Shown: positions 1 through 42,030 of the stretch, in pieces | Numbering within the stretch: position 1 is the stretch's first letter | Layout of the letters: every line of letters starts with the position of its first letter | Source: a virus | Taxonomy: Duplodnaviria; Caudoviricetes | Reading direction: 5' to 3' (one strand) | Length of the DNA stretch: 42,030 bases | Virus record (IMG/VR): IMGVR_UViG_3300034110_000260 | Location: 1-42,030 of that record | Position numbers and translations under genes: made by a program | Notes under the pieces: generated by a model | Told to the model about the DNA's origin: nothing | The model's database searches: none | Seen by the model: only the letters and a program-made list of their open reading frames with translations

Positions 1-349
1 CAAAAATATCGTATAAACCAGCCCGAAGCATATAGCATTTGTGCAAATCTGACTTGCTTGGTTTATTGTTTTCGATATTCGTTGCATCTCGCCAACGTAA
101 AAAGACGTTATAAATGTGATAAGGCAATTCAGGCATGGCTTGTGCAATTCGGTTTGTTGGAATGCCGACAAGCGCAGCGACAAAAGCAGAGTTGGCATTC
201 TTGACCGTTACTAAATCGCCGTCAACAACATCATCCCAAACTTGCGCGACTCCAAACAGCATTGCAGAAAGCTCGATTGCATCTTGATTGCCTTGGTAGA
301 TTTTACCTAGCGCAATCCTAAGCGCCTGCTCTTGCTCTGGCTTAATCAT
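1..349 (-). CDS. Partial (runs off window) phage protein with isoprenoid-synthase-like DDxxD motif
   Basis: Not in ORF track; hand translation from ATG at 349 (ATGA overlap with gp26 stop): MIKPEQEQALRIALGKIYQGNQDAIELSAMLFGVAQVWDDVVDGD...YMLRAGLYDIF, open to base 1. Confidence 0.75.
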   Translation of the reverse strand, partial: MIKPEQEQALRIALGKIYQGNQDAIELSAMLFGVAQVWDDVVDGDLVTVKNANSAFVAALVGIPTNRIAQAMPELPYHIYNVFLRWRDATNIENNKPSKSDLHKCYMLRAGLYDIF

Positions 350-897
350 AGCGCCCTCTGTTTGGCTGTGCGCTCAGAACCTAAAGCGTCGTTACCTGCC
401 TCGATACTGGCGTTTAAATCAGTTGCTAGCTGGTTTACTGCTGCTTTCAACTCATTAATTAGGTCAGTTTGTTGTTGCGCGTATGCTTGCGAATAAGTCG
501 CACCTGCTGCGCCAACATCAGCCGTCAAAATATTGACAGTCGAGTCAGGAACATCCGTTACAGCATCAGCCAATAAAACAACACCGCCCGTAGTTGCAGA
601 GCAATAGTTTTCACTGCCAACATTAAAGCCCGTAACGCCATGTGCTGAGTTGGAATTGATATGGTCGAGCAATGCCTGCTCTGCTAAATCTAAATCAATA
701 ACAACACCCTCAAGCGTTACCTGCAAGTCGTAGGTTGCTGAGCCAATAGACAGCACTCGATTGGTTAGCTCGCCGCCATATTCAGACTTTGATAGGTAAT
801 CCAACACTAAAGCCGCCGACCATTCACGCGGCAACAGTTCGCGCCGGATCTGCTCTTGATTACTTGATAGCGGAGCCTTAAGCGATGAATCAGCCAT
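346..897 (-). CDS. P22 gp26-like tail needle / head plug
   Basis: N-terminus MADSSLKAPL..LLPREW..ATYDLQV resembles P22 gp26 (MADPSLNNPV..ILPRNV..GAYDAQV); directly follows gp10 homolog. Confidence 0.75.
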   Translation of the reverse strand: MADSSLKAPLSSNQEQIRRELLPREWSAALVLDYLSKSEYGGELTNRVLSIGSATYDLQVTLEGVVIDLDLAEQALLDHINSNSAHGVTGFNVGSENYCSATTGGVVLLADAVTDVPDSTVNILTADVGAAGATYSQAYAQQQTDLINELKAAVNQLATDLNASIEAGNDALGSERTAKQRAL

Positions 898-2299
898 TCT
901 CAGCCCTCACTGTTAAGCCTGAAATGTTAACCGATGCGTGCGTAGTCATTCGGAGCTTAAAGCCGACCTTATCTCTAACTCCGCCAACGCGAGGCATCAC
1001 AGGCACTTTGTTGTAGCCTGCCGGAGTTGAGATTGGCAGCGTATGCTCGCCGCTGTACGTGTAGCCGTTTTCAGTTGCTGAAATGCTCAATACAACGGTT
1101 GAGTCACTAAAGCCCGAGACTGTATCAAGCGACAGGTCAAAGAGAAAAGCCTTGCCCGTCTTAACGATTGGCGTCTGTAAATACGCCTCTTGCATCCGAC
1201 CATATTGCGCAATCTCCGAAATATATCGACCAATAACGCCTGTTGCTTTATCTCCGCACTCAGTGTCACCTGTTAGCGGATTATATCTCACATCGATTGG
1301 AGTCCACCGACCGCCAGCCAAGCCTGTTTGCAGCTTGATCCAAGTTTGCGCATTGGCAAGATAAGCAATCGTTTCTGTCGGCAAGTGAACATAAAGAATT
1401 GGCTCGCCTTTCCAAGTTGCCGACTCTAAAACAGTCTTTTGTAATTCTTCGTCGGAATATTGCTGAAGCACCTTATCAACTTCTGGCGTTGATAGCTTCT
1501 GACCGCCGTTTGCAGTTATGACGTTAATACTTGGCGGCATGTTTCGACCAGAGCCAAGCAGGGCAATCATGTCAGCAAAAAGGCATTTAGCCTGCGTAGC
1601 AATACAGCCAAAAGGAACAACCAGTGATTGCTGGCTTACATAAATTTCAGAGCTGTCGCCAGTAAGTCTAAAAAACTCTGTAGAGTTTCGACCAATGACA
1701 ACAACGTAATCATGCCAAGTTGTGATAGCAACGTTGTCGTCAACATCAGACTCAGCAGAGTAAATAGGAGCAATGTAATCTGGGCGCTGCTCGTTTAATA
1801 GGTCTGTGACAATAAAGCCTGGCGGAGCTAACCAGATGTAACGGCCTTTATTTCTAGTAACGTCAATAATGCCGCTCAAGTCATAGCTAGTCGGTCCGCT
1901 TGGATTCTCTCCAACTTGCCAGTTTTTAAACTGCTTCAGCTCTGAACCTGTCCAGTAGTAGCCATTGCCATCAGCGCCTGTGAATGCCGTAGTTAAGCTA
2001 GAGTAAGCCATTGATACGCGAGCGTCTTCTGGCAGCGTTGCGACTTCTACGCCGTTTCTATGCAGCTTGTTGCCAATGACTCGATACATGGCGTTATCAA
2101 CTACATTGAATATTGCGCCATTGCTGCGGTTTAAGCCTGTATCTTGGATTTGCTCGGTGCCAGGATGATTGATGAAGTAACCTTGCGCATTCGGTGCTTG
2201 CGCGTTGATTGGCATCATGTTGATTGGCAGAAAGTCGCGATAGTCCGCCGATTGATCAACTGATTGTCCTTTGATTAATGGCAAGCTGATGATAGGCAT
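890..2299 (-). CDS. P22 gp10-like packaged-DNA stabilisation protein / tail hub
   Basis: 469 aa; MPIISLPLIKG..ADYRDFLPINM..YRVIGNKL..RVSMA..FIVTDLLNEQRPD..AES match P22 gp10 motifs. Confidence 0.92.
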   Translation of the reverse strand: MPIISLPLIKGQSVDQSADYRDFLPINMMPINAQAPNAQGYFINHPGTEQIQDTGLNRSNGAIFNVVDNAMYRVIGNKLHRNGVEVATLPEDARVSMAYSSLTTAFTGADGNGYYWTGSELKQFKNWQVGENPSGPTSYDLSGIIDVTRNKGRYIWLAPPGFIVTDLLNEQRPDYIAPIYSAESDVDDNVAITTWHDYVVVIGRNSTEFFRLTGDSSEIYVSQQSLVVPFGCIATQAKCLFADMIALLGSGRNMPPSINVITANGGQKLSTPEVDKVLQQYSDEELQKTVLESATWKGEPILYVHLPTETIAYLANAQTWIKLQTGLAGGRWTPIDVRYNPLTGDTECGDKATGVIGRYISEIAQYGRMQEAYLQTPIVKTGKAFLFDLSLDTVSGFSDSTVVLSISATENGYTYSGEHTLPISTPAGYNKVPVMPRVGGVRDKVGFKLRMTTHASVNISGLTVRAENG

Positions 2300-2646
2300 T
2301 ATTTGCCACCGAAAGCGAATAAAGCAGCGATAGCTGCCGGACTTAGTAAAGTGGAAACCAGCAGCCAGCTAATCTTGCCGCCGAAGTTTCTGATGCTATC
2401 AATCATTGGCTGATTAGCTGCGGCTTGCTCGCGTAAAGCTCTGACGTCTTTCGTCAGCTCAGTTGATTGGGCTGCAACGTGATCATGCTTGACCATGTAT
2501 CTCTCCAGCGTTGCCACTAATTCTTGAATGGCTTTAGTCGAAGACTTTTGCCCGTCAATCATTTCACGCGTCGAGGTTTGAATCGCGATAATCTCGCGTT
2601 CGTGCTGGTCTACTTTCTGCCGCAGGTTTATCAGTTCGTCGCTCAT
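2299..2646 (-). CDS. Coiled-coil protein with C-terminal TM helix (holin/XhlA-like architecture), copy 1
   Basis: 115 aa, heptad-like N-terminus, hydrophobic ISWLLVSTLLSPAAIAALFAF; ~82% identical to 41561-41911 by manual alignment. Confidence 0.8.
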   Translation of the reverse strand: MSDELINLRQKVDQHEREIIAIQTSTREMIDGQKSSTKAIQELVATLERYMVKHDHVAAQSTELTKDVRALREQAAANQPMIDSIRNFGGKISWLLVSTLLSPAAIAALFAFGGK

Positions 2647-2743
2647 GTTTCATGGCCTTACATAAATTTAGAATCACTATTAAAGCGATTATAGTTTGAA
2701 CTGTTACCAGTACGCAAACGACTATTAATATGTGTTCGTTCAA
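2564..2743 (-). CDS. Putative overlapping single-TM peptide
   Basis: TTG at 2743 with AGGGAG 7 nt upstream; encodes HILIVVCVLVTVQTIIALIVILNLC then a basic tail; frame also open in second copy (41826-42017). Confidence 0.4.
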   Translation of the reverse strand: MNEHILIVVCVLVTVQTIIALIVILNLCKAMKHERRTDKPAAESRPARTRDYRDSNLDA

Positions 2744-2765
2744 CGGCTGCACTCCCTAGCACCGC
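2639..2765. repeat. 127-bp exact direct repeat, copy 1 (circularisation point)
   Basis: tcgctcatgtttcatggcc...ccctagcaccgc identical to 41904-42030. Confidence 0.95.
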
Positions 2766-3158
2766 AAACAGCACGTCTAAAGGTATCGAAAACTCTTGAC
2801 GTATAGCGTGCGCTTTATAAATCATTGATAAATTTGCTAATTGGTCTAACAGCATAGCGCCGTTTAACAACAAGCTAGTCCCAATGATAGCGCCATAAGC
2901 GAAATAAATCCTTGTGAAATTGTGATGGAAAGTTGATAAATATATGATAGAGACAAGCATCAAGCTATCTATACTGCATTGGATGGCATAAGTGCCGTAT
3001 GTTGTTTCTGCATCAGCTTGCACAAGGCTGGTAATATTGTACGGAGTTGCGATCAGGAAGGTTAAGTAATAGGCAATAATTAGAAAGCAGAGGTTTAACC
3101 CTCTGCCACTAAAAAGCCATATTGCCGCAATGACAATTAAAGCTGCTTCGTTACTCAT
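2658..3158 (-). CDS. Multi-pass membrane protein (4-5 TM)
   Basis: 166 aa with several long hydrophobic stretches; ATGA-coupled to upstream peptide ORF. Confidence 0.8.
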   Translation of the reverse strand: MSNEAALIVIAAIWLFSGRGLNLCFLIIAYYLTFLIATPYNITSLVQADAETTYGTYAIQCSIDSLMLVSIIYLSTFHHNFTRIYFAYGAIIGTSLLLNGAMLLDQLANLSMIYKAHAIRQEFSIPLDVLFAVLGSAAVERTHINSRLRTGNSSNYNRFNSDSKFM

Positions 3159-3226
3159 TTTTTAGCTGGCTTCTTGCCGTTTGAGTTAACTGGCTTGTCT
3201 TTCACTGGCGTACCTTGCTTTGGCAT
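3155..3226 (-). CDS. 23-aa Lys/Pro-rich peptide MPKQGTPVKDKPVNSNGKKPAKK
   Basis: Strong SD (TAAGGGG) upstream of ATG; stop overlaps start of the 166-aa gene (ATGA); below ORF-track cut-off. Confidence 0.7.
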   Translation of the reverse strand: MPKQGTPVKDKPVNSNGKKPAKK

Positions 3227-3251
3227 TGCTTACCCCTTAATAAGTTAAGTT

Positions 3252-3297
3252 ATCGCCGCGACTCATCCATGAGAAGCTCCGGCGATTTAGTATAGCA
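3252..3297 (-). promoter_or_regulatory. Extended -10 promoter (TGcTATACT) and leader hairpin with CsrA/RsmA consensus site
   Basis: TGCTATACT at 3297-3289; UCAUGGAUGA at 3272-3263 fits (A/U)CANGGANG(U/A); flanked by ATCGCCG/CGGCGAT stem. Confidence 0.55.
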
Positions 3298-3298
3298 T

Positions 3299-4162
3299 TT
3301 ATTCAGCAGGCATACGCAAGAAGCCTGCGTCGTATATAACACTAAGCCACTGACCGAAGTCAACACAACCAGCTTTTATTGCTTCATCATAAGCAGCATC
3401 AACAACTCGCTTTTTCTCTGCTTCGGCCTTGCGATTGTGGTCTAGTGGACGAAAGTCAACTGACCAGCCTAGACGACCAACATCACAGTATTCAAATTGT
3501 GATGCCTTAAATGCTGCAACATCTTGCACAGAGTTGTTGGCGTGATGAATAACTGTGCAATCAACAAATACCTCATCAATCCAAACCTGACATTTAGTGC
3601 CAACAGGTGGCAAAGAAATAGCCTGTTGCGCTTCGTAATCGTACCAATCACTTACATTTTCAGCATTTGACTTACTTTCTGGAATTTCACTTACAAAGCC
3701 AAAACCACCAGAGCCGCCTCCGATATATTGGCAACTACTTATCGTAATTTCACTTACAGAATCCAAATAGCTTGTGTCTGCTGGTTTGTAGCGTTGGTCG
3801 GTTATTTTGAATTTAAATACATTTGACCAGCTCAATCCACCAACCTGACCACAAGTCCAAAATGCGTAAACATCGTTTCTTACTTGCACACTGGCATCCT
3901 CAGGTAAATCAGGCTTCTTGCCATTAGTCGGATATTCAACGCCGTATCTATATCCATTAATGTAACCTAGTTCGCGGGCGCGTTGTTCAAACTCGTATTT
4001 GTAAACGTTCCAACCTGTGTAATGCTTTTTACCTGAGCCGCAATGACATAAAACACTTACTCCATCATCGTATAGGCCAGCGTATTCATCTTCTGGTCTA
4101 ATCATTGGCCAAAGGCCATTACTTTCATGCACCGCCTTATCAATCAATTCCTGCTTATTCAT
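3299..4162 (-). CDS. Moron-like hypothetical phage protein (287 aa)
   Basis: Likely start MNKQELID at 4162 with GAGG SD; has own promoter; non-structural-looking gene within late region. Confidence 0.75.
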   Translation of the reverse strand: MNKQELIDKAVHESNGLWPMIRPEDEYAGLYDDGVSVLCHCGSGKKHYTGWNVYKYEFEQRARELGYINGYRYGVEYPTNGKKPDLPEDASVQVRNDVYAFWTCGQVGGLSWSNVFKFKITDQRYKPADTSYLDSVSEITISSCQYIGGGSGGFGFVSEIPESKSNAENVSDWYDYEAQQAISLPPVGTKCQVWIDEVFVDCTVIHHANNSVQDVAAFKASQFEYCDVGRLGWSVDFRPLDHNRKAEAEKKRVVDAAYDEAIKAGCVDFGQWLSVIYDAGFLRMPAE

Positions 4163-4193
4163 TTTTCCAACCTCATTAGTTAATCGAATCCTA

Positions 4194-4221
4194 AATGTAC
4201 CATATACGCGCCATCTGTCAA
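4194..4221 (-). promoter_or_regulatory. Sigma70-like promoter TTGACA-16-TACATT with extended TG
   Basis: Direct reading; 21/28 identical to promoter at 15339-15366. Confidence 0.7.
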
Positions 4222-4224
4222 CTA

Positions 4225-4256
4225 GAAAAACAAACCAGCACAAGGCTGGTCTGTTT
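4225..4256 (-). terminator. Rho-independent terminator of candidate sRNA
   Basis: AAACAGACCAGC-cttgt-GCTGGTTTGTTT followed by TT. Confidence 0.6.
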
Positions 4257-4420
4257 GCTGCGATGTCGGCACTTAGCAGCTAAAGCGGAAAGGTAGAAAC
4301 CGTACTATGTGGACGGAAAGAACCTGCCTTCAACAATTTCAACAGAGAAGCTAAGGCGATTGGAGGAAGGCCAATCTAGTCTGTAACTCTGCATCGGCCA
4401 TTGTTGCCAAGCTGAGGAAT
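4225..4420 (-). ncRNA. Candidate structured small RNA (~195 nt)
   Basis: Bounded by TTGCGC-17-TAATCT promoter (4455-4427) and a terminator; no SD-led ORF; hairpin GATTGG-CCTTCCT-CCAATC and other pyrimidine-rich motifs. Confidence 0.5.
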
Positions 4421-4455
4421 AGGTTTAGATTAGCGCAACGCTTTGAATTGCGCAA

Positions 4456-4482
4456 TAAAAAAGGCGACCGAAGCCGCCTCTT
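4456..4482 (-). terminator. Terminator after major capsid gene
   Basis: GAGGCGGC-TTCG-GTCGCCTT-TTTT. Confidence 0.85.
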
Positions 4483-4496
4483 TATTTTGTTGGCTA

Positions 4497-5633
4497 TTAA
4501 CCCAACAGTAACGCTGTGTGTTCTGGCTTAATGTTTTTAACACCCCAAGCAAGCGCAATTTCGTAACGGATTTTGCGGTAGCCTGGGTAGATTGACACTT
4601 CAAAAGCCAAGCCTGAGCGTGGATCTTGAATGGTCATTACATCAATCGCCATATCGCCTTCTTGCGGACGTTGCGGCATACGAGTTGCCAACACGATTGC
4701 AGAGCGGTTGAACGCTAAGTTACGAGCTGAGCTGTTAACTACGGTCATTGCTGCATTGTCAGCTAATGCTTTGCGTAAGCCTGGAGCAGCCAATACCAAA
4801 GTTCCGCCAGATAAAGCAGTTGCAACAACATACTGGTTTGTATCGCCTGCGAATGTAACGATGTCGCCAGCTAATACAGTGCCAGTGCCAGTATCAACAG
4901 CAATCGAAGTCGCACCAACAGCATAACCAGCGCCGTTGTTTACTAAGTAGCTTGCGCCAGTACCTTTGGTGAAGCTAACAACTTGACCAGACTCACGAAC
5001 AGCCATACCTGAAAGCGTTTGGAAGACACCTTGGTTAAGGATGCTTGGTTCAAACACTACAGAAGAGTTTGATTGCTTGCCTAAGAAGATCGCGCCAGCA
5101 GAAGTGTTAACTACTAACTGGTTATCTTGTACAGGTGCGCCGTTGTCTTTCAGGATTTTAAGCGCCTGAGTTGCGTCAGTGAAGTCGCCAGCAGTGCCAA
5201 ATGGAGTTGTACCAGCGGTGCCGTAAGCGCGTGACATAGTGCTATGCAATCCGCACAAGTCTGCTTCGATTTCGTTAACCAAAGTACGCATTGCTTGTGC
5301 AATTTGGTTTACTCGGATGTTGCCATAACCTACACCAGAGTTTAAGCCAACTTGCTCGTTACCTTCCCATGAGAAAGGAACAGCTTTTGCTTTGTTGATA
5401 ACGATTGCAACGTTATCGATAGTTTGATCCGCAGCAGCAGGAACGCCCATTGCCGGAGTGATGCTTGAGCTAGTGTTAGTCGGAACCACTGGCACACGAA
5501 CTGATTGACCTTCAGCAGCACGATCAACGCGAGCATCCATCGTAACAGCCGGAATCATGCCAACTAATTCACGTGATACAACGTCAAGCGCTGCGTACAG
5601 GTCAGGAACCAAATTTGTTAAAGTGTTAGCCAT
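4497..5633 (-). CDS. Major capsid protein, P22 coat protein family
   Basis: 378 aa; MANTLTNLVPDLYAALDVVSRELVG..., C-terminal YEIALAWGVKNIKPE; follows scaffold; terminator downstream. Confidence 0.88.
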   Translation of the reverse strand: MANTLTNLVPDLYAALDVVSRELVGMIPAVTMDARVDRAAEGQSVRVPVVPTNTSSSITPAMGVPAAADQTIDNVAIVINKAKAVPFSWEGNEQVGLNSGVGYGNIRVNQIAQAMRTLVNEIEADLCGLHSTMSRAYGTAGTTPFGTAGDFTDATQALKILKDNGAPVQDNQLVVNTSAGAIFLGKQSNSSVVFEPSILNQGVFQTLSGMAVRESGQVVSFTKGTGASYLVNNGAGYAVGATSIAVDTGTGTVLAGDIVTFAGDTNQYVVATALSGGTLVLAAPGLRKALADNAAMTVVNSSARNLAFNRSAIVLATRMPQRPQEGDMAIDVMTIQDPRSGLAFEVSIYPGYRKIRYEIALAWGVKNIKPEHTALLLG

Positions 5634-5654
5634 TTTAAAGCCCTCAAATGTTTA

Positions 5655-6359
5655 TTAGGTGACTACGCCACCGGATTTAATGAAACTCATTTTCTCAGCC
5701 GGATTCATTGATTCGAATTGGCCGCGTGTGGCTTTAGGTTTGTTGGCACCGCCTTGACCTGTTGAGCCTTGAGCGTTGCCACCGCCTTTGGTGACAACAC
5801 CTGCTTTAAGCAGTGGCGCAAAGCTATCATCTTTCAACAACTCCGCTTTGAACCCTGCCAAATCTAACGATGAGGCACCGCCATCATCATTTAAAAACGT
5901 AACTTTGCCCGTTTCTGGGTCAATGTCGATACGGTCTGCAACTAGGCGCTTAAATGCTTTACTGCCTGAATCTGTTGCTAACTCGCTCGCTAAATCTGCT
6001 ACAAGTGCAGAGCGTTTTTCGGTCTTGATGCTATTGGTCAATCGATCAATGCGCGATTGAAACTCTTTAGCTGTCTCACCATGTCTGCGTTCAAGGTCGG
6101 CAATAATCTCATCCGTCTTGCCTTCTGCCTTGAGTTTCTCAAGTGCCTTACGCTCTGCTTCAGCCAGCTTCTCTGCTTGCTGCTTTTCAAATTCTGATAA
6201 ACGGCTTTTGACCGTCTTGTTTTCTTCTTTGACGTTAAACGCTAACTGCTTAAGCGCTAGGCTGTCTTTGTCTTGATAGCCTTTCTTACCGTCTATTTCT
6301 ACTTCTACAAACTGATCGCGCCAATCTTCTGGCACTTTTTCTAATGATTCAACAAACAT
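5655..6359 (-). CDS. Capsid scaffolding protein
   Basis: Charged coiled-coil, Gly-rich linker, C-terminal FESMNPAEKMSFIKSGG coat-binding-type tail; between portal and coat; ATG at 6359 preferred (GTG 6368 possible). Confidence 0.82.
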   Translation of the reverse strand: MFVESLEKVPEDWRDQFVEVEIDGKKGYQDKDSLALKQLAFNVKEENKTVKSRLSEFEKQQAEKLAEAERKALEKLKAEGKTDEIIADLERRHGETAKEFQSRIDRLTNSIKTEKRSALVADLASELATDSGSKAFKRLVADRIDIDPETGKVTFLNDDGGASSLDLAGFKAELLKDDSFAPLLKAGVVTKGGGNAQGSTGQGGANKPKATRGQFESMNPAEKMSFIKSGGVVT

Positions 6360-6362
6360 TGT

Positions 6363-6394
6363 AGGCACCGCCTCTAGTTATGACGCACCGCGTC
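6363..6394 (-). promoter_or_regulatory. Twin GCGGUGC hairpin operator in scaffold leader
   Basis: GACGC-GGT-GCGTC (6394-6382) and AGGC-GGT-GCCT (6373-6363), 20 nt apart. Confidence 0.65.
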
Positions 6395-6403
6395 GCTGTA
6401 GTG

Positions 6404-6432
6404 ATTTTATACCCGTTAAACTAAACCGTCAA
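6404..6432 (-). promoter_or_regulatory. Sigma70-like promoter TTGACG-17-TAAAAT for scaffold-coat
   Basis: Near-consensus hexamers with 17-bp spacer overlapping portal stop. Confidence 0.65.
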
Positions 6433-7875
6433 ATTCTCGCCACTATCGATGGCATCAAGCACCGATTCTGCATCATCCATAGACCAACCGCCCTCTGCTA
6501 GTTCGCGAATTGCTAAGTCTCGCGGCTTGAGTCCTGCAAGCACTAATTCCATAATCACGCGCACTTCTTCAACCGATAACTTCGACTTAGCGAATGTGCG
6601 AGGAAGGCTGATTACTACTTGATCCATGCTTTGCTCGATGGCATCAGCGCCCCATAACCCCTCAAACATGCCGCAGTATAAAATTGCTTTCTGATATGCA
6701 GATTCTAAGCCTTGAGCCAAAGCAACTAAGCGAGCATTATTCTCTGCTGCTGCAATCTCTGCTTCGGTAGCTGTTGCGGCTTTAACGTCACCTTGCAGCA
6801 CTGCGCCCATCTGCCGAGCTTCTTGTGTGTTGCGCTCAAAGTATGACTCGTATGGAGTCACTGACGTTTCACAGCCAATGACTTCAACTGTGCATCCTTC
6901 CGGTAGCGTGTTGCGACTGCCTGAGCCTGTTTCGATGTAGCTGCGCCCGTTTGCTGCCTCAAATTGCTCGATAAAGTTACTGCGCGCACCGAAAACGTAA
7001 GTAGTTGGTGGCAAGTTGCGAATAGTCTCTTTATATTCAGCGCTCATGCGGTAGCGAGCAAGTGCCAAGTCGCAAATCGGACTGATAAAGCCCATCTGCT
7101 TAGGCAATACGCCTGCTTTGATTTCTTCGTCTGATGCAAATGTAACCGGTAGCCAGGTTAATGCTGAGCCGCTAACAGTCATGTAACTGCGTTCGCCTTC
7201 TTCTAGTCCTGTTGAGCGTTTAACAATCTTTTGCTGGTAGTAATTGCCATCTTCGTCAAGCGCTAACACTAGGTAAGACTCTACATCGGCATGCGTTGCT
7301 GTGTACGGATCAAACTCTGTGCCATCTTCGCGTAGCATTATGTACGTCAACTGCATAGCGCCATTGATGCGCGAGAAATGCCAGTTAACCACTTTGTCGC
7401 GGTTGTAGGCTTTGATTGTGGCGCGAGGGTTAGCGCGCTTAACATCTTCGATTGACACATCAGTCAAATCAACTTCAGACAGCCCAAGATAATCAGATAC
7501 AAGGACCTGCCATTTAATAGGCATTAGCTCTGATGCTGTTTGCTCAATCATGCCTGTCAAGCTAGTGCCGTCATTATCGGCAGATTCTAGCAGGTAGCTC
7601 AGCCGCTCTGGGATTTGAATATCAGCTTCTTTTATCTTCATCCTGCCAAGCAATGATGCCAACGTCTGACCGCCATAGTTTTGATACTCAGCATTAGCAA
7701 TGTAAATCGCATAACGATTCTTAGCATCAACGGTTGTCTTGTCGCCGTCGCTCGGATGCGGCAATAAATCATACTGAGCTTGCTTAACAAAGAACTCACC
7801 AGCCAAGGCAATTCTTGTTTCTTCAATCTTCGGCAACATCAGCGCCGCTTCGGTGTGTAATGTAATCTGCTGCAT
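6421..7875 (-). CDS. Portal protein (DUF4055-like)
   Basis: 484 aa, LLPHP..RYAIYIANA.Y.N pattern, MGA..TATEA motif; position in head module. Confidence 0.8.
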   Translation of the reverse strand: MQQITLHTEAALMLPKIEETRIALAGEFFVKQAQYDLLPHPSDGDKTTVDAKNRYAIYIANAEYQNYGGQTLASLLGRMKIKEADIQIPERLSYLLESADNDGTSLTGMIEQTASELMPIKWQVLVSDYLGLSEVDLTDVSIEDVKRANPRATIKAYNRDKVVNWHFSRINGAMQLTYIMLREDGTEFDPYTATHADVESYLVLALDEDGNYYQQKIVKRSTGLEEGERSYMTVSGSALTWLPVTFASDEEIKAGVLPKQMGFISPICDLALARYRMSAEYKETIRNLPPTTYVFGARSNFIEQFEAANGRSYIETGSGSRNTLPEGCTVEVIGCETSVTPYESYFERNTQEARQMGAVLQGDVKAATATEAEIAAAENNARLVALAQGLESAYQKAILYCGMFEGLWGADAIEQSMDQVVISLPRTFAKSKLSVEEVRVIMELVLAGLKPRDLAIRELAEGGWSMDDAESVLDAIDSGENLTV

Positions 7876-7908
7876 GTTGCGCCTCTAATCGTTTTTAATA
7901 GTTTACTG

Positions 7909-9006
7909 CTAAATGCCAATCTTAGCAAAAGCCTTGCTGTCTCGCTCGCGTAACTGCTCTAATGTTAACGGATTGCCAAAGGTGTCAGTCATGCTTTCAA
8001 TCTTCAATCCGCCATCCAAGAACAGCTCTGCGCGAGTCTTGCCGAGTGAGTCAATAACGAACTCTCTCGACTGTTGGCGCAACCATGCGTCCGGTGAAAT
8101 ATCAGCAGGCACTTGCTCAATCTTGAACGTGCCGAGGTCTTTGCGCCCTTTGTAAGTCGGCTTTTTATCGTCATCAGTTGGATAGTCAGCGCCTGAGCCG
8201 ATTGCAGGAGCCATGCCAATAGGCTTGTCTTGACCTTCTAGCAGATAAACATAACTTGACCTGCATCTGAAATGCCGAGGCAATCTAACATAGCTGTCAT
8301 CTTCTAGCTGCCATGTGCGACCATGTAAAGAGCGGCAACCAAGTGATGTGCGATTGTCGAGCATTGCAAGAAAGTAACGCTTGTCGATTATATCGCGGTT
8401 ATCAACTGCCATTGCCTCTCGTGCGCTTTGTGCGTAGTGCATGACGCCTGTGCGAGCCAACGCTTCAGCTTGTTGCTTAGCTAGCCCTTCGTTGAAAGTC
8501 TTGAGTGACTTAGTGATTTGCTGAACTGTTGCGCCGCGAGTGTAGCCAATCTTCACAAGGTTATTGTATTGCTGTGCGTATTCTTGAGTCGCAGTGTTTA
8601 CAAACTCAGCCCATGCGCCAACCTTTGCGCGCTCGCCTTCGCCAAGTACCATTAAAGCCGCATTGACATAATCAATAATTGACTTACTGACTGGAGTAGC
8701 CAACTCGACATCATTCCATTTGCCTATTAACTCTGCATAGTAGCTAGACTCGTAAACCGCCAGCGATTGCAACTCTTTAGTTGCTTCTTGCCAGCCTGCC
8801 GAGTAAATCTCTGTGACTGACTTGCCAATAGCTTTCGTTATCCGGTTAAGCTGCGCTGCGCTCTTAATTTCTTCCTGAGCTAACAGGATTTCGCGCACCG
8901 ACTTGTAAGCATCTGCAAGCGACGGGTAGACATTAGTTTTTAGCAAGCCAGTCGCCACTCGTTGCAGCATTGCTTCATGGCGTAGTTGATCAGCGGTTAG
9001 ACTCAT
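7909..9006 (-). CDS. Minor head morphogenesis protein (SPP1 gp7 / MuF family)
   Basis: LARTGV..LDNRTSLGCRSLHG..LPRHFRCRS MuF motifs. Confidence 0.88.
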   Translation of the reverse strand: MSLTADQLRHEAMLQRVATGLLKTNVYPSLADAYKSVREILLAQEEIKSAAQLNRITKAIGKSVTEIYSAGWQEATKELQSLAVYESSYYAELIGKWNDVELATPVSKSIIDYVNAALMVLGEGERAKVGAWAEFVNTATQEYAQQYNNLVKIGYTRGATVQQITKSLKTFNEGLAKQQAEALARTGVMHYAQSAREAMAVDNRDIIDKRYFLAMLDNRTSLGCRSLHGRTWQLEDDSYVRLPRHFRCRSSYVYLLEGQDKPIGMAPAIGSGADYPTDDDKKPTYKGRKDLGTFKIEQVPADISPDAWLRQQSREFVIDSLGKTRAELFLDGGLKIESMTDTFGNPLTLEQLRERDSKAFAKIGI

Positions 9007-9172
9007 CTATTAAATCTCTCAATGCTGTAGCTAGTATTTGAAGCATTATGGCTTTATCGCCGTTATAAGGCAAACCCTGAGCCATGCGGCGTATATCTGT
9101 TAAGCATAAAACGTGAACAGCTTCAGCAGTTGCAACAACAATATGCGGCTGATGCTCTGACAGGTTTATCAT
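8990..9172 (-). CDS. Hypothetical protein
   Basis: ATG at 9172 coupled to terL stop. Confidence 0.6.
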   Translation of the reverse strand: MINLSEHQPHIVVATAEAVHVLCLTDIRRMAQGLPYNGDKAIMLQILATALRDLIDESNR

Positions 9173-10419
9173 CTGCGGCCCCATGCTAGCGGTGCTGTGA
9201 TTGGTCTAACAATCGGCATCAGGTAGCAGACAGGATAACCAAAGGCGTCAGATTGATGGTCAAGCCCACCTTTCTTGTCAGGCTCGCCGTTGTTGTCGTA
9301 TGGCTGCTGCTCGATGCACTTTGCTGACTCCGGACATGCTACGGCATTAATCCACAAGCGCCCTTCTTCAAAGGCTTTGTTAACAGATATAACCCTGTCT
9401 TTAACTCTTGGGTTTGAATCGTGCGCAATGACTGAAAACTTGGCATTCTCAAGCAGACCAATATCAGACAAAGAAGCGCCTTTGCTGCTTGTGTTCTTGC
9501 CGCTTGCGTCAGGATAGATTGATATTTTGTGACCTTGCGATTGCCAACGCTCTTGAATGAGCTTAATCATGTAAGGCGTATCTTGTCCGCCGCTAATCTC
9601 TGCGACTTGGTGCATCCCTGTTGGACGCTGCACGAATACGCAAGCGGCCATTTTGCCGACGTTAAAATCCATGCCGATGATTAAGTGATCATGCGGTTGT
9701 ATAACTTCGTGCGAATTGCAGCGCTGCCGATTGTATGACGGGTAAACGCTGCCGGATGTAAGGTTAACAAACTGCCCGCGCAAATAGGCTTGAATTAAGC
9801 CTGCCGGATAAGTCTCTAACAGAGTATCGATATAATCCGGCGGTAGATAGTCTGCGTTCTCATAAGTCGAAGCCTGCACCATTGAGTAGCTTTGTGTTGG
9901 ATTCTCTTTAAATTTACTGTAAACGAATAAAAACCCTTCCGGCGTAGTTGTAACACCTATTCCGTTTTCGACACCTGGAATAACCAAGCGCAAGCGGGCC
10001 ACTATTTTATTCCATGCAAGAGTAGCTTTGTTTTTTGGTAGCGTGTCGATTTCATCAACCAACGCTCGCGCAATCTTAAAGCCTACGATAGATGCAGGAT
10101 TATCCATTGATCGACAAATCACAGTCCCGTAATAAACGCGCCCGCGATAGATGTGAACTTCTTTGTGGCTTTCGATAATATCAACGCGAAAGCCCATCAT
10201 TTCTGCGGCTTCGGTAAATGTCGGATAGAAAATATCCCTTATCGAAGGATAAGAAGTGCCAAAGTAACCCTGTACTGTCTTTGGGTTCTGGCTTGCGAAT
10301 ATCAGCAAATCCAAGCAGCCAACAAACGTCTTGCCTGAGCCAAAACCGCCAACGTAAGCGCGATATTTGGTATTCAGGCCATTAAGGAAGATATTCTGCG
10401 GTGCGCTAAGGCTTAGCAT
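9169..10419 (-). CDS. terL: Terminase large subunit
   Basis: Walker A GGFGSGKT, Walker B ALVDE, TTTPEG, nuclease GMDFN and DHQSDA. Confidence 0.95.
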   Translation of the reverse strand: MLSLSAPQNIFLNGLNTKYRAYVGGFGSGKTFVGCLDLLIFASQNPKTVQGYFGTSYPSIRDIFYPTFTEAAEMMGFRVDIIESHKEVHIYRGRVYYGTVICRSMDNPASIVGFKIARALVDEIDTLPKNKATLAWNKIVARLRLVIPGVENGIGVTTTPEGFLFVYSKFKENPTQSYSMVQASTYENADYLPPDYIDTLLETYPAGLIQAYLRGQFVNLTSGSVYPSYNRQRCNSHEVIQPHDHLIIGMDFNVGKMAACVFVQRPTGMHQVAEISGGQDTPYMIKLIQERWQSQGHKISIYPDASGKNTSSKGASLSDIGLLENAKFSVIAHDSNPRVKDRVISVNKAFEEGRLWINAVACPESAKCIEQQPYDNNGEPDKKGGLDHQSDAFGYPVCYLMPIVRPITAPLAWGRR

Positions 10420-10807
10420 TCGTTATTTCTATGCTGTCTGCTGCATGTCTAACTTCAAAAGTGATCGCCAATGGCTGTGCTTTTGTTTCTTCATCTTCAT
10501 CAGCCGGAGCTTTATCAGTCCATTTGAATCTGTTGGCAAAGTACAGCTTCACAAGTGGCGCGTTAACCTCTCTCGAAAGCATCATGTCTTCTAGCTTAGT
10601 TTCCCAAGCTGCTTGGCTCCACTCTTGCGCCAGCGTTAATGCGTCCGAAAAATCTTGATGCTCTTGCGCCCACAGATAGACAGTTGACTTGCTAACTCGA
10701 AGCTCAAAAGCGAACTGAGTCACAGATTTGCCTTGTACGCCGACAAACTCTAAAGCTCGCTCGATGTATTCAGGTTTGTATTTAGATGGTCGCCCTAACT
10801 CACTCAT
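10406..10807 (-). CDS. terS: Terminase small subunit
   Basis: GRPSKYKPEY followed by HTH (VSKSTVYLWAQEHQDFSDAL); immediately upstream of terL; ATG 10807 preferred (GTG 10816 possible). Confidence 0.85.
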   Translation of the reverse strand: MSELGRPSKYKPEYIERALEFVGVQGKSVTQFAFELRVSKSTVYLWAQEHQDFSDALTLAQEWSQAAWETKLEDMMLSREVNAPLVKLYFANRFKWTDKAPADEDEETKAQPLAITFEVRHAADSIEITNAKP

Positions 10808-10808
10808 A

Positions 10809-10842
10809 TCAAGCACCGCTCAATAAACACCAGCACCGCTGG
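10809..10842 (-). promoter_or_regulatory. Twin GCGGUGC hairpin operator in terS leader
   Basis: CCAGC-GGT-GCTGG (10842-10830) and TTGAGC-GGT-GCTTGA (10823-10809), 20 nt apart. Confidence 0.65.
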
Positions 10843-10863
10843 CAGATTTGTTGAGTATAGCGC

Positions 10864-10888
10864 AAAAGAAAGCCGCTATAAAGCGGCT
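10864..10888 (-). terminator. Terminator ahead of packaging genes, followed by -10-like TATACT (10859-10854)
   Basis: AGCCGC-tttata-GCGGCT-TTCTTTT. Confidence 0.7.
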
Positions 10889-11102
10889 ATTTACTCAGCA
10901 TCTTCATAAGCAGAATCGGCCACAATATCAAGCAGATTAGAAATATGCCAATATCAGCAAGCATTGAGCGGTCTAGCTCTTTGTCATCAATTTTCATTTC
11001 GTCAATAAGCATTTCTTTAATTGTCTTGCCGATAAAGCTAGTCTTTGCCCAATGATTGCACATTGCTGCGCCGATTAAATACATGATTGCGTATTGCATC
11101 AT
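10887..11102 (-). CDS. Small 2-TM membrane protein
   Basis: Hydrophobic ends, ILWPILL motif. Confidence 0.65.
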   Translation of the reverse strand: MMQYAIMYLIGAAMCNHWAKTSFIGKTIKEMLIDEMKIDDKELDRSMLADIGIFLICLILWPILLMKMLSK

Positions 11103-11269
11103 TCTAATTCCGTAATATCAAGCTCAACAATATCATCAATACAAGTCTTATGCTCAACTGCCAGTTCATAAACCATAGGCTGCACAAGTGCTAGCATGTT
11201 GCTTGCTGTGATTTCGGTCTCGATGTAATCGCCTGCGCGTGTTGTTGCTGCTATGCGGTATGTGTTCAT
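11099..11269 (-). CDS. Hypothetical protein
   Basis: Start MNTYRI with GGAG SD, coupled to neighbours. Confidence 0.6.
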   Translation of the reverse strand: MNTYRIAATTRAGDYIETEITASNMLALVQPMVYELAVEHKTCIDDIVELDITELE

Positions 11270-11436
11270 GCTATCAACTCCTTGCTTGCTGATACTGTGC
11301 CAATGCAAACCACTTTAAAAAGCTCAGGCTTGTCTTTGTGCCAGTTGCTTAGCGTTTGCAGTGACACTCCTGTCAACTGCGTTACTTGTGAAAGGCTTTT
11401 GCATCCGAGCGCTTTTGCTGTTTGTGATGGTGTCAT
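11266..11436 (-). CDS. Small HTH DNA-binding protein (56 aa)
   Basis: Hand translation MTPSQTAKALGCKSLSQVTQLTGVSLQTLSNWHKDKPELF...; GGAG SD. Confidence 0.7.
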   Translation of the reverse strand: MTPSQTAKALGCKSLSQVTQLTGVSLQTLSNWHKDKPELFKVVCIGTVSASKELIA

Positions 11437-11450
11437 TTTCTTTCTCCAAG

Positions 11451-12203
11451 TTAAAACATATCCAATTGAATTTCAGACCTTGAGTACGATACTTTTTTTA
11501 TTAAATTTATAGAGTCTGCCGAATTTAACTGCTCTATCCTTTCCACTAAAACGGCAGCTCTAGTCTCTTTGCTAGCTGGCTGATATGTTCCTCGCCAAGC
11601 GCTATCTATGCCGATATTGCGCGCTACATTTGTGCTATCTGCTGATGACAAAGGAAGTCTAGAAAAAACAACCGGATTAAGCATACGCAGACCATGCAAC
11701 TTACATATTGGCCTTCCGTTTCTATCGCAGATATGCGGCAACACATCAGCCATGCGATCAATTAATCGCTCCGGCTTAGATACGTCATATTCGCCAGAGC
11801 TGCCAATTGCTACTGTTGGCCATTCATTTGCCAGCATAACTAAGCGATCAATTGATTCGTTTGTATGCCAAACTGCCGCAGCTTGATGCTTTTTAAACGG
11901 CCAATCATCAAGAAGGCTGTTGTTTTCTTCTTCTGAGCCTTCAATCACGTCAGGAACTACAGCAAAGTCAAATCCTGGATGATTGCGCCACAAATCAACC
12001 CACTTAAAATATGAATCCCAATCGATGGATTTTCCTGATTTCCAAAAGCTAAAAGCTCCATTATCAAGTGAAAAGCTCTGACAAATCTCAGCAGCCAAAC
12101 CTAGCTGCCGATAATCCGCAAAACTTATAAATGCGTGCCTCCCTTTCCATGTCTTTATTGCGCATGGATCGGGAGTGATTGGGCCGCCATGGTAATGAAT
12201 CAT
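11451..12203 (-). CDS. TGT/DpdA-like base-exchange transglycosylase (putative)
   Basis: Ordered motifs LDNGAF, PDVI, VWH, VAIGS, LHGL, SADST as in the TGT/DpdA TIM barrel. Confidence 0.6.
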   Translation of the reverse strand: MIHYHGGPITPDPCAIKTWKGRHAFISFADYRQLGLAAEICQSFSLDNGAFSFWKSGKSIDWDSYFKWVDLWRNHPGFDFAVVPDVIEGSEEENNSLLDDWPFKKHQAAAVWHTNESIDRLVMLANEWPTVAIGSSGEYDVSKPERLIDRMADVLPHICDRNGRPICKLHGLRMLNPVVFSRLPLSSADSTNVARNIGIDSAWRGTYQPASKETRAAVLVERIEQLNSADSINLIKKVSYSRSEIQLDMF

Positions 12204-12206
12204 TAC

Positions 12207-12407
12207 TCAAAAAGCCGTTGATAAAATTTCAGATCTGCGCTCTATAATGCAAGCGTAAGATTTTACGAAATCTTCCACTGAAGCAATGTTGTTGCCTTCA
12301 ATCCATTCTGCATAATCGGAACTATCCCAACACTCAACGCAAGAGTCATATCCGTTCTCATAGTTAGAACGGCAGAATTGTTTGATTTCTAAAATTAATG
12401 TTTTCAT
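12207..12407 (-). CDS. Hypothetical protein
   Basis: First ORF after promoter 12453-12480; GGA SD. Confidence 0.65.
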   Translation of the reverse strand: MKTLILEIKQFCRSNYENGYDSCVECWDSSDYAEWIEGNNIASVEDFVKSYACIIERRSEILSTAF

Positions 12408-12452
12408 TTTTACTTTCCAATTTCGCTGGCGGAATTGCCTTGCTATGTGCTG

Positions 12453-12480
12453 ATTATAGCAAACAGTTTTATTATTGCAA
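12453..12480 (-). promoter_or_regulatory. Sigma70-like promoter TTGCAA-16-TATAAT with extended TG
   Basis: Direct reading. Confidence 0.75.
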
Positions 12481-12481
12481 A

Positions 12482-12934
12482 CTATTTTATCAACTCCAAT
12501 AAGTTATCAATCAATATCTGCTCAGTCAAATCATCCACAAAAGCTGGTGGAGTAGGTACGGCGCACCATGAAGCATCAACAACTTTACACTTGCCTTTGC
12601 AGTCGTCGATCATTTCACCATGCTCTTTGCGAAGCCACTCAGTCAACGCGCTGTGCTTATACGGCGCTGCTAATCGCGTCCACTTGGTCAGCGTTTTAGT
12701 CTTTCCGTTGCGCTCGACTGCATTAACCACCAATAAGATGGCCCATTTAAACGCAGTGCGGTCTAAAGCCTGTGCGATAGACTGACCTACCGCTTCAGGT
12801 TTCGACGTCTTGTAGTTGATTACATCAACGCCTTTATCTACTTCTGACAGTTTCATAGTCAACGCCAAGTTGCGCATTGCTATGATTGATTGGGTGATTA
12901 GTCGCTTGTTTTGGTTGTGGGGTTTTCTTTTCAT
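12482..12934 (-). CDS. Hypothetical protein
   Basis: 150-aa ORF in operon orientation. Confidence 0.7.
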   Translation of the reverse strand: MKRKPHNQNKRLITQSIIAMRNLALTMKLSEVDKGVDVINYKTSKPEAVGQSIAQALDRTAFKWAILLVVNAVERNGKTKTLTKWTRLAAPYKHSALTEWLRKEHGEMIDDCKGKCKVVDASWCAVPTPPAFVDDLTEQILIDNLLELIK

Positions 12935-12959
12935 TCCGATTATCCAAAGCGCCGAAGCG

Positions 12960-13829
12960 CTATTTCATACAGTTAAAAATGTGGGCGATAACGTCAACCG
13001 TCCAGCCGTTAATCAGCACCTTATAAGCCTGACTGTTACTTACCGCAGCAGTGTAACCATCTGGCACTGTTTGCAGCTTTTCGCAATGATCAACTGAATA
13101 TCTGAAAACGCGCGGATCGCTATGAATATCAATCCTGCCTGTCTTAGTTAGTGGAATGTGTGCGCCTTTCATAACAACAACATCCATTTGACTGTGGTTG
13201 CCTGCCGCATTAGCAGTTCCAGTCAAGCAGGTTGACTTTTTGCTTGAAGGTCTTGCTTTGTTTGGCTTGTCTTTTTGGTATATGTCAAAGCTGTCATCTG
13301 GTAAGCCTATAACATCAGCCAACACAATTCCTTTATCTTCTGGCTGAGTTATTTCCCAATTCGCCCAGTAGTAACGCTGTCTGTTCTGAGCGCTAACTAG
13401 GTTAGAGTTTATAAATACTGGCTCAACTCCAAGCATTTCAGTAATAACCGCCAGATGCTCTTTCTTCATATTGACATTCTCAAGTAAGAATTTTACATCA
13501 GGATTAACTGAGCGGATATGATTCAAAATATCCACGTACACAAAAAACAATTTGCTTCTTGGGTCATCAAAAGCCAGTTGCTTACCTGCAAAGCTAAAGC
13601 CTTGACATGGCGAGCCGCCGATCAATAAATCAATACTCTCCCAATCAATGCTCCAATCTCGCCAGCCTGTAACATCGCCAAGCCGGATTATGTCTGGATA
13701 GTTAGCTTGCGATACCTGAGTTGCAAACTTGTCGATTTCGCTTGCATAGTATTTATCAACTTTTAAGCCTGCGCGTTCTGCTGCAATCATGCCGCAACTC
13801 ATTCCGTCGAATAAAGATAAAATATTCAC
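12960..13829 (-). CDS. DNA cytosine-5 methyltransferase
   Basis: LSLFDG (motif I), GGSPCQGFS (IV), LLENV (VI), QNRQRYYW (VIII), NGW (X). Confidence 0.95.
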   Translation of the reverse strand: MNILSLFDGMSCGMIAAERAGLKVDKYYASEIDKFATQVSQANYPDIIRLGDVTGWRDWSIDWESIDLLIGGSPCQGFSFAGKQLAFDDPRSKLFFVYVDILNHIRSVNPDVKFLLENVNMKKEHLAVITEMLGVEPVFINSNLVSAQNRQRYYWANWEITQPEDKGIVLADVIGLPDDSFDIYQKDKPNKARPSSKKSTCLTGTANAAGNHSQMDVVVMKGAHIPLTKTGRIDIHSDPRVFRYSVDHCEKLQTVPDGYTAAVSNSQAYKVLINGWTVDVIAHIFNCMK

Positions 13830-14113
13830 TTGCGATACTCCTGCGCCAACTTCATGCTTTGACGGTCTAGCCAGGCATCAGCAAACTTAGTCAAAACATT
13901 CGCGCAAGTTGCCGGGTCAGCGCCAATGAAAAGCATTTGAATTGCCTTGATGCAGTCGGTGTCGAATGAAGCATCTTGGTCAATCTCCTGAATGAAGTCG
14001 CTCGGCTTCATATCGCTGCGAATCTGCTGCGCCAAGTGCTCCAATCGCGCTTGCTCTAGGCTGTCGCGCTCGCCTTGATGGTCGATTGTTAGCCAAAAGT
14101 CGTGTACTGTCAT
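13826..14113 (-). CDS. Hypothetical protein
   Basis: Coupled to both neighbours. Confidence 0.65.
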   Translation of the reverse strand: MTVHDFWLTIDHQGERDSLEQARLEHLAQQIRSDMKPSDFIQEIDQDASFDTDCIKAIQMLFIGADPATCANVLTKFADAWLDRQSMKLAQEYRK

Positions 14114-14328
14114 TCTTCCACCTCTGGCGCTGCTGGTAGTGGCATCCAGTGAGTAACTTCTCTGCCATCTGCCATTTCATCAAATGGGAAAACAAACCCT
14201 GCAAATACACCTTCTTTTGCTCCATGCCAATAAACACCCCAGCCAACCGCCATTTCTCCATCGTCAAAGCGAGTTAGAACGTTTACATGACCTTCTGGAG
14301 TCATATCAAAAATACTAATCCATTTCAT
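14110..14328 (-). CDS. DUF551-family protein
   Basis: MKWISI...VTHWMPLPAAP signature. Confidence 0.85.
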   Translation of the reverse strand: MKWISIFDMTPEGHVNVLTRFDDGEMAVGWGVYWHGAKEGVFAGFVFPFDEMADGREVTHWMPLPAAPEVEE

Positions 14329-14492
14329 TTCTTCAACTCCCCAATCACAAAACCAGTTCCACATTTAGATTTAATCAGCTCGCCTTGTGCGATTAAGCGT
14401 TTTGCAATCTCAAGGCTATTTGGCCCCAATTCCGACAGCCGCAGCACGCCGTTGGTGGCTTTTTGTTTTACTTGGTATGTAAGACCTTTCAT
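14325..14492 (-). CDS. Hypothetical protein (55 aa)
   Basis: Hand translation MKGLTYQVKQKATNG...; ATGA coupling at both ends. Confidence 0.55.
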   Translation of the reverse strand: MKGLTYQVKQKATNGVLRLSELGPNSLEIAKRLIAQGELIKSKCGTGFVIGELKK

Positions 14493-14716
14493 TTCGTTTT
14501 CTCCAATTCTGCAAGTAGTGCGTCGGCTAAAGATACGGCGACAGCACCTAATTTTAAGTTATCACTGCCAGTTGGCCCTATATTCAGCTTTACAGTTGCG
14601 TTTGCTAATAACCCCTGCATAGCCGCCATAGCGAACACTTCTCTTTTTGTTAAGCCGCAAAAAATATCTCCGCCATTAACCTGAGTTGGCATTGCCGATA
14701 AATCACCGTTTTTCAT
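14489..14716 (-). CDS. Conserved small phage protein
   Basis: GLTKREVFAMAAMQGLLA..ADALLAEL motif common in phages. Confidence 0.8.
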   Translation of the reverse strand: MKNGDLSAMPTQVNGGDIFCGLTKREVFAMAAMQGLLANATVKLNIGPTGSDNLKLGAVAVSLADALLAELEKTK

Positions 14717-14889
14717 TCCTCTTCCCCTTTGTAATCAGTCTCTGCCGTCTTAATCCAAACAGCGCCTTGCTCGTCAATCTTAGCGCCTGCCTTGACCCAA
14801 CGATCAACAGTCGCATGGCATCGGTTAAGCACCTTGCCAGTTTTGCGCAGGCTGCCGTATTTGCGCACTAGGTCTGATATTGGTTTCAT
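14713..14889 (-). CDS. Cro-like HTH protein (58 aa)
   Basis: Hand translation MKPISDLVRKYGSLRKTGKVLNRCHATVDRWVKAG...; coupled at both ends. Confidence 0.65.
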   Translation of the reverse strand: MKPISDLVRKYGSLRKTGKVLNRCHATVDRWVKAGAKIDEQGAVWIKTAETDYKGEEE

Positions 14890-15110
14890 TGCAAATCCCC
14901 AAACATAATGTCGTCAATCTTAAAGGCGACCAGACCAATAGACTCGCGACCATCTGAATAAACCCACTGAAAACAATTCGTTTCAGGAATTCGCTTCATC
15001 TTGCGAGACAACCCGCAGCGCTCGCATTTTTCGCAAGTTGGCACTTGCCATTCATTAGTGTGTGTCACTTCGACATTGTGACCAAACACTTTGCATAAGA
15101 ATTTTTTCAT
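14886..15110 (-). CDS. DUF1660-like small Zn-finger phage protein
   Basis: MKKFLCKVFGH...CERCG. Confidence 0.7.
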   Translation of the reverse strand: MKKFLCKVFGHNVEVTHTNEWQVPTCEKCERCGLSRKMKRIPETNCFQWVYSDGRESIGLVAFKIDDIMFGDLQ

Positions 15111-15111
15111 A

Positions 15112-15312
15112 TTAATAAACTCCACATTCAGACATGCGCTCACGCATATTTGTGTAAATATCACCGATATGGATCGCGTTAATTGCAGCATCAGCCCATT
15201 GAGTTCTTGGGATGTTGTCAATCATCCAAGACTCTAAGCGATCAGCCTGCTCCTGCGTAGGATTATCGCCAAGCGCTTCGACCATCATCATAAACTTTTC
15301 AAATTGTTTCAT
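15112..15312 (-). CDS. Hypothetical protein
   Basis: GGAG SD; first gene after promoter 15339-15366. Confidence 0.7.
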   Translation of the reverse strand: MKQFEKFMMMVEALGDNPTQEQADRLESWMIDNIPRTQWADAAINAIHIGDIYTNMRERMSECGVY

Positions 15313-15338
15313 TTCATCTCTCCGTCATTGTTTAGGCA

Positions 15339-15366
15339 AGTGTATCAGATATGCGCCAATGGTCAA
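15339..15366 (-). promoter_or_regulatory. Sigma70-like promoter TTGACC-16-TACACT with extended TG
   Basis: Direct reading; similar to 4194-4221. Confidence 0.7.
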
Positions 15367-15385
15367 GCCGAAAGTTGCTTTATTT

Positions 15386-15979
15386 TTATATTTCAAGCAA
15401 TCGCTGCAAGCGTCTAATTTCAGCGCTAAATTCTTTTTTCATCTGCTGCCAATCATCAGCGCTCCGCTTTGGTATATTCTTTTCAGTCTCGCAATACTCG
15501 ATTATCTCTCTTGTTCTAGCTTCGCCAAATCTAAAGGCTAACCCAATCTTATATCCTTCAATATCTCCTGATAATTGCTGATTACATCTGTGGTTGTGCT
15601 GTAGAAATGTATTGTTTTTATCAAATGCCAAGTCAGAGCGCGCCTTTCTGGTTTTAAAGTGGCCGCAGCACCATTGATCATTGCCTAGCGGCAATTGGCA
15701 GCTTATGCAGTATGGCTCAATTCCTTGCTCTTTAAACCACAGCAATTCCTCAAGTCTTCGCATTTTATTGAACAGCGCTTGCGCTTCGGATTTCCATTCT
15801 GCGTTAGTCTTTAACTTCTGCTTTCTCTGCCTAGTTTCAGCGTTGAACTCTTTTTGCTTCTTTGCTTTTGATTTATCAGCCTGGAGCTTTGACCAACTCA
15901 CCGCGCAATCTATCGAGCAAAACAGTTTTAGGTTAATTCTGAGCGTTGCTGGCGCTTTGCATGTCGGGCATTTAGTCAT
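15386..15979 (-). CDS. ninG: NinG/Rap-family recombination endonuclease
   Basis: CPTC..FCSIDCA..AQALFNK..CISC..GHFKT..CNQQLSG. Confidence 0.85.
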   Translation of the reverse strand: MTKCPTCKAPATLRINLKLFCSIDCAVSWSKLQADKSKAKKQKEFNAETRQRKQKLKTNAEWKSEAQALFNKMRRLEELLWFKEQGIEPYCISCQLPLGNDQWCCGHFKTRKARSDLAFDKNNTFLQHNHRCNQQLSGDIEGYKIGLAFRFGEARTREIIEYCETEKNIPKRSADDWQQMKKEFSAEIRRLQRLLEI

Positions 15980-16355
15980 TGAACTTAACCCCATGTTCAG
16001 CACCAAAAGCATGAATAAGCTCTATCATTTCCGAAAGCTCTCCGACGCTCATTTTGCTGGTTGACTTACCAAGCACTACAAAGCCGCTGCCGTCGATATT
16101 TGGCACTGACCGATGTCTATGTATTGCCGAGCTGAAAACGTGCTTCCAATCCTCGCTGGATAGCGTTAAACCATGCCATTTAACTTGCTTTGAGACTTCC
16201 GCCAGCATCGCCCATAATTTTGAGTTTTGATCAATGGTTCTGGTCATCGGTTTAATCTCAATAACAAAAGGCTTTTCGTAGCCTAATGACTCAGCATACC
16301 GGTAACAGCTAACCAGGTTATCTCTGCTGCTGATTATTGCCTGAAACTTTTCCAT
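15972..16355 (-). CDS. ninB: NinB/Orf-family recombination protein
   Basis: RTIDQNSKLWAML..WHG..EDWKHVF..STSKMSVGELSEMIELIHAFGAEHGV. Confidence 0.92.
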   Translation of the reverse strand: MEKFQAIISSRDNLVSCYRYAESLGYEKPFVIEIKPMTRTIDQNSKLWAMLAEVSKQVKWHGLTLSSEDWKHVFSSAIHRHRSVPNIDGSGFVVLGKSTSKMSVGELSEMIELIHAFGAEHGVKFND

Positions 16356-16513
16356 TAAACCCTCACAACTTTCTTGTAAGCAGTAATATTCCGCTTAATG
16401 TTCTTTGCAAAGCGAGCCATGATTGTAAGCCGCTTAAAATCATCACAGATGATCTTCACTAGCTGATATGGTGGCTCGTTGATCTCGTTGTTCGTTACTG
16501 GTTGATAGCTCAT
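16355..16513 (-). CDS. Hypothetical protein (52 aa)
   Basis: Hand translation MSYQPVTNNE...; fills dnaB-ninB gap with coupled ends. Confidence 0.5.
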   Translation of the reverse strand: MSYQPVTNNEINEPPYQLVKIICDDFKRLTIMARFAKNIKRNITAYKKVVRV

Positions 16514-17850
16514 TGGCAAAGCCTCGCTCTTGCTTCTTGTTGATCGCAGTCATTCCAAACTCCGTTAATCACTTTGGCATAACTGACTCCAGTTGCGCCG
16601 AACCTATTTTTATTTAATCCAAGCTCAGCGAATGGCCCGCAATCGCTATCAGGATGGAAAAGATAATCGAAGTAAGGGAAAAGGATATAACCAGCGTCCT
16701 GCTCTATTTGTCCAGAGTCGCGCAAGTCTGAATTTTGTGGGCGCTTGTTTACTCGCTTTTCGTTTTCGCGGCTAAGCTGAGACAGTAATACAACTAAACA
16801 GCCAATCTCTTTTGCTAGTGCTGTGCAAGCCATCGATACCATACCTACAGATAAATCCCTGCGGTCGGCTTTTGGCAGCTTTAAAAGCGTTGCGTAGTCG
16901 ATAAAGATTGCTGATATGCGAATTCCTTGGGCGATTTTAGCTCTTGCATTGGCCTTTATTTGCTCGACAGCAACAGCAACCTTGTCACAAACATAAAGAT
17001 TTGTACTTTCAAAAGTCTGGATCTGATTGCCAATTCTCGCCCAATCTTCATCAAGCCACCATCTTGCTTTTTTGTTGTTTACTGCACTGACCATCAGCTT
17101 ATCTACAATCTGCTCCTTTGGCATTTCCAAAGAATACACATGCACTTCCCTGTCAGGATATTGGCGAGCAATAGCTGTTGACATTGTGATCATCAATGAT
17201 GTTTTACCCTTCCCTGGATTAGCCCCTATAACAAGCATTGACTTTGGTCTGAATAACTTTTCACCAAGCATTTCATCAAGGCCAGAAAAGCCAGAGGTGA
17301 AGCCAACTTCAACAGGCTCATTTCTGCACTCAGCTTCTGCGTCAGCAATCCACTGAGGTATCAGGTCGCGCATGTGAACCAAACCAGAGTCACCACCAGA
17401 AACGCGGCCAAGCAAAACAGACATTGCAGATTCTGCGTGACCAACAGATTGCACAACATCTTCACCTTGCTCAATATTCTGCATTAATGCCGACACTTCT
17501 TGTATTGCGCTTCTACGCATCGAACAATCAAGAATCTTTGCTTGATGGCTTTCTATGGCTGCAAAACCTGATTGCTCATTGGCTAGTCTGCCAACGTCAG
17601 AAAACTTAACCTCAACACCATTGAGCATGTTTGATGATTCGATTTTATCGTACAAGCTAACGACGTCGAAAGGCTGCTCAGCCAAAACCATTTGCTTAAT
17701 ATATCGATAAGTTATCTTGCAGATCAGGTCTGAAAAATCACTTTCTTCAACCTTGTTGACATGCTTGAAAAGTTCGTTTATTGGTCTTTGATCAGCCATG
17801 ATGATCAGTGAGCCAATGAAAGCACATTCAGCTTCGTATGAATTAACCAT
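16510..17850 (-). CDS. dnaB: DnaB-like replicative helicase
   Basis: GANPGKGKT, SLEM, IDY, LSQLSR, DLRDSGQIEQDA, KNRFG. Confidence 0.95.
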   Translation of the reverse strand: MVNSYEAECAFIGSLIIMADQRPINELFKHVNKVEESDFSDLICKITYRYIKQMVLAEQPFDVVSLYDKIESSNMLNGVEVKFSDVGRLANEQSGFAAIESHQAKILDCSMRRSAIQEVSALMQNIEQGEDVVQSVGHAESAMSVLLGRVSGGDSGLVHMRDLIPQWIADAEAECRNEPVEVGFTSGFSGLDEMLGEKLFRPKSMLVIGANPGKGKTSLMITMSTAIARQYPDREVHVYSLEMPKEQIVDKLMVSAVNNKKARWWLDEDWARIGNQIQTFESTNLYVCDKVAVAVEQIKANARAKIAQGIRISAIFIDYATLLKLPKADRRDLSVGMVSMACTALAKEIGCLVVLLSQLSRENEKRVNKRPQNSDLRDSGQIEQDAGYILFPYFDYLFHPDSDCGPFAELGLNKNRFGATGVSYAKVINGVWNDCDQQEARARLCQ

Positions 17851-18361
17851 GCTTAATAACCTGTGTTTTAATTTGTTTTAGTTGTTGTGCATTTGCTAAG
17901 TGCTCAGGAACTTGTTCAGCTCGGCAACTTGAAAGCGATAGGTAGCAGTCGATAAATGACTTTTTTAGCTTGGCAAGGTCATATTGATCAGCATTGCCAA
18001 CAGCCAGTGAGCCGCCAATCATTTGCAAAGAACCTATCGACAACTCGTCAGATGATTTTAAATTTGCCCCGCGCGAGGCAGCAGATATTACTTTCGACCA
18101 TTCAAGCTCTGCAATGCTTTTTGCATCAGCTGGTTTGCTGGCTTTGTTTATCTGAAAAATCAAATCTGCAATCGTAGGAAAGAATCTGCCGCGATCCTGA
18201 TCTTTGCGGTGAGAGGTCATTGCGCCTATAACTTGGTTAACGTCATATTCTGAAAGGTCACCAAAGTAAAGCTGTGCCTGCTCTGGATTAAATTTCTTTT
18301 CATAGGCCAAGCAAGTCAAAGCGTAGCCGTCAGCAAATTGCTGCTTATCTTGTTTATTCAT
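17843..18361 (-). CDS. Putative helicase loader/inhibitor (DUF6475-like)
   Basis: Between initiator and helicase; FFPTIADL motif. Confidence 0.6.
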   Translation of the reverse strand: MNKQDKQQFADGYALTCLAYEKKFNPEQAQLYFGDLSEYDVNQVIGAMTSHRKDQDRGRFFPTIADLIFQINKASKPADAKSIAELEWSKVISAASRGANLKSSDELSIGSLQMIGGSLAVGNADQYDLAKLKKSFIDCYLSLSSCRAEQVPEHLANAQQLKQIKTQVIKHG

Positions 18362-19172
18362 TTCCTACAAACTCCTGATAGCCGTTTAAAATTCCGCTAG
18401 TCATTGAACCAGCGCCGATATTCATTGCTAGTTTTTCAAGCTGCGAGCCACTCTTGCAGATCATAGCCAAGTCATCATAGACGGTTGTATTCTTTCCGTC
18501 CCTAGCCATGTGAAAGTCTGAGCGCGAGCAGCCATCAATAGCCTGCATGATGTGCGCTGCTGTGTAACCTTCTTTCAGCCTAGCTTTCACAGCTCGCTTT
18601 CTATCTTCGGTAAATTTGGCGGTGCCTCGTTTGTTCATAACACTGCACCAATAATCAAAGATTGCAGTTAAGTCGTCAGCTTGCTGACATATATCTTTCC
18701 CTTCCTCTTCCCTTCCTTTCCCTTCCTTTCCCTTCCTTTCCACTTGTTCTTGCACAAGCCGCGTGACTGACGCGTGACTGACGCGTGACTGACGCGTCAA
18801 ATCATCAGTTAAATCAATAACTAACGATTGCTCATCTTGATGAGACGGCAATTCGCTTTCACTTTCTCTGTTATTGATAACTTGATGCTTTTTAAAGCTA
18901 GGAATGCACCCAAAAAGCTCGCCTGAATTCTCGTACTTCACGAGAAAGCCACGCGTGACCAACGCGTCAAGCACGCGTGAAAAGTCGATAGCGTCAAACG
19001 GTAAAACGTCTAACTTGAGCTGTCTTGGCTTCCACTTGAAGCGACCTTCTCTATCGCAAGCTGTAAACAGTCCAGCAAAAGAGATCCTGATTGGCAGACC
19101 AGTTTCAATTTCTAGCTCGTAAAGCCCTTCATGCCTAAAAAGTTCTGGCTTTACAGTTCTAATTCTTGCCAT
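18354..19172 (-). CDS. Phage replication initiator protein
   Basis: MARIRTVKPELF..CDREGRF..FKKHQ.IN N-terminus; internal iterons; upstream of loader and helicase. Confidence 0.85.
   Translation of the reverse strand: MARIRTVKPELFRHEGLYELEIETGLPIRISFAGLFTACDREGRFKWKPRQLKLDVLPFDAIDFSRVLDALVTRGFLVKYENSGELFGCIPSFKKHQVINNRESESELPSHQDEQSLVIDLTDDLTRQSRVSHASVTRLVQEQVERKGKEGKGREEEGKDICQQADDLTAIFDYWCSVMNKRGTAKFTEDRKRAVKARLKEGYTAAHIMQAIDGCSRSDFHMARDGKNTTVYDDLAMICKSGSQLEKLAMNIGAGSMTSGILNGYQEFVGNE
18694..18741. repeat. 48-nt pure pyrimidine tract with CCTTCCTTTC repeats
   Basis: Direct reading; encodes RKGKEGKGREEEGK. Confidence 0.85.
18760..18798. repeat. 11-bp tandem iterons CGCGTGACTGA x3.5 (probable origin)
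   Basis: Exact tandem copies at 18760, 18771, 18782 and partial at 18793. Confidence 0.85.
18951..18980. repeat. Second iteron cluster: ACGCGT at 11-bp period
   Basis: ACGCGT at 18951, 18962, 18973. Confidence 0.7.
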
Positions 19173-19220
19173 AATGATTCGTCCTTTGTGCCCTTGCTTA
19201 ATAGCGGGGCTTTTTATTTG

Positions 19221-19481
19221 TTAGATAAACAGGCCGTCAGTTAGCTTTCTGATGAACTCGTTATACTGCTTGTCATCCATTACAACTTTTGATTTTGCAT
19301 TTTTAGCCGCCCCGTACATTTCCCACCTGGTAGTTAAGTCAATCATGCGCATCCGAAGAGACTGCGCCAAAAGACACTCTACAGCAGCAGTAAAGTTTCC
19401 TTCATACTCACTATCTGCAAGGCGCTTTACTGCCGATTTAATTTCTTCATCGATTCTCATGTGAACAATTTGCTTAGACAT
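19221..19481 (-). CDS. Ribbon-helix-helix (Arc/CopG-like) regulator
   Basis: IVHMRIDEEIKSAVKRLA..NFTAAVECLL pattern; first gene of leftward operon. Confidence 0.65.
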   Translation of the reverse strand: MSKQIVHMRIDEEIKSAVKRLADSEYEGNFTAAVECLLAQSLRMRMIDLTTRWEMYGAAKNAKSKVVMDDKQYNEFIRKLTDGLFI

Positions 19482-19505
19482 TTATTTACCCTTATGTGTT
19501 ATGTT

Positions 19506-19546
19506 GTGTTGACAATGATAAACGCAGATATTAATATAGTCAACAC
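19506..19546. promoter_or_regulatory. Interlocked divergent sigma70 promoters
   Basis: +: TTGACA(19509)-17-TAATAT; -: TTGACT(19543)-17-TATCAT; framed by inverted repeat GTGTTGAC/GTCAACAC. Confidence 0.8.
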
Positions 19547-19565
19547 CAACAACGAGGAACGCAAA

Positions 19566-20630
19566 ATGAAAGAAGAAAACCAGTTAGTCGTAGTGCAGCA
19601 AGAAAACGCGCTGCAATTGTTCACAACCGAGAAAGGTCTTGATCCAATCTTGCAAGGTGTTCGCACTTTGATCGATGAATTCAAGCCAGATGTAACAACT
19701 GCAAAAGGTCGTGACGCGATTAAGTCAATTGCGCACAGTGTCGCCAAGTCTAAAACATATTTAGACGGCATCGGCAAAGAGTTGGTGGATAAACTGAAAG
19801 AGCAGCCGAAGTTAGTTGATGCTGAGCGCAAGCGCATCCGCGACACTCTGGACGCTTGGAAAGATGAAGTGCGCAAGCCTTTAACTGATTGGGAAGATGC
19901 AGACAAAGCGAGAATTGCAGCGCACAAAGATAACATCTCTTGGTTTGCGTCTGTTATCAATGAATCTTCAATACTTGACTCTGCCGGAATTAAAAACCTG
20001 ATCGACTCAGCAAAAGCTAAAGTTGTTGATCAGTCATTCCAAGAGTTTGAGGCGGAAGCGCACCGCGCTAAAGATCAGTGCCTAACTCAACTTGATCAGA
20101 TACTGCAATCTACCTTAAAGCGTGAAGCTGAGCAGGCTGAGCTTGAGCGCCTACGCAAAGAGGCAGCCGAGCGTGAGCAGAAAGAGCGCGAAGAAAGATT
20201 GATTCGTGAAGCTGCCGAGAATGCGCGCCGCCAAGCTGAGCAAGAAGCGCAGCGCCAGCGCGATGAGCAACAACGTATTGCCAATGAAGAAAAGCTGGCC
20301 GCAGAGCGTCGAGAAATGCAATTGAAATTGCAAGCCGAACAAGCAGAGCGCCAACGCATTGAGGCTGAACAGCGCGCAACCTATGAGCTTCAGCAAGCTG
20401 AAATTCGCGCAAAGCAAGCCGCAGAGAATGAGCGCGTTCGCATTGAGCAGCAGCAAGCCGCAGAGCGCGCAGAAGCTGAGCGCCAAGCAGCCAACAAGCA
20501 GCACCGTGCAAATGTGAATCGTGAGATTTTAGCCGCTTTAGTTGCTAATGGTTTGACAGAAGATCAAGCGAAAATGGTTGTGACTTTGGCCGCAAAAGGT
20601 CAAGCTGGCCGCTTAACTGTTCAATATTAA
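19566..20630 (+). CDS. Coiled-coil phage protein (often annotated TolA-like) in recombination module
   Basis: Start MKEENQL with GAGG SD; VTTAKGRDAIKS.A..VAKSKT..DAERKR..VRKPLTDWE; E/Q/R/A-rich C-terminus. Confidence 0.8.
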   Translation: MKEENQLVVVQQENALQLFTTEKGLDPILQGVRTLIDEFKPDVTTAKGRDAIKSIAHSVAKSKTYLDGIGKELVDKLKEQPKLVDAERKRIRDTLDAWKDEVRKPLTDWEDADKARIAAHKDNISWFASVINESSILDSAGIKNLIDSAKAKVVDQSFQEFEAEAHRAKDQCLTQLDQILQSTLKREAEQAELERLRKEAAEREQKEREERLIREAAENARRQAEQEAQRQRDEQQRIANEEKLAAERREMQLKLQAEQAERQRIEAEQRATYELQQAEIRAKQAAENERVRIEQQQAAERAEAERQAANKQHRANVNREILAALVANGLTEDQAKMVVTLAAKGQAGRLTVQY

Positions 20631-20668
20631 TCAACGCGCCTTCTGGCGCTAACCTTAGGAAAGAAGAA

Positions 20669-21535
20669 ATGAACCAAGTAATGACAATCCCCGACATGGT
20701 GCGAGGCGTAGAGCCTGAGTGCCAGCAACTAATCACAGCGCACAATGCTGTTAATTGGCCTGCTGAGGCTAATTATGCAATGCAGTTACTGTCTGCCAAT
20801 ACCTATGCTTTAGGCGTTGCGCAGAAAAACCCTGTATCAGTTCAGAATGCTTTGCGTAATGCTGCTGCAATTGGCGTTAGCTTAAACCCTGCAAGCAAGA
20901 ATGCTTACCTTGTGCCTCGGGGCGGTGCAATCTGCTTAGACATTTCTTATATGGGCTTGCTGCACTTGGCTATGTCAACCGGATCAATTGAATTCGGACA
21001 ATCAAAACTTGTGTATGCAAATGATACGTATGAAAACCAAGGCATTGACCAAGCGCCTTTGCATCGGTCTAATACTTTCGGAGATCGTGGTGAGTTAGTT
21101 GGCGCTTATTGCGTTGTTCGCACTTCAACAGGCGCATACTTGACTGAGGAAATGAGCATTGCTCAACTATTAGCTGTTAAAGCTCGCAGCGAATCAGGCA
21201 AGCAGAATAAAGGCCCTTGGTTTACTGACTTTGAAGAAATGTGCCGAAAAACTGTAGTTAAGCGAGCTGCTAAAATGTGGCCTAAAGTTGACCGCTTGCA
21301 TAATGCAATTGAATACCTAAACACAGAAGGCGGTGAAGGAATAAACAAAGAAGAACCAGCACGCGATGTAACGCCAATCAGCATCGAGTCAGAGGCTTGG
21401 CTTACCGATTACTACAACGGACTGAACGACGAGCAGAAGCCAAAGATGATGGCTTGGCTTAAAGTTGAATCAATCTGCCAATTAACCGAGCAGCAAGCTC
21501 AATCAGCAATTAAAACTTTAGGGCAAAAGAAATGA
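20669..21535 (+). CDS. recT: RecT-family single-strand annealing protein
   Basis: GVSLNP..AYLVPR..ISYMGLL..GPW.TDFEEMCRKTVVKRAAK.WP. Confidence 0.92.
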   Translation: MNQVMTIPDMVRGVEPECQQLITAHNAVNWPAEANYAMQLLSANTYALGVAQKNPVSVQNALRNAAAIGVSLNPASKNAYLVPRGGAICLDISYMGLLHLAMSTGSIEFGQSKLVYANDTYENQGIDQAPLHRSNTFGDRGELVGAYCVVRTSTGAYLTEEMSIAQLLAVKARSESGKQNKGPWFTDFEEMCRKTVVKRAAKMWPKVDRLHNAIEYLNTEGGEGINKEEPARDVTPISIESEAWLTDYYNGLNDEQKPKMMAWLKVESICQLTEQQAQSAIKTLGQKK

Positions 21536-22248
21536 GTATTTATGACCGCGCAATGGCGCAGCTTAAATCAATGGAAAGTGTTTTTGGATTTGATCCGACT
21601 ATCGTTGATCAAAAGTCAGCAGATTGGCATGTGATGAAATTAGGCGTAATCAGTGCCAGTAATGCCGATAAAGTCGTAATGAAGCGCGATAGCGAAACAC
21701 GTGCCACTTACATGGCAAGTTTAATCAGTCAGATTTGCTCATGCACTCTGCCGGATGAAATGACATTCAAACAGCTTGAGCATGGCAACACTTATGAGCC
21801 TGTGGCGCGTGATGCGCTCTCTGCTGCGCTTGGCTTTGTTGAGATTAAAGAACTGCCATTACTCTATATGGATCAATCAATGCGCGTTGGCGTGTCGCCT
21901 GATGGCGTTTTCAATGATTCAATCGTTGAAATCAAATGCCCGTTCAATGGCGAAAACTTTATCAAATTTGCGGCATTCGGAGCCAACAAGAAAGCCTGGC
22001 GCTGGCAAGCTCAGTTCCAAATGTTTGCAAGTGGAGCAAGCGAGCATATTTTTTGCCAGTATGATCCGCGCATGGTTTTGTGTAACAACCTAAGCTATGC
22101 AAAAACAGAATTGTCAGACGCAGACCAAGTAACGCTGCGTGATGCAATCCCTCAGTTTATCGCTGACATGGATGAAGCCTTGAATGCTTTAGGCGTGACA
22201 TTCGGTCAGCATTGGGAATATTTAAAACAACAACGGAGTAAGATTTAA
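21532..22248 (+). CDS. YqaJ/lambda-exonuclease family nuclease
   Basis: QKSADW..GVISAS..HGNTYEP.AR..SPDG..EIKCP..QAQFQM..YDPR. Confidence 0.92.
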   Translation: MSIYDRAMAQLKSMESVFGFDPTIVDQKSADWHVMKLGVISASNADKVVMKRDSETRATYMASLISQICSCTLPDEMTFKQLEHGNTYEPVARDALSAALGFVEIKELPLLYMDQSMRVGVSPDGVFNDSIVEIKCPFNGENFIKFAAFGANKKAWRWQAQFQMFASGASEHIFCQYDPRMVLCNNLSYAKTELSDADQVTLRDAIPQFIADMDEALNALGVTFGQHWEYLKQQRSKI

Positions 22249-22790
22249 TGAACGTTTTGACGATAGCAGGCAACGTAGGGCGCGATTCTGAATTGCGCCA
22301 GGTAAACACAGCAAGCGGCACTCAGTCAGTGCTTAGTTTTGCTGTAGCGGTTAAATCAAGCAAGAAAGGCGATGACGGAAAATACTTGTCTACTTGGTTT
22401 GATTGCTCGTTATGGGGTAAGCGTGCTGATTCTCTGGCTCAGTACATCAAGAAAGGGCAATCAATCGCTGTGGTCGGTGAAGTTGAGCTTGAGCAGTACA
22501 CTAACGCACAAGGCCAAGCTGGCGCAAAGATGAAGATCAACGTTAGCAACGTTACATTGCAAGGCGGAAGCCAATCAGCGCCACAGCAAGCAACTCAACC
22601 TGCTCAGCCACAACAACAACAACCGCAGCAGTCATACAATCAGCCACGCCAGCAACCGCCAGCAGGTTATCAGCCGCAGATTGGGCAGCCGATGCAGCAA
22701 GGCTATCAGAATCAGCCTAATCCGACTTACGGGCAAGCGCAGCAATCAGGTGGTGGAGTGCCTGACTTCGATCCAGATATCCCGTTTTAA
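22248..22790 (+). CDS. ssb: Single-stranded DNA-binding protein
   Basis: GNVGRD..FAVAV..WGKRA..KKG; Q/P-rich linker; acidic tail DPDIPF. Confidence 0.95.
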   Translation: MNVLTIAGNVGRDSELRQVNTASGTQSVLSFAVAVKSSKKGDDGKYLSTWFDCSLWGKRADSLAQYIKKGQSIAVVGEVELEQYTNAQGQAGAKMKINVSNVTLQGGSQSAPQQATQPAQPQQQQPQQSYNQPRQQPPAGYQPQIGQPMQQGYQNQPNPTYGQAQQSGGGVPDFDPDIPF

Positions 22791-22834
22791 TTAACTAGCA
22801 GCGCCAGCAATGGCGCTTTTACTGAGGAAATAAA

Positions 22835-23341
22835 ATGAACAGAGACTGCTGGTCAACGCCAAAAGAAGTATTCAAAGCATTGGATTTTGAATTTAGTTTT
22901 ACTGTCGATGTTTCGGCAAGTGCTGAAAATACTCACTGCCAGGAATATATCGACGAAACAGAAAACGCTTTAGGCTGTCGCGAGTGGACGCCTGACTTTT
23001 ATCTTGACTCACCTGCTGGTCATTATGTTTGGTGCAATCCGCCATATTCAGACATTATGCCATGGGTAAAGAAAGCCGCAGAGCAGTCAAAGCGCAACGG
23101 CATAGGCGTAGTGATGCTGGTTATGGCTGACACTTCTGTCGGCTGGTATGCTGAAGCAATCAAAACCTGTCAAGAAGTGCGCTTTGTGATCGGTGGCCGA
23201 TTGGCTTTCATCAATCCAGAAACAAAGTTACCTGTTGGCGGAAATAACAAAGGCAGCATGTTTTTAATTTGGCATCCGTTTGCCAAAGGCGATTTGGTTA
23301 TTAAGCACGTTCACCGCAGTGAATTAATTGGGAGCAAATAG
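22835..23341 (+). CDS. Phage N6-adenine DNA methyltransferase (phage Dam family)
   Basis: WSTP..DVSASAEN..WCNPPYS..GRLAF..GNNKGSM. Confidence 0.92.
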   Translation: MNRDCWSTPKEVFKALDFEFSFTVDVSASAENTHCQEYIDETENALGCREWTPDFYLDSPAGHYVWCNPPYSDIMPWVKKAAEQSKRNGIGVVMLVMADTSVGWYAEAIKTCQEVRFVIGGRLAFINPETKLPVGGNNKGSMFLIWHPFAKGDLVIKHVHRSELIGSK

Positions 23342-23342
23342 C

Positions 23343-23939
23343 ATGGCAATAGATTGGAGCAAAGCGCCATCATGGGCGCAAGCTCATGGGCGATGCGGCC
23401 ACAGAAACTTTTGGATAAGTGACAAGCAATATGCGTCTGTAACTAGGCCTGACAAAACAACTCGATGCACAGGAATTTTTGGCAGCGCATCTTTTAGCAA
23501 CATCGTGAAGCGCCCACAACAATGGCCAGAAACAGATGAGCGGATCAATGCGATTGCGCAGAATGGCAACACTGGCGAACATTATGATGAAGTTGTGCCG
23601 TTTACTGAGTGGAGCAAGGCTGGCGAATTCGCCAAGCCAACCGAACCAAAAACAGCCATCGAATTCCTTAACGCCTGCGTTGCTGTGCAATCTGAACGCG
23701 GCAAGCAATACGATGCAAGCGGCACAGGTGAACGTAGCTTTGCAGCCGCTGCTAGTGCGTTTAATGCGGCAACGGGTAAATCACTGACTGGCTCAGATGT
23801 TTGTTTGCTGCTGACAATGGTGAAGTTAGTGAGGCAGTACAGCTCTCCGGATAGACTGCACCAGGATAGTTTGTTGGATGGGGTTAGTTATTTGAGTTTG
23901 TGGGCGGAGGAGTTGAGCAAGGAGCTAGGCGAAAAATAA
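23343..23939 (+). CDS. Protein with C-terminal DUF6378-like domain
   Basis: IDWSKAP N-terminus; ERGKQYD..ERSF..KLVR..DSLLDGVSY. Confidence 0.7.
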   Translation: MAIDWSKAPSWAQAHGRCGHRNFWISDKQYASVTRPDKTTRCTGIFGSASFSNIVKRPQQWPETDERINAIAQNGNTGEHYDEVVPFTEWSKAGEFAKPTEPKTAIEFLNACVAVQSERGKQYDASGTGERSFAAAASAFNAATGKSLTGSDVCLLLTMVKLVRQYSSPDRLHQDSLLDGVSYLSLWAEELSKELGEK

Positions 23940-23952
23940 TTCGCCTTTTTTT
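23927..23952 (+). terminator. Rho-independent terminator
   Basis: AGGCGAA-aaataa-TTCGCCT-TTTTTT. Confidence 0.75.
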
Positions 23953-23962
23953 GAATTAGCGC

Positions 23963-23991
23963 TTGACCGTTATCGGTATCGGTATTATATT
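23963..23991 (+). promoter_or_regulatory. Sigma70-like promoter TTGACC-17-TATATT with TATCGG direct repeat in spacer
   Basis: Direct reading. Confidence 0.7.
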
Positions 23992-24036
23992 AAATCCATC
24001 GCAGGCAATAATGCCGACAACGGAAGGGAAGAGAAA

Positions 24037-24282
24037 ATGAACTTACAAGCAGCAATGATTCAAGAAATAAACGCAATGCGCAGCAACCCAGTTATCATGA
24101 GATTCGTTGAGCAAGAAGCGCGTGAAAAAGTTGCTGCTGATATTCGTGAACAAATGAAAGGCGGTACAACTGCTAAGGCTGTAGAGCTGTTAGAAATGCG
24201 TCATGCACATATCCGCGCAAGAGTTCAAGAATACATTGCAATCGGCTTAGTTGGTTGCTTAATGGCTAAACTGAGCGCATAA
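24037..24282 (+). CDS. Hypothetical protein
   Basis: Purine-rich SD; first after promoter. Confidence 0.7.
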   Translation: MNLQAAMIQEINAMRSNPVIMRFVEQEAREKVAADIREQMKGGTTAKAVELLEMRHAHIRARVQEYIAIGLVGCLMAKLSA

Positions 24283-24332
24283 CAACAACCGCGCCGCCAG
24301 TCGCTAACTGGCAATCAACCGGAGCAAAAAAA

Positions 24333-24668
24333 ATGAAACCAACAAAAGAAATCGCCAAGGCATACAACCTGTCGCCAAACAGCGTTAAAAAATGGTCTGT
24401 AGCTAAACGTGAGCGCGCATCTCGCTTAATCGATATGCAAATCAACCCAGTGATCATGCAGCTAACAGGCGAGCTTCACGCGCTTTGTTTTGCAACTAGC
24501 AACATGAGCAATAAGTTAATTGCCAATGTGTTCACCAAAGACGGCTACGGCCATTTTAGCGTGTCTATTCTTGATGAGTCGCCAATGTATATTGTTGACC
24601 TGCAAGACCTGACTGTGACCAACCTGCAAAATGCAATTGCAAAGATAGACGGAATTATTTATGCGTAA
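24333..24668 (+). CDS. Protein with N-terminal HTH
   Basis: TKEIAKAYNLSPNSVKKW; GGAG SD. Confidence 0.65.
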   Translation: MKPTKEIAKAYNLSPNSVKKWSVAKRERASRLIDMQINPVIMQLTGELHALCFATSNMSNKLIANVFTKDGYGHFSVSILDESPMYIVDLQDLTVTNLQNAIAKIDGIIYA

Positions 24669-24783
24669 CGACCGACGCAAGTGTTTTAAGTCTCGCTTCT
24701 TTGAAGGCTTGGCTTGGTGTGTGCCGACAATGTTGCTTTTCTTTTATGTGATTTATGTGTTTTTTATGGAGTTGTCAAAATGA
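24661..24783 (+). CDS. 40-aa single-TM peptide
   Basis: Hand translation MRNDRRKCFKSRFFEGLAWCVPTMLLFFYVIYVFFMELSK; coupled to next ORF. Confidence 0.5.
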   Translation: MRNDRRKCFKSRFFEGLAWCVPTMLLFFYVIYVFFMELSK

Positions 24784-24950
24784 ACACAACACTAGCAATC
24801 CTATGCGCAATCGCCGGAATCGTGCTGATTGCATTAGTTATCCGAGACGCCCGCAAAGATGCGCACCGGATTGAAGAAAACGACCGGATTCGCAATGACT
24901 TTGAGAAGTTTCTGCGCACTGGAAATGACAAGCCTTGGAGTCAGAAATGA
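24780..24950 (+). CDS. 56-aa single-TM peptide
   Basis: MNTTLAILCAIAGIVLIALVIRD; GGAG SD. Confidence 0.6.
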   Translation: MNTTLAILCAIAGIVLIALVIRDARKDAHRIEENDRIRNDFEKFLRTGNDKPWSQK

Positions 24951-25159
24951 AAGGACTAGCCGAAGCAAAAGCCGCCATCATCAAGGCGCGCAATCAAGAT
25001 GAATTATACAAAGCCGTCGAGTCTATCTGTTTTGACTCCGGCTATCGTTTCGCCGACGATTGCGACTTGTTAGAAAATGCCGAGTTTGCGAAATTGCAGA
25101 ATAAGCCTGGAGTTTCTGAACTTTTACGATTTGCTGAAGTTTGGGAGCGGAAGTTATGA
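24947..25159 (+). CDS. Hypothetical protein
   Basis: ATGA-coupled, GGAG SD. Confidence 0.6.
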   Translation: MKGLAEAKAAIIKARNQDELYKAVESICFDSGYRFADDCDLLENAEFAKLQNKPGVSELLRFAEVWERKL

Positions 25160-25545
25160 AATTATCAAAAGAGCTAGAATTATGGCACTGCGACCGTCCT
25201 GACGAGTGGAAGATGGACGAATTTCGCCGCAATGCTGAGAAGTTGGAAGCCGAGCGCGATGCTCTGGCGGCTCAGGTTGAAGCGCTTAAAGACGCGGCAA
25301 ATTCCGCGTATTGCCACTGGAATTCGTCAAGCGATGTCTTCGGGGGAATGAAAAGGCTTATTGCCGCAGTGGAAGCGACACCGGCGCAATGTCTCGCCGA
25401 CGTGCGCGCCGAGGCTGGTCGGGCTGGGTTTATTGCTGGTTGCGAATTGATTATAGACCTCGTTTCGGATGGCTCTAACACTGGTGCTTATAAGTTCCAC
25501 GCCGACGAATACGCCAAGAAAATCCGGCAAGGCGGTGCGAAATGA
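25156..25545 (+). CDS. Hypothetical phage protein
   Basis: ATGA-coupled; ERDALAAQVEAL..VRAEAGRAGFIAG. Confidence 0.7.
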   Translation: MKLSKELELWHCDRPDEWKMDEFRRNAEKLEAERDALAAQVEALKDAANSAYCHWNSSSDVFGGMKRLIAAVEATPAQCLADVRAEAGRAGFIAGCELIIDLVSDGSNTGAYKFHADEYAKKIRQGGAK

Positions 25546-25661
25546 GTGATTTTGAATCATCATCCTTTTTTATTCTTGGTTTATGTTTTGGTGTGGCTTT
25601 AGGCTGTATTGTTTCAGCCTACGCCATCTACGACAAACAAGACAAGGAAAAAACAAAATGA
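25542..25661 (+). CDS. 39-aa single-TM peptide
   Basis: Hand translation MSDFESSSFFILGLCFGVALGCIVSAYAIYDKQDKEKTK; coupled at both ends. Confidence 0.55.
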   Translation: MSDFESSSFFILGLCFGVALGCIVSAYAIYDKQDKEKTK

Positions 25662-26029
25662 ACCTAAAATCCCAAATCATGGCAGCAATCGAGCAAGGCT
25701 TGACGAATAAGCAAATCGTCGAGCTAGTGCCAACTACGCTTAATTATGTTGTGCGCGTTAGAATTCAGTACAACGAAATAGCGCCGGAACCTATCCGATG
25801 TCCTGTGCAAGACAAGCCGAAGGAAGGCACAGCAAGCCGGATGGTTTATGATTACTTGACAGCCAACAGTGGCGCAAAGCCAGGCGACGTTAAGCGAGCA
25901 ACCGGAGTTGATTATGGGATCATCTACTCAGTGCGCAAGCTGTTTTTTGGTCACAAGCCGCGCGTTAATAAGTGGATTGCTCAGCCTGTCGCCATGCAAA
26001 CAGTCGAACTGTCGGAGCTTGCAGCATGA
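25658..26029 (+). CDS. Double-HTH-like protein
   Basis: GLTNKQIVELV and winged-HTH-like VYDYLTANSGAKPGDVKRATGV; AAGGA SD. Confidence 0.6.
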   Translation: MNLKSQIMAAIEQGLTNKQIVELVPTTLNYVVRVRIQYNEIAPEPIRCPVQDKPKEGTASRMVYDYLTANSGAKPGDVKRATGVDYGIIYSVRKLFFGHKPRVNKWIAQPVAMQTVELSELAA

Positions 26030-26247
26030 ACAGCAGAGAAAAAAGAAAGATAGAAGCCCAGCAGCATAACGACGCTATCGACTATGAAAGATGGCTCAAA
26101 AAAAACGCCATATATTCAAGAGTTGAGTCTGCTGATGAGTGGCGAAAGCATGGGTATAGCAAAGCAAGAAGCCAAAAGATATCAAGACGTGGCGCACTTG
26201 TTCTTGCTAGTTATTACGCATTATCAGTTGGAGCGTTAACAACATGA
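26026..26247 (+). CDS. Hypothetical protein
   Basis: Start MNSREKRK, coupled. Confidence 0.55.
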   Translation: MNSREKRKIEAQQHNDAIDYERWLKKNAIYSRVESADEWRKHGYSKARSQKISRRGALVLASYYALSVGALTT

Positions 26248-26387
26248 ACCAACCAAAAACAGCAGTGATCAAACTGAAAGCGACCGGCGAGCTAGTAACC
26301 GTCAGAAGCTACGGTTCGGGCTGGATCGACGCAAAAGGCAATCTGCACCATAAAACAACAGCAAAATTAGTGAAAGTAAATGGTTAA
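26244..26387 (+). CDS. Hypothetical protein (47 aa)
   Basis: Hand translation MNQPKTAVIKLKATGELVTV...; GGAG SD. Confidence 0.5.
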   Translation: MNQPKTAVIKLKATGELVTVRSYGSGWIDAKGNLHHKTTAKLVKVNG

Positions 26388-26832
26388 TTTAAATCTAGTA
26401 TCTCAGGAAGACAAACACTTGATTGCAGAGCTTGCAAAGTCGAACATGACAGCAAGCTTAATTGGTAACAAGTTTGGCTTTAAAGCAACCAAGGTTGTAG
26501 CCATCTGTGAATCTATGGGCGTTAAGGTGCGATACAATCAACGCAGTAGCAAAGACGCGCGATTGCTTGAAATGATTAAGTCACAGAAATACTCAGCAAA
26601 CTTCATTGCATCGGTGCTTGGCATGTGTAAGAATACCGTCAGAGCTGCGCAGCGTAATCTCGGGTTAACTTACTCGGAAGCTGTGAAGAAGCGCAATGCA
26701 AAGATTAAGCAAGTATTTATGCTGTGCAAAGATGGAATGTCAACAAAAGAGGCGTGCGCCGTTGTCGGCGTCACTGTCTCGATGTATAACCGATTGAAAT
26801 ACGAAATCGGATTGATAAAGAAAGGCGCTTGA
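26380..26832 (+). CDS. Multi-HTH DNA-binding protein
   Basis: Three HTH-like units (TASLIGNKFG, SANFIASVLGMCKNTV, STKEACAVVGVTVSMY). Confidence 0.6.
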   Translation: MVNLNLVSQEDKHLIAELAKSNMTASLIGNKFGFKATKVVAICESMGVKVRYNQRSSKDARLLEMIKSQKYSANFIASVLGMCKNTVRAAQRNLGLTYSEAVKKRNAKIKQVFMLCKDGMSTKEACAVVGVTVSMYNRLKYEIGLIKKGA

Positions 26833-26840
26833 TGCGCCTT
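26822..26840. terminator. Hairpin at convergence of early-right and late operons
   Basis: AAGGCGC-ttgat-GCGCCTT between convergent stops. Confidence 0.55.
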
Positions 26841-27144
26841 ATCTTATTAGCAAGCTATAAGCCAACACTCGCAACTTTTCACCGGACAGCAAATATCCAT
26901 CATCGAATTGCGCAGAGAATCCAACAATCTCAGGGTAGTAACTGCCTGGAGCTAAAGCTGTAGTGTCACCAATCGACAGCACCAAAGCATTTCCGTCAAT
27001 GTCCAACTCTGCGCTGCCGCTTGTGTAAGTCTCTCCACCTAAGCTAACAGTGATTGAAGTAAACGACGCAAGTGTAACGTCACCTGTGAACGTGAATTCA
27101 ATCCGCGCCGGATTGTCCTTACCTTTGATAATCACGTTTTGCAT
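26839..27144 (-). CDS. Putative structural Ig-like/adaptor protein
   Basis: 101 aa beta-rich, DTTALAPGSYY motif; end of late operon. Confidence 0.5.
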   Translation of the reverse strand: MQNVIIKGKDNPARIEFTFTGDVTLASFTSITVSLGGETYTSGSAELDIDGNALVLSIGDTTALAPGSYYPEIVGFSAQFDDGYLLSGEKLRVLAYSLLIR

Positions 27145-27152
27145 GGTGTCAC

Positions 27153-27578
27153 CTATGACGAAGAAATCAATGGCGAAGCTAATTGGATCCGGTGTGTGTC
27201 ACCTGCTGCCAATGTGATTGCGCTGCCGAAGTTCCAAAACGCGATCAACTCTTTGTTAGTCGCTGTGTCATTGTACAAAACTGCGTATTGATATGGCCCA
27301 ATGCCTGCGCCTGTCGCCGTCAATGTAGTATCAACCGAAACAGCCAGCGAGTAATTGCCACCTGTTTGACCTGATGACGTTACGGTCACAGCAATGCCGC
27401 CTGCTGTGTAGCCATTACCGCCTGAAATCTCCGCAACGTCTGCCTTGACATTGCTTGCTGATGCGCTTGGCGTTGCGTTGGTTAAGTAAACTTTCAGCGA
27501 GTCAGAAGAAAGGTTATGCTTCTTCTCATAAACCGCTTCGATAAACGATTGGATCTTTGTTGCCGTTAGTGTTGCCAT
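27153..27578 (-). CDS. Putative virion fibre/appendage subunit
   Basis: LKVYLTN..AEISGGNGYTAGG..YAVLYNDT..FGSAITL family motif seen in phage structural cassettes. Confidence 0.65.
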   Translation of the reverse strand: MATLTATKIQSFIEAVYEKKHNLSSDSLKVYLTNATPSASASNVKADVAEISGGNGYTAGGIAVTVTSSGQTGGNYSLAVSVDTTLTATGAGIGPYQYAVLYNDTATNKELIAFWNFGSAITLAAGDTHRIQLASPLISSS

Positions 27579-28249
27579 GTTATCTCCAAAATATCTGCTG
27601 CATAGCCTGCGCTAATGCCGTTGTTTGCATAAGCCGCAGCAATAGCGCTATCGGCAAACTTAATTGTATAACCTTCAATCGTTACTGTCACTTCACCACT
27701 GCGAGTTGATGTTAGCTGCCCGATGGTAGATGAATAAACTGCACCGGATAAAGCAGAGCTATAGCCGAGTCCGGCAGTCATTGATCCAATCGAACTATTA
27801 AACGCAATGCCATTTAAGACGCTTGCACGCTGCACTGTTGACATCATCTCGCCAAGGCTTGACGTATACAGCAAGCCAGTAAGCAAGCTGTCATAACCTG
27901 ATGCGCTTTCAGTTGTTGACGTTAAGTCTCCAATCGAGCTTGAGTAAGCCGAAGCACTCAACACCGACGAATAACCGCGAGTAGCCGCCAAGCTGCCTAC
28001 AGAGCTTGTGAAGCTGATACTGCTTAATGTGCTTGCATAGCCTCTAGTCGCTGTAAGATTGCCAACGTTGCTGCTGTAGCTTGCGCCTGATAGCGTGTCA
28101 GCCTTTGCCCGTGTTGATGTTAGTGAGTCAATAGAGCTAGTGAATGTGACGCCGCTTAATATGTCATCATAAGTGGTGCCACCACCGCCACCTGAAAAGC
28201 TAGCAACATTGCCAAGCTGCATTAACCCGCTATGAGCTAGCCCGTACAT
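27566..28249 (-). CDS. Ser/Thr-rich protein with seven ~22-aa repeats
   Basis: Repeat xxLSGxx(F/Y)xSSIGxLTxTRxY. Confidence 0.7.
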   Translation of the reverse strand: MYGLAHSGLMQLGNVASFSGGGGGTTYDDILSGVTFTSSIDSLTSTRAKADTLSGASYSSNVGNLTATRGYASTLSSISFTSSVGSLAATRGYSSVLSASAYSSSIGDLTSTTESASGYDSLLTGLLYTSSLGEMMSTVQRASVLNGIAFNSSIGSMTAGLGYSSALSGAVYSSTIGQLTSTRSGEVTVTIEGYTIKFADSAIAAAYANNGISAGYAADILEITWQH

Positions 28250-28728
28250 TTAATGGCCCACAACTCAGCTAATCGGTGCAATTCTCCGGCATCAGGTAGA
28301 GCCTTAACTTTATCCTCAAGCGCATCTTTCGCGCCTTGTAATCTTCCATACAGCACAGAGAATAACTCAGCTTTGGCCTTCACCTTCATCACAAGAGCTT
28401 CAATTTCAATACCGCGAGCCTGAGCCATTGCAGCAAGCATTGAGATTGGCCGATAGCCGTAAGCCTCGCTAACTTGCACCGACCACGAGTCTCGCTCAAC
28501 TTGTGTCGTCCCTGCCGTCAGCTTTTCCACTTCAGCCTGAAACCATTCGTTGATCTCGATTAGTTTTTTAGCTTTCTCAGCGCCCCAAGGATTGTACGAT
28601 GCAATCAATTGATTAACTAAATCATCAGGTGCATTTGCAGACCACTTGCCGTCTAGCTCTTCTAAAAATACGCCGTTTTGCTCAAGATGCAAAAATAAGC
28701 CAAGCCCTTTTTCTTGAAAGTTAATCAT
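28237..28728 (-). CDS. Tail-fibre-assembly-like protein
   Basis: ERDSWSVQVSEA..MLAAMAQARGI..LVMKVKAKA..G..ALED pattern. Confidence 0.6.
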   Translation of the reverse strand: MINFQEKGLGLFLHLEQNGVFLEELDGKWSANAPDDLVNQLIASYNPWGAEKAKKLIEINEWFQAEVEKLTAGTTQVERDSWSVQVSEAYGYRPISMLAAMAQARGIEIEALVMKVKAKAELFSVLYGRLQGAKDALEDKVKALPDAGELHRLAELWAIKCTG

Positions 28729-29594
28729 TGTATCCCCCCTTTAAATAATGCCTGCGGAGCGCCTAAATTTGGCAGTGGCGTCATAGCGTCAGGCGTTGAA
28801 GATGGAAGCGCTGTGAAGTAAGCGGCATTGCCGACTTGCCAATAAGATATTGCGTTATTTTCGTAAGTGTTTGTACAAGCTCCTTGCCAGTTTACGTTTG
28901 CAGTACCAGCCATCAGCACCGGAGCGCCATTACTGATTACCGCAATGCCGTAAACGCCTTGGCCAAGTTTAATATCTGTCGTGATAGCCTTGTAGCCAGT
29001 CGTTGATACGTCAACAGTGCCAAGATCAACCAATAACGGATGGATAGTGTTATAGTCACTGCCAACGTCAGACTGCTTGACTAGGTTGTAAATACCTACA
29101 CGCATCGTTGAACTTGCAGCAGCCGTCCTTACTAAAAATGCAATTGTCGTTATTCTGCAAGGCGCTATGATTAAGTGAGGCGCAACGTACATTGTATTGG
29201 CACTTAGAGTTATTGATCCGCGCATGCCGACAGATTGCCCTGTTGATGAATACGCCGTTTTATTCATCATTTTAGCGCCAAAAGCTCTAGCATCAGTTGG
29301 CACAAATACAAGTTTGTCACCTGCTGAAAAGTTAATCTTTGCAGTTGTGCCTAGCGAGTTGTTAAACACGTTTTGACGCACAAGAGTAGTTGATGCGCTT
29401 AAGTAACCTTCGCCACTTTCCCAATTTCCTGACGTGTCGCGGATCATGTATGGAAATACGTGGTTAGTGCCGTAAAAGCTGTTGAAAGTCAGATTGCCAG
29501 TATTGAAAGTGCCTGACTGTGACCAAGCACCTGCAAGCGTGAAATTGCCTGTGCCAGTGCTTGTGCTTGTCTCTGCAATGTTATTTGCGCTCAT
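28725..29594 (-). CDS. Putative accessory fibre/structural protein
   Basis: ETSTSTGTGNFTLAGA..WESGEG..TTLVR..INFSAGDKLVF N-terminal module. Confidence 0.6.
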   Translation of the reverse strand: MSANNIAETSTSTGTGNFTLAGAWSQSGTFNTGNLTFNSFYGTNHVFPYMIRDTSGNWESGEGYLSASTTLVRQNVFNNSLGTTAKINFSAGDKLVFVPTDARAFGAKMMNKTAYSSTGQSVGMRGSITLSANTMYVAPHLIIAPCRITTIAFLVRTAAASSTMRVGIYNLVKQSDVGSDYNTIHPLLVDLGTVDVSTTGYKAITTDIKLGQGVYGIAVISNGAPVLMAGTANVNWQGACTNTYENNAISYWQVGNAAYFTALPSSTPDAMTPLPNLGAPQALFKGGIQ

Positions 29595-29811
29595 TAAGCC
29601 TGTCCCATTCTATCGACTCGAAGCAATGATTCTTTTGCCATGGTCGAAACAGTGAATTGATAAACCATTGGTATAGTTTATACCGCTTTTTAGTTGTAGT
29701 CAGCGCTTTATAGCCAACATATCCGGATATAGTTTGATCAGGATGCGTGCCGAATAAAAGCACTGCAAAGAATTGGTCGATTGAGATTAGCAGGTTGTAG
29801 GCTCGGTTCAT
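29581..29811 (-). CDS. Conserved small phage protein
   Basis: NLLISIDQ..PDQTISG..INSLF..NHC..SIE. Confidence 0.7.
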   Translation of the reverse strand: MNRAYNLLISIDQFFAVLLFGTHPDQTISGYVGYKALTTTKKRYKLYQWFINSLFRPWQKNHCFESIEWDRLNERK

Positions 29812-30245
29812 TTGCCAGTCCTGTCAGTCTGCACTTCTTTGGTTTTCTCGTAAGTGCGATATGCGCCTAAGCCAAGTATGCCAAACAATACCTGCATTGT
29901 GATTGTTGTATCTAACACTGGAAAGTCTCCGGAATATTCAAACACAACCCGCGCCATAAATCGTGCTATTGGCTCAAGCACAGCAGCATAAGCCAAGCCA
30001 AAAGCACCAATCCACATAACAGCAGGGCGCGCACCAGCTACGAAAACTGACGGATGCTGCGCTTCTACTTTGTTGATCTCAATTTGCCCGAGCATCAAAG
30101 AAACTTCAGCTTGCAGCTTTGCCAAATCGCCGTCTTGTTTCAGCTTCTCAAGTTTGAAAAGTTCCTCTGCTCGCTTTGACGGATCCGGCCAAATTTTTTC
30201 GATTGCTGTTTTGCCGAGTTCAAACAGTGCGTCTAGTGGATTCAT
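29808..30245 (-). CDS. Holin (3TM/GTA-type)
   Basis: IEKIWPDP..QIEINKVEA..FVAGARPAVMW..GILGLGAYRTYEK. Confidence 0.85.
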   Translation of the reverse strand: MNPLDALFELGKTAIEKIWPDPSKRAEELFKLEKLKQDGDLAKLQAEVSLMLGQIEINKVEAQHPSVFVAGARPAVMWIGAFGLAYAAVLEPIARFMARVVFEYSGDFPVLDTTITMQVLFGILGLGAYRTYEKTKEVQTDRTGK

Positions 30246-30628
30246 AGCAGCGTAACCTCAAATTCATCCGGCAACAAAGCCAGAAGTTTTGCCAAAGTAT
30301 CTTTGCTGTTGGTCACATCTGGAATTGTATCTGCATCCAAGAATGTGACGCTTGAGCCAACAAGAATGCAGCCTTGAATCTGCCGCGTATAGTTTCCGCC
30401 ATGGCATTGAATGCTTGAGCGCTGCGGTACATTGCGGAGCTCAAACACTGAGCCATTGCGCTGACTGATGCGCTTAAATGCCTTGTAAGTGCCTTTTGGT
30501 ATGCAGCTTACATTTGACTCGTTCTCTAGCCATGGCAGTTCCAAAGTAAAGCACTGAAACGCGCTACCGGACAGCGTGAGCCGCCCGACAGTGCAATCGT
30601 TATGGTACCATCGTTTAATTGTTAGCAT
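30242..30628 (-). CDS. DUF5675-family putative endolysin
   Basis: TVGRL..CFTLELPW..SCIPKGTY..VPQRSSIQCHGGN..GCILVG; adjacent to holin. Confidence 0.82.
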   Translation of the reverse strand: MLTIKRWYHNDCTVGRLTLSGSAFQCFTLELPWLENESNVSCIPKGTYKAFKRISQRNGSVFELRNVPQRSSIQCHGGNYTRQIQGCILVGSSVTFLDADTIPDVTNSKDTLAKLLALLPDEFEVTLL

Positions 30629-32911
30629 TTAAACCTCATCTATACTGACTTGCCAACTAACAACAACGCCCTGCGACGCTGCAAAATTTGTTGCGTCTGG
30701 TGTAGCAATCCAAGGGCGGATGCTTGTAGCTGTCAGAGCACCGATGTCAAGATAGCCCTGCGGGATTTTTGTACCTATATAGCCTGCGTTAATAGGGTGA
30801 ACACTGGCGTCTGGTATTCTTGGGTATTGCCACTTTAGTGACTGGATGGAGCCTGCCACCTGATTAACTCCGGTAGCAGTTGTTATGGTCTGCCTCCCTG
30901 ACTGCGCTTGTAACTTATGCGGAAAGTCAAGATAGTGATTCCCGTTATGGTTGCATAATGGCTTGTTGGCGATTGTTGAGCTTATGTTATCAACAATAAT
31001 ATAGTCGCTATCTGCTGTGCCTGAGTCTCTAGCGGTGAATAGCACTTGCCCCAAATTGTTAACCTTCAAATCAACATCATCTATTTTGATGTTTATTTTG
31101 TTTGTTGTTCCGCGATTGCGCATCAACATCATTGATGTGATTGCGCTGAAGTCTATCCCGTTGATTGATGAGCCGCTTAAATCCAGAGTGACATCTTCAA
31201 CAGTTCGGTTGTCTATCGCGCTATTATTTCCGCCTATATCAACAACGCCTCGTGATGCGTCAGACGGGTCTGCGTATGAAATTAATCTGCAATTTCTTGC
31301 ATACAGAGTGCCGCCAACAACCTCTGATGAGTAAATGCAGACGCCGTTTAACATGCCGTAAATTGTGCAATTCTCATAGCCATTATCTTTACCCTGCCAA
31401 GTAGCACCGCCGTATATTGTGCAGTTTGAATATTTAGCGCCTTCAGTGTTTCCATGAAAGTCAGCAGCAAAAACATCAGAATTTGGGTCATTGCTGATCG
31501 TGATTCCATCAAAAAGTAAATCCCTGCAAGGTACAGCGCAAATCTCACCATCACCGCCAGTTGTTATTGCATGACGTCTAGCGTGAGCCTTTCCGCCAAA
31601 ACCTTTGATTATTTGACTGTTTGTTATGACAACACCGTAATCGTCCCCTGAACCTGTGCCTGCATTAGATATATCTACCTTTTCAAAGGCGCAGTTATAA
31701 GAGCGAATGAATTGCAAGACTGAGTTGTTTTTGTGTTTTCCTTTAAAACCTTTTGCGTAACAGTGCCGTCCAAATTCAATATCAATTAAGCTAGTTGATT
31801 TGTCACCTCTAATGTCAATGTCGCCAAGAAGGACACGAATAGGATTTAGTTTGTAAACGTCAACAGCTGCGGCAGTGTATGAGCTATACAGAGGATTAAC
31901 CAGCCTTACAGTTGTTCCAGAAACTGCGGCAACTTCACACATTTCTCCAGAAAAATAGACAGACCTGAAGGTAGACCAGCTAGACGGCGTAGGGTTAAAA
32001 ATGAAAAACACATCGCCTTGCTGTAAGCCATGACTTGACGCGAAAGTAACTTGATACGCTCCCTTTGAAATTGATGCTGACAAGTCAGGCAATGTACTGC
32101 GAGAACCTGAAAACTTTGTCCAGTAAGCGCCAATAAAGCTGGAATCTGTGCAGTCAATAAATGAGCCAGCAGACATTGTGATCATGATGTCAGAGTTGTG
32201 AGTTGATGCGCCTAAAAACTTATAACCCCCGACTCCACCAAAATGCGCCCAATTAGCGCCAGAATCGAGCAGGGCTTGCCACGCTGCCGAGTTATCAGCA
32301 ACTCCAACACCGCCGCCGAACTCTTCAATGGTTCTAAATCCTGCCGATGTTCTCTTAGCAATATCGCCAGCTTCAACCCCTCCAACTAAAACAGTTGAGT
32401 CATCATCTGCAAGTTCGTTTCTAAGTGCGTAGTCACTTATTAAAAACCACTGACCAGCACCAACCGGAGTAGGCGCACTGCCTGCTGTAACAACTTTAGG
32501 AAGGCTGCCATCCCAACGCCAATACGACGAGCCATCAGAAAGCACTTGGTTTGCTTGTGTGAGTGTTGCGCCTGCTGCAAAAGTCCCTGAAGGAATATAG
32601 CCAGCATTCAAAACAGCAGCGTCAAACTGAGCTTGAAGCTCTGCAACGTCTTGCAACTGAATTACTTGCACGGGAGTTGAGTCTGAGAAAGTCAGCGTAT
32701 AAACATCATCCGGCGCATAGAATGCAAAATGTCCGGTCGATGTGGTTGTAATTGGATTCGATAGCGTAGCGCCTGCAATGTTGTTTTCTACGTAAAGCGT
32801 TGCTAATCCTGAGTCTGATTGTCTGCGCACTGTAACAGTTACACCGCTTGCTGCGTTTCCTGTGATGCTAGATGCGAATTGCCGGATAAGCTGACCGTTG
32901 TATTTCTGCAT
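30629..32911 (-). CDS. Tailspike / polysaccharide depolymerase (beta-helix)
   Basis: N-terminal GTFAAGATLT..YWRWDGSLPKVV tailspike domain; TIEEFGGGVGVADNSAAWQA beta-helix cap; repeated parallel beta-helix rungs. Confidence 0.8.
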   Translation of the reverse strand: MQKYNGQLIRQFASSITGNAASGVTVTVRRQSDSGLATLYVENNIAGATLSNPITTTSTGHFAFYAPDDVYTLTFSDSTPVQVIQLQDVAELQAQFDAAVLNAGYIPSGTFAAGATLTQANQVLSDGSSYWRWDGSLPKVVTAGSAPTPVGAGQWFLISDYALRNELADDDSTVLVGGVEAGDIAKRTSAGFRTIEEFGGGVGVADNSAAWQALLDSGANWAHFGGVGGYKFLGASTHNSDIMITMSAGSFIDCTDSSFIGAYWTKFSGSRSTLPDLSASISKGAYQVTFASSHGLQQGDVFFIFNPTPSSWSTFRSVYFSGEMCEVAAVSGTTVRLVNPLYSSYTAAAVDVYKLNPIRVLLGDIDIRGDKSTSLIDIEFGRHCYAKGFKGKHKNNSVLQFIRSYNCAFEKVDISNAGTGSGDDYGVVITNSQIIKGFGGKAHARRHAITTGGDGEICAVPCRDLLFDGITISNDPNSDVFAADFHGNTEGAKYSNCTIYGGATWQGKDNGYENCTIYGMLNGVCIYSSEVVGGTLYARNCRLISYADPSDASRGVVDIGGNNSAIDNRTVEDVTLDLSGSSINGIDFSAITSMMLMRNRGTTNKINIKIDDVDLKVNNLGQVLFTARDSGTADSDYIIVDNISSTIANKPLCNHNGNHYLDFPHKLQAQSGRQTITTATGVNQVAGSIQSLKWQYPRIPDASVHPINAGYIGTKIPQGYLDIGALTATSIRPWIATPDATNFAASQGVVVSWQVSIDEV

Positions 32912-32947
32912 TGATTGAACTCCGTTTAATAATCAGTCTAGTTTATA

Positions 32948-35275
32948 TCAGATTATCGCGCCACGCACCTGCTCTGAATTGTTGCCGCCAGTTATTGTGA
33001 TCGTGTTGCCGTTTGTAATGATTGCTGGGTTGTCGCCAAGGATGCCGCCTGCTGCACCTTCTTCTGTATCTGTGCCACCGCCAGCGCCAGGATAGTTTTT
33101 ATCGCCTACAGCCCCGTCGGTTGATGGCTCTGTGCCAGTGCCAGCTATGCCGCCTAAGCCGCCAACAAATCCCTGACCGCCGCCGCCGCCGCCACCTGCG
33201 TAAGTAGTAACCAATCCTAAGCAGCGACCATTGCCTCCTGTGCCGCCATTGCCGCCGCCAGCGATTAAACCAAACGTGTTATCAATGATTGCGTCAGTAG
33301 TGAACTCAGAGCCAGCGCCGCCGACATCGCCAGAAAAGCCCATTACATTTAGGCATGTGCTTGTGTCAACATCCCACTCCGGCGATGCACCTGCGCCGCC
33401 CTGACCACCTGCGCCGATAAACTGCCCTTGGTTGATAATGCGTAGAGTTGCGCCACTTGCAAACGTACCTTGTCTAAATGCAGCCCAAGCATTTGAAGTG
33501 GAGCCGAAGATAGCACCTTGACTAACCACGACGATGTACTCTCTTGCCTCGCTAAAGTCGAAGTTATCAGAAAGGATATAATTGAAATACTCGCCTGCCG
33601 CAATGTAATAATCTGCATTTGGCGGCACGTTTGCTTTATAGCTGATACCGGTAACTTTCCATTTATCTGCTTTGCTCGATGCTACTACGCTTGTGCATTG
33701 GCAGATTAAAACTTCAGGATTGAATGCGCCGTCACAATAAACTGTGTTGACTGTTTCAATGGCAAAGACTGAGCCAAGCCATAAGCGGCCACCTGCGATT
33801 GTGCCGATGTACTTGCTATCTACCTCAAAAGACACTTCAACAGGAACTTGCGAATAACGTGCAACATTTCGCTGCGCAATCCCTGTTGCAATCAAATTGC
33901 CGTCCGGCGTGTTAGGCAGCCATCTAGAAACAACGTCAGCGCCTGCGTTTTTAGTGCCTAGGCGTGATTTGTCTTCTTCAAGTATCGCAGCGACTCTAAA
34001 AGTCTTTGCGTAGTTTTGCTGGTCTGTGCTCGAGTAGTTAAGCGGTGCCCATGAAACTAGCTGCCGAGTGATCAACTTGTCGAACTTGTTTTTAACTTGC
34101 AGCGTTCCTAGCTCTAAATGCTCAACTTGGTTGAAGGTAATAACTGGATCATCAAAGCTCGGAGTTGCTACGATTTTAATCTTGCGTTCAACAACATCAA
34201 CATACATTGTTAAGCCGGCGATTTGGATCAGCTCATTAAGCAGCTTTTTAACTTCAGTCTCTTTGGCTATGCAGTTTTTCAGCATGAATCCGGCTAAGTC
34301 ACCAGCCTTCAAAGCATCCCATTCAGCAGTAGGAATGTAGCTCGCGTCGATGTCTGTGTAATCTCGGAAAATCTCATCGATAATATCAATGATGTTAGTC
34401 AAATCCGGCCATGCCAAACACTTTTGCACTGTCGTATTAACTGCGTGTTCTGCAAGCGCAGTGCCGAACGATGCGCGAGTATCAAGCGAGACAACCACCG
34501 GAGTAACACCCGTTGCGCTTGTGACTGTGTACTCGATGTACTCGCTATCTATTGCAAGCGTACCTTGAAAGCCATTAGCGCCAAACTTGGCTTCAATTTC
34601 CGCAGCCGTTAAGCCACTCTCAAGAGCTATCGTCGCAGCCGTTGAAGATGTAGTAAGTGGAGCGTTTAACGTCGCGTTACTAGTCTCAGGTGCCTTTGCG
34701 TTGATTCCGTTAGTTAATGCTAAAACGTCAACTAATGAGAAGGTAACTGAGCCGCTTAAAGTCGGATTCTGATACTCATCAACAATGTAATGCTCGACGT
34801 TAAAGTTGGCATCATCATAAACACCGTTGACAAGATAGCCGCGCTTAATGCGTGCAGGACGATTTTTGATAAAGTTGCGAGCAAACAATTTAGCCCAATG
34901 CGCGCCACTGACTCGGCGGTCAGCATACAAGCCTGTTAACTCAAATGCATCTGAACTAACAAAGTCTTTTAGCGTGATGTTGGCCGAAGCCCTGAAACCA
35001 ATGTCGAAACTTGGGTTTGCCTTTGGTGCGTTGCTCTTTGCGTCAGTTAGATAAGGAAAGCAATCAAGGTTAACGATTCGCTGGTTTGAATAGCGATAAG
35101 TCCTGAATTCGCCTTCTTTATAAGCGCGAATGTCATTGGTTGTTTTGGGCGTGCCATAGCTTGATGGATCTAATGCAAACTCAGCGTCAAATGCTGGATC
35201 ATTAATATCTAAATCCAATTCAAAGATAACGCATAACTCGCGCTGAGATTGCGCTTTTAGTGTGTCAAAGCTCAT
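32948..35275 (-). CDS. Tail tip / baseplate hub protein with Gly-rich C-terminal domain
   Basis: 775 aa, second gene after tape measure; C-terminal GAGGQGGAG..GGGGGGQG. Confidence 0.7.
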   Translation of the reverse strand: MSFDTLKAQSQRELCVIFELDLDINDPAFDAEFALDPSSYGTPKTTNDIRAYKEGEFRTYRYSNQRIVNLDCFPYLTDAKSNAPKANPSFDIGFRASANITLKDFVSSDAFELTGLYADRRVSGAHWAKLFARNFIKNRPARIKRGYLVNGVYDDANFNVEHYIVDEYQNPTLSGSVTFSLVDVLALTNGINAKAPETSNATLNAPLTTSSTAATIALESGLTAAEIEAKFGANGFQGTLAIDSEYIEYTVTSATGVTPVVVSLDTRASFGTALAEHAVNTTVQKCLAWPDLTNIIDIIDEIFRDYTDIDASYIPTAEWDALKAGDLAGFMLKNCIAKETEVKKLLNELIQIAGLTMYVDVVERKIKIVATPSFDDPVITFNQVEHLELGTLQVKNKFDKLITRQLVSWAPLNYSSTDQQNYAKTFRVAAILEEDKSRLGTKNAGADVVSRWLPNTPDGNLIATGIAQRNVARYSQVPVEVSFEVDSKYIGTIAGGRLWLGSVFAIETVNTVYCDGAFNPEVLICQCTSVVASSKADKWKVTGISYKANVPPNADYYIAAGEYFNYILSDNFDFSEAREYIVVVSQGAIFGSTSNAWAAFRQGTFASGATLRIINQGQFIGAGGQGGAGASPEWDVDTSTCLNVMGFSGDVGGAGSEFTTDAIIDNTFGLIAGGGNGGTGGNGRCLGLVTTYAGGGGGGGQGFVGGLGGIAGTGTEPSTDGAVGDKNYPGAGGGTDTEEGAAGGILGDNPAIITNGNTITITGGNNSEQVRGAII

Positions 35276-36042
35276 GCAATCCCCTTAATAGTTAATTGAA
35301 CCGATGTAAAGTAAGATGTATCAAACTTAGGCTTTGATGCTTCCCAATGGCCGAAGATAACCGCGCCCTGCTTGTCGTATTGATTCCAACCGCACCAAAC
35401 GGGGCGACCTTTTGCAATCTTGCGGAATTGTTTGAACTGACCATCCATAAAATCAGAAGTAATATAGTTAAACTGCATAACCTGAGTCGAGCCTTTGCGC
35501 TCAATGGTTGACGCGCCTAAGTTCAAGCTCTGCGTAGTTGATGCGGTCACTTCATCATCGTCTGACCATTCCCCGGGCTGTAACCCAACCGAAGGCAAAG
35601 ACGGCATTTGCAGTGCTTCACCGAAAGCGGCCTCACCAACATACAGCGTAGCCGTTGACGTAAAGACAAACCTAACCTTTGTCGTTTCAACCTGAGTGAA
35701 TACGCGCATAACTGGCTTGTGGTCTTCGTCTGCTGTGAGATTGCATTGCAGCACATAAGCGGAGCCATTCCACGTGTAGAAATCGCATTCAACGCCACCG
35801 GATAGCCAGTTAACGCCTGCAAGCCCGACACAGTTAACAGGCTGCGAAGTGAATGACAGTTCAACAGTGTTTGTGCCAGCAGGTTGGCTATAAAAGATGT
35901 TAGTCATCCAATCGTATAACCTGCCAACATCTCCGCCAGTGACAACCGTAGCGCCTTGCATGGCGTTTTGGTAAAGGATAAATGTTGCTTTAGTATTTGA
36001 GCCGCCGGCAACAACGCTTTCGGGCGATAAGAAAATGTCCAC
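35272..36042 (-). CDS. Distal tail (Dit-like) protein
   Basis: Directly after tape measure; beta-rich, YVGEAAFG motif. Confidence 0.55.
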   Translation of the reverse strand: MDIFLSPESVVAGGSNTKATFILYQNAMQGATVVTGGDVGRLYDWMTNIFYSQPAGTNTVELSFTSQPVNCVGLAGVNWLSGGVECDFYTWNGSAYVLQCNLTADEDHKPVMRVFTQVETTKVRFVFTSTATLYVGEAAFGEALQMPSLPSVGLQPGEWSDDDEVTASTTQSLNLGASTIERKGSTQVMQFNYITSDFMDGQFKQFRKIAKGRPVWCGWNQYDKQGAVIFGHWEASKPKFDTSYFTSVQLTIKGIA

Positions 36043-36043
36043 G

Positions 36044-37843
36044 TTATGCTCCTTGTAAGCGCTGCACTGATTCTAGGCTTGCAACTAATCGCTTGGTAAA
36101 TGATACCGGTAAAACTTCGTTGTTGTCTAATCTGTCTAACTGCTCTTGCAATCCAGCCAAGCCAGTTATCTCAAAAGCTCCGACTGTCGGTGCTGCTTGC
36201 GGAGTTGTTGGCAGTGTTGCGCTTGCGCTTGAGATTGAAGCCGATGAACCGCCGCCGCTGATGTTGGTTGATTTTATTGTGCTAATTAAAGCCGCACCTT
36301 CTGCCGCAACCTGAGCAGCGAAACCTAAGTTTGCCGGATATGGATTGTTAAGCGCTTGAGCTACGCCGCCTGCTATGTTTACAAGTGACGTTGCAATGGC
36401 AGCATTTTTCTGCGCCTGAAATGACTTAGAGCCAAAAGCCGCAACCAACTGAATCCCTGCATTAGCCGCTGACTGTTGCGCGTTTAGCTCTCGACTCCAC
36501 ATCTGCTGCTTCATTTGCAGTTTTGCTTCGTCGTATTGCTGGTTGATGGCAGCGATTTGATCTTGAAAAGCAATTTCAGCTTGCAGCTTTTGCTCTTTGT
36601 TGATGTTGTCCATTTCCATCAGCTGCTGATACTCGCTTGACGCTGCCAATAGTCGCGCTGAAGTCTGAGCGGCAAGGCTCGCTTCTTCTTGCGAAAACAA
36701 TCCATCGCGCACGCTTTGTTGCAGCACCGCTTCACTAGCTAAAGTCTGAGTTTCAAGCCTGATGTTAGCAATGCGTTGGTCGATTCTTTCTTGATCGCGC
36801 TTGGCTCTTTCTGCTCTGCGCTTCTCTGCTTCAATCTCTTTCAGGTCGGCGTTGGCTTGCTCGGTAATTTCTTTTGTAAGCTCTGCCGATGATAGCGAAG
36901 TTGCTTTTTGCTGCTGCTCAAGGTTGTAGTTGTCAGTGATTAGCTGCTTAATCTTTGGATCTAATTCATCAACTGAATCTGCCTGCGTGCTGAATGCTGC
37001 CGCCAATAATCTAGCTGCAAGCTCACCTTGCGTTAGCTCTATGCGCTGCAATTCAAGTTGTTGAGTGAGTGATGCTGTTTTATCAACTGCATCGTTTTGG
37101 CCGTCAACAAGTGATTCGTTAATCACCTTGCTTGTGTTGTTCATTTGGTCGGCGTAAGACTTCATTTCAGCTTGAGCTTTCAACAGCTCAGCACCAACTG
37201 CATTGAGTCTAACTGCCAATCTGTCTTGCGCAGGGCCGGAAGATTCTAGCAATTCCTTGGTTAGCTTTTCAGACTCTAACCGCAGTTTGGTAACTTTGTC
37301 CTGTTGTTTTTCGTATTCGGTTGATAGCTTTCCTAACTCAACCTGAGTGAAAGCCTTTTTGCTTTCTGCATCTAAGTCTTGCAGTGACTTTTGTAGATCA
37401 TCAAGTTTCTTTTTCAGGTCGTCTGATGATTCTCCGGCATTGATGAAGCTGCTGATTAATGGACCGCCAACAGCCGCAGCTATACCAACAACAGCACCAA
37501 GCAACGGAAAGCCAAGCACAAAGCCTAAGTCTGATGCTTGCTGAGAAAGAGCAACCAATGGCGATGTGCCTGCGGTAACTTGTCCAACAAATTGTTGGAT
37601 TTGCATACCTGCCATGCCCGCTTTTCTGCCAATGTCACCAAGCGCATTTGAGTTAGTGCCAAGCGCCTGACTAACAGCTTGAGCCGTTTTGGTTGTCTGC
37701 GTGTTAACCTGGTTAAGTTGTCCAATTTCGGCGGTTGTCTTGTCAGCCGCAGTGCCAAGCTGCACCATTGACTTATCTAAGCTGTCAATCTGCGCTTTGC
37801 TGTCGCCTGCGTCAATCTTGACCTTAATCACTTTATCTGTCAT
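36044..37843 (-). CDS. Tail tape measure protein
   Basis: 599 aa Ala/Gln-rich helical; GMQIQQFVGQVTAGTSPLVALSQQ; follows frameshifted chaperone. Confidence 0.88.
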   Translation of the reverse strand: MTDKVIKVKIDAGDSKAQIDSLDKSMVQLGTAADKTTAEIGQLNQVNTQTTKTAQAVSQALGTNSNALGDIGRKAGMAGMQIQQFVGQVTAGTSPLVALSQQASDLGFVLGFPLLGAVVGIAAAVGGPLISSFINAGESSDDLKKKLDDLQKSLQDLDAESKKAFTQVELGKLSTEYEKQQDKVTKLRLESEKLTKELLESSGPAQDRLAVRLNAVGAELLKAQAEMKSYADQMNNTSKVINESLVDGQNDAVDKTASLTQQLELQRIELTQGELAARLLAAAFSTQADSVDELDPKIKQLITDNYNLEQQQKATSLSSAELTKEITEQANADLKEIEAEKRRAERAKRDQERIDQRIANIRLETQTLASEAVLQQSVRDGLFSQEEASLAAQTSARLLAASSEYQQLMEMDNINKEQKLQAEIAFQDQIAAINQQYDEAKLQMKQQMWSRELNAQQSAANAGIQLVAAFGSKSFQAQKNAAIATSLVNIAGGVAQALNNPYPANLGFAAQVAAEGAALISTIKSTNISGGGSSASISSASATLPTTPQAAPTVGAFEITGLAGLQEQLDRLDNNEVLPVSFTKRLVASLESVQRLQGA

Positions 37844-38190
37844 CGCGCACCTTTTCGCTTAATCGCGTCAATGTCTTTTTGCCGCTTGTCGTTGATTAGT
37901 TTCATCAAGTGATCATCCAATCTCTTTAAAACTGCAATCGCTAAATCTTGCTCATACTCTATTCTAGCAGTGACTTGCTCTAATGTCGCTAATGATGCGC
38001 GCCTATCTGGCTCGGCTTCTCTGCGCGCTTCGTAGAAAGCGCAAAGCAAAGCAAACTGCCTTTCGTCTAGCTCAACCGATTCAAGCTCTTTTAGCACTTC
38101 AGCAGCGTGATTTGTGCCGCCGTATTTGTCCATCTGTAAAGCCGCTTTATAATCCGCTTGCAAGTCCCGACCGTTAAAGTCGGCTGCTAC
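37840..38190 (-). CDS. Tail assembly chaperone, -1 frame extension (gpT-like)
   Basis: -1 frame continues EKK-VAADFNGRDLQADYKAALQ... to stop at 37840. Confidence 0.75.
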   Translation of the reverse strand, partial: VAADFNGRDLQADYKAALQMDKYGGTNHAAEVLKELESVELDERQFALLCAFYEARREAEPDRRASLATLEQVTARIEYEQDLAIAVLKRLDDHLMKLINDKRQKDIDAIKRKGAR

Positions 38191-38196
38191 TTTTTT
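38167..38196 (-). other. Programmed -1 frameshift site A AAA AAG with downstream hairpin
   Basis: Heptamer 38196-38190 before TAG; stem CCGACT-ttaac-GGTCGG 38183-38167. Confidence 0.85.
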
Positions 38197-38591
38197 TCGA
38201 GCTTATCTCCGTCTGCCTGCGCTTCATCGTGCAGATAGTTTTCAAAGCGTAGAGCCGCACTGACTAAAATGTCATTGAGTGATAGAAAATATTCTGGATT
38301 GGTGAATATGTTCCTTGCTGCTTCTTTCGAGTATTCAAGTGCGCCGTCTTGGTCTTCTAATCCATGCCAACCGGTAACGCCGTACTCAGTGAGCCAATGA
38401 CCGTAAAGCCGATTATTATCGACTTCTGACATCTTATGAAATGGCCCGTACAATTGCTGCCGGATATTCTTCAGTGATTCTTGGCTTTCTTTCGTGCCAA
38501 GCCTGCGCACATAGAAAACAGCATCACCAACAGCGATTGGCGCACCGCCTTGCTGCAACTCTTTTGACTCTCTGACTTCTGATAGTTTCAT
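38187..38591 (-). CDS. Tail assembly chaperone (gpG-like)
   Basis: Between tail tube and tape measure; ends in slippery site. Confidence 0.82.
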   Translation of the reverse strand: MKLSEVRESKELQQGGAPIAVGDAVFYVRRLGTKESQESLKNIRQQLYGPFHKMSEVDNNRLYGHWLTEYGVTGWHGLEDQDGALEYSKEAARNIFTNPEYFLSLNDILVSAALRFENYLHDEAQADGDKLEKK

Positions 38592-38605
38592 TTTGTTCCT
38601 GCAAT

Positions 38606-38626
38606 AAAAAAGGCTCCGAAGAGCCT
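38606..38626 (-). terminator. Terminator after major tail gene
   Basis: AGGCTC-TTCG-GAGCCT-TTTTT. Confidence 0.85.
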
Positions 38627-38646
38627 AGTTTATACTTAACTGACCA

Positions 38647-39828
38647 TTAAGACCAGTTGCGGAAAACTGCAATCGTATAACCTAGCGCCGCAGACTTTTC
38701 AGCCGCCGCACTAAAGGTGTCAGCGCTGATTGCATTCTGACCGTCTTCCATATCCCACTCGGTTAAAACAACTTGCGGAAGATGAACAACAGTTTTGTGA
38801 CCGCCGCCATGGTCAAACTCAACACCGAAAGCAACGCGAGTCCCTGCGTAGTACAGACTGCGCACAGCCATTGAGTTAGCAATAGTCGAGCGCGAAGCGC
38901 CGTCCATTGTTACTTCAAACTGGCCGCGACTCATGCGAGGCGTGCAACCTGCTGCTTGGTCTGTTTGATAGTTGTTGTTAACAGTGATATTTGCAGACTT
39001 CAGCACGCATAAGGCAGTTAAGTCGTTAAAATACCAGTTGGCAACGTTTTGCACTGCTGATAACGGGTCGTCAGTCAGTTGCGCGCCGTCAGTTTGGCCG
39101 CTGATTGCTGTAGATGCTGCTGAGTCTTTCTCAAACATCATTGAGCCGGTTGAAGTAATAACGCCTGTCTCGCCAACTTCTAACGTTTGTTGGTTGATCA
39201 AGCCATCATAAGGCGTGTCATAGTTAACATCGCCCACAGCAGCATCATCAATAACTCGGTTTTGGCCTGCGTAGTAAGTTGGAGTGTTTGCGTTGTATGT
39301 TTTGCGTGTTGCAATAGTAATCGACGGCCCTGCAACTGCTGTAGCTGCTGGCGCCGGATAAGTGCTGATAGTGCCGTTGTTGGCTTTTGCACTGATGCGG
39401 TAAGTGCGATTGTTTAGCGCGTTAGCAAAGCCAGTGACGAAAATAAAATCACCGACTGACAAGTTAGTGAAACCATTTGCAGAGTCAGTAAAGCCTGAAG
39501 CTGTTGCAGCAATGCCTGTCCCTGTAACTGTAACTGCCGACTCTGTGCCGTGAATAGTTGACAGTAACAGACTGATGGTTTGCTTTGTTGCTTCAGTGGC
39601 AATCTCTGCCATTAGCTCTTTTGCGTCTTGAATTTGCTTTGCAGCGTTAAAGTCTAGTGATACTTCGGCGCTTTGTGTGTAGCTAATCGACTTTTTGAAC
39701 CGACCGCTAACACGCCGTACCGGAGTGAAAACTGGACTTGAGTTAATTGCGCCCTTAGCTGTTTGTTCGCTAAGGTAGAATTTCCAATCACCGCCAACAA
39801 TTTGACGGTCAGCTACAGTTGTTGGCAT
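38647..39828 (-). CDS. Major tail tube protein
   Basis: 393 aa; position after terminator protein, followed by terminator hairpin and chaperone. Confidence 0.8.
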   Translation of the reverse strand: MPTTVADRQIVGGDWKFYLSEQTAKGAINSSPVFTPVRRVSGRFKKSISYTQSAEVSLDFNAAKQIQDAKELMAEIATEATKQTISLLLSTIHGTESAVTVTGTGIAATASGFTDSANGFTNLSVGDFIFVTGFANALNNRTYRISAKANNGTISTYPAPAATAVAGPSITIATRKTYNANTPTYYAGQNRVIDDAAVGDVNYDTPYDGLINQQTLEVGETGVITSTGSMMFEKDSAASTAISGQTDGAQLTDDPLSAVQNVANWYFNDLTALCVLKSANITVNNNYQTDQAAGCTPRMSRGQFEVTMDGASRSTIANSMAVRSLYYAGTRVAFGVEFDHGGGHKTVVHLPQVVLTEWDMEDGQNAISADTFSAAAEKSAALGYTIAVFRNWS

Positions 39829-39830
39829 GT

Positions 39831-40235
39831 TTAGAACCCCTCACAATAAAAATTAATAGTTACTTGATAACCCAGCCATGGATCATCTTCAATTTTAGCA
39901 GTATTGGCCTCGAATGTCTTTACATTGCCAAACTCGGTATTTTCTAGCAGCGCAATGAAAGCCTCGCACAGCGTAAGATTGCCGTTAACTCCTGAGCCTT
40001 TCGGAGTGAACACGTCAACTACTAGCAATCCGTTGCGGCGAACCCATGCAGAGCCGCCACCAACTGCAACGTTATTCGATGCGGTATTGATAACATTAAT
40101 CCGCGCCCAAGGTGCATTGGCTGGCTGTTGCCACCCTGATTGATTTGGATAGTAAATTGAAACACCTGAAGGCGGAGCGCCTGCAATCTGTGCAGTAATA
40201 CTTTTTACCGCTTCGCTAAATCTTTTATCTGCCAT
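39831..40235 (-). CDS. Tail terminator protein
   Basis: YPN..PWARINV..GLLVVDVFTPKGSG motif. Confidence 0.78.
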   Translation of the reverse strand: MADKRFSEAVKSITAQIAGAPPSGVSIYYPNQSGWQQPANAPWARINVINTASNNVAVGGGSAWVRRNGLLVVDVFTPKGSGVNGNLTLCEAFIALLENTEFGNVKTFEANTAKIEDDPWLGYQVTINFYCEGF

Positions 40236-40614
40236 AGCTTACCGCCTGTGCAATTGCTTTTTCTACGTATTTACTTCCAGCCTGAGCAGACCAGCCTTCG
40301 TTTAATCGCTGAATATACGGAAGGTTGTTAACTATCCATAAAACAGGCAAAGAATCTGAAGGATAGCTTTCCGTTACTGTGCGAGCTAAATCAATGGAGT
40401 AACTGCCGGATGCGTTGAAAGTCGATGTGTTTTCATTGATGCGCGTTTCAGGCTCGTTGATGCTCATCAGCCAATTCGCCTTAGCTTGACCATCTTTAAA
40501 TGGGGTAGCCGCAACAATGGCTTGATCTGCCAACATGCCGAGCTTGCGTATCTCATCAGATGCAAACTCTGTTAGCTCTACTCTGATTGAAAAACCTTCA
40601 GCGTATGCAGTCAT
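40225..40614 (-). CDS. Tail completion / neck protein (HK97 gp10-like)
   Basis: TPFKDGQAKANW..NNLPYIQRLNEGWSAQA. Confidence 0.8.
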   Translation of the reverse strand: MTAYAEGFSIRVELTEFASDEIRKLGMLADQAIVAATPFKDGQAKANWLMSINEPETRINENTSTFNASGSYSIDLARTVTESYPSDSLPVLWIVNNLPYIQRLNEGWSAQAGSKYVEKAIAQAVSYGR

Positions 40615-40970
40615 TAGCGCACCCTCAACACAAGTCTAACGGTCGCGTCAGCAGCATCTAGCTTAATCGCAATGATTGACATAGCCACGCCGCCCAAGCT
40701 GCAATAATCACCCACGCTTGGTACGAATGTATCAATGCGAGTATAAACCGCTCCAGTGTCGCTCTGCTGCGCGTCTGTGCCTTGCCAGTCAATTAGGTCA
40801 ACGCCAAACTTGATCGCTTGATAGGTGCGTTGCGTTGCGCCTGTGTACGCTTCAGTAACCGGATTATAAGTCCCGCCGCTCGTAATGACTAAAGCCTGCC
40901 GAAAGTCGGCAAACTCAGAGTCGATAAGCTCGCTTGCTAGGTCTTTGAATTCCTGCTTTGTGGTAGCCAT
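40614..40970 (-). CDS. Head closure / head-tail joining protein
   Basis: GTYNPVT motif; position. Confidence 0.7.
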   Translation of the reverse strand: MATTKQEFKDLASELIDSEFADFRQALVITSGGTYNPVTEAYTGATQRTYQAIKFGVDLIDWQGTDAQQSDTGAVYTRIDTFVPSVGDYCSLGGVAMSIIAIKLDAADATVRLVLRVR

Positions 40971-41113
40971 TAATCAACCTTAACAAGTTCAATGCAAGAC
41001 TTAGGGATGTATGGCGCTTGGTTTAATAGATAAACCTGAACAAGCCAAACCGGATAAAGCAGCTTCATCCACCACTTTACTTTCACTCTAAAAGTTAGCT
41101 TTGAATTCGCCAT
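40970..41113 (-). CDS. Hypothetical 47-aa peptide
   Basis: Hand translation MANSKLTFRVKVKWWMKLLYPVWLV...; fills gap exactly. Confidence 0.5.
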   Translation of the reverse strand: MANSKLTFRVKVKWWMKLLYPVWLVQVYLLNQAPYIPKSCIELVKVD

Positions 41114-41114
41114 G

Positions 41115-41561
41115 TCAGCCCCTTTGCAATCCTGAATTGCCTCTCACAAACGGCATTAGCAATCTGTCAAGCTCTGGCACTCGCGCCTTGTATGTTACCT
41201 GCGAGCCGGATTCGTAACTAACCGACTTTGAACCAACGCCATCGAGCGATTTGGATTCTGCTGCAATTAATCCGCCAGCAAGCACAGTTGCATCAAGTGA
41301 CAATCTTCCTGCCTGTTGTAGCTCAACAGCTTTTAATGCTGCCTTGCTAATATCAGCAATGGCAACAACATCAGTCGGCAAGCTCATTGCCTGCGCTGCG
41401 TCTAGCTCTTGGCCTTTGAAGTTGTAGTAGGTATCAATGAAGTCAGCAGATAGGATCAAATCTTGGTCAAGCGTTGCATTTGATACAACAATCCCGCGCT
41501 CTGCTGCGTAGGCTTCATAAGCTGCTGCTGTAGTGTAAGAGTTTGTGCCGAGTGTAGCCAT
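41115..41561 (-). CDS. Head-tail connector/adaptor (DnaT-like family)
   Basis: TNSY..YAAERG..ADFID..FKG..Q..VGSKSVSY..LDRLLMPF. Confidence 0.78.
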   Translation of the reverse strand: MATLGTNSYTTAAAYEAYAAERGIVVSNATLDQDLILSADFIDTYYNFKGQELDAAQAMSLPTDVVAIADISKAALKAVELQQAGRLSLDATVLAGGLIAAESKSLDGVGSKSVSYESGSQVTYKARVPELDRLLMPFVRGNSGLQRG

Positions 41562-41911
41562 TACTTACCCCCGAAGGCGAACAAAGCTGCAATAGCTGCC
41601 GGACTGAGTAAAGTTGAAACCAGCAGCCAGCTAATCTTTCCGCCGAAGTTTCTGATGCTGTCAATCATCGGCTGGTTTGCTGCGGCTTGCTCGCGTAAAG
41701 CTCTGACGTCTTTTGATAGCTCGCTAGACTGAGCTGCAACGTGGTCATGCTTTACCATATACTGCTGAAGGGTAACAACTAAATCCTGAATAGCCTTCGT
41801 CGATGACTTTTGACTTTCAATCATGTCACGGGAGAAACTGCGTATCTCGATGATCTCCCTGTCGTGCTGGTCTACTTTCTTCTGGATGCTGCCGATCAGT
41901 TCTTCGCTCAT
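41561..41911 (-). CDS. Coiled-coil protein with C-terminal TM helix, copy 2
   Basis: 116 aa homolog of 2299-2646. Confidence 0.8.
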   Translation of the reverse strand: MSEELIGSIQKKVDQHDREIIEIRSFSRDMIESQKSSTKAIQDLVVTLQQYMVKHDHVAAQSSELSKDVRALREQAAANQPMIDSIRNFGGKISWLLVSTLLSPAAIAALFAFGGK

Positions 41912-42030
41912 GTTTCATGGCCTTACATAAATTTAGAATCACTATTAAAGCGATTATAGTTTGAACTGTTACCAGTACGCAAACGACTATTAATATGTGT
42001 TCGTTCAACGGCTGCACTCCCTAGCACCGC
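41904..42030. repeat. 127-bp exact direct repeat, copy 2 (contig end)
   Basis: Identical to 2639-2765. Confidence 0.95.

Follow-up and report, generated by a model that had tools for sequence, protein, structure and literature searches.

A mobile four-gene membrane cassette of tailed phages with a predicted role in lysis timing

Gene content of the cassette

The stretch of DNA analysed here (the window) comprises 42,030 nucleotides, and the cassette in it comes from a freshwater phage. Within about 1 kb of the minus strand lie four genes which encode, in order, a peptide, a five-helix protein, an embedded one-helix protein and a coiled-coil/TM protein. The first-pass annotation had described three of these, and all three were recovered, but the fourth, a 59-aa gene at 2743-2564, had been overlooked.

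Upstream of the coding region is an extended -10 promoter-like motif (TG-n-TATACT, TGCTATACT, 3297-3289) without a -35 element. The 42-kb window contains the strict pattern at two places only, and a consensus promoter scanner, which requires a -35, did not list this motif. A 33-nt leader hairpin follows at 3285-3253; the region 3220-3300 folds with a minimum free energy of -21.9 kcal/mol (z -2.26, 5 of 200 shuffles being equally good), and an Rfam search returned no match to the hairpin. Both elements were compared across 45 homologous loci, a set which excludes the duplicated or cut-short loci L016, L058, L062, L069, L071 and L077 and the re-fetched L032-L049. The extended -10 was present upstream of 19 loci, with relatives of 22-25% identity among them, while nine had a plain -10-like hexamer and no -10 was detected in 17. 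The hairpin was found in 24 of the 45 (14 distinct sequences), and one of its inner pairs was seen by eye as either C-G or A-U. Motif and hairpin are both missing from L010, L011 and L064, the P22-like podoviral loci. The promoter-like motif and structured leader noticed earlier are real in this phage, but they are not universal. A host-type promoter could also give early expression of the cassette, which would fit a role in superinfection exclusion equally well.

The 23-aa peptide ORF (3226-3155) has a strong Shine-Dalgarno sequence, AAGGGG (3238-3233), and is joined by an ATGA overlap to the 166-aa ORF (3158-2658), as had been described. A Shine-Dalgarno sequence ahead of the peptide was called by rule in 42 of 45 loci and recognised by eye in two more; L002 has none. 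Across homologs the N-terminal motif M-P-x-x-x-T-P-[VI]-K is conserved and the low-complexity tail is variable. Since Pro-2 was demanded by the peptide-calling rule, its conservation in the rule-based set is by construction; identical ORFs were also present in unfiltered listings. In L021 and L022 an apparent tandem arrangement of peptide ORFs was rejected, the upstream ORF being an unrelated 50-55-aa post-coat gene.

It has to be asked whether the peptide acts as a cationic disruptor of the outer membrane in place of spanins, or as a mere translational leader. Its net charge is +5 to +8 in 22 of 29 distinct 5' sequences, and the overlap with the next gene measures 4 nt in 35 of 45 loci, both of which would suit such a role. 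However, the remaining seven peptides are neutral or acidic (-4 to +1) and still retain the N-terminal motif; Thr6 and Pro7 are each kept in 22 of 29 using several synonymous codons; the peptide ORF persists in the eight of 45 loci where a hairpin uncouples it from the next gene; and spanin-like pairs occur in several of these phages. This makes the disruptor or leader highly improbable. The peptide might otherwise be the antidote in a toxin-antitoxin or counter-defence unit, in which an abundant unstructured peptide neutralises toxic membrane proteins or decoys a host defence sensor. Its first place, strong Shine-Dalgarno sequence and, in L021, L022 and L068, the terminator-like hairpin that follows it would lead one to expect the peptide in molar excess. 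No Pfam, PHROG or NCBIfam family match supports this idea, however; the late-region position of the cassette speaks against it, and it leaves the holin likeness of the last gene without explanation. We judge it very improbable.

The second gene (3158-2658) encodes a 166-aa inner-membrane protein for which the AlphaFold model gives five helices (pLDDT 78.6), in agreement with the four to five TM segments counted earlier. The protein is predicted to lie N-out/C-in, with conserved polar residues in its outer half. It has 106 homologs (37 cluster representatives), and N3, Y30/Y31, Y88, S95, Q121 and D128 were invariant in wide alignments. The outer loop 38-53 is hypervariable, with a conservation of 0.46 against 0.63-0.93 in the helices, and it has been exchanged between otherwise near-identical alleles (25/60 nt, against 45-59 in the flanks). 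The protein has no family in Pfam, PHROG or NCBIfam, which bears out the earlier description of a membrane module without known family. Solved structures gave only generic helical bundles, none at E≤0.001, the best (Z 10.3) being a designed bundle. Searches of cultured phages by tblastn with the distant homologs P0123 and P0134 found no match, that of P0129 to a Gordonia phage was dismissed as weak, and a Foldseek match in phiCbK could not be placed within the two phiCbK stretches examined. Prediction of a complex between the five-helix and 59-aa proteins scored 0.01 against a mark of 0.32, which speaks neither for nor against contact.

A short ORF beside a multi-TM protein also recalls AgrD/AgrB, a precursor with a membrane peptidase which produces a cyclic signal peptide, and the first-pass annotation had offered a peptide-processing or signalling pair that was Agr-like in layout only. 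Apart from layout, Cys24 and His117 of the 166-aa protein are conserved in close homologs, but they vary in distant ones. None of the 29 peptides has a Cys, an amphipathic or hydrophobic leader or a signal peptide, no AgrB match was obtained, and no kinase or regulator was found in the surroundings of the cassette. We consider an Agr-type pair extremely improbable and have set this proposal aside.

The embedded 59-aa ORF (2743-2564) lies in the +1 frame with a TTG start and spans the junction of the 166-aa and 115-aa genes, overlapping both. It encodes a single TM helix followed by basic residues. Its Shine-Dalgarno sequence, AGGGAG (2757-2752), falls in the codons for Leu134-Gly135-Ser136 of the 166-aa gene, and the Gly-Ser pair is written GGG-AGY in 27 of 27 loci, which represent 18 distinct contexts. 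In the preceding part of these genes the background is GGG for 21 of 156 Gly codons and AGY for 147 of 274 Ser codons. This Shine-Dalgarno sequence and a start codon (TTG, GTG or ATG) are present in 41 of 42 assessable loci, L076 representing a loss, and the hydropathy of the encoded protein is 2.55-3.19 in the 40 uncut loci. At the level of codon use and conservation, this demonstrates selection on the embedded Shine-Dalgarno sequence and start codon. An embedded Rz/Rz1 spanin, in which the +1-frame gene encodes a lipoprotein with a lipobox Cys and the host gene a single-TM coiled coil, was considered and rejected: the 59-aa ORF has no called lipobox, its Cys is missing in distant homologs and the host gene is polytopic. 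Embedded single-TM ORFs also stand without annotation in HS1, HS5, PEi21, JD001, PEAT2 and KB2, an example of a gene that annotation overlooks.

The last gene (2646-2299) encodes a 115-aa coiled-coil protein of holin-like architecture (N4 gp63/XhlA type) with a single C-terminal hydrophobic segment, and a conserved NQPxI[DE] motif precedes this helix. A second allele of the distal cassette occupies 42030-41561, where the 3' end of a five-helix gene, a hidden ORF (42008-41826) and a 116-aa gene (41911-41561; product 82% identical to the 115-aa protein) are followed by a siphoviral head-tail adaptor. The coiled coil with C-terminal TM reported for the 115/116-aa pair was thus confirmed. The stretches 2630-2765 and 41895-42030 (136 nt) are 99% identical, and the window is probably an assembly chimera in which two phages were joined inside the cassette. 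The claim that the distal part occurs in both podoviral and siphoviral contexts is upheld by independent contigs, but not by the pair within the window.

Linkage and genomic setting

The first-pass annotation had tied the peptide ORF and the coiled-coil gene to the 166-aa protein, and homologs keep both: all 45 loci have the peptide ORF ahead of the five-helix gene, and each of the 42 that extend far enough has the coiled-coil/TM gene after it. The four genes stay together even where identity of the five-helix protein has fallen to 22-25%. The cassette is carried by siphoviruses, by P22-like podoviruses and by the Pseudoalteromonas phages HS1 and HS5, with identical gene order in at least three genomic positions, as expected of the mobile module suggested earlier. 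The ORFs, their order and their joint transfer from one phage type to another are established, as is a profile likeness of the last protein to gp63. Parts of the sequence are also found in contigs from X21 and X24, two runs labelled as RNA, such contigs being no proof of transcription.

The cassette is invariably found in the late-gene region and on the late strand, and in most cases it is coupled to a neck, gp10 or terminase gene. Among the 34 homologous loci in which the downstream gene is known, this was a neck gene in 20, a probable terminase in eight and P22 gp10 in four; of the remaining two, HS1 has small genes and then a terminase, and L030 has an endolysin-family gene (phrog_873, E 1.7e-63) directly after the cassette. 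The location between coat and neck genes given earlier requires correction, since between the coat gene and the cassette lies a further gene, of 286 aa, which has a promoter match of its own. The remoteness of the cassette from the lysis pair, in contrast, was borne out: a DUF5675 putative endolysin (30628-30242; PF18925, E 3.4e-28) and a GTA_holin_3TM protein (30245-29808; PF11351, E 2.9e-17) lie at 29808..30628. Two pattern scans of 185,579 GTDB genomes, which distant relatives can escape, turned up no member of either the 166-aa or the 115-aa family, and so gave no sign of a function maintained in lysogens.

These observations bear on the possibility that the cassette is a moron for superinfection exclusion or envelope conditioning, whose five-helix and small TM proteins block DNA entry of related phages. 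The outer loop would then set specificity, and the coiled-coil/TM protein would be a partner and not a holin. An extended -10 of host type, present in 19 of the 45 loci, an outer loop that is both the least conserved part and swapped between near-identical alleles, and the absence of an adjacent endolysin in 33 of 34 loci are in its favour. Against it stand the constant late position and strand with the usual coupling to neck, gp10 or terminase genes, the podoviral copies that have no promoter, the holin-like last gene, the endolysin-adjacent cases and the lack of any match in the two pattern scans of GTDB. On balance we regard exclusion as fairly unlikely.

Holin likeness and the proposed role in lysis timing

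An HHalign comparison of 20 members of the 115-aa family with nine of the gp63 family gave a probability of 88.9% and E 2.4e-6 over 53 columns, which cover the LIN stretch and the TM. The reversed control reached 11.8%, and none of 60 architecture-preserving column shuffles came near the real score (maximum 21 against 39). When heptad blocks were shuffled with the TM part left intact, however, 4 of 60 equalled it, and the gp63 match is for this reason partly generic. The invariants of the gp63 family (F69, G78-A79-G80, G83 and W107) are not kept in the 115-aa family, and the protein from the window gave no match to phrog_5211, to which gp63 itself belongs. Weak PHROG matches were obtained to the hemolysin/XhlA-like phrog_1193 (14 of 23 members, best E 1.7e-4), which gp63 also matches, and to the holin phrog_24402 (9 of 23). 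XhlA and DUF7201 clusters were look-alikes in the ESM Atlas, which we treat as a lead only. Neither window allele matched PF10779 (XhlA) at E≤0.1, and tblastn of the 115-aa protein against cultured phages found no match.

Another holin-like gene lies at the endolysin/spanin locus of the window and of at least five of seven other genomes (G001, G002, G008, G011 and G014), implying that these phages do not depend on the cassette for their only holin. A search with PF11351 matched 2 of 18 records, which is an undercount, since a similar 147-aa protein was recognised by eye in G002 and G008. No spanin pair was seen in genomes with a 3TM-type protein (G000, G001, G002 and G008), and no 3TM match in those with Rz/Rz1-like genes (G011, G013 and G014). 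One could therefore suppose that the 115-aa protein is the main holin, that GTA_holin_3TM performs the outer-membrane step, and that the peptide and the five-helix protein are intracellular antiholins with no signalling. The window, in which no lipoprotein or spanin pair was found, would agree with this, as would the mutual exclusion of 3TM-type protein and spanin pair among the genomes read. Yet G001, G011 and G014 carry an additional small holin-like gene at the lysis locus, Pfam and PHROG both name the 3TM family holin, and the polar pocket of the five-helix protein is predicted on the outer side. We find this arrangement decidedly unlikely.

We propose, with about an even chance of being right, that the cassette is a mobile unit which times lysis from the inner membrane and consists of a predicted accessory holin with its regulators. 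The 115-aa protein would be a C-terminally anchored, gp63-type holin that builds up in the membrane and, at a set time, collapses its potential, and the NQPxI[DE] stretch, which aligns to the LIN stretch of gp63, would be the site of restraint. The 59-aa protein may serve as a holin-level cofactor or brake; co-expressed with the five-helix protein, it could relay the state of the latter to the holin. The five-helix protein would be a sensor with a periplasm-facing polar pocket, for which the N-terminal motif of the peptide is the likely ligand. The leaderless peptide would be made in excess and would get to this pocket solely through membrane lesions or from lysed neighbours. Default lysis would fall to the holin-like gene beside the endolysin, like gp62 in N4.

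Among the functions offered by the first-pass annotation, lysis timing is thus retained and AgrD/AgrB-type processing is not. The arguments for lysis timing are the linkage, the holin likeness, the endolysin-adjacent context of L030 and of the PEi21/Jedunavirus type, and a peptide that is kept when uncoupled. These are balanced by the single endolysin-adjacent case in 34, the partly generic gp63 match with its missing family invariants, the extra holin-like gene elsewhere, the lack of a SAR-type anchor, an HHalign value of just 3% against the PEi21 protein, the argument made for N4 that LIN has no periplasmic trigger, and the host-type promoter. A pinholin normally partners a SAR endolysin, and no membrane anchor was detected in the DUF5675 putative endolysin.

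The same genes could form a lysis-sensing quorum system in lytic phages of Gram-negative bacteria, in which a leaderless peptide, stored up in each infected cell and released when it bursts, acts through a five-helix receptor to restrain a gp63-like holin. Neighbouring infected cells would sense the N-terminal motif of the peptide and delay lysis as hosts run short; the variable outer loop would set phage-group specificity and the embedded protein would link receptor to holin. We hold this to be quite unlikely. If true, the system would be widespread, since phages of Edwardsiella, Klebsiella, Caulobacter and Rheinheimera have proteins that look alike in fold. The cassette offers, in a unit of about 1 kb, a candidate sensor, transducer, ligand and holin for lysis delay outside the T4 group. 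Should it be merely an accessory holin with antiholins, the gain would be a modest one in lysis-gene diversity.

Comparison with known systems

Arbitrium and Agr share with the cassette a short peptide gene adjoining a possible receptor. In arbitrium, AimP has a Sec signal and the receptor AimR is a cytoplasmic TPR protein; in Agr, the precursor AgrD has an amphipathic leader and a Cys thiolactone, and AgrB is a membrane peptidase with an invariant Cys/His pair. Membership of arbitrium was rejected, as the cassette peptide has no hydrophobic segment and its neighbour is a five-helix membrane protein. The XhlA/hemolysin-like holin-associated proteins (PF10779; phrog_1193, phrog_937) have a coiled coil and C-terminal TM as in the 115-aa protein, but the window alleles show only weak PHROG and ESM likeness to them, with no PF10779 match.

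Phage N4 provides the closest holin. A recent preprint (bioRxiv 10.1101/2025.11.12.688109) describes gp63 as a pinholin of 110 aa with a coiled coil and a C-terminal anchor, in which LIN mutations cluster ahead of the TM; N4 also encodes another holin, gp62. The authors argue that the LIN trigger is not periplasmic, and in N4 the holin target of LIN is known. The 115-aa protein resembles gp63 in length (about 110 aa), N-terminal coiled coil, single C-terminal TM and pre-helix P-x-I-[DE], and the window, like the N4 genome, has a further holin-like gene. However, gp63 directly precedes gp62 and a SAR endolysin, whereas an endolysin is next to the cassette in one of 34 loci; the annotation around gp63 shows neither a peptide gene nor a five-helix or embedded one, and its invariant GAG..G..W motif is absent from the 115-aa family. 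In T4, as the same preprint states (bioRxiv 10.1101/2025.11.12.688109), holin T is held by separately encoded antiholins RI/RIII, which respond to outside phage density. T4 lysis inhibition and ICP1 LIN have separate holin regulators, as proposed for the cassette, but those of T4 are soluble proteins without a peptide or polytopic receptor.

A counterpart of the 59-aa protein may be Lcc6 of the Shewanella prophage LambdaSo (bioRxiv 10.1101/2024.01.23.576932), a 65-aa protein with an N-terminal TM which is needed at the holin level for depolarisation and lysis, and whose gene lies outside the lysis cluster. Both proteins have about 60 aa, one N-terminal TM and a cytoplasmic tail, both genes lie far from the endolysin, and a holin-level action is proposed for the 59-aa protein as well. 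The gene of Lcc6, however, stands by itself among six clustered ORFs near xis, whereas the 59-aa gene is embedded in the +1 frame of a five-helix gene.

A literature search, with subscription journals largely outside it, found no description of a unit of peptide, polytopic receptor, embedded TM gene and holin, and no study of the following genes. ORF50 of the Edwardsiella phage PEi21 is a fold look-alike of the 166-aa protein (Foldseek E 0.027 and 0.09, TM 0.47-0.52), with an HHalign value of 3% for sequence. ORF49-51 of PEi21, like the cassette, comprise a Lys/Gly/Pro-rich peptide, a multi-TM protein, a +1-frame single-TM ORF and a holin-like last gene. This quartet differs in that its peptide has internal repeats and its last gene has the TM part first. 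It stands back to back with the genes for a SAR endolysin and spanins, where annotation shows no further holin, and all three related myoviruses examined (PEi21/Jedunavirus type, among Edwardsiella and Klebsiella phages) share this layout beside their lysis genes. Since the cassette is present in the cultured phages HS1 and HS5, and a like-built unit in PEi21 and Jedunavirus, the question of its function is directly testable.

Organisation and genomic setting of the cassette

The promoter-like motif, hairpin, SD, 23-aa ORF, ATGA overlap and 166-aa and 115-aa ORFs described in the first-pass annotation were all confirmed in position. Its proposal of a linked module was examined in 45 loci (the window, Pseudoalteromonas phage HS1 and 43 metagenomic contigs), many of them close relatives, which makes the counts non-independent. 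A peptide ORF was present before the five-helix gene in 45/45 loci (42 called by rule; L002, L021 and L022 by eye), and the coiled-coil/TM gene followed in all 42 loci that were long enough. The next gene was a neck gene in 20 loci, a probable terminase (inferred from size and position) in 8, P22 gp10 in 4, an endolysin in 1 and small genes followed by terminase in 1, with the contig ending in 11. Upstream of the cassette an extended -10 was observed in 19/45 loci and a hairpin in 24/45; neither was found in the gp10-linked podoviral loci. Elsewhere in the window a strict extended -10 occurs only at 12453-12482, where a -35-like TTGCAA accompanies it and small ORFs and a 250-aa gene (12203-11451) lie downstream.

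The window, a virus record of 42,030 nt, has replication genes of lambda-like type. A block running from terminase through portal and scaffold to coat lies at 10816-4497 (minus strand); siphoviral genes for neck and tail occupy 41561-30629, and P22-like gp10 with its neighbours lies at 2299-1. Positions 2630-2765 are repeated at 41895-42030 with 99% identity, and 2293-2592 recurs at 81%. On comparison with independent contigs, 3298-2698 was closest to siphoviral alleles (L001/L002, 54-60 of 60 nt per bin from offset -20 onward), podoviral alleles being lower (24-54 of 60), and below ~2340 the match was confined to L010 and L011, both podoviral. A contig in one public run is identical to 2639-3306 and ends at 2639. 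The simplest reading is that the window is probably a complete circular siphophage of ~39.3 kb carrying a 2.3-2.6-kb spur of a co-occurring podophage, a lasso-type assembly whose joint would lie where both share cassette DNA (2630-2765 / 41895-42030). The spur (1-2630) holds gp10, a 183-aa gene and a truncated 116-aa gene, 90% like L011. The cassette does not depend on this probable chimera: on independent contigs, siphoviral loci L001-L006 carry the same 115-aa allele as the window, and in L010, L011 and L064 all four genes precede gp10; its suggested occurrence in both podo and sipho contexts is thereby upheld.

Among cultured phages, sequence relatives are confined to HS1 and HS5 of Pseudoalteromonas (35.7% identity), and the runs in which the cassette is best represented carry lake, freshwater, plankton and wastewater metagenome labels. 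Between coat and cassette lies a 286-aa gene (3299-4159) with phrog_3483 in its C-terminal part and its own sigma-70 match (4221-4194), which is highly mosaic among relatives, with many joints. Structured non-coding DNA with several hairpins follows the coat gene (4228-4479; 82-88% conserved in L001, L011 and L034). Behind one shared scaffold gene, close relatives swap between two major capsid genes that are unrelated to each other (378 aa and 323 aa; window 4497-5633 versus L001, L005).

The embedded 59-aa gene

Residues L148, Y156 and N157, which lie in the disordered tail of the 166-aa protein, are unexpectedly invariant. In all uncut loci that were examined, the +1 frame here encodes a 19-residue segment of strong hydrophobicity with basic residues after it; in the window this is a 59-aa gene (2743-2564, minus strand). 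Gly135-Ser136 of the 166-aa gene is written GGG-AGY in 27/27 loci; upstream, the same choice is made in 21/156 Gly and 147/274 Ser codons. Eight bases further on stands TTG, GTG or ATG in 26/27 loci, and one codon earlier in L025. A stop codon immediately before it in L018 and L020 fixes the start. Of the 45 loci, 41 have both SD and start codon, L076 lacks them, and 3 are not assessable. These patterns are strong indirect evidence that the 59-aa gene is translated. The sequences themselves establish the four genes and how they are linked, the embedded one included. The distant relative L076 (5001-5806) retains the peptide and five-helix gene but has lost both the embedded SD and ORF and the NQPxI motif of its coiled-coil protein, a joint loss that makes it a natural test case.

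The peptide and the membrane proteins

A 4-nt overlap joins the peptide ORF to the next gene in 35/45 loci; in 8/45 a hairpin lies between them. Residues 1-9 are conserved (Thr6 and Pro7 each in 22/29 distinct sequences, several codons being used); the tail is variable, and the 29 peptides span net charges of -4 to +8. In L002 (~4925-4935) the ORF is intact and its SD missing, through either a real allele or an assembly join.

Homologs of the 166-aa protein (106 at 90% clustering, 37 representatives at 50%) include none informatively named, and Pfam, PHROG and NCBIfam gave no family match. A model from a 62-row alignment (pLDDT 78.6, pTM 0.69) predicts helices at 2-17, 23-37, 50-77, 79-108 and 112-135. 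Lys/Arg lie in loops 1 and 3 and the tail; the N-terminus and loops 2 and 4 carry Asp/Glu, so the predicted topology is N-out/C-in; the conserved polar residues N3, Y57, Q60, D64, R120, Q121 and D128 would then occupy the outer half. Conservation is lowest in loop 2 (0.46). The outer-loop DNA (2998-3058) is swapped between otherwise near-identical alleles (25/60 nt to L007 versus 45-59 in the gene's other bins), an exchange that may resemble a specificity cassette. No Cys or His is invariant in the homolog alignments, which argues against a peptidase. Fold searches returned only generic bundles among solved structures, and among predicted viral proteins ~15 uncharacterised proteins of 139-178 aa on top (TM-scores about 0.4-0.7, most E > 0.001).

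In the 115-aa family, NQPxI[DE] directly precedes the C-terminal helix and persists in relatives of only 15-24% identity, L076 being without it. The pinholin gp63 of phage N4 is a C-anchored coiled-coil protein of 110 aa in which the mutations affecting lysis inhibition form a cluster (S62-I72) ahead of the helix (bioRxiv 10.1101/2025.11.12.688109). In profile-profile alignment the two families matched along precisely this stretch (88.9%, E 2.4e-6; reversed 11.8%, column shuffles 0/60), a match tempered by 4/60 heptad-block shuffles reaching the real score. Both families weakly match the same XhlA-like PHROG. We file the 115-aa protein as one that may work like gp63, not as a gp63 family member.

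A possible role in lysis timing and comparison with known systems

The window has separate lysis genes, DUF5675 and GTA_holin_3TM, with no lipoprotein detected in it. Lysis loci were read in seven other genomes, G007, G013 and five for which assignments can be given: G002 and G008 have DUF5675 and a 147-aa protein similar to the window's 3TM protein, G001 a 3TM protein and a 65-aa two-helix protein, and G011 and G014 a 58-aa hydrophobic protein with Rz/Rz1-like genes. The cassette thus usually comes on top of a separate lysis locus, which is what one would expect of a regulated second holin, and lysis therefore does not demand it. In the window, G001, G002, G008, G011, G013 and G014, 3TM-type genes (window 29808-30245) and Rz/Rz1-like pairs are mutually exclusive: four genomes have the former without a spanin pair, three have spanin-like genes without a 3TM match. 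This pattern hints that the GTA_holin_3TM 'holin' may perform the outer-membrane step.

We infer, at even chances, that the cassette is an accessory lysis-timing unit. In its proposed working, the 115-aa protein would be the holin-like effector, the 59-aa protein its cofactor or brake, the five-helix protein a sensor and the peptide its ligand. Superinfection exclusion is the main rival, and we regard it as improbable. The boldest form of the lysis-timing reading, in which peptide released by lysis is sensed from the periplasm, seems slightly less probable still. A literature search with little coverage of subscription journals found no description of a unit of peptide, five-helix protein, embedded TM gene and holin-like protein.

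For the lysis-timing unit, distance from the endolysin is no bar, because Lcc6 of LambdaSo (65 aa, N-terminal TM), needed at holin level, is encoded apart from the lysis genes (bioRxiv 10.1101/2024.01.23.576932). The 59-aa protein fits that description. One top fold look-alike of the 166-aa protein could be placed, ORF50 of the myovirus PEi21; sequence comparison did not establish homology with the 166-aa family. A +1-frame single-TM ORF overlaps ORF50, an 89-aa protein that weakly matches holins comes next, and the locus stands back to back with a SAR endolysin and spanins. ORF50 has relatives in 78 phage records, and the layout recurs in JD001, PEAT2 and KB2. The 41-aa peptide before it (ORF49, L050 27644-27769) contains three 11-residue tandem repeats, and other peptides of this PEi21/Jedunavirus type (L053, L055) are also internally repeated, resembling multi-copy signal precursors.

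Follow-up and report, generated by a model that had tools for sequence, protein, structure and literature searches.

The scaffolding protein of phage P22, encoded by gene 8, is reportedly autoregulated, as Casjens and Adams, and Wyckoff and Casjens, are said to have described in 1985. To our knowledge, the RNA target and the binding mode were never pinned down, and co-control of terminase does not form part of that account. On the packaging side, the small terminase subunit of phage SPP1 (G1P) is said to repress its own synthesis at pac/PL by a mechanism acting at the DNA level. Phage proteins that bind small RNA structures at ribosome-binding sites include the MS2 coat protein and Com in the Mu Com/mom system. 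Leaders have also been catalogued in front of GP20 scaffold genes, and we know of no binder assigned to them. T4 gp32 is given as an example of a phage translational operator (PMC10690425).

The window analysed here is the whole 42,030-nucleotide stretch of a tailed phage (Caudoviricetes; IMG/VR record IMGVR_UViG_3300034110_000260). The first-pass annotation, made from the sequence alone, had pointed to twin hairpins in front of the genes for the scaffold and the terminase small subunit (terS), and PHROGs assignments agree with its naming of both genes (Table 1). As it described, each leader contains two GCGGTGC cores 20 nt apart on the minus strand, at 6385-6391 and 6365-6371 before the scaffold gene and at 10833-10839 and 10813-10819 before terS. 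The outer stems differ and nevertheless stay paired over 4-8 bp, G-U pairs included; the terS proximal stem, TATTGAGC/GCTTGATA, has 8 bp, two of them G-U, and close relatives show a C-G to U-A double change in the scaffold distal hairpin. Both start codons (ATG at 6359 and 10807) are placed 9 nt past the GTG of the loop, the proximal hairpins lie over the initiation regions and a promoter-like element stands just upstream of each leader, all as originally noted. Relatives keep similar -35 and -10 elements at the scaffold unit and the -10 at the terminase unit, and terL is likely to be translationally coupled to terS.

Table 1. Features of the two leaders and adjoining genes in the window.
Feature	Positions	Strand	Details
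Head scaffolding protein gene, 234 aa	5655..6359	-	PHROGs phrog_206; candidate hairpin binder
Scaffold leader, proximal hairpin AGGC[GGU]GCCU	6363..6373	-	4 bp stem AGGC/GCCT; covers SD-like GAGG
Scaffold leader, distal hairpin GACGC[GGU]GCGUC	6382..6394	-	5 bp stem GACGC/GCGTC
Sigma70-type promoter-like element, scaffold/coat unit, TTGACG-17-TAAAAT	6404..6432	-	10/12
Terminase large subunit gene (terL)	9169..10419	-	14-nt overlap with terS
Terminase small subunit gene (terS), 133 aa	10406..10807	-	PHROGs phrog_309; overlaps terL start
terS leader, proximal hairpin UAUUGAGC[GGU]GCUUGAUA	10807..10825	-	extends to start codon
terS leader, distal hairpin UGCCAGC[GGU]GCUGGUG	10828..10844	-	7 bp including 2 G-U
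Sigma70-type promoter-like element, terminase unit, TTTATA-17-TATACT	10854..10882	-	9/12; -10 TATACT
Terminator-like hairpin	10871..10888	-	upstream of terS promoter

The GCGGTGC heptamer by itself is common in the window (20 copies, 6.1 expected), and the combination of a twin hairpin and a gene start occurs only at scaffold and terS. The coat, portal, MuF, terL, Ad1, tail and holin starts of the window have no hairpin with an N-G-U (NGU) loop; as P22-type control would have it, the cis element marks the scaffold start specifically, with none at the coat start. For the two 53-nt leaders the z-scores of folding (0.54 and -0.89) are not significant, such scores being uninformative at these short lengths. 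The six RNA runs listed consist of contigs, with shares of at most 0.12. In the minimum free energy fold of the scaffold leader the two cores pair with each other, and each triloop forms with a probability of about 0.5, versus about 0.96 in the terS leader, where the proximal stem is stable on its own.

Conservation in relatives, which the first-pass annotation had set as a test, was assessed by scanning them with a script descriptor of hairpins. The element is much more widespread than first noted, its conserved feature being a twin hairpin with NGU triloops on freely varying stems. Of 65 scaffold clusters, 36 have the twin 5' of the scaffold gene and 51 have at least one hairpin there; the twin precedes 18 of 26 terminase operons. 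Distinct twin sites number 108, with 77 at scaffold, 25 before terL and one elsewhere; counting five further sites before ORFs that, judged by eye, resemble first genes of terminase operons, 107 mark a scaffold or terminase-operon start. A covarying RNA-level element at both starts thus stands from the idea of a shared operator, while an identical GCGGUGC at fixed spacing does not: relatives keep neither the 20-nt spacing nor the GGU loop nor the 9-nt distance. Among scaffold-cluster leaders the cores are 20-47 nt apart, the first loop base is free (A 13, C 13, G 12, U 9) and the proximal loop begins 6-11 nt 5' of the AUG or itself provides a GUG start (distance 1). Distal hairpins have 37 different 5' arms among 47, and 32 of these 47 begin 4-15 nt past a -10 element (background 12%). 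The proximal hairpin lies over the SD or start in 40 of 40 cases, with a paired fraction of 0.94 versus 0.34-0.37 when slid, both values being partly built in by site selection. The distal loops of the two leaders agree in only 8 of 15 genomes (permutation mean 4.1, p 0.017, without kinship correction).

Phages Ab26, R9Y1, S6a and G406 carry the motif at scaffold and not at terS, no twin was found in Loki, phiHSIC and 1.110.O, in which the scaffold family is present, and in 14 of the 65 scaffold clusters neither hairpin fits the strict rule, some of these being variants. In Ab26 the element directly follows the MuF stop codon with no evident -10. This arrangement, together with the placement of the proximal loop relative to AUG or GUG, ties the element to translation.

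A second loop class, NGG, occurs at both leaders of Guernseyvirinae, Shewanella phage 3/49 and Oceanospirillum phage GJ44, the two sites having switched in concert in this lineage group. When all 16 loop dinucleotides were scanned, GT accounted for 105 of the 121 twins on the window's side, and GG for 36 of 40 Guernseyvirinae twins; the 28 distinct Guernseyvirinae coat leaders have no NGG loop. Klebsiella phage S6a has NGU and Salmonella and E. coli phages have NGG, so the loop type tracks phage lineage across host families and not the host. As the GT and GG classes split by phage group and are the same at both leaders, the reader of the loops is expected to be phage-encoded.

Several alternative readings were weighed against these data. 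A double-stranded DNA operator or a site related to pac, placed after two late promoters, would explain inverted repeats just past the -10 elements, the classic position for a repressor, and twin AAC loops, the reverse of GTT, are found before one scaffold type. However, among the perfect triloop hairpins of at least 5 bp in the 65 scaffold-cluster leaders, 42 of 58 are NGU (mean from shuffles 0.34) and none is ACN, and internal stem mismatches there are G-U 16 times, A-C once and other four times. With the NGG stems (G-U 13, A-C 0), the ratio over both groups is 29 to 1. Strand-specific loops and G-U mismatches indicate that the element acts as RNA, as had been supposed. No arm sequence is common across phages, the proximal copy is positioned by the start codon, and the conserved half-site, orientation-free centre and lack of G-U bias of a palindromic operator are not seen in the element; we consider a DNA site very improbable. 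A host RNA-binding protein, CsrA-like or aconitase/IRE-like, is scarcely more probable: the motif does occur across phages of many Gammaproteobacteria, and CAGUG is among the loops, C-AGU-G resembling the IRE loop, but any base can open the loop, loop type goes with phage lineage across host families, and for a CsrA-like reader there is no GGA consensus, with GA loops in only 2 of 121 twins. A positive or non-translational RNA role, in which a binder opens the proximal stem in the manner of Mu Com, or a 5' hairpin stabilises, processes or antiterminates late transcripts, seems unlikely, if less so than a host reader. It would suit the nearness of distal hairpins to the predicted 5' end and the unaided stability of the terS proximal stem, and the sigma70-type promoters, with no Q-like match in a PHROG search of the window, leave late timing unexplained. 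On the other hand, proximal stems are mostly 3-5 bp, the Ab26 element, to judge by sequence, lies inside a transcript, a transcript-level effect would strike coat too, and no regulator gene is common across genomes. No shared non-structural family was found among ORFs of at least 50 aa in 14 genomes, a cut-off that shorter or diverged ORFs could escape.

The first-pass annotation had proposed scaffold, TerS or coat as the binder. Only scaffold, portal, MuF, Ad1 and Neck1 are common to all 14 compared genomes. The repression by the SPP1 terminase of its own synthesis that has been reported is a precedent for TerS. However, the same leader precedes four unrelated first genes on the terminase side, coat also differs behind identical leaders, and the GJ44 coat resembles that of an NGU phage (485 bits, versus at most 17 with SE2 and 3/49). 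TerS and coat are thus exchanged freely behind unchanged leaders and are disfavoured, and four phages have the motif only at scaffold; we rate either as a binder very improbable. In a comparison of four further phages, meant to find the same TerS next to another head module, all proved to have the same portal family. A further possibility, unlikely although the least so of the alternatives, is that the same translational operator is read by portal, MuF, Ad1, Neck1 or a small phage protein whose divergence keeps it out of any cluster. These head proteins are as universal as scaffold, and portal and MuF belong to the terS-headed unit, making feedback on that unit plausible. Against this, trees of portal, MuF and Ad1 (the last made with FastTree) place the NGU phage 1.228.O between GJ44 and SE2 plus 3/49, which implies either a reversal or that NGG arose twice, the four phages listed above have the motif at scaffold and not terS, and portals share 76% identity behind identical leaders.

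Free scaffold is, on the comparisons made, the best remaining candidate. A scaffold N-terminus of the form YTx(A/E)E..GLK is common to GJ44, SE2 and 3/49 and absent from the NGU phages compared, and loop type appears to track this segment better than it does coat, portal or TerS. The scaffold tree groups the NGG phages with a weak support of 0.64, from three lineages, and without GJ44 every head-gene tree groups them alike. Vibrio phage 14E30.2, with a single AGG hairpin and a 1.228.O-type scaffold, runs contrary to the N-terminus rule, which favours another head protein as reader. There is also physical linkage between the scaffold leader and the N-terminal segment encoded next to it. Typing of N-termini by regular expression was discarded as too crude. 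For the scaffold (pLDDT 81, pTM 0.41) and its middle domain (pLDDT 81), the AlphaFold models have no Foldseek match, and the best VIA Z scores are at most 5.7 (a coiled coil) and 4.4, respectively. Since the models match no known fold, no RNA-binding fold is seen; for predicted models, this demonstrates neither a new fold nor a lack of RNA binding. PDB sequence matches to designed PPR proteins were rejected as sums of 2-bit repeats.

Taken as a whole, the twin NGU hairpins are likely to be a translational operator at the scaffold and terminase-operon starts. Sequence does not determine whether the effect is repression or activation; that free scaffold shuts down translation of its own gene and of terminase, extending P22-like autoregulation to packaging, we judge to be slightly on the probable side. 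Host sigma70 promoters would drive both units. As long as coat takes scaffold into procapsids, free scaffold would be low and both leaders translated; scaffold in excess, or released on DNA packaging, would bind the two loops, probably as a dimer and via its N-terminal part. It would thereby stabilise the proximal stem, which is weak at 3-8 bp and covers the SD or the start codon, and so block initiation. TerL output would follow TerS through coupling, and coat, portal and minor head protein, with their own ribosome sites on the same transcripts, would be spared. This would place a joint limit on scaffold and terminase, both of them assembly factors that are recycled and non-virion. More tentatively, and rather less probably, the scaffolding protein may be a sequence-specific RNA-binding regulator whose triloop code (NGU or NGG) is set by the N-terminal segment and which co-represses scaffold and terminase, linking procapsid occupancy to packaging-motor supply in a large group of lytic siphoviruses. 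Common phages of Salmonella, E. coli and Pseudomonas belong to this group.

Rfam gave no match in the window at gathering thresholds, none at seven reference loci and only tRNA in five relatives at E≤1. GP20-a (RF02991; threshold 47.2 bits) and GP20-b (RF03003; 36.2 bits), cis-regulatory candidates that form structured leaders directly 5' of scaffold (PF06810/GP20) genes, find nothing in the window at E≤10. GP20-b likewise consists of two hairpins, but with 8-10 nt loops and UAAAAA tracts instead of triloops. PF06810 is not detected in the scaffold of the window and matches those of R9Y1 and H105/1 weakly, below cut-off (E 1e-5 and 6e-4); Atlas look-alikes of the scaffold (PF06810/DUF6651/DUF4355) score below 0.9. 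Fremin et al. 2023 (PMC10690425) added six further GP20 csRNAs; its GP20 section mentions phages from gut, soil and wastewater, with Firmicutes as the hosts given, describes GP20 as function-unknown and links none of them to terminase, and its candidate RNAs (8,495 IMG/VR models) contain no match to the element in the searchable files. The element is not described in the literature searched, which excluded the supplements of Weinberg 2017 and the Fremin 2023 alignments.

What emerges is a minimal candidate operator of about 35 nt with two natural specificity classes and cultured, laboratory-tractable carriers (Jerseyvirus/Kagunavirus, Ab26 and H105/1). Should terminase, too, be under scaffold control, a direct feedback not found in the literature searched would join head assembly to packaging, and element and protein would form a small orthogonal RNA-protein switch. 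The T4 gp32, MS2 coat and Mu Com/mom operators involve other folds and proteins, and none is known to couple scaffold with terminase. SPP1 G1P shares the negative control of terminase synthesis, at the DNA level and specifically through TerS, whereas here TerS is exchangeable and the element RNA-like. The likeness to P22 is in the putative scaffold-specific post-transcriptional control within a head operon with free scaffold as the proposed signal, although no NGU hairpin is present in the leaders of P22 genes 8, 3 and 5, and gp8 is not matched by the profile of this scaffold; compared with P22, there is here a defined RNA site that comes in natural specificity variants.

The window, a complete 42-kb virus record, carries a siphovirus head-tail gene set on its minus strand (PHROGs, 61 window ORFs). 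With no PHROGs match to an integrase, CI or Q among the 61 ORFs, and with the portal and scaffold families scarce in the genomes searched (four portal loci in GTDB genomes, all on MAG contigs; the scaffold profile, scored against 400 genomes, matched just the centre), the phage group looks mostly lytic. Lambda-like replication and nin genes are also present, and the late-gene promoters are sigma70-like. The ends have about 470 nt in common (2293-2765 and 41555-42030, 81-99% identity), beyond which the left end has a P22 gp10-like head-closure gene (phrog_578; 346-2299) and the right end Ad1; either the assembly is chimeric or this is an alternative module of podovirus type. The intervals 11451-12203, 12960-13829 and 22835-23341 contain a stand-alone gene resembling tRNA-guanine transglycosylase (phrog_887) and genes for two DNA methyltransferases.

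Head genes of the window
Gene	Position	Strand	Source
terS	10807-10406	minus	PHROGs
terL, MuF-like minor head protein, DUF4055 portal	between terS and scaffold	minus	PHROGs
scaffold	6359-5655	minus	PHROGs
coat	after scaffold	minus	PHROGs

Re-reading of the window bore out the four GCGGTGC cores of the first-pass annotation, two per leader and 20 nt apart, with their stems and an ATG 9 nt after the loop GTG; the promoter-like elements it had proposed are also there, a sigma70-like element preceding each leader. The core 7-mer by itself is frequent (20 copies, 6.1 expected), but scaffold and terS are the only gene starts of the window with twin hairpins. Folding energy does not set the two leaders apart (z of 0.54 and −0.89), and the scaffold leader has a competing alternative fold of about equal share.

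In IMG/VR the exact twin-core pattern with its ATG matches 42 loci, of which 29 mark the start of scaffold or of the terminase operon; the other 13 are unrelated, mostly chance matches in GC-rich sequence. Among close relatives, one stem pair switches between C-G and U-A. Portal and scaffold searches yielded 116 distinct scaffold leaders, forming 65 clusters at 80% identity. The distal hairpin is present in 47 of these clusters and the proximal one, nearer to the start codon, in 40; both occur in 36 and at least one in 51, while none of 100 shuffling rounds gave both. Among the 14 clusters with neither are variants (A-U closing pair; GUU/GUC, AAC or NGG loops) as well as true absences. The pair of hairpins is real, but the fixed 20-nt spacing and GGU loop first described do not hold, relatives having 20-47 nt and a free first loop base. 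The proximal loop starts 6-11 nt 5' of the AUG, or its GU opens the GUG start codon, and 32 of the 47 distal hairpins begin 4-15 nt 3' of a −10 hexamer, against a background of 12%. One relative (L097) has twin AAC loops in front of one scaffold type, an H105/1-like clade (L072, L265-L269) combines distal GUC/GUU with proximal GGU, and Klebsiella phage VLCpiS6a (L201:6660-6751) has four tandem NGU hairpins before its scaffold gene.

When the loop was left open in the scan, perfect triloop hairpins were NGU in 42/58 and ACN in 0/58; stem-internal mismatches in scaffold leaders were G-U (16), A-C (1) and other (4). Such loops and mismatches are expected of coding-strand RNA in single-stranded form, not of a duplex palindrome.

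The fetched loci (5.1 Mb over both strands, with redundancy) contain 108 distinct twin sites: 77 at scaffold, 25 before terL, five before similar first genes and one elsewhere. The terminase-side twin is present in 18 of 26 clusters having enough sequence. Of the cultured phages, Vibrio phage 1.228.O has twins at both scaffold and terminase starts, and H105/1 and HS1 have a twin at terS and a variant form at scaffold. In Vibrio phage 1.151.O scaffold has a single hairpin, and terS has a twin once the two ends of the record are read as joined. Pseudomonas Ab26, Alteromonas R9Y1, Klebsiella S6a and G406 have the element at scaffold only. The element is absent from the starts of P22 genes 8, 3 and 5, from the scaffold of Loki, and from the starts examined in phiHSIC and 1.110.O. 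One relative (L112:2125-2202) has a tRNA upstream of terL.

In Guernseyvirinae-like loci (n=58), both leaders carry twin N-G-G hairpins directly after the −10 element; their coat leaders have the NGG twin in 0 of 28 distinct ones. With all 16 dinucleotides allowed in the loop, the window's side had GT in 105/121 twins and the Guernseyvirinae-like side GG in 36/40, and mismatches in NGG stems were G-U (13) and A-C (0). NGG loops recur in Oceanospirillum GJ44, with twins at both leaders, and in Shewanella 3/49, which has a twin at terS and a single hairpin at scaffold. The joint loop change at two sites 4-6 kb apart, along phage and not host lines, points to one phage-encoded reader for both leaders. 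Guernseyvirinae scaffold promoters (L306-L354) also have a conserved inverted repeat, GGAATA-ATT-TATTCT, directly upstream of the twin hairpins. A palindrome, TGGTCWGACCA, its centre in either orientation, occurs in 16 of 483 loci (among them L098:7486-7496, L187 with four copies, L097 with two, L140, L188, L191, L260 and L262), frequently within the scaffold promoter region; it likely serves a subgroup as a DNA operator distinct from the RNA hairpins.

As to which protein reads the loops, only scaffold, portal, MuF, Ad1 and Neck1 are common to all 14 compared genomes. TerS and coat, two of the binders proposed at first, are both exchanged behind unchanged leaders: the first gene after one terS leader is of four unrelated kinds (a 401-aa ORF that may be ParB/methylase-like, and three short ORFs resembling terS), and in L053-L055, related loci with an unchanged leader, the scaffold C-terminus differs and the window's coat finds no match. 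For SE2 (Guernseyvirinae) and 3/49 every head-gene tree agrees, giving no discrimination among candidates. GJ44 weakly separates scaffold from the others: its coat is nearest to NGU phages (485 bits vs at most 17), and portal, MuF and Ad1 trees leave GJ44 outside a group in which NGU phage 1.228.O is sister to SE2 and 3/49 (0.94-1.0). The scaffold tree joins GJ44 to SE2 and 3/49 (0.64), and the three scaffolds share a YTx(A/E)E..GLK N-terminus where most NGU phages have a small domain. Against scaffold as reader, the NGG comparison comprises only three lineages, 14E30.2 pairs a 1.228.O-type scaffold with a single AGG hairpin, several phages retain scaffold without the element, and the predicted scaffold model matched no known folds.

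We lean slightly towards free scaffold repressing translation from both leaders. A scaffold dimer would pair with the twin hairpins; we infer both the binding and its repressive direction. Coat, portal and MuF are in the same units without the element, and the restriction of the element to the scaffold and terminase starts is easier to reconcile with translational control of single genes than with control of the whole transcript. Scaffold and terminase are recycled, non-virion assembly factors. A review on SPP1 describes scaffold departing upon packaging.

Judged from its sequence, the twin-hairpin element is real and conserved. It is apparently uncatalogued so far; no published description was found in the article texts and tables searched. 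Fremin et al. 2023 list six further RNAs in GP20 leaders and several candidates next to terminase genes, and the main text of Weinberg 2017 does not mention GP20, scaffold or terminase. The scaffold leader of Listeria phage A118 (L203:4500-4590) has two hairpins with CGTAAAAA tracts, and the same CGTAAAAA word occurs in another locus (L369:219-273), which scores 23.4 bits on GP20-b, below cut-off. The window's element differs from both Rfam GP20-a and GP20-b. The P22 scaffolding protein reportedly regulates its own synthesis; the window's element would work in a similar way but is not homologous. What is new relative to other scaffold-leader operators is the second target, terminase, and a natural NGU/NGG specificity switch, which makes the element directly testable.
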